Source of the DNA: Okamejei kenojei
Lineage: Eukaryota
DNA: 64,000 nt
Assembly: GCA_035221665.1 (NCBI GenBank)
Contig: CM069164.1
Location: 15,438,001-15,502,000, forward strand
Direction: 5' to 3'
Below the pieces are notes generated by a model that did no database searches, was not told the origin of the DNA, and saw only the letters and a list, made by a program, of their open reading frames with translations. Of this stretch, positions 1 to 64,000 are shown in pieces. Position numbers and translations under genes: made by a program. The stretch's first letter is position 1, and each line of letters opens with the position of its first letter.

Positions 1-429
1 TCTGCCTGCATGTTATCCATGTCCCTCCATTCCCTTATCCTATAACAGCAACAGCTTGGCAGGTAGGATAATATTCAAATCCCATTTCTAACAAACCCTC
101 CAGTGGATTTGGGGAAATTTAATCAATTAAAAATCTCAGTATTTTAGTTACATCACATCAGTCCATCTCAGTAGATCATGTATTTCTATTAAGGTGAGAA
201 ATCCACTCAGGAAACTTAAACTGGACTGCATGATCTTCTATAGGTGTGTAAACAGAAAAAGGCAAGCACAGATAGAGATGGGAGGATTTGTATTATGGAA
301 TAAGCAAATGGCACAAAAACAATTACCAGGTCTTCATGAATTAATCCAGCCAGAAATACCAGAAAAGTGTCTAATCATTAAATTATATATTATTTTAAAG
401 TACTAGAAGTACAAAACACATTTAATTTA

Positions 430-1000
430 TTTGTCAGAGTTTTAAAAGAGGTAGCGATAGAGATAGTAAACGGTCTGGGTATGATCTTCCAATCATCTGG
501 AATTGTTTATGTGTGTTAACATGCAGGTGCAGCAAGGCATTACAAAGGAAAATTGTATGTTATCCTTATTTATCATCAGAAGATTTGAGTACAGGAGTAA
601 AGAAGTATTGCTGTAATTATATGGGGGCATTGGTGAGTTCTGTGCACAGATTTGCTCTCTTTGTCCTGCAAGAAAGTATACCTACTACACAAGGAGTGCA
701 GTGAAGGTTCCCAAGACTCGTTCTGAGGATGATTTGTTTTCCATGAAAGATTGAGTTGGCCAGACTTGTATTGTTAAGAGCTTTTAGATGAACAAGAAAT
801 TGTATTAGCATTTATAAAAGTCAGGGCTCAACAATGTGGACATAGGAAAGATGTTTCTACTGGCCTATCCTGTTACATAGTGCAGGCTGTCATGAATTTG
901 TTCAGAAGCAAGATGGAGACGGGGATGTGGAGATATTTCAGGAAAATGGCACTTAAATAGATTGGTCATGATCCGGTCAAAGTACTGAGTCTTGTTCGAA
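430..1000 (+). mobile_element. Old, internally deleted CR1-type LINE fragments
   Basis: Decayed CR1 ORF2 and 3' motifs (VLKEVAIEIV; gcaggtgcagcaagg; agtacaggagtaaagaagtattgctg). Confidence 0.55.
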
Positions 1001-1446
1001 TGCAGCTGAAAATGTAATAATACAATTAGGCCCTACAGGTTCACTAAGATCATAATTAATCAGGTTGTGGCCTCAACTTAACCTCGCTGCCTAACCATTG
1101 ACTTCTCTGAGCCCCCAAATCCTTGGTTATATTTAAATATATTTAATAATTTACAATATTGAATGAGTCATTCAGCCAGTATTTGTGTCAGTCATAAAAT
1201 AATAATCTAAACACCTTCCAGCATTTGGTCTAAAAACATCAGGCCACGCTGAATTTTGATAGAGGCCTGAGGGGCTAAATAGCTTTTCAGTTTCTGTGTT
1301 CTATACATGTTTGATTTATTTAACCTTTATGTGACCAGCAATGTCGCTATTTTTCAAAATGCATCATGAATGCAAGTTATTGTTAATGTGGCTATCTGCA
1401 GCTTTAGGAATGTGTCCATGTTAATGTGAGTTTGCTATGATTGCAG

Positions 1447-2985
1447 GTAGAAGAGTTGGCCTTGCGATCCATGATCATGACCAAAGATGAAGGCCACACT
1501 GTTGGCACTGACAAGTGTGGACAAACACCTGCATCCATGGAGGTGAGAAATGTGTTTTGTGCTGTAAATACTGCCATGTTTAATAAAATTTCCAAGATGA
1601 CAGATTAGACAGGTACAGTGACTGCTTGTAATTTTGGTTTGGTTATGTGCTGTCTTAATTCTGGTATGCTTTAGTATTTGTATGTACTTTTCTTCATTCA
1701 TACTTGGACCTAATTTCTTTTTTCTATTTTCCATTACTTGGAGAAAATATTGCAGGAATTTAGAACAAGATAATAAGGTTGAATAGATTACTTTGTAAAG
1801 AACCCATTGTGTACCTTCTTCCTTGCATTTCGACTCTGCTTCCCCTGTAGTTTGCTCATTTGTGTACGTGCCTTTTATTTTTTTCTCTTGGGTTCTGCCC
1901 TACACTAACTATCCTTTGGTCAGCTTGTCACCAGTACTCTTTTTGTCAATTTGAATGCTGTATCCTGTGATTGTGAGCAAGTCAAAGCTTGGGAATTCTG
2001 CTGAAAGTGAATCATCTCATGACACTCAAGTCTTTACATTTGCAAAATACACAAATACAGAACATGACAGAGTACTATTCACTTACCTGGATAAGCACAG
2101 TTCAGACAACATTTAGAAACTCAAAGCCATCGAGGATAAAATAGCCCATTTGATTCACGCTCTTAAAATTTACGTGAATAAACACAATTTTTTTGCAATT
2201 TGCATTTATGCACAGATAACATGACTTTGCGTTAAAGAAAATTAGAATACAGGCCATTTTCGAGGGATACAACTCCCCATCTGGGGTACCCAGTGTTTGG
2301 TCCAGATTCTCAGTGAAGTTGTGTATTTTCAATGACACATTAAATGGAGAAGCCCACCCCAGTGAGAACAATCCCAGAACATTACATTTGAGTAGCTCTT
2401 CCTGATCTCCCAGCCTGACATTTATTCCTCAGTACTGAAAGATACCTGATCAATTTCTCATTGCTATTTGCAGAAGCTTGCTATGCACAAATTGGGAGCT
2501 TTACACTCCAACACAACTGTACATTGATTTGAGATGTTATAAGGTTGTGAAATTTTCCCAGGAATCGAAAGGCATCTTCCTCAAGCCTACATGATCCATA
2601 TCCCTGTCCCCTCTAAGGTTCTCAAATGTAGGGACCCAACAGACTCATTCCCCTCAAAATGGGTTTTGAATTAGAAAAGAGGAGGGAGCAAAACATTTAA
2701 TATTATGTAAAAGCATATTTTGCATTAGAATAGTAATTCTAATCTTAAATTTAAGGAGTGAAAGTTATTTAAGATTCATTATAGCTTTAACCTAATGTGT
2801 CTATTGATTACCTTATTTTCATTGCTACTCATTTCCTTCTACAGTCTTTGATGCAGGTAGACAATGAAAATGCCATCAATCAAACCCAGCTACAGTTAAA
2901 CACATCCCAGTTTGTTACTCATATAAGACATGAGGAGGAGGAGGAGGAGGAGGTGGAAGATGAAGAGGAAGAAGAATATATCTAA
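1447..2985 (+). CDS. SNAPC5: snRNA-activating protein complex subunit 5 (SNAP19), 3' part; exons 1447-1542 and 2845-2985; first exon not found in the window
   Basis: cag|GTAGAAGAG gives VEELALRSMIMTKDEGHTVGTDKCGQTPASME|gtgag. cag|TCTTTG gives SLMQVDNENAINQTQLQLNTSQFVTHIRHEEEEEEEVEDEEEEEYI*. This matches human SNAPC5 motifs VEELALQSMI and VDNEASINQT plus the acidic tail. Both junctions are phase 0; AATAAA at 3214. Confidence 0.9.
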
Positions 2986-4554
2986 ATTATACTTTGTGTC
3001 AAAACTTTAAATTAATAGCACAAAAGATGTCTTCAGATTTTTTTTCAATGTACAGCAAGTTGGATGTATCAACACAACAGCCTTTGAGAACTGCAGACCG
3101 TAACTTCTGAAACATTACGTTGAAAGTGTTGTCTTCATTGCTTCACCTCCTTGACAGAAACGGGAAGGGCACCTGCAGTGGAGGACAGTTGCAGTGGTGC
3201 AACCTTTGTGCTCAATAAAGATGTGTTATCGGCACAAAAAACTGACAAGTCCCTGAGAGTTAGGAAGACAAAATCAGAAACGCATCTCTGAGGGTGTGTA
3301 AATTTCACAATTTTGAACTTTCTTGGAACATGGGTGCTGAGGTTTTGGAACAATAGACAACAAAGTTAGCTGGATGTATGAATTATGTTCACATGCTGCA
3401 GTCTCTGTGCTTGGCCACTGGATCTTTTATTATTTTATTACTTCTGTGCATCCCCTGAGGATCTCCAATAGTGACTAATCACTATTGCAGTATTAATTTT
3501 GTTAATAAAAAAAAAAGCCTGTGCAGAAACTCCTGAAAGTACCATTACGATAGTAAGTGTCCATGTTTATGGTAACAAGCTTGGGTAGTCTAACAAGGAG
3601 TGAGGAATGTCTACTGAATGTCAGCAGAAATTACAGGGAGATGGGAATGTCTGGTGTGGCATCCATATTACTCATCTACAGCTGAGTTGGAGACTGCTTC
3701 TTGGTGTCATTACATTTCTTAATAATTCACAGTATTGCATTGGCTATGTTTGTAGCAATGCAGTTGATTACCCGTATCAGCACAAAGTGCACATAACCCC
3801 ATGCATTTATTAAACCACGATAAAAAGATTTCCTTTGAATTGTTTTGGGGAATCAGAATGTACCCTGAGACAATTTTAGTGACGGCTGATCACTGAAAAC
3901 AACGTTGTTGACCCCTCACCTGACCGGGGCGTACTAAGCTCTTTGCCAGCCATAATGCTGGGGCAAACAACCACTGTTCTTAGTTAATGTAAGCTGCGGA
4001 GAAAGACAGGAGGAGAGGAAGGAATAGGGTGCTATTTTTGATTGGGTGTCCTTGCAGTCCATTCACATTGTTGGACTGTGCCTGAGCTCATCTTATTTGT
4101 ATTTGCAGGATATTTGGCAGAAGCAAAGCATTTGAGATATGAAATTCAGAATTTGGGAGTTGGGAAAGTTTATTTTTCTTATATTTTAAAGGGCGAGTAT
4201 GTGTCAAGATGCAGGGTGCAAAATGGCACCGATTTAGTTTGTATGTTAGTGATGGGAGATTGTAACAATCTATATGACACAGATTTTTTTTCTAAATATA
4301 AATCTTAACAACACAACTTTTTACTCCTAAATTCAAAGTAGTCATAATGATTAATGACCATCATAACAATTAAATATCATTTTAAGCCAACTCTCAGTGC
4401 ATGTCAGATGAGACTCAGAACCAAACAGCACATAAGCTGAATACAACAGAATGACCACACAGGCACTTCATGAATTGTTTTTCAAATCTAGTGCAATGAG
4501 AAGATTCCAGAGGAATAAGAATGCCAACATTGTTGCCTCTCAAGTGCTAGTGCA

Positions 4555-4765
4555 GCAGGAATTGGAGGAAAGGGCAGATGAATGCATGGCTAAGGTGCTG
4601 GAGCAGGAGTTAAGGCTTTTGGACCATTGCGATCTATTAGGAGCAGAGGTGACCTGTATAAGACACAGAAGCTGCTGCTGAACTATGAGGAACAATATCC
4701 TGGCGGACAGGTTTGCTAGACTACTCAGGAGGCTTTAAACTAGTCTAAACTAACAGGAGGGTGTG
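4555..4765 (+). mobile_element. CR1 ORF1 (esterase-like) remnant
   Basis: atgaatgcatggctaaggtgctggagcaggag...ggtgacctgtataag...aatatcctggcggacaggtttgctag, resembling the end of the CR1 ORF1 SGNH domain. Confidence 0.5.
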
Positions 4766-5034
4766 TACCAAAAAGGGCTTATCCAGGGAAGAATTGTAAA
4801 CAAAATTAGTTTTTTTTTGTTGCTGTTTTGAGGAAACACTTTGGCTCATTGGTCATGAAACTTTGTGGCAGGTGCTAGACAGATTAGGCGGCCTTTAAAA
4901 GATAATAAGATTCTGAAGCTGTCGCAGTCGGATGACTGAATGTTCTGTAGTGGCCTGGAGATGGACGAACGTCATTTGAACTGGGATTAAATAGAAGTGT
5001 GTTATTGATCCTATCCCATTCTCCTTCCTTGTCA

Positions 5035-6330
5035 ATAGACAATAAGTGCAGGAGTAGGCCATTTGGCCCTTTGAGCCAGCACCGCCATTCACTGTGATCA
5101 TGGCTGATCAACCACAATCAGTACCCTGTTCCTGTCTTCTCCCCATATCCCTTCTCTCCGCTATCTTTAACAGCTCTATATAACTCTCTTGAAAGCATCC
5201 AGAGAATCGGCCTCCACTGCCTTCTGAGGCAGAGAATTACCAAAATCACAACTCTCGGTGAAAAGGTTTTTCCCAATCTCCGTACTAAATGGCCTACCCC
5301 TTATTCTGAAACTGTGGCCCCCAACATCGGGAACATGTTTCCTGCCTTTAGCATGTTCACTCCCTTAATAGTCTTATATGTTTCAATAAGATCTCCACTT
5401 GTCCTTCTAAATTCCAGTGTATGCAAGCCTAGTCACTCCATTCTTTCAACATATGACAGTCCAGCCATCTCGGGAATTAACCTTGTGAACCTACACTGCA
5501 CTCCCTCAATAGCAAAAATGTCCTTCCTCAAATTTGGAGACCAAAACTGCACACAGTTTTCGTGAGACCACACTCCAGGTGTGGTCTCACCAGGGCCCTG
5601 TACAACTGCAGAAGGACCTCTTTGCTCCTATACTCAACTCCTCTTGTTATGAAGGCCAACATGCCATTAGCTTTCTTCGCTGCCTGCTGTACCTGCATGC
5701 TTACTTTCAGTGACTGATGTACAAGGCCACCCAGATCTCGTTGTACTTCCCCCTTTCCTAACTTGACACCATTCAAATAATAATCTGCCTTCCTGTTCTT
5801 GCCACCAAAGTGATTCATCTCATTTATCCACATTAAACTGCATCTGCCATGCATCTGCCCACACACCCAATCTGTCCAAATCATCCTGCATTCTCATAGC
5901 ATCCTCCTCACAGTTCACACTGCCACCCAGATTTGTGTCATCTGCAAATTTGCTAATGTTACTTTTAATTCCTTCATCTAAATCATGAATGTATATTGTA
6001 AATAGCTGTGGTCCCAGCACCTTACGGTACCCCACTAGTCTGCCATTCTGAAAGGGACACGTTAATCCCTACTCTTTGTTTCCTGTCTGCACACCAATTT
6101 TCTATCCATGTCAGTACCCTACCCCCAATACCATGTGTTCTAATTTTGCCCACTAATCTCCAAAGTGGGACCTTATCAAAGACTTTGTGAAATTCCAAGT
6201 ACACTACATCCACTGGCTCTCCATTGTCCAATTTCCTAGTTACATCCTCAAAAAATTCCAGAAAATTAGTCAAGCATGATTTCCCCTTCGTAAATGCATG
6301 CTGACTCGGACTGATCCTGTTACTGTTGTT
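5035..6330 (-). mobile_element. CR1/HER1-type LINE, 3' 1.3 kb
   Basis: RT peptides TNFLEFFEDVT..VDVVYLEFHKVFDKVP, ISKFADDTNLGG and LLQLYRALVRPHLE, plus the conserved 3' tail. Confidence 0.9.
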
Positions 6331-6834
6331 GCGAGACTTGCTCTATTAAAGACAGCATCCTAAATGGAATTTACATGGATGACAGACTATTTAACCTTCA
6401 TCACCTTTGCATGAAGATTGGATTCTCAAATATTACTTACTGATTTATATATCAATGACTTGGAGAATGGGTATCATTTAAATGTCTTTTTTTTTGCACA
6501 AACTTACTGTAGCCTCGGCTTTTTAAGAATATTGACAAGACCAAGATACTCTAGCAGTTTGCCTCAGCCTTATACATAACCCACCATACACAATTGAGCA
6601 TTACCATGGAGATGCTCGAGAACTGTTATCACTGTAGCCACCTCTTCTGGTTTCTGTTTTTATGTGAAATTGCACAATGAACTGTAGGGGCCAGATCTCT
6701 CACAAATTCACAATGAATTAGTAGAAGAAGATAGAGACTTTGTAAATGGTGTCAAGATGGCCGAGAGCTTCAAATTCCAAGGAGTATTAGCATTTTGTTC
6801 TAGACCAATCACATTGAATCTACTGTATGACCAG

Positions 6835-7420
6835 AAAGCACACCAATGCCTACAGCTACTCAGAAGACTAAGCAAATTCAGTATGTCTCCTACGACTCTT
6901 GCCAACTTCTACAGGTGCACTGTGGAAAGTATCTGATTGGATGCGTCACAGCTTAGTTAGCAGCATCTCTGCCAAAGGATGCAAGAAATTGTGGAAGTAA
7001 TCTGGTCCATGATACAAAGCCTCCACCCCATTGACTCCAACTACACCATGCTGCTCTGGGAAAATAACAAGGACTATTTTACCCCAGTAATTCCCTCTAC
7101 TTCCCTCCCCCGATGACCCTAAGATACAATAGTTTGAAAGCACGTACGACCATATTTAGGGCCAGTTATTCTGATATCAAACTACAGTTCTCCCAAATGT
7201 TAGGGAAAGATTGCGGACCTTGCACTTTTTTTATAAACTGCACTTTCAGCAGAACAGTAACGTTATAATGCAGCAACATTATATTCTGCACTCAATTCAT
7301 AACTCAATGGTCTTGCAGTTTGGTGTGAAAGTTTGGGATTCACAGAGAAAGATTAGAGCAATGTATCTCTGATGGACAAGCTGTTGCAACTGACGCAACA
7401 TATAGCAGCTCAGGTCCTGC
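6835..7420 (+). mobile_element. Old Rex1/Babar-type LINE 3' fragment
   Basis: aaagcacaccaatgccta...ctcagaagactaagc...ttctacaggtgcactgtggaaagt ([12 protein letters not shown] / FYRCTVES region). Confidence 0.6.
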
Positions 7421-7436
7421 TTCCAGGCTGGCCCAG

Positions 7437-7640
7437 AAACATAGAAAATAGGTGCAGGAGTAGGCAATTCGGCCCTTCGAGCCAGCACCGTCATTCAATA
7501 TGATCATGGCTGATCATCCTAAATCATTTCCTGCTTTCTCATATTCCTTGATTCTGTTAGCCCCAAGAGCTATATCTAACTCTCTTGTAAACATCCAGTG
7601 AATTGGCCTCCGCTGCCTTCTGTGCTAGAGAATTCCACAA
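7437..7640 (-). repeat. CR1/HER1 3' tail
   Basis: aaacatagaaaataggtgcaggagtaggc...gagccagcaccg; same tail as at 5035, 32400, 33120 and 58380. Confidence 0.8.
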
Positions 7641-9669
7641 TCTGTATTTCATGTATCTTATTTCAGTGAGACTGATGCATGCATGAGATAATCCAAGCTA
7701 ATTTGGACTCCCAATGCAACATTACAGATGTTTCATTCTATGATTAGTAGTACTGTTGAAGGTCCCATTTAATACATCTTCAAATTACTCTGAAAGCTAA
7801 ACATTCATATGTGAAACAAGAACATGACGGTTTAGGGGAGCAGTTAGGCTAACCTTTTGAGTAGAAGTGCGAATATTCCAAGGGAGATCCATTTGCATCC
7901 ATACTATCACTCACCTGCATGAAAATTGGCTATCTTCTGCTTCGAGGAACTTGACTCTTGTCCTGTGAATCTGGGGAAAGATCAGGTCAAACACACAGGG
8001 CAACGTCGCTGTACAGATACCATGAACTATCACAGAACGTTTCAACAACTACCTCAAGCCTACTGAAAGGTTAAAACTCACTGTAAATTAAAGATTACAA
8101 CAATTAACTCCCTCGTCCAGTTCAGTTTATGTTATTGTCACGTGTACCGAGGTACAGTGAAAAACCTTTGTTGTGTGCTAATCAGCCAGCGGAAAGACAC
8201 TACATAAATACAATCGAGCCATTCACAGTGTACAGCTACATGATAAGGGAATAACGTTTAGTGCAACGTGTGTTTGGAAGAATGTAATAACCCCATTGGA
8301 ATTTTATCAGGAGTTTGGGTTTGTTGCAAAAGATCTTTTTCGTAAAACGTGCAATACTTTTCAGAGGGGTGAGCCATTCTAATTCCGACGCATTCGCCCC
8401 ATTGCAGTATCTAGGCAGAGGGGAAGAGAGGTTGAACTTGCTTTGTCAGTGGTTGCCACTGAGCAGCTGTTTCCAACCTGGTACAACATTGTGATCCTTT
8501 ATATGCTTACATTCAGAACTATTCCTATGAAAATGACACAGAGCTCATCCTCACACTGTGAAGTATTGTCATCAAAAACACACACAAGAGAGGCGGGTTC
8601 AAATACAGCTTAGAAAAGTTTGCTTACAAGGGAAACTCAGCCTTTACAAAGAGATTTGTCAAGTTCAGCTAAATTTGCTAACGCATCATTGAATTCCAAA
8701 TGACATTCTCTCTCTGGAACCAATGAATAGTTTGCTAGATTGTTCTCCAAATTTTTACTTTATTTTTGGACTGTGTACGGCTGCAGGGTGGATTTATTCT
8801 GAGTGCCTGCTATTGGTGTCATCTTCTCATCCAGATAAATGAAGAAATGTTAACAGGTAAGGTGATGATTTGTGGCAGTCCGTCTTTCATTAATCTTATT
8901 TGCCAAACTTGATTGGATGTGTATCAAACACATATGATCATTGCATTAGGAATTCATTTTTTCTACAATATTGTCTGGAAATCAACAATGTGATATCAAG
9001 GTGATACCTTTAAATACCTGGTGCAAATGTTCAACATCAGTAACTTGGAGAATTCTACACTCAACAAATGAAGGAAAGAGCCCCAAAGCCGTATTGTGGC
9101 TTTCTGAGTGGAGAATCCAATCTGAACGCAAATTCAGTAAATGCTATTTCAATTACTTGGATGGCGAGGATGCCAATTAATATAATGCAAGACAAAAAAG
9201 ATATGGTAGTGCATATCGTTGATACTTGTGCCGGAGGTGGAAGCTATGATGGTTAATAACCAGCACTCATTAATTTTGTATGGAAAACACAGCATAGAAA
9301 GAGATCATTCAGATCAAGTGCTCACTCACGGCATCACATTCTTTCCATTCATCCGATCCCACCATCATCTCCTTCTATTCCATCCTCCTTTGTACGTTTA
9401 TTCCTTTGGGAAGAGGTTTCACATTTGCACTCTAAATTCATTAAGATGGGGATGTTTTCTCTTCATTTATCAATCAAATTAGTTCAGGATTTGAAGGACC
9501 TGTCAGGTCATCCCTCAGCTTTCACTTTGCAATGTGCTCTTGCCCGTGTGGTTTGTTTTTCTACGGCACTCTTCTGCATGATTGTGTTGTACTCTGTGTG
9601 TGGACAGATTGTGGGGAGAAGCAGCCATCGGGTGCTAGATAACGACACTGGACTGATAAAGGCTGAAGG

Positions 9670-37934
<28,265 letters not shown>

Positions 37935-39488
37935 GAAACAAGGATTGTTGTTGCGGTATACGAGAACAAATATGGATGGCTAACCATCTTCTACTTCTTC
38001 AGCAAGTTTGTTGAAATAGAAAAAAGTTAACAAAAAATGATTTGATACTTCATTAGTATCAAGTCGAAAGATACAGCTTGTATTATTGCCAGTGAATGAG
38101 ATAGTAAATCTTGGAATAGTAAAACTGTTTTTGAAACTAAACCATCATCCAAACCTGCAATTAATATTCCATGACTGAGGTAACAATAGGATAACTGGAT
38201 TCTTCTTCCAATTGTTCCTTCCCTACTGGGCACCATGTGCTATGCAAACCCATATTAACAATGATTCAGTACAGATAAAAAATAATAAATACTACAACCC
38301 ATGACTCTTCTTGAAAATTCAGACCCAGTTCCTGCAGAAGAACAATTTTGATTTTGGCAGCCAACGTTAGAAGTTGCAAGATGCAATGTTCAATAAAGTA
38401 TAGTGAAAACAATATTACTGTGCTAATGAAAAGTGCCACGTTGAATAAATCAGCTAGTTCTTCATTGTGTCATAATGAAGACCATAACAACTTGGTCTAG
38501 ATTAAAATATAGTAAAAAATGAGTCAAAAGGCAAGTTGAAAATATGATTTTTACAAGTAAATCACTAGCCATTGACACACAATTCCCCAGTCCATATAAC
38601 ATATACTCAATGGTATATTATCTCTGTAAACAAATATTATTAATTGGTCTATTATAAAGTATTGCTGGCAAAACATAACAGTTGTCAAGGGGTTTGTCCA
38701 AATAAAATTCCACTGAAAGATGGAATCTTAAAGCTATTATTCTAAACTTGTAAAATGGGCATCAAAACCAATGCTACAGTATTTTTAATTCTACTACACA
38801 AAATTAAAAGCTCAGTCAGGTTCAGGAGTTCATATTACCTTTTGTCACTCATAATCCCAAACTAGAGGGCATTGGTTTAAATGAGAGGGGAAAGATATAA
38901 CAGGAACCCGAGGAGCAACACTTTCCACATCGAGGGTGCAACATAAGCGACCCTATTGAAGTAGTTGAGACACATACGATATCAAGACATTTGGACAGGT
39001 AAATGAATAGGAGGTTTAGAGAGATATGGGCCAAGGAGAACAAACTTGGATGGGGCCCCTTAGATGGATGGGTTGGGCCATAGGGCCTCTTTGGATGCTG
39101 TGCAGCTCTATAATTTGCAATTATCTATTGTGTACCAGTTATTCATCTTTATGAAATCATATTCAGTAATTGTGGCAACTTAGTAAACTGCGTTCTAACA
39201 GTAGGTCGACCTGAACAGTTAATTTTGTTTATTTTCTACAAAATGCTGCCCGCTGAGTATCTCCAGCATTTTTGATTTTATTTTAGATTTGCATCATCTT
39301 TAATGTTTTCCTCTTCTAGCCACATACATTATCCTGGTTGCTAGGTAGTACTGGAGAAAATCTTGAGGGGATAATGTTCAAGCTGCAGCAAGTGCCTGTA
39401 GTAGAATGATTAACTCTCCATGTGGAATAAAAAGGTACAATGTTTGGAAAAAATTATACTGTTAAATTTACCTTTTTCCTACAATGAT

Positions 39489-39583
39489 TTAGCTGAAATG
39501 TGCTTGACTGCAGTTAATCACTGTATTGTAATAAAATGCTTCCTCACAATCGTTACTCAGAGTTGCGTCATCAGTTTGCAGAT
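39489..39583 (-). CDS. ZWILCH: ZWILCH last coding exon
   Basis: tgaag|(D)[30 protein letters not shown] (human ends ...TNMVTCSQVHFK). Confidence 0.85.
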
Positions 39584-42500
39584 CTTCAAAACAAAAGGGA
39601 AACAAAATGAGCTGTATTTTTAACTCATTTAAAACCAGCGTATCCATTTTCGTAGGCCATAGGAAGGTTAAATGACCACGCATTTTCAGATGTGCTTTGA
39701 TAAAATATAATGCAACAGTACAGAAATTAACCATAAACATTCATGTAATACATGTAATACATTTTGAAAATAAAGCATATTTTAAACAAAGTAACATTTA
39801 AAGCTCTCAAATAAGAACCCATTTAAAGTGTAATCTAAACTGATTAAAACACAGGCCACAGCTGTACGTTTCCTAAACTACATAGCAATTTATACATGAA
39901 CTCAGTGAAATAGAAGCATATTGTTAACTAAAACAAATGTATCTAACAGATGGGAAAATCTTTTTGATTAGAAAAGGTTACAAATAGGCCTAAAGGATTC
40001 AAGGAAATCACTTAACAGCTAACAACTGAGTGGTCCTATATTTGAATCTGTACCATACAATGCAGCCCTGCAACACACCGACTTGGCAGCCAGTAAAGAA
40101 TGATCTGCAGATTCGCTGCCATTTTCCCCTCGTCTACTCCAACCTCATACCCGCCGAATGCCTTCTATCTCAATCTCATCTTCAAACCCTTCTACCTCAA
40201 TCTCATCGTGAGGGATAAAGTGATTAAACCCCACGATTGTAAGGGGCTTTAAAGAGGATTCAAAACGATAGAGGCCAGGGAGAGGGTTCTGACACAGCTG
40301 TGTATAAAAGTTACCAGGGCCATCCTTGAGTAAGTGATAGCATTGTATAGCGGTAGAAGGGAGTGATGTAGATAGATCCCTATCAGTAGAAGGGAGTGAT
40401 AGATGGGACCCTTGTCACTATAGCTTAGCTTTATTGCTGATATAGGAGAACTGAGAGAGTTCAGTTGGAGGTGAGTAAAACTAGGGCAGGTCATGGACAA
40501 CTGAGCATGCTTAATAAAATAAATAAATATTACAACACACCCGTGGTCAAGAAACTGCCCATTACCATGCACATGTCTGGACATGCGATGTATGATGTGG
40601 GAGGTACTGGGGGGACGTACCTACAGATTGTGCACCTCAGTGTCTGATTGGAGGGGTCAAAGGAGGGGAGGTTGGATGTAGAATTGTGTGTATAAAGGGG
40701 GTTTACCCTTCTGACTTTGGTGTGTCTCAACTTGGAGAGGCACCCGACTCTGCAGACTCGCAAATAAAGAATCTCTTGCTTCCATGATTTAGTCTCTGAG
40801 TAGTGATTGTGAGCACATCGCATATCTCACAAACTGGGGGCTCGTCCGCGATCGCCACTCCGGCTGCTCGGTGGAGGCGAAGAAGGAAGGGAAGGTGCAC
40901 CCTGCTGATTTCAGCAGTCTCTAATCTCCTTGCTTGCCATCAGCGGTTTGAGCGAGTGATATTCGGGCAAGAGACTCAGGAAGCAAGAGGGAGTGTCAGA
41001 TAAATAAACAAGGGACGGTCGAACGATTCTTTTGCACAAGACCCGGGTAAGAAAACTGACTATTAAGTATTGCCTGGGCGACCGAGGGTCTGTCGGACGG
41101 GAATAGTCCGATAAGATAAAGATAACCGGAACGGGAAAAGTAAGAGTCCGGGGGGAAACAGGACAAGGCTCACACTGGTGAAGAGCCGCACATTCCGCCT
41201 GATAGTCCATTGAGGCGAATGTGGCAATCTTGGGGAGAAGGAAGCCCCGGGGGTAAAAGATAAGGAGACTACGATTAAGTTCTGTTATTTTGATTAACCA
41301 AAGGAACCAATAAGGGGGAGTTCAGTCTGGTGGCACTGGGCTGTACAGAATATTCAGAGTATCACTTAGACATTGCAAAAATCTAAGGAAAATCACAGTG
41401 CCAAATGTTTTGAGTACGAAAAGTTAAAAAGGAAGGAGCAGCACGTGAAAGAAATATTGAGTTGTTTCACACAATCTATAGAAGAAACTCTTATACAGAT
41501 TGGTCAGGTACATGAGGAGTTAGTGCAAAATATGTTAATTTTGAAACTTTAATCTGTGTTGAAAATTGCATAATTTCATTGAAGTAAGAATGGAACTAAT
41601 GTGATTTGTGTGTAAAAACCGGTTTTGTGAATGAGGAAGTTTATATATGTGATAGGTTTGTTTGCTGTAGGCCACATGCTGTAAGGGTAGGTGTGTTCCT
41701 TTAAGAAATTGTAAGCAATGGGGAGGTTACGAACAGCTGTTAAGGTAACGGACAACACTTTGTATCATCGCAACTTAAAAGGGGAACGTTGGAAAATGTA
41801 GGTTGCTTGGCTTCTATAGATTTCTTTTCAATAAAGTTAATTTGGAAAATTGTTAGTCGCATGTATTTAAATTAGGAATTGGAATTTGGGAATTGTAGGG
41901 AAAATGGTTTGAACAAAATTAGAAATAAGTTAATTGCTGAACAACAAGCAGCTTTTATGGTTTGTTTAGATAAACATTCTGGTTGGAGAAGGGTAATGAA
42001 GGGTAATAGACCCAAGGGAAAAAAAAAACAAAAAGGAGTTGGCAGACAATGATGTCAATAATGGGAAGTTTATTTACTTCAGAAGAAAGACAGATGGTCA
42101 GACAAGCAGGAATAAAGATCTAGGAAAAGGGGTTGCAGGCTCCGGGGGTAGCAGCAGACGCAGGTCAGCAGTTACTAAAGGTTAATTTCGTAACCAAGTC
42201 ATGGCCAGATATTAGAAAGAAACTGGAAAAATTGGAGGATTGGAATGACAAACCATTAAATCAATTGTTAACAGAGGTTCAGAAAGTATATGTACGATGG
42301 GATGAGGAAAAACAGAAGGGAAAGGCAAAAATTATGTTGCAGGCAGTACAGCAAGGGGTAAAGAAGCGGAAGAGGCAGAGGAAGAGGAAGAGGAAGTGAA
42401 TGGAGGGACCGAAGTTGGGGTCCCCGGGAAAACAAGGAAAAAGGATCAGGAGGGTGGTACACGGGGCCATCCCGGTGTTATCATTGTAGCAAGGAGGGTC

Positions 42501-45500
42501 ATTTCAAGAGGGAATGTCCCAGGTTATGACGGGAGGTGCAGTCGTGCACACTGATGGAGGAAGAATAGGGAAGTTGGGGGTCCCGCTCCCTGGGGTGTAT
42601 GGGATACACACAGGAACCTCTGGTAAACTTGAAATTAGGACCCCAGGGAGAGGATATGGTATTTATGGTAGATTCGGAAGTGGAGAGATCAAGCGTAACT
42701 AAGGTACCGGAAGGAATGGGATTGGGTGAAAAGCAAGTCAGAATCTCGGGGGTAGGGGGGAAAGTGAAGACTGCCCCCGAGGTAGAAGGGGTGGTGGTAA
42801 AATATGAGAATCGAGAAGTCAGTGGAAGATTTTAAAAGGAAGGTGAATAAATTTGCAAAGGAGGATAAACTATCTGAGAAGTAAGAAATTGAGTTTAAAA
42901 TGAGAAAGAAGGCAGACCAGAAAGGATTAAAGTGGGAAGCAGAGGATAAATTGATGAGACTGCTTTAAAAAGATAAGAGCAGGCCAGGCACAGATTATCC
43001 TTTGGGGCACCCATAAACTGAGAGGGCTAAGAATTACCTTACCCAATATTCCTGATGGGGCAGGAAATGGATTATGGCTTTGGAGGACAATTATTGGCTA
43101 TGGGAGATTTGAAGGCACTGTTGGTGAAAGTGATAGGAACCACTAAACTGACAGAACCCCTGAAGATGGCTGATATAAAAATGCTGTGAACAATGCAATA
43201 AACAATGGCATGCTGTTTAAAACAGTCAGGCAGGGGGTATGGCAGGCCCTCAGACAATAATCCAGCAGCCTATCTGGAGAACAAGCTGAAAAGGTGGAGA
43301 CTGGAAACTGAACAAAAATAGAAGGCAACCAGTTAATGAACACTATATTTTGAACCACTGTGGTGGATGTCATTCCTCCTAAAGTCAAGTCTAGATTGGA
43401 GGAGGTGGTGGGATTGTAATTTATTTCCCACCCTTGATTCAGTAATCATTTGGTCAATGAGGTTGAGAAATATCGCAAAGATAGGAAAAAGACTTGCAGA
43501 CCAGCAGGAAGAGGTGCAGAGAAAAATGATGCAAATGTAACTTGAAGAGCTCAAAAAGAAAGAGCGTGAAAAAGGAAAGACAACGTTGTCAGAAACAACA
43601 GACCTGGTTGAAAAGTCTGAAATAAGTGATGCACCGACACACAGTGAGTCCTATGACAGAGCCAAACAGGGGCCAGAGATTCCTCGCCAATAATAAATGT
43701 ATTTGGGAGAGTGTTTCCTCAAATGCCCTATCAGGAGTGAAATAAATCTGCATATAAGCCCACACAGGACTGGGGTCCCCAAGGGAGGGAGGGATCTCAA
43801 GGAAGAGGTCAAGGAAGGCTAGTAAGGAGATAGGTAATGGTGTGTTGGGGATGTGAACAGGTACGATAATCAGGAAATAATAATAATAATAATAATATTA
43901 AGATAATGGTGAACATAGTTATGGTAAGAACATTAAGAAGAGGTATTAAATACACCTAGGCTAGGATGCGGCAAGGTTTTAAATACTAGCCCCATGATTT
44001 TAATCAGGTGTTGTAGGCAGATTTGGAAGGTGTTGATATACTATGTGGATGATTTGTTGGTTTGTTCCACAAGCAAGAAGCAATGTGAGAGAGAGACATT
44101 GTAATTATCTTGGAAAAGATGGCATAGGAGGTCATAATGTATCAAGGAAGAAGTTGTTGTTTTGTCAGCAGCAGGTAGAATATTTTGGACGAGTAATATC
44201 TAAAGAAGTAAAAGCTATTGCACAGGATCAAATTGAAGCGATAGTTGAAGTTCCCAAACCTCAGACAGTAGAACAGATGATGATGATATTGGGAATGGCA
44301 GGATATAGTTCAGACTAGATTGGGAAGTATGTTGAAATTGTGATGCCATTAAGGAAAATAATGAAGGAAGAAGGACACACAAGTCTGAGAAATGTTTTGC
44401 AGTCAGAGCCTTTGAATGAAGGGGACAAAAAGGTTTTGCTTGTGGATGTTTCTTGTTAAAGGGATCATAATAGCAAGTATGCAGTGTTTGAAGTGATGCA
44501 TCAGGATGAATTAGACTTTAAGGTAATCAAATTGGAAGCTTGCCTGCAATCTTGCTTAGCTCAATTGGCAGAAATTAAGGCTTTAAGAGCAGCATATGTA
44601 CATGGTATCTGGCACATGTTTGGAGCAGTAGGGAAACAGAAAGGCTTTGAGAAAAGCAACGGAGACCCCATGCAAAGTTAGCAGTGTCCCCCTATGAAAT
44701 GTTGTTTGGGTTACCTTATTTGGGAAAGATAGAAGGAATACCCACCATAGAGGGCAGTGATGTATTCTTAAGGAACTATTTACTGGCAGTATCTCATTCC
44801 CTTACAGAATAAAAACCTAAAGGATTATTGGCTCATAGCCCACCACTCGACTTTCCAATACATGCTGTAAAGGCCGGCGACTGGGTACTGGTCAAGAATT
44901 GGAAGGAGGAGAAACTCCAGCCCCGGTGGACCGGCCCATACCTAGTATTACTGACAACCGAGACAGCAGTACGAACAAAAGAAAAAGGGTGGACCCACGT
45001 AATCCGGGTTAAAGGACCCGTTGATTCACCCACTCTTGATAAGGAGGAACAGTCGAAGCCAGGAAAAAAGCCCCAACATTAACTTTTAGAAAAAGAAAAA
45101 AATTAAATGTATAACTAGCAGTATGAAAGGAGCATTTGTGGTATTGCTTGCTCTGCATGTAATTATGGTAAAAAGTAATAATAACTGTGATAAATGTTAT
45201 CATCCTATCAGATACGGAGGGCGGACAACCAGATCATTTACTTATCATTCCCATGTGAACGATGCTTGCGATAACCTGAGAACTATTTCTGAGGATGGGG
45301 GAAAGAAGTATTATAGAGTAAAGAATAGAGGATATGTAGGGAGGTTTGGGTACGTTACCTGTCCAAAGGGGGAGAGTTGGGTTTGTATGACTAGGACGGA
45401 ACAGTTAGGTCTCCATTTCCATGCCTTAAGATGGACATTAGACAAAATGAAGGAGGAAGTAATAACAAGGTTAACGGAAGTAGTAGTCACCAAGCCTCTC

Positions 45501-48500
45501 CCTCTCCCACCTACTCAGCCTCAATTGCACCAGACACCCTGTATGAAGAAATAAAGAAGCAGATTGAGATCCCTGAAGAAGGGAAAAACCTGTTTGTGGA
45601 CTTGGCCCTCCGGATAGCTGGAACCCTGAATGTGACTAACTGTTGGGTCTGTGGCGGACCACTGATGAGCTCACGTTGGCCGTGGAGAGGATCCATTGTT
45701 GAAGTATGGGACCTGATGGAGTGGAACCTGACAGTTGGACAAGACCGAGATCCCCTGACATGGGTCCTGACAGACGCTCCGGTTGGGACTGAGTGTATCG
45801 CTGGGCCCTGGGCAAAGGATGCCGTCCTAGTAGGCAGCAGCCCCTGCCAGCGCATCGTCACCCAGTGGCCAAATTAGTCCCGAGTGTGGTGGCCAGAGGA
45901 GCCTAAATGGTATCCAACTAAGAAAGACGGGAGAAACTGCACTATCTGGATGAAGACCGATGGAATGGAACTGACTGGACTATGGAACTACACCGGGAAC
46001 AACCCTTATCAAGGAATCCCGGTGTTGCGAGACATATGGAACAAGGTTACCTCTAGTGGACCAGCCCCTGAAGGACTGTTGTGGATATGCGGACACAAGG
46101 CATACTCAGTGTTACCAACAAATTGGAGCGGGATTTGCTTTATTGCTGGTACAACCGGGATTTTTCCTGTTAAACACCAAAGAAGGGCGGTCGCTAGGAG
46201 CACCTGTATTTGACGACCTATATCGGAAGAAGAGGAAAATAGACATTGGAGAATGGGAAGATGACGAATGGCCACCCGCAAGAATCATCTCATACTATGG
46301 ACCAGCCACTTGGGCACAGGATGGATCCTGGGGCTACCGAACCCCGGTATACATGTTAAACCGGATCATAAGACTTCAGGCAGTACTGGAAGCAATTACC
46401 AACCAAACTGCGGTGACACTGGAGATGCTGGCAAAGCAGCAGACACAGATGAGAGCAGCAATATACCAGAACCGGTTGGCCCTAGATTACCTCCTGGCAG
46501 AAGAAGGAGGGGTATGCGGGAAATTCAACCTCTCTAATTGCTGTCTAAACTTCGATGACAATGGACAGGCAGTGATGGACATATCAGAAGGAATCCGTAA
46601 GTTGGCACATATTCCAATACAAAAGTGAAATTCGATTATGGGTACCCGATCGTGGGATTCCATCCTCGGAGCAACATGGTGGAGAACGGTGGGACTCGTG
46701 TTTCTATGTGCAGTGGCTGGACTGATCTTTATCCCCTGTTGCATTCCTTGTTTTAGGAGACTTATTACAAGGAGTATAAGTCAGATGCAGGCTGTAGTCA
46801 TGTCTATGGGAGAGAAAGGGGTAATACAGAAAATAATGATAATGCGGCCAGGAAAGGTCCATGATCTACAGGAAAAGGAGATTAGGACAATGTTACGTCA
46901 ATTTGAACTGAAGGAGCTTGAAATTGAGGTTTAATCAATAGATGCGTAGCAAAAGAAAAAGGGAGGATTGTGATGGATAAAGTGATTAAACCCCACTATT
47001 ATGAGGGGCTTTAAAGAGGATTCAAACCGATAGAGGCCAGGGAGAGGGTTCTGACACAGCTGTGTATAAAAGTTACCAGACCCATCCTTGAGTAAGAAGT
47101 TATAGCATTGTATAGCGGTAGAAGGGAGTGATGTAGGTAGATCCCTATCAGTAGAAGGGAATGATAGATGGGACCCTTGTCACTATAGCTTAGCTTTAGT
47201 GCTGATATAGGAGAACTGAGAGAGTTCAGTTGGAGGCGAGTAAAACTAGGGCAGGTCATGGACAACTGAGCATGCTTAATAAAATAAATAACTATTACAA
47301 CACACCCGTGGTCAAGAAACTGCTCATTACCATGCACATGTCTGGACATGCAATGTATGATGTGGGAGGTACTGGGGGGACGTACCTACAGATTGTGCAC
47401 CTCAGTGTCTGATTGGAGGGGGTCAAAGGAGGGGAGGTTGAATGTAGAATTGTGTGTATAAAGGGGGTTTACCCTTCTGACTTCGGTGTGTCTCCACTTG
47501 GCGAGGCACACGACTCTGCAGACTCGCAAATAAAGAATCTCTTGCCTCCACGATTTAGTCTCTGAGTAGTGATTGTGAGCACATCACATATCTCACATCA
47601 CCTGCAAACAAGGACAGGACACTGTGGTCTGGCAATCTGATCTCTACCTTGCAGATTGGATTGAATTGAATTGAATACATTTTATTAGCCAAGTATGTAT
47701 ACATACAATAAATTTGCCTTGGTGCTTTGCTCGCAAGGATAACAACACAACATATAGTAGACAATTAAAAATAAAACATTATAATTTAAACATGTGAAGA
47801 ATGAAATAAAATACCAGAGCAAAAGAAGGCTACAGACTTTTGGCAGTTGAGTAGAGCTACTGCTCGTGGAAAAAAAGCTGTTTTTATGTCTGACAGGGGC
47901 AGCTTTGACAGTCCAGAGTCGCCTTCCGGAGGGAAGTGATTCAAAGAGTTTGTGGCCAGGGTGAGAAGGGTCAGAGATGATCTTACCCACTCGCTTCGTG
48001 GCCCTTGCAGTGTACAGTTTGTCGATGGGGGGGGGGGGGGGGGGGCGGGGGGGGGGGGGCGGAAGGTTGCAGCCAACAACCTTTTCGGCTGATCGAATGA
48101 TGCGCTGCAGCCTCCGGATGTTATGCTTGGTGGCCGAGCCAAACCAGACCAGGATGGAGAAGGTGAGGACAGACGCTATAATATAAAACTGGATCATCAT
48201 TGCCTGTGGCAGACTGTGTTTTCTCAGCTGCCGCAGGAAGTATATCCTTTGTTGGGCCTTTTTAACTGTGGAGTCGATGGTGGCCTCTCATTTTAGGTCC
48301 CTGGAGATGATGGTTCCAAGGAACTAAAATAACTCCATAGATGTGACTGTGGTGTTGTTGATGGTGAGTGGGTGGAGGGGAGGGGAAGCTCTCCTAAAAT
48401 CTACAATTAATTCCACTGCCTTAAGAGCATTGAGCTCCAGGTTGTTGCTGTGGCACCGGGACGCCAGCTGTGTCACTTCCTGTCTGTAGACCTATTCCTC

Positions 48501-51500
48501 CCCATCCTGGATCAGTCCAATCAGGGTTGTGTCATCAGCAAACTTGAGAAGCTTGGCAGAGGTGTCTCTGGAGGTGCAGTCGTTGGTGTAGAGAGAGTAA
48601 AGGAGAGGGGAGCTGGAAGCTCTCAGACACCTCCTCGTACCTATCCCTGGACCATGAACCCACTAGCAATCATTAGGCCACACCATCACAAAGCTCATCA
48701 CTGTGACACCAAGATTACTTGAGTTGCAGACTGTGAGGAAGGCTGTCAAAATATACAGCAAGATATATATCACCTACAGAAATGGGCAGAGAAATAGCAG
48801 ATGAAGTTTGAATGCATAAAAGGAAATACCTGGGGTAGTAAATGTAATATGATCCACAGGTGGCTTGGTGTTCACCTGCCATATCGTCTTTAATTCCTTT
48901 TGCCCATGACCACTAATAATCTCCATTCTCCACATGATGGGATTTTCACTGGAATACAAGAAGCCAGAATTATAAGGAAATCAATTACAAATACAAAGAA
49001 CATTGTGTTTTATTACTATTTCTCCAAAGCATCAACTCTATTCAGTCTTTGACCAGTAGCCAGATCAGTTTGCCAGAACCATTGAGCATCATGCATGTTT
49101 AACATATTTCTGCAGGCGGAATCATGAGTTGAATCTTAAATAATTTTATGTTTGAAGGCTGAGTATCCTGGTTGCACTAGGAGCACGATTTTTCTTAATC
49201 ACTCAAAAGTACCAATGACTAAAGGCACAAAAGATAACCAGGGAGTCCACAGTATAATAAAATTTAAATTAAACCATAAATTGGGGGAGGGGCAAAAAGT
49301 ATATTGGATTAACACGAATATAGACACAAAAAGCTGGAGTAACCCAGCGGGACAGGCAGCATCTCTGCAGAGTAGGAATAGGTGACGTTTCGGATCGAGA
49401 CCCTTCTTCAGACAGGTTAGGGATATGGGAAACGAGAGATATAGGCAGTGATGTGGAGAGATAAATAACTATGAATGAAAGATATGCAAAAAAGAAATGA
49501 TGATAAAGGAAACTGACCATTGACAGCTGTTTGTAGGGTGGAAAACGAGAAGTCAGTGCGACTTGGGTGGGGGAGAGAGAGCGAGAGCGAGGGAGAGAGA
49601 GCGAGAGCGAGAGAGAGAGAGAGAGAGAGAGAGAGGGAATGCCGGGGCTACCTGAAGTGAAATAAATCAATATTCATACCACTGGGCTGTAAGCTGTTGG
49701 ATTGTTTTTTACACAAAAAGAGATTCTATTAGGGTGGCACAATTGAGCAGCTGGTAGAGCCACTACCTCAAAGCACCAGGGTCCCAGTACTATCCTGACT
49801 AAGGATACTGTCTGTGGAGTTTGCACATTCTCCCTCTGACTGCATGGATTTCTACCTCCCTGCCCTTTAAGCATTTTTTTAAAAACAAAAGCATTCACCT
49901 TATCTTTAAATATTTCCCATAATCCCCTCCTACTCCACATTTAATTTTTTCAGTTAAATGTTTTCTCACAGCCGAGCCATTATATAAATGCAAGTTCTCG
50001 AAAACAGGAATACAAAGTACAAGCAGAATTAAGCCATTTAATAAACATGTCTAATTAGATTGTATCTGAAAGGAATACAATGTTAAAAAGTGGACAATTT
50101 TAAATATTTTGACATTTTATGTCTTTGACATCTTATGCACTTCATCTATCTATATCCATTTGTAGCCTTCTTATTCCCCTTCACAATTTATTTTCTTACC
50201 CATAACTCAACCAAATATACCAGTTATATCTATGCTGACTGTCAACATTTTGATATCTCATTAAAAGAAAAGACCTCAGCATTGTTTGCTCCCTGTGGAA
50301 ACCCACACATTGCATCTTGTTAATAAAAAAAAAGATTAATGTTTACTCCGTTTCCTGCTAGCCCGCCACAGCGAAATGCTACCTCCTTACTTTTCCTCAC
50401 ACAGACTATAAGGATTATGATTTTGTCCATTCTCCTCCAAGAAAGTAAACACAATAAAAAAATAAATGAACAGCATTTTCTAACATAAATTATTCTCCAA
50501 ATACTTATTTGGGCATTTTGATCAAAGATATTGTTCCGACATTAAATACCACTATACCATCCAAGTTCATCTCCAAACTCGTGGAACTTGGGAGTCAGCA
50601 TTCACCTCTGGAACTGGATCCTCGACTTCCTGACCAACGGAACACAATCGGTGAGGATACATGAACAATCATCCTCTACAATAATCCTCAACCAACTGGT
50701 GCCCTGCAAGGATGCGTTCTCAGCCCCTTCCTTACACACCCACGACTATTCAGCCAAATACAAATCCAACTCAATTTACAAATTTGCAGATGACACCACT
50801 ATAGTGGGCCGAATATCAAATAATGACGAGACACAGTACGGGAGGGAGATTGAGAAACTCATAACCTGGTGCCATGACAATAACCTTTTACTTAATGTCA
50901 GCAAGACAAAGGAAATTGTGATTAATTTCAGTAAGCGGGGTATATTGGGGTACACATACCCCGATAATCATGGATGGCACCAAAGTAGAGATGGTTGAAA
51001 GCTTCAAGTTCCAAGGAGTAAATATCACCAACAACTTGTTAGGAAGTTTGGCATATCCCCAACAACTCTCACCCCAACTTCTGCAGATGCGCCGTATAAA
51101 GCAATTTTACTTCGGAGTCACGTGAGTGACTACGTGAAGAACCCCGCCTGGCGCTGGAAACGGCATTACGTCGACGCTGACGGCAGAAGCAGGAGCTGCA
51201 CAGACAGCTCCTCGACAGCGGTAGGTTCGGAACCGGCAGGTAAGTGCTGTTGAAAAAATTTTTTAGGACTGGAAAACTCCGTGCCTGGTGGAAACCTGGA
51301 TTTTAAAGGTTTTAAAAACAAACTAAAAGTTTAAATTGAACAGATATACTCTGTTAAAATAACGGAGTTTTTAAAAAGAACGTCCCAGGGGAATACCCAG
51401 CGATTGGGACGAGAGATTAATTACGGGGCCGGTTCCGATACTGGTACCGTTAAAAATACGGTAGAGAGGTAAAAATGCTCCACAATCTTTTGGCAGGGAA

Positions 51501-54500
51501 TTTTAAAAGACAGAAAGGCTGTACTTTAAAAAAGTTAATAAAAATCGCGATATGGAGAAAGTACTCCAAAATATAAAAAGAGACAAGGGTCACAGTACCC
51601 AAACAGCCCAAAAAAGACCCTGAGGGGCTTGAATATACAAAATATGGCTATGTGCCAAATTGAGAATTGAACCTTGGTTTTAGGGTGGAGGAAGTCTCTT
51701 TGGATATAATTCCAAGTGGATCAGGGCTGCAAAAGACAGACCCTGCAAGTGGTGATGTGAATTATGAATGCACACCACAAATAAAAAAGTGAGGCCAGAT
51801 GTGCCTGAGATAGCAAAAGATTTTGCTATATCTAAAGGAAGTGGTGAGGCTATGGAAGAAAACCTAGCTGCAACATTAATTATATGGTATCTCACCAACT
51901 TCAAGAATACGATAAAACTTTTATGTTTTATTAAAATATCAACGGTAAATACGTTTATAAATATCCATGTCTCAAATAATATGAGATAAGAAATACAATT
52001 TCAAATTATTTCAAAATGGTGCAAATAAGTAATACTTTCAAAATAAAATAAATTGCCATCAGTTGTGGAGCTCAATAGGAAGAAATATATAATTTACCGA
52101 ATCTGCACTATAGGTTTGCAGATCAATACAAATCAGGATAATAAACTCTTGATTATTATAGAATAAACCTGCCTTATGATAAATCAAAGATATTAATTAC
52201 AAAAGAACAGACTACTGATCTTTAAAACTTTGGGGAGAAAAACTATGACCCAATGAAAAATTTTGATAATGGATCAAAACAAAGGCAAAGATCTTTTAAC
52301 TTGCGGTGAAAAAACTATGATCCAATGAAAGATTTGATAATGGATCAAAACAAAGGCAGAAGTGGTATAACCAAACATAGCCTTATCTAAACCTATATAA
52401 TTGGGGAAAGAAGGCTTGAAGTACGTTGAAAAGGTGCAAACATCTGGTTACAAAATAAGTTCATGAAATCTCCAATTATGGGGGATTACAGGTGTATTAT
52501 GATTGTTAATCAATATAACTAAGGAAGGATTGGTTCACCTGTATAAGAAAATTTTAAAAATTGATTTCAGGTTTGCACTCAAAAGTAATTTTAATAAGAA
52601 GGGGTACGTACATGTATATTATAAAATTACCTCAGTGTAAAGATTTCATGGTATAAACCATACAAAACATCATTATATTTACACTTTCACAGTGTAAGAA
52701 AATGGAAACATCTAGAACATGGAAAAACTGTTGTGATTAACAAAGTGTTAATCAATATTACAGGTGCTTGAAATTAATTAAAGTGGGTCAAGCTGTGCAA
52801 GTTAAAACATTGTCCAAACAATCAATCAGTTCAAGGTTGTTAAACCGAATACTGAAGGAACAATTATACTGATAAAAAAAGATCAGCACTTGCACTAATA
52901 AGGTCATGGTCATGGGTTATCTCGATTACATTTAAATTGGAAGAATTAAGAGCAGCTGCAAATTAGTGCCTGCCATTACAAACCTGGTGAAAGGTAAGGA
53001 CCTGACCCATTACATAAAGCATATGCTCAGGCATTAATAAAATATTTATAAATTACTATTCTGAATTTAGAAGTAATTCAAGCACCATAAGAGAGGGGGA
53101 AAATTGTTCCATGATACAAATATGTCTAATTGTTGTTGACATACTTTGTCCCTCCATTAGGATTAGGTAAAAAATAAATAAAGTTCCAAAAGAAGGAATA
53201 CAGAAGCTTATAAGAATATGTATGCCTTGTGAAGAGGCTTATGCAAAATATCAAATGATACGTTATCATTATTAAAGTAATGTAAAAAAGGTTCATAAGC
53301 TGCTTCAACTATAAAATTAACAGCTGTTGCAAACTGAAGCAAGTGTTACAGATGATGTACAGCTTCTGTGAATGCTTGGGTAAAGATAAGAATATTATCT
53401 ATTCTTATAACAATAATTGATATGTCTCTTGTTCGGACTGCAGACAATAATACCAGGCGAACATAAATGGTTTGTCCTAAGTAATTTTCCAAACATTCGT
53501 ATTAATTGTTAAAGTATAAGGAGTTATGGATTAAAAAGATCAATTGTTTTATTATGGAACTGTCCATGTCGTATCAAGATGAACAATACCACGGCTGTGG
53601 CATATGTTAACAATGGTCAAATTTGGGAGAAAAACATATTGTCATTATTTTACATTACTTACGATTAATCTGGTTGTATACAGATTAAATCACTGATCTT
53701 TCAAATGTTTCTTGTGGGTCACAAGATAAGTCAAATAACAATCATGGGATTATCTAAGTAAACAGATGTGGCATATTTAAAGTTTAGTCCACCTGTTTAT
53801 CTCTAAGGAAGAGACAATGGTATCGGAAGATAACAAATTTGGGAGAAAAAACATATTATCATTAATATGGATTACTTACGATTAATCTGATTGCATACAG
53901 ATTAAATCACCGATCTTTCGAATATTTCTTGTGGGAAACCAAGAGCAGTGAAGGTGGATGCTTTTCTCCCAATTACATGAGGAAAAGATTTCTTTGTGTT
54001 CCTCATTTTTTGTTAATAGGGCAGTGTCTGATGAAAATGTAGCGGGACACTGCCAGAGGCATTTTGGTGGCCTAATACGGGTCCTTTATGGTTTCATAAA
54101 TATTGTGTGATTTTGAACTGCTAGTGATGATTCATAGTGGCAGCAATTTATTGAAGTCAAAAAAGGGGTCTCGACCTAGGTCGTTGCCTGTCTCCCTTCG
54201 CTCTTTGGATGCTGCTGCACCCACTGGGATCTCCAGGTTTGAGAAACCCTGCAGTAATTTATTGTTGTACAAAAAACCTCCATGACATGAAAATATGAAT
54301 TTGACTATCTACAGGTTGACCAGACCATCACAACAGCTGATGGTCAAAGAAGTCTATGAATGTTAACCAATATAACAATATATCAATAAAATAATTATGT
54401 ATAAAGAAGTGTTATACCTGCAATTTGCAGAAATAAGTCTAAAAAACAATATTTTGTTATAAGAAATTGGAGGTCTGTATATACAGTAAAGTTATTTTAT

Positions 54501-54662
54501 CATATTAGATATGCGAATTCCTTGTGGATTGCATTTTCTAAGTATCTAATTGATAGAGCCAATAATAGGGCTCAGAGTGTTACCGTCTTATAAACGGACA
54601 ATATATTAACCAAGAAGTTATCAGATGCATTCATAATATCCCAATATGGAAAGGGATATATA

Positions 54663-54698
<36 letters not shown>

Positions 54699-55005
54699 TG
54701 TATATGTATATGTATATGTATATATATAAATTGTAAAAAATATAAAGGCAGGAGATAAATAATCTTGAAATGCCTTAAGAAATGGACTCTAACCCTATCT
54801 ATGATTCAAAAAACTTAAACATTGAAAATAATAATTCTGATAACTTTAGTATCAATATAAGAGTGCAAACATTGCAAATGTTACGTTATAATTGCATGTG
54901 GATACAAATTGCATTATCATATATGTTTATGAATCTACCAAACAAAGCACACCAAGAAGACCTGAAACAAAGGTAAACCTATAAGCATATCCTGCCGGCT
55001 TTAAG

Positions 55006-55038
<33 letters not shown>

Positions 55039-58000
55039 CATTGATGAAAATGTTGCAGTAGGTAAGAGTCTCTGTGTCAATGAGACTGCTTATTACACAC
55101 AAAAACCACATTGGGTTCAGTAAAAACTGATGGTTATAGAGGAATGTATTTCTAGATGGTTAAAAATTGGATACATTCAGTAGGAACTAGACACTGAAAG
55201 GTGGAAAATCACTCTGTTAATGAGGAAAATACATTCACAGGAATGGCACAGGATGAGCCACTCGAACAAAGATGCAAGGCCACAGGAGGCTGTAGATTAC
55301 TGTTAAAGTAAAAAGGAACCAGTCATGGTGTCAGATTTAGACACGCAATGTTCGGTTCTCTATAATTGTTGCTTTGTCATGTCATAAAAATATATATATC
55401 AATTGGTATTTGTGATAAACTTGCCTTTCAATGGAAAGGGCATTATTTTCATTTTTTATAATGTAAAATAATTTATCACATAACTTGAGGTAATGTTTGG
55501 GGAAAATGTGTTATTCGCTCGTTATTGTGTTAAATGAGCCGTACTGTCGTATGGAATAAATTCCACGACACGAAAAACACAGAAAGCTTCAAACTCTTCA
55601 CGTAGTCACTCACGTGACTCCGAAGTAAAATAGTAAGATTAAACGAGAACTTACCAGTTCGAAGTTTGATCGTTATTTTATGAGGAGTAACGATGAGGGA
55701 TTACGTGAAGAACCCCGCCTGGCGCTGGAAACGGCATACTTCAAAGCAGCGGCATGAAAAACACAGAACACAAATAGCCGGAGTAAGATAGTAAGGCTCA
55801 TCATAGATTTAGAACTACCAGATGATCATTCATTTTATTGAGGGTGGGGAGTGGAGGGCACGTAATCCCTCATCGTTACTCCTCATAAAATAACGATCAA
55901 ACTTCGAACTGGTAAGTTCTCGTTTAATCTTACTATTTTATCGGGATGCATCACAGTATAGTTTGGGAACAGCTCCATCCAAGACTGCAAAAAAATTGCA
56001 GAGAATTGTGGACGCAGCCCAGACCATCAAACGAACCAACCTCCCTTCTTCCATTGACTTCATCTACAACAGCATAATCAAGGTCCAGTCACACCACAGT
56101 CATTCCTTCTTCTCCCCTCCCCCATCAGGCATGAGGTACAGGTGTGAAAACACATACCTCTAGATTCAGGGACAATTTCTTCCCAGCTGTTAGGAGGCAA
56201 CTGAACCATCCTATCACAAAAAGAAAGCAGTCCCGACCTACCATCTACCTCATTGGAGATCCTCAGACTATCTTTAATCAGACTTTACTGAAGTTTACCT
56301 CGCACTAAACATGATTCCCTTTATCCTGCATCTGTACATTGGAGATGGCTTGATGGTAATCATATACAGTCTTTAAGCTGACTGGATAGCATGCAACAAA
56401 AAGGTTTTTCACTGTACTGTGGCAAAAAAACTAAACTAAACAGCAGACACATTTCATTTTAGACTTACTTTTCATGGAAAGCTTTAATGGCCATGGGGTT
56501 GATTGGTAACTGGAAAACATGTTGTTCATCTAGTGGATTGTCCTTGTAGTATCTAGAACAGGACCTGTTGTAAGAGAAACCAAGGAGAAGTAATATAATA
56601 TCTTCTTTTGTTTTTCTTTTAGACAAAAGATACTATCACCAAAGAAAATACATTTACAATAAAAATGTATATATTAAATCCTCCAACTCCAAAGTATAAT
56701 ATTGATTTCCATTATCAATCAAAACCCTCTAATTTTAGTGCATTACAAACATTAACCCTTCATTCAGCTAGCTCATCTCATGTTTTTAAAATCAAAGCAA
56801 ACAAAAACCAAGGTTAACGACCTTCTCCATTCTCTCTTCTTCCTTCACTGTGTATGCCTCTCTCCTCCTTTCTCCCTTTAAATCTCATCACTTTCAAAAT
56901 GAGATGAATACTGCATCAGACCTCCCAACATTTGATTGTCAAAATTCATAATATTTCCCCTCAAAATTCATATTTTTAAATGAAAATTCATAATATGTCG
57001 CGGCGCCCTATTCGGGGTCCCATGTCACAAATTCTAAATTGTGAAGAAGTATTTTAAATGCCAAAATGTGAAAAAGGTACATGTATGCTGAAACATTTAT
57101 AATTCTTTGTTAAACTTTGATAAACTTGGCCTTCATTTCTCTCACTTGGGGTTGTTGCCGGCGGCTATGCGCCTGCGCACTGGTGCAGATCAGCGGGCTG
57201 CCGGCGGGCGGGTGCGGCACATGCGCACTTGGCAAGGTTGCCGGCGGGTCTGCGCCTGCGCACTGCGTGGGGGTGGGGGGGGGGAGGCCCGGTGATGGGG
57301 CTGCCGCGAGCGGCCGGCTGGCGGCAAGAAAGTGCCGCTGATCGCGCGGGCCGGCGCCGCCCGGGCGTGGCGTGGCTCGAAATGGCGCCAGGCCCGGCAA
57401 CCCTCCCCCACTGCGCACGCGCGGCCACTGGGGCCCGGCAACCCTCCCCCACTGCGCACGCGTGGCCACTGGGGCCCGGCAACCCTCCCCCACTGCGCAC
57501 GCGCGGCCACTGGGGCCCGGCAACCCTCACCCACTGCGCACGCGCGGCCACTGGGGCCCGGCAACCCTCCCCCACTGCGCATGCGCGGCCACTGGGGCCC
57601 GGCAACCCTCCTCCACTGCGCACGCGCGGCCACTGGGGCCCGGCAACCCTCCCCCACTGCGCACGCGCGGCCACTGGGGTCCGGCAACCCTCCCCCACTG
57701 CGCACGCGCGGCCACTAGGGCCCGGCAAAGTGCCGCTGATCGCGCGGGCCGGCAAACCGGGGACACATGGCGCCGGCGTTCACCACGGGAGGAACAATTT
57801 TGCGGGATAATTAGGTTACAAATCGGAATGGCGGGAAGGGAACCTAAAAAGCGGGAATATCCCGCCAAAAGCGGGATAGTTGGGAGGTCTGCTGCATGAT
57901 CTAATCATTTTCAGATACTCAGTTTTTTAGCCTTCAAATATTATTCCATGTGTATTAATTTAAGTAATTCTCTAATTTTCTGCACAATGTAAAATTCCCA

Positions 58001-61000
58001 CTCTTGCCAACTCTATAAGACATGTCTTAGATACCCACCAATTCTCATTTATTTTAAAATGTATTGATTGTGAAAAGCACACTTTTAATATAATGAACAT
58101 ATTTGTATTTATTTTCTACATTTCACACTTTTTACAAAGATGTGCAGCATTGCAACAAAATAATCTTGTCTGTACCTCCTACATTTTGTTGGAAAACCAA
58201 CTCTTCCTAAAACAAAGAGAGACACAAAATGCTGGAGTAATTCAACGGGACAGGCAGCATCTCTGGAGAAAATGTCTGCACAATGTTAGATTTAGCTCTT
58301 AGGGCTAAAGGAATCGAGGGATATGGGGAAAAAGCAGGAACGGAGTACTGATTTTAGATGATCAACTGTGATCATATTGAGTGGCAGCTCTGGCTCGAAT
58401 GGCCGAATGGCATACTCCTGCACCTATTTTTCTATGTTTCTATGAAAAGGAATAGGTGACATTTCAAGTCGAGACCCTTCTTCAAGAACGGTCTCAACCC
58501 AAAATGTCATCTATTCCTTTTCTCCAGAGATGCTGCATGTCCCACTGAGATACTCCATCATTTTGTGTCTATCTTCAGTGTAAACCAGCATCTGCAGTTC
58601 CTTCCTACACATCTCCAAGTGGTCTTTAAGAATTAGTATAACAAAGATCAAATGGAAAAAGATTAAGAATGATGGAGGAGAGGGAAGATAGCTGATCAAG
58701 AGTTGAGGGGGATGGATGGAGTAAAACTAAAAAGTGATGTGGATCCAGATGAGGAGTTGATTGCAGATAAGTCAGATAGCGGAGAGGACAGCGAAGATAG
58801 TAGCCAAGACTTGAGATGAAAGGGACAAGCCAAAAAGGTGCAAATGGTGGAATCCAATAAGGAAGGGGGAGTGAATTGTAGTATCAGAGGGAGGGATGGT
58901 GTGTGGAAGGAAATGGAGAGGTTAAGGGGTGGGGAGGGTGTGGAGAAGAAAAATTGGGTTTCTTCCATCTCCTCTCTCGTCCATCAGTCTGAAGAGGGAT
59001 ACCAACCCGAAACGATGTCTGTCCATTTTCCTCCACAGATGCTGCCTGACCAGTTTGTTGTTAGCTCAAAATTCTAGAATCCTCATCCTCATAGTCTCAT
59101 GTCTCCATTTTCGGGCATTGTTCAATTAAAAACATATTCTAGAATTGAAGGGACTTCTAAAGGGATAAGGGTTTTGAAGAAGGGTTTCAGCCCGAAACGT
59201 TGCCTATTTCCTTCGCTCCATAGATGCTGCCTCACACGCTGAGTTTCTCCAGCACTTTTGTCTACCGTCTAAAGGAATAGATCTTTACAAGCAAAAGATG
59301 TGCTTTTTTGCAAGTTTGCAATCTTTGTTGTAACAACAAGACCATTATTTACGTGGAAATTTTAATTAAAAAGGGTGCTTTTCAAAATACTCACTGTGTC
59401 AACGCAAAGAGATTTTCGTGGGTCAAAGTGAGAAAAGCACTGCAACTCACTACCAGCTCAAGCATGTGATGGAGCTTATGGAGACGGAGCACCTGCTCTT
59501 CTACATTTACAGTGGAATCCACAAAGTAGTCCTGCAGAATAGCATCAAGTGTCAATAAAGCATCATTATTAGACAGGAAATAACATTGTCAAGTCACAAT
59601 TTATAAACATTATTCATTGTCCTTACCAAGTAATTCAAAGTAGTGAGTTCTTGACCTAGAAGAAAATAATTTGTCAATAACTAATTCCATTGAACAAAAA
59701 ATTACATTCATATTTTTGCAGTGTGCAAGAGACAAGCAGGGCTTAAATTTTCTACCCCCCCCCCCCCCCCAACATCACATCATATGCAATTAACCCTCTG
59801 ATTAAATTGGTTCTAAATCCTCGGGGGAGGAGTGTTCATGTCATTGACCAGACTTTCCAGATTACCTTTCCTTATCACTCCTCCTCCTCTCCACTCTTTA
59901 AAGGCTTGCTGGAACTCTACTTGTCCTCAATTGATTCAGCAGCAACGGAGGATGAGAATATATCCTATCACAATTAAACAGTGCCATGTTACACAAACAC
60001 TTCATTCCATCGCACTACCTCAACCTCCTCCTGCACCTATTTTCTATGTTTTGTATATGGAAGAAGTGTATAGACGTTTTCAAACAAAATGTGTTATTAA
60101 TATATGGAACACCTACCGATAAAATAATTTATGTAATCCCTCCGCAATTTATCCAGACCTATCTCCAAAAGCATTCGTAAAGCAGTTAGTCCATTAATAT
60201 GGACAGCAGGCATAGTGGATTGGTAGGACTGTTGGATTAATTTGCTGAGAGAACTGTTGCTCCCTCGGTGAATCTGAAAATTCATCAGAAATTGTTCAGT
60301 GCTCAATCACAGTACGCATATTGTAAGAATTACATCTAGCTACAAAATTTGTGAAAACAATTTAAGAAATGATTCTCTCTTAATAGGTGTACTTCTGGAA
60401 TATCTGTATAACTACAACAATTTGGATGGTTTGGCTCTGAGGAATTATAAATGACGCAGTGCAGAAATCAATCAGAAGGCACCAATTGGAAGTATTGTGG
60501 CCTCTACACTTAGCTCCAAATATTGTCAGATACAAGTACTCTGCAGGTAGTGCCAATAATAAATCACACTACCTCCAAATACCCAATTGCTCTGTCACAC
60601 CAAAATAGACACTCATGCCCTAGCATTAATCACCAAACAATGAAATAAAAATATAAATCAAATTTTAACTGATCCTGTATTAGAGTATCTTCCAAAACGT
60701 AAAAGCAATATATTTTTAAAATATATATTTCAGTTAACATTTTAACAAACATTAAAATATGAGTTTTCTCCATACCCATGGTTGAATATCCTTGCATTTT
60801 AAGTGTTGGATAACTAGCATTAAGCAATCTACCACATCTCGATATGAAGAAACAGCTAAAAGATAAAGAAAAAAAAGAGTAAAACTCAAAAAAAGAACAC
60901 CAGGCTAACAAGAGGAGTAGAAAGCACAGGAGTTCCAATGGCATAGTCCTTTTTAAAGGCACTGATTGAAAGCTTTCACGATAACTATTAAGCAACCTCC

Positions 61001-62226
61001 TCTTTGCTCTCCACAGATGCTGTCTGACTTGTTTAGATTATTCAACACTTTGTTTCAGGACAAGAGAAAGCTAAGATCACCTGCTCTGTTTTCACTTACA
61101 TCTACATTAATTGCAATATATTTCAATACTTTCTACTTTTTGCAAAATGTTTACAGTTCTAACTATTATTGAACCAGATTCTAATTATTGCATGAATACT
61201 GTCCCCCAGTAAGCAAATCTTCTGAGGGTGCATGTATCTTTCTTGGCAAGACACCAGCAGAGATTGAATCTATTAGGAGCATGTATTCCATTCTCTGATA
61301 TCCTGAATACTCCATCAAACTTCTGTAGGTGTATGGTGAAAAGTACACTAATTGGTTGCATCAGGGCATGTTTATTCACTCAAACACCCAAGAATGAAGG
61401 AGGCTGCAGAAAGTGGTGAACACTGCTGTAGTTTTCTATGTTCATCACAGGTATTGACCTCGCTACCATCAAAAGGATGCCACTGACGGCTGTGGAGGGC
61501 AAGTCAGTGGATTGATTAGTAAAGGTGTCAGGGGTTAGGAGGGGAAGGCAGGATAATGGGGTTGAGAGGGAAAGAAAGATCAGCCACGATTGGATGTTGG
61601 AGTAGACGATGGTCCAAATGGCCTATTTCTGCTCCTAGAACATATAAACATGATGCTCTGCACTTCCTCAAGGCAGCTGCAAATGTAATCAAAGATGTCA
61701 CCAAACCACCCTGGCCAGGCTTGCTGCCAAGTTGGGAAATGTGGTACAGGAGCCTGAGAATTGTTAACTCTAAGTACAAAAGCAGCTTTTTTCCAGCAAC
61801 CATCTAGCTCTGCACACTGTACCTCAGCAACAATTATTGTGGATTTTGTTTGGTTTGCGCTATTATGGTCTGGTTACATAGTATTACTGATTATTTATTC
61901 TATTATTGATTATTTTATATTTATTTGTTGTGTTAGTGTGTTAATGTGCCTGTAAAGCTGCAGCAAGTAAGAATGACATTGTTCCGTTCCCAGTGCATAT
62001 GACAATTAAATACTCTTGACTCTATCCAACATTAGTAAGTGGAATCTCTGTATCACTATGCTCTCTTAATGGGAAAATTGAATCCACAGGAAGCATCTGT
62101 CCGGCGGGAATACATACTTTCCCTCATTCTAGTCCAAAGCTGCTCCGCAAAGTCAAGATCACCACGTTCTGGAGTAAATGAAGAATGGATGGTTGATTCA
62201 ACAGCAGCTACATCACTTCTCAATTT
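39489..62226 (-). CDS. ZWILCH: Protein zwilch homolog (RZZ kinetochore complex), C-terminal 8 coding exons; 5' part lies beyond the window
   Basis: Minus-strand exons 62118-62226, 60776-60855, 60117-60273, 59627-59655, 59395-59531, 56469-56564, 48830-48948 and 39489-39583, all GT-AG with consistent phases. Peptides [60 protein letters not shown] and NCSQAHFS* match vertebrate ZWILCH. The gene is tail-to-tail with LCTL, as in human. Confidence 0.93.
40207..40831 (+). repeat. ERV 5' LTR
   Basis: (C/T)GTGAG...CTCACA ends; TATAAA at 40691, AATAAA at 40763; about 96% identical to the 3' LTR by manual count. Confidence 0.93.
40835..40852 (+). promoter_or_regulatory. Primer binding site, tRNA-Pro
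   Basis: TGGGGGCTCGTCCGCGAT, one mismatch to the MLV-type tRNA-Pro PBS TGGGGGCTCGTCCGGGAT, 3 nt after the LTR. Confidence 0.9.
42049..42835 (+). pseudogene. ERV gag C-terminus and protease remnant (HERV-I/ERV3-like type)
   Basis: [19 protein letters not shown]...[13 protein letters not shown]; knuckle [14 protein letters not shown] at about 42476-42517; gag stop TAG-GGA at 42566 in frame with protease EPLVNLKLG...FMVDSE (decayed DSG motif). Confidence 0.8.
42990..44680 (+). pseudogene. Second gag-like remnant followed by deleted RT/RNase H fragments
   Basis: [27 protein letters not shown]; [14 protein letters not shown]; [10 protein letters not shown]; a knuckle start CWGCEQ at about 43844; [10 protein letters not shown] and [24 protein letters not shown]; RNase [10 protein letters not shown]. 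Many stops, frameshifts and deletions. Confidence 0.65.
44683..45082 (+). pseudogene. Integrase C-terminal remnant
   Basis: [11 protein letters not shown]...[41 protein letters not shown] (GPY module); the catalytic DDE core is missing. Confidence 0.85.
45123..46934 (+). pseudogene. env: Retroviral env, ERV3/HERV-I-like, disrupted by about 2 frameshifts and 2 stops
   Basis: Signal peptide; [24 protein letters not shown] (CxxC); furin site RKKR; [41 protein letters not shown]; immunosuppressive domain [17 protein letters not shown]; [10 protein letters not shown]; [23 protein letters not shown]. Lesions at about 45540, 45875, about 46146 and 46626. Confidence 0.92.
46969..47597 (+). repeat. 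ERV 3' LTR
   Basis: TGTGA...TCACA, preceded by polypurine tract AAAAGAAAAAGGGAGGA. Confidence 0.93.
47655..48610 (-). mobile_element. Rex1/Babar-type LINE 3' fragment
   Basis: [12 protein letters not shown]; [20 protein letters not shown]; (TTCAA)n tail. Confidence 0.8.
48830..48948 (-). CDS. ZWILCH: ZWILCH exon
   Basis: tccag|(N)[39 protein letters not shown] g|gtatt. Confidence 0.9.
49320..49700 (-). mobile_element. Penelope-like 3' fragment (pseudo-LTR with hammerhead-like motif and GA microsatellite)
   Basis: Reverse complement contains GTCTGAAGAAGGGTCTCGATCCGAAACGTCAC and an endonuclease tail ([11 protein letters not shown]); same family as 62803-63636. Confidence 0.75.
50540..56440 (+). 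mobile_element. Rex1/Babar-type LINE fragment split by the DIRS insertion (pieces about 50540-51103 and 55941-56440)
   Basis: [10 protein letters not shown]...[15 protein letters not shown]...[10 protein letters not shown]; the LINE sequence resumes directly after the DIRS right end (tcgggatgcatcacag). Confidence 0.82.
51104..55940 (+). mobile_element. DIRS1-type tyrosine-recombinase retrotransposon, non-autonomous or decayed
   Basis: ICR 55595-55707 is the exact reverse complement of the left end (51104-51140) and the right end (55859-55940). Decayed remnants: RT VMGYLD at about 52910, RNase [11 protein letters not shown] at about 53582, methyltransferase-like [17 protein letters not shown] at about 54000, recombinase-like ISRWLK at about 55150. 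Confidence 0.88.
56469..56564 (-). CDS. ZWILCH: ZWILCH exon
   Basis: aacag|(Q)[31 protein letters not shown] aa|gtaag. Confidence 0.93.
56917..57891. mobile_element. Non-autonomous DNA transposon (hAT-like) with 13-bp TIRs and a 6-bp TSD
   Basis: TIR CAGACCTCCCAAC ... GTTGGGAGGTCTG; CTGCAT on both sides (56911-56916 and 57892-57897); subterminal repeats AAAATTCATA x3 on the left and GCGGGA x4 on the right. Confidence 0.8.
57391..57727. repeat. 42-bp GC-rich minisatellite, about 8 copies
   Basis: Unit GGCCCGGCAACCCTCCCCCACTGCGCACGCGCGGCCACTGGG, with 0-1 substitutions per copy. Confidence 0.95.
58218..58610. repeat. Palindromic Penelope pseudo-LTR derivative interrupted by a CR1 3' tail (about 58287-58444)
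   Basis: gacacaaaatgctggagtaa...gcagcatctctggagaaaa versus ttttctccagagatgctgc...cattttgtgtc; the arms meet at the decayed hammerhead motif at about 58457-58510. Confidence 0.7.
59395..59531 (-). CDS. ZWILCH: ZWILCH exon
   Basis: tgcag|[45 protein letters not shown] ca|gtgag. Confidence 0.93.
59627..59655 (-). CDS. ZWILCH: ZWILCH 29-nt micro-exon
   Basis: ctag|(G)QELTTLNYL|gtaag (human GQELASLNHL); restores phase between its neighbours. Confidence 0.88.
60117..60273 (-). CDS. ZWILCH: ZWILCH exon
   Basis: ttcag|[17 protein letters not shown]...[19 protein letters not shown] g|gtagg. Confidence 0.93.
60776..60855 (-). CDS. ZWILCH: ZWILCH exon
   Basis: tttag|(T)[26 protein letters not shown]|gtatg. 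Confidence 0.9.
62118..62226 (-). CDS. ZWILCH: ZWILCH exon
   Basis: cag|[36 protein letters not shown] a|gtatg. Confidence 0.9.
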
Positions 62227-62802
62227 CTGATGCAAAACAATAAAAAATAAATTAAAACAAAATCCTGGTCAAAAATCTATTGCTAGTACAGGTCCATACC
62301 GATTTTCCAGCACCTTTGTTTCTAGACCTTTTTTGGATTATCCGTTTTGCCAGATCGACAGATATCATGGCCTCTGAAAGGAGTCCAACGGTACCAGAAA
62401 AGTCCATTCAGCCCACCAAGGGGCCGAGATACGTGCCCACAGAGTGGACATCGGCCGAAGTTCCATAGCCCCGGTCGCAGGGAACAAATCTGATCTGCCA
62501 ATTAGCCGTGGAAGTTGGATATGGGAACGAATCTCCCAACTCCAGCTGCGCCGGAGTTCCAATGCCCCAGCCGCACGGGGAGATGACGTTGAGACTGGCT
62601 GCCGCACTCGGCATAGGCACTACATTTTCAGTGGGATTTCAAGTTTGTCCGGATTAAGACAAAAGGACAAAGGACATTTATTGTCACATACACCAGTTGG
62701 TGCAGTGAAATTTGTCTTGCCATGCAGCACACAGATAAAGATGATTCATAACACTAAAGAAATTAACAATAAACATAAAAACATCCCCCCACAATGCTTT
62801 TA

Positions 62803-63636
62803 AAGAAGGAACTGCAGATGCTGGAGAATCGAGGGTACACAAAAAGCTGGAGAAACTCAGCGGGTGCAGCAGCATCTAAGGAGCGAAGGAGATAGGCGAC
62901 GTTTCGGGTCGAGACCCTTCTTCAGACTGGTCAGGGATCAGGGAAACGAGAGATATAGACGGTGATGTGGAGAGATAAGGAACAATGAGTGAAAGATATG
63001 CAAAGAAGTATCGGTGTTAAAGGGAACAACCATCTGTTTGTGGTGTGAAAATGAGAAAATGTTGCTCACTCCCGTGAGGAGGCCCCGATCGGATGTGGAA
63101 TGGGAGGGGGAGTTGAAGTGCTGAGCACATCCGGACCTCTCGCCAAGCCTCCTGGGCATCTCCTCCACGGCCAGGAGTGAGCAAACAAGTGTTGCCTTTG
63201 CAAGGGAAAGTGCCGGAACAGCACAGCCTCATCCCGCTTGGGGGGCCAACTGCTTGGGGAGTCTGCATCCTTTGGGCTTGAATATTGAATTTTCTCAATT
63301 CAGTTAACCCTTGCTGTCTCCTCCCCTCCCACCTCTCCCTCAGCCCTCGGGCCCTGGCATTCCCTCCATCTCCATCCCCCTCCCCCACCCCAGTCGCACC
63401 AGCTTCTCATTTTCACCCCAACACACAGCTTACAATGGCTTGTTCCCTTTATCACCGATACTTCTTTGCATATCTTTCACTCATTGTTCCTTATCTCTCC
63501 ACATCACCGTCTATATCTCTCGTTTCCCTGATCCCTGACCAGTCTGAAGAAGGGTCTCGACCCGAAACGTCGCCTATCTCCTTCGCTCCTTAGATGCTGC
63601 TGCACCCGCTGAGTTTCTCCAGCTTTTTGTGTACCC
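62803..63636 (+). mobile_element. Penelope-like element, 5'-truncated, with inverted pseudo-LTR
   Basis: GIY-YIG endonuclease C-terminal remnants (AQHFNSPSHS on -, CLGSLHPLGLNIEFSQF on +); inverted arms 62833-63029 and 63440-63636. Confidence 0.8.
63541..63575 (+). ncRNA. Putative minimal type I hammerhead ribozyme in a Penelope pseudo-LTR (inverted copy at about 62894-62928 on -)
   Basis: CUGAAGA-A-GGGUC(UC)GACCC-GAAA-C-GUC: hammerhead core boxes, a perfect stem II and a palindromic minimal stem III; stem I is weak. Confidence 0.6.
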
Positions 63637-64000
63637 CCACAATGCTTCCCACTGTGGGGGAAGGCACAAAGTCCCAAACCACGAAGGTATCAAACCACCA
63701 GTGGCCGGAAAATCGGTGGCGGACCTGTATCTTAGATTTTTTTGAATTATATTATATATTGTACTCTAGTCTAACCATGGTGCTGTTATCGTATTATGAT
63801 ACTAAATGGTGCAAACAGTTATTCACAGAAGAGATTTACCACAGAGTCCTGGAAGCTCAAAACGGAAATTCCAAACGTATATGAAAATAAATTGATTAGT
63901 ATCCAGAGTATTTACAGTACACAGAAACATGTTGAAAATATGTCTTACACTTTACTTGACACACCAATTTTTTCTAAACTTATTTTAAATTATTCTATAA

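Follow-up and report, generated by a model that had tools for sequence, protein, structure and literature searches.

The stretch of Okamejei kenojei DNA analysed here, hereafter the window (64,000 nucleotides), carries on its forward strand a provirus of 7.4 kb in which parts of two retroviral lineages, A and B, are arranged in the order A-B-A. The element is bounded by a 5′ LTR of 625 bp (40207-40831) and a 3′ LTR of 629 bp (46969-47597) with 95.7% identity (K2P 0.039), corresponding to a divergence of 3.9% between its ends. The LTR pair is flanked by a target-site duplication of 4-5 bp with one mismatch, a sign of integrase-made insertion that is weak when taken alone. Directly behind the 5′ LTR lies a primer-binding site (40835-40852), presumably pairing with tRNA-Pro at its 3′ end (17 of 18 positions), and a polypurine tract was recognised from the sequence at 46950-46966. 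The genes follow the order gag-pro-gag-pol pieces-env with large deletions (at least five inside the element) and do not stand once each and in order, as would be expected of an infectious recombinant under the scheme of PMC4724089; intact coding capacity is nil. As in the reintegrated mosaic ERVs of that scheme, the internal segments are sense-oriented and come from different ERV groups, and the same LTR is found at both ends with no third unrelated LTR. An earlier note on this DNA had seen no internal LTR around the middle block, and we likewise detected neither a further LTR copy nor any long repeat inside the element, in a search that a lone B-type LTR could escape. All parts listed in that note are present; the LTR at 40207, a matrix-like piece and an AT-rich block had been missed. 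ARAGORN found no tRNA genes and Rfam no read-through or packaging RNA family (one chance match).

The 5′ part begins with a broken, matrix-like gag piece (41126-41345), likely of lineage A, with a weak match to the N-terminus of the bird ERV P0029 (48% over 29 aa, E 1.3). The AT-rich block (41346-42030, GC 0.34) stands in place of the middle of gag-A and is covered in three of four sequencing runs that were aligned; it gave no Pfam match in three frames, and its best blastx hit on the protein panel had an E of 0.91. A reading of this block as a leader or matrix of lineage B was unsupported, there being no match to B Gag N-termini and a CpG ratio of 0.48, which is A-like. The gag-A remnant (42037-42568) comprises a capsid from which about 78 aa are missing in frame, a nucleocapsid knuckle and a TAG stop (42566-42568), next to which the protease frame opens. 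It was recognised by Pfam as Gag_p30 (E 1e-6) and zf-CCHC (E 3e-5), it matches a Gag capsid in the PDB (E 1e-7), and it shows 49% identity to the Lonchura Gag-Pol P0015. The lineage A protease (42569-42817) is cut off after its N-terminal part, with 57% identity to P0006 and 51% to P0004; its frame, which ends at about 42815, matches a Hemitrygon ERV protease at 57% over 72 aa.

Lineage A sequence returns downstream with the C-terminal tail of integrase (44684-45082; Pfam MLVIN_C, E 4e-12). This tail is 80-84% identical to the Leucoraja Pol P0003 and 75-84% to lineage A overall, against 29% to the tail of the B reference P0002; a scan of JGI metagenomes with it returned two short matches of 15-22 residues. 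It is followed by an env of gamma type (45124-46934; Pfam TLV_coat, E 1e-5) with two frameshifts and two stops. RT, RNase H and the integrase core of lineage A are absent from the window copy. The protease, the C-terminal domain of the capsid and the integrase tail group in clade A, together with class I ERVs from chondrichthyans and from birds, and position suggests that the LTRs and env belong to the same lineage. Judged by the 80-84% identity in the integrase tail, P0003, whose cluster has 16 members, is a relative of the lineage A donor and not its parent. Lineage A may be HERV-I/HERVIP-like, a name that serves as a lead; it was not filed under HERV-I proper, which presumably has a tRNA-Ile primer-binding site, the site at 40835 being of what we take to be the tRNA-Pro type.

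Between these parts, the block 42933-44675 is of lineage B and holds another capsid along with RT and RNase H. The gag-B remnant (42933-43865) consists of the second capsid, a coiled-coil, an RG-rich stretch and half a knuckle, interrupted by four stops and by five to nine frameshifts, the count varying with the guide protein. The claim that 42990-43860 is gag-homologous was borne out by three kinds of comparison: the capsid is 54% identical to Mobula P0033 (135 of 251 residues), a profile built from four homologues matches teleost Gag-Pol proteins in their N-terminal part, and the same profile found four matches at E<=10 among 177,635 PDB sequences, every one labelled as Gag or as capsid p30 (E 0.004-0.012) and aligned from chain residue 1. 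Atlas neighbours of P0032 are Gag clusters as well. Gag-A and gag-B could not be aligned with each other (best tblastx E 1.4). The CWGC motif that had been read as the start of a knuckle does exist (43843-43854); it forms half a knuckle only, followed by an (AAT)n tract (43876-43901) near the deletion in which the B protease was lost together with the beginning of the B RT. The remaining RT piece, the end of the palm and the thumb (43939-44402), contains three frameshifts and four stops and is 72% identical to Mobula P0002 and 76% to Hemitrygon P0035, against 37% to P0004 of lineage A. A deletion of about 170 aa joins the thumb to the RNase H part (44397-44675), which has an internal gap of 16 aa and shows 59% identity to P0035 and 38% to P0004. 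No Pfam family was recognised in the gag-B and RT/RNase H pieces (six of six frames blank), and LTR, matrix, protease, integrase and env of lineage B were not detected in the element, so that B is present as a deleted piece of 1.8 kb.

Lineage B groups with ERVs of rays and teleosts. Its neighbours comprise proteins from Mobula (P0002, P0033), Hemitrygon (P0035, P0030-31) and Chiloscyllium (P0032), and its named teleost relatives come from Danio, Syngnathus, Festucalex, Merluccius and Melanotaenia. The predicted model of P0033, the gag-B homologue, is of low confidence (pLDDT 43) and gave no Foldseek match at E<=0.001; its top match (E 1.5e-3) was Q2VF30, which may be the Gag-Pol of SSSV, so that the SSSV/ZFERV label given to the middle block in the earlier note is a lead. 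IMG/VR was searched three times, starting from the RT-B piece, from P0002 and from P0003, and yielded no relatives. In terms of a published classification (PMC6001957), lineage B may belong to the epsilon-related clade Mu.

Phylogenetic analysis separated the two lineages. Trees were calculated from 129-166 columns under the LG+G4 model, a 102-row RT tree being made as a quick version only. The RT piece is sister to P0002 (support 99/99) and the integrase tail is nested in clade A (support 100/99). On one common set of 22 references (23-row subsets), the AU test rejected both a placement of RT with A (p 5.0e-5) and a placement of integrase with B (p 3.1e-5), and thus also the possibility, named in the earlier note as what would overturn it, that all segments stem from one ERV lineage. 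P0038, another reference of lineage B, groups with P0002 in the integrase tree but takes no resolved position in the reduced tree of RT. The reference Pols of A and B share 35-39% identity. Two gag remnants and a pol from two lineages, as first proposed, are confirmed, and the mosaic is real with near certainty.

At the first junction (42818-42932) the match to A protease ends at 42814-42826 and the match to B gag begins at 42933, somewhat upstream of the start at 42990 suggested before; the second, from B RNase H to A integrase (44676-44686), lies near 44.68 kb as had been stated. Lineage A breaks off in the protease and restarts at about residue 740 of P0003, so that around 3 kb of its pol is replaced by B at non-homologous points. 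Junction 1 is bridged by a contig of run X16 (organism D) covering 42820-43210 with seven differences and one gap, and junction 2 by an X16 contig covering 44526-44793 with two differences, no gap and at least 50 bases on each side; among the matches listed (24 pieces shown, 35,067 not shown), junction-bridging contigs came from X16 only. In run X1, five contigs depart from the window sequence at 42817.

The reading that we favour, and consider probable on balance, is that of a defective A-B-A recombinant in which a decayed B was captured by non-homologous template switching during reverse transcription and whose copies then spread through the germ line with the aid of a helper virus. Within it, a join mediated by RT appears likely compared with a route at the DNA level. 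RNA transcribed from an old B remnant would have been packaged with an A genome, arriving separately or as a read-through from an upstream A LTR, as in oncogene capture. RT would then have jumped out of the A protease and back into the A integrase tail. The product would retain the cis signals of A (LTRs, primer-binding site, leader and polypurine tract) and could not make Gag, RT or integrase; A proteins would therefore be required in trans. More deletions may have accumulated along the way.

The main competitor is nesting, either by insertion of B into an A provirus in the same orientation or by two A proviruses around an old B, with later deletions taking away both inner LTRs and the A pol ahead of any spread. 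Since the element has undergone at least five internal deletions, loss of inner LTRs is plausible and their absence leaves room for this route; the older look of B would suit two A copies around an old remnant, and secondary integration is documented as a source of HERV mosaics (PMC4724089). However, two deletions would be needed, each running over an A-B border and erasing every trace of LTR, primer-binding site or polypurine tract, insertion alone would not delete the A pol, and the two-provirus version would still need a transcript and reverse transcription to yield matching LTRs with a target-site duplication. Recombination, already preferred to nested insertion in the earlier note, keeps its advantage over simple nesting, since the A pol is replaced by B and not just interrupted and the search for an internal LTR was negative. 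We regard nesting as rather unlikely.

The state of the B block bears on the condition of its donor. The CpG observed/expected ratio is 0.15 in B and 0.51 in A (p 3.5e-5), although a low ratio could be lineage B's own composition, and TpG+CpA reaches 1.36 against 1.11. Breaks amount to 11-14 per kb in B and 3-5 in A (p 1e-4 to 0.02), counts that depend on the guide protein, the B guides being more distant than the A guides. Gap-free X16 contigs cover 43370-43716, 43913-44235 and 44526-44793; together with the one-gap contig over junction 1 they include at least six B frameshifts and the RNase H gap as in the window, while differing from it by only about 1-4%. CpG depletion, the excess of breaks and frameshifts common to contigs of another organism make it quite likely that B was a decayed genomic remnant before its capture. 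A recombination event between two intact viruses that infected a cell together or were expressed in it side by side, with decay setting in only once the product had integrated, would agree with the same orientation, the same gene order within B and the lack of an inner LTR, and Pol/Env discordance is widespread in fish and amphibian ERVs (bioRxiv 10.1101/2021.11.23.469661). Against it stand a break density in B two to four times that of A, a CpG ratio under a third of that of A and frameshifts held in common with contigs so little diverged, and we judge it improbable. Of the earlier proposal of template switching between co-packaged viruses, recombination thus stands, and the intact co-infecting B donor gives way to what was likely an already decayed endogenous copy.

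Depth indicates a family of many copies. In X1 (19,080 records), the sole flank contig has a depth of 51 and the listed ERV contigs have depths from 63 into the thousands; depth drops at neither junction bin, the depth summed over B and both junction bins exceeds flank depth more than 1000-fold, and thousands of contigs differ from the window by 1-10%. The share of records continuing into unlike sequence was 0, 0 and 0.08. Between 25 and 49% of the sequence words were present in 20 of 22 listed runs (12 studies, seven organism labels), and the broken frames recur in two ENA contigs at 96-100%. Nothing aligned from the raw-read run X21. The family varies in make-up, as gag-A/protease bins in X6 are several-fold to 40-fold shallower than B bins. 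Joints at 42348-43266 (X6) and 42966-43553 (X1), having fewer than 30 letters on the short side, were not counted as deletion variants. Among the matches listed, no contig spans the whole element and no second full-length copy with other flanks occurs, so that multi-locus spread is read from depth and short contigs. Spread as a family after the join is highly likely on these observations. Repair of a double-strand break in an A provirus by ectopic, non-homologous copying from a B locus, one patched locus being inherited by several skate species, also predicts replacement without inner LTRs and would fit a flank seen in X1 only, yet the summed depth and the thousands of diverged contigs are unlike a single locus and make this very improbable. 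An assembly artefact joining two ERVs, conceivable in a repeat-rich region, is practically excluded because contigs of another organism span both junctions almost unchanged, and also by the matching LTR pair with its target-site duplication.

Beyond the recombinant itself, it is conceivable, though doubtful, that a high-copy, helper-dependent skate ERV family arose when a gamma-related virus captured the dead gag-pol of an epsilon-related fish ERV, and that this block persisted during amplification in several species for a cis function such as packaging or genome length. If true, it would furnish direct fossil proof that the two halves of the class I retroviruses exchanged RNA in cartilaginous fish, with breakpoints that are datable and common to the copies. 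Recombination of fish ERVs in print is mostly deduced from conflict between Pol and Env trees. The present element preserves actual breakpoints between lineages with Pols 35-39% alike, plus signs of an already dead donor. RT-based surveys would place this family in the wrong lineage, and junctions held in common might be used as markers to compare skate species. Among the papers listed by literature searches, whose scope excluded Repbase/Dfam and subscription journals, none described this element or such a mosaic in cartilaginous fish.

Mosaics of this kind are already on record from koalas and humans, and the element does not represent a new kind of system. A close counterpart is recKoRV1, the KoRV-PhER-KoRV recombinant of koalas (PMC6112702). 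It shares the A-B-A layout, with LTRs and ends of a younger virus around an older, dissimilar, non-coding endogenous piece; it is likewise defective and present in many copies, copackaging has been proposed for it, and microhomologies were reported at recKoRV breakpoints. Here, too, the middle piece points to an older degraded endogenous element, indirectly, by its CpG ratio, breaks and frameshifts. Unlike recKoRV1, the skate element retains gag and protease remnants, the integrase tail and all of env from A, its B part is a recognisable gag-RT-RNase H block that leaves two capsid remnants in tandem, and its age is much greater, given LTRs that differ by 3.9%, with occurrence in several host organisms. 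The notion drawn from recKoRV, of old genomic remnants that disable a newer invader and are remobilised by it, is thereby extended from a recent epidemic in koalas to cartilaginous fish, millions of years ago. Harlequin (PMC4724089) is similarly a defective mosaic, bounded on either side by a single LTR type, lacking a third LTR and having a comparatively well kept env; it and related class I HERVs are repeated with the same internal pattern, and spread by a helper (“midwife”) has been proposed. The donors of Harlequin were primate class I groups, whereas the relatives of the two donors here have Pols only 35-39% identical, one gamma-related and the other grouping with fish ERVs.

The reverse transcriptase (RT) and the integrase tail of the provirus derive from different retroviral lineages. 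The RT piece is 72% identical (84/116) to P0002 of Mobula and 76% (31/41) to P0035 of Hemitrygon, compared to 37% (53/143) for the lineage A protein P0004, and RNase H is 59% identical to P0035 versus 38% to P0004. In contrast, P0003 of Leucoraja shares 80% identity with the integrase tail, against 29% for the P0002 tail, but only 36% with the window RT. The reference Pol proteins of lineages A and B are 35-39% identical to each other. In a quick RT tree of 102 rows, the window fell within an eight-row clade with P0002 (SH-aLRT 96), and chondrichthyan, bird and unnamed Pol proteins formed the separate nine-row clade A (99). Careful LG+G4 trees were calculated from 22 references having both regions (8 A, 2 B and 12 others), hand-chosen from larger sets. 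The window is sister to P0002 in the RT tree (99/99), where the second B reference, P0038, has no resolved position, and sister to P0003 in the integrase-tail tree (99/92), inside clade A (100/99). Forcing RT with A costs 58.4 lnL (p-AU 5.0e-5) and forcing the integrase tail with B costs 67.8 lnL (p-AU 3.1e-5). The separate phylogenies thus agree with the earlier note, which had proposed a pol joined from two lineages, and sequence comparison supports the reading of the element as a mosaic of distant class I lineages of the recKoRV/Harlequin type.

The element also harbors two gag remnants. Gag-A (42037-42568) carries the Pfam domains Gag_p30 and zf-CCHC and matches a solved Gag capsid on both sides of an in-frame gap (about 78 aa versus P0015 of Lonchura); the protease frame, ending at about 42815, is 57% identical to P0006 of Hemitrygon over 72 residues. 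The block after the protease has no Pfam match. A sequence search among 435 candidates detected four chondrichthyan homologues of this gag-B, which is 54% identical (135/251) to P0033 of Mobula when X is put at each break. The profile of these four matches four PDB sequences, all Gag or p30, as well as the N-terminal part of Gag-Pol in Danio, Merluccius and Corythoichthys, and the Atlas neighbours of P0032 of Chiloscyllium are Gag clusters. The block at 42990-43860 is therefore gag-homologous and, since it is related to capsid as gag-A is, the provirus carries two capsid remnants; no alignment was obtained between gag-A and gag-B, so that the earlier claim of two dissimilar gags holds. The sole link of B to SSSV is the top Foldseek match of a poor model of a gag-B homologue, Q2VF30 (E 1.5e-3), which is presumably SSSV Gag-Pol. 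In the gag-A region, an AT-rich block (41346-42030, GC 0.34) is without protein match; it was found in runs from three organisms, all with a joint omitting about 99 bases at 41476-41576, and could represent a third donor.

The mosaic block is enclosed within one single provirus. The 5′ LTR (40207-40831) and 3′ LTR (46969-47597) are direct repeats with 95.7% identity, differing by 14 transitions and 10 transversions in 625 columns (K2P 0.039). A primer-binding site, presumably of the tRNA-Pro type, directly follows the 5′ LTR, a polypurine tract (PPT) lies upstream of the 3′ LTR, and a 4-5 bp target-site duplication with one mismatch is found in the flanks. Both rates quoted from Han 2015 (2.2e-9 and 2.2e-10 per site per year, PMC4422223) place the age of this copy at 9 to 90 million years, a very wide range to be read as a bracket only. 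The relatives nearest by name are from Leucoraja, Mobula and Hemitrygon, which points to a skate or ray as host. Env (45124-46934), a gamma-type coat protein by Pfam, was tentatively assigned to A together with the LTRs by continuity with the integrase tail. With 2 frameshifts and 2 stops in 1.8 kb, it is less broken than any other long gene of the element, and a little-broken env is also noted for Harlequin (PMC4724089). It shares only 25% identity with the bird lineage-A proteins that extend into env, which makes an exchange of env within lineage A possible. Inside the integrase tail, a 17-base near copy (16/17) of the 3′ PPT at 44976-44992 occupies codons that lineage A conserves; it may be a PPT-like site of the central kind or due to chance. 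LINE-type RT remnants lie at 22095-23028, 47685-48566 and 50546-51070, one of which adjoins the 3′ side of the provirus, is oriented on the minus strand and has a poly-G tract (about 48028-48060); further repeats are a GC-rich tandem array of period 41 bases (57309-57800) and an inverted pair of about 240 bases (62833-63636, 94% identical) related to the repeat at 49324-49676.

At junction 1, the match to A extends to 42814-42826 and alignment with B begins at 42933; at junction 2, B reaches 44675 and A continues from 44684. These positions are non-homologous, leading from protease back to gag and from RNase H on to the integrase end, and the neighbourhoods of the two junctions share no word longer than 8 bases. 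Some 3 kb of the lineage A pol is absent at B's place, and B has internal deletions in capsid (19 aa), from nucleocapsid to RT palm, between RT thumb and RNase H (about 170 aa) and in RNase H (16 aa). Losses would also belong to a nested insertion followed by deletion, which we consider improbable; inside the element no third LTR-like copy or long repeat was found, as the earlier note had observed for the middle block. Distant gag or pol parts are fused directly in several ray and bird ERV proteins (P0002, P0006, P0011, P0029, P0057, P0066), which suggests that internally deleted forms may be common in both lineages, or could reflect spliced gene models.

B contains 10 CpG in 1,670 bases, an observed/expected ratio of 0.15, versus 0.51 in A (86 in 3,217; p 3.5e-5); the minimum falls on the B block, and TpG+CpA are in excess there, matching the CpG loss. 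For B, 17-21 breaks were counted over 1,538 bases, versus 9 over 2,931 for A, or 15 over 3,151 with six granted to a 5′ matrix-like piece (p 1e-4 to 0.02 across both A counts), although lineage-specific composition and the more distant guide proteins for B qualify a reading of B as older. At least six B frameshift positions are covered gap-free by contigs of X16, a run from organism D, differing by about 1-4%; at the first env frameshift, the X16 contig has gaps versus the window. The broken RT and RNase H frames recur, at 96-100%, in four small proteins encoded on two ENA contigs. CpG loss, break density and shared frameshifts fit a donor already decayed in the genome, and B was likely dead when captured. 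Recombination between two intact viruses would join two lineages as well, and is rated unlikely beside these signs of decay. The recombination favoured by the earlier note is thus supported in refined form. Capture in the course of reverse transcription agrees with the non-homologous replacement, the sense orientation and the apparent age of the donor, and we consider it fairly probable that a decayed B remnant entered an A genome in this way, carried by a read-through transcript or by an RNA co-packaged with that genome. Since A's cis signals are kept and every enzyme is lost, any spread needed a helper, and the defective mosaic has probably spread via a helper virus.

Between 25 and 49% of the element's words occur in 20 of the 22 runs listed (12 studies, 7 organism labels). 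Four of the 22 were compared with 39500-46960 at 82% likeness: three cover 28-30 of 30 bins, and the raw-read run gave zero coverage. X16 contigs of 392 bases (42820-43210; 7 differences, 1 gap) and 268 bases (44526-44793; 2 differences, no gap) cross junctions 1 and 2, respectively, so both exist outside this assembly; DNA repair at one locus, which would also replace sequence within a provirus, is very improbable. In run X1, junction bins are as deep as adjoining bins, and five contigs diverge at 42817, as expected of other elements continuing differently; records continuing into unlike sequence are few (0, 0 and 0.08 in three runs). The single X1 flank contig has depth 51 and ERV contigs reach thousands, where summed depth is not a copy number. 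For this reason, and because none of the contigs listed spans the whole element or gives a second flank pair, a multi-copy, multi-locus family in skates is graded as likely only. In run X6 (organism B), gag-A/protease (41990-42736) is several-fold to 40-fold shallower than the B block, which counts against a uniform family and hints at a subfamily without this part.

No description of this element was found in the literature searched; the supplements of bioRxiv 10.1101/2021.11.23.469661, whose text reports frequent Pol/Env exchange in fish and amphibian ERVs, may list skate lineages. ZFERV is reported to be epsilon-like and a relative of SSSV (PMC4977317), and clade Mu, likewise epsilon-related, is present in almost all jawed vertebrates (PMC6001957). 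In recKoRV1, a fragment of PhER, an older element that does not code, is framed by KoRV ends; copackaging has been proposed for it, and some of its breakpoints show microhomologies (PMC6112702). Mosaic HERVs, Harlequin among them, are recombinants that are themselves defective and were reintegrated with the assistance of helper viruses (PMC4724089). Set against the latter's account, the window element has the mosaic segments and LTRs but is not an infectious recombinant. The type is already known from recKoRV and Harlequin, and this element is another such mosaic.
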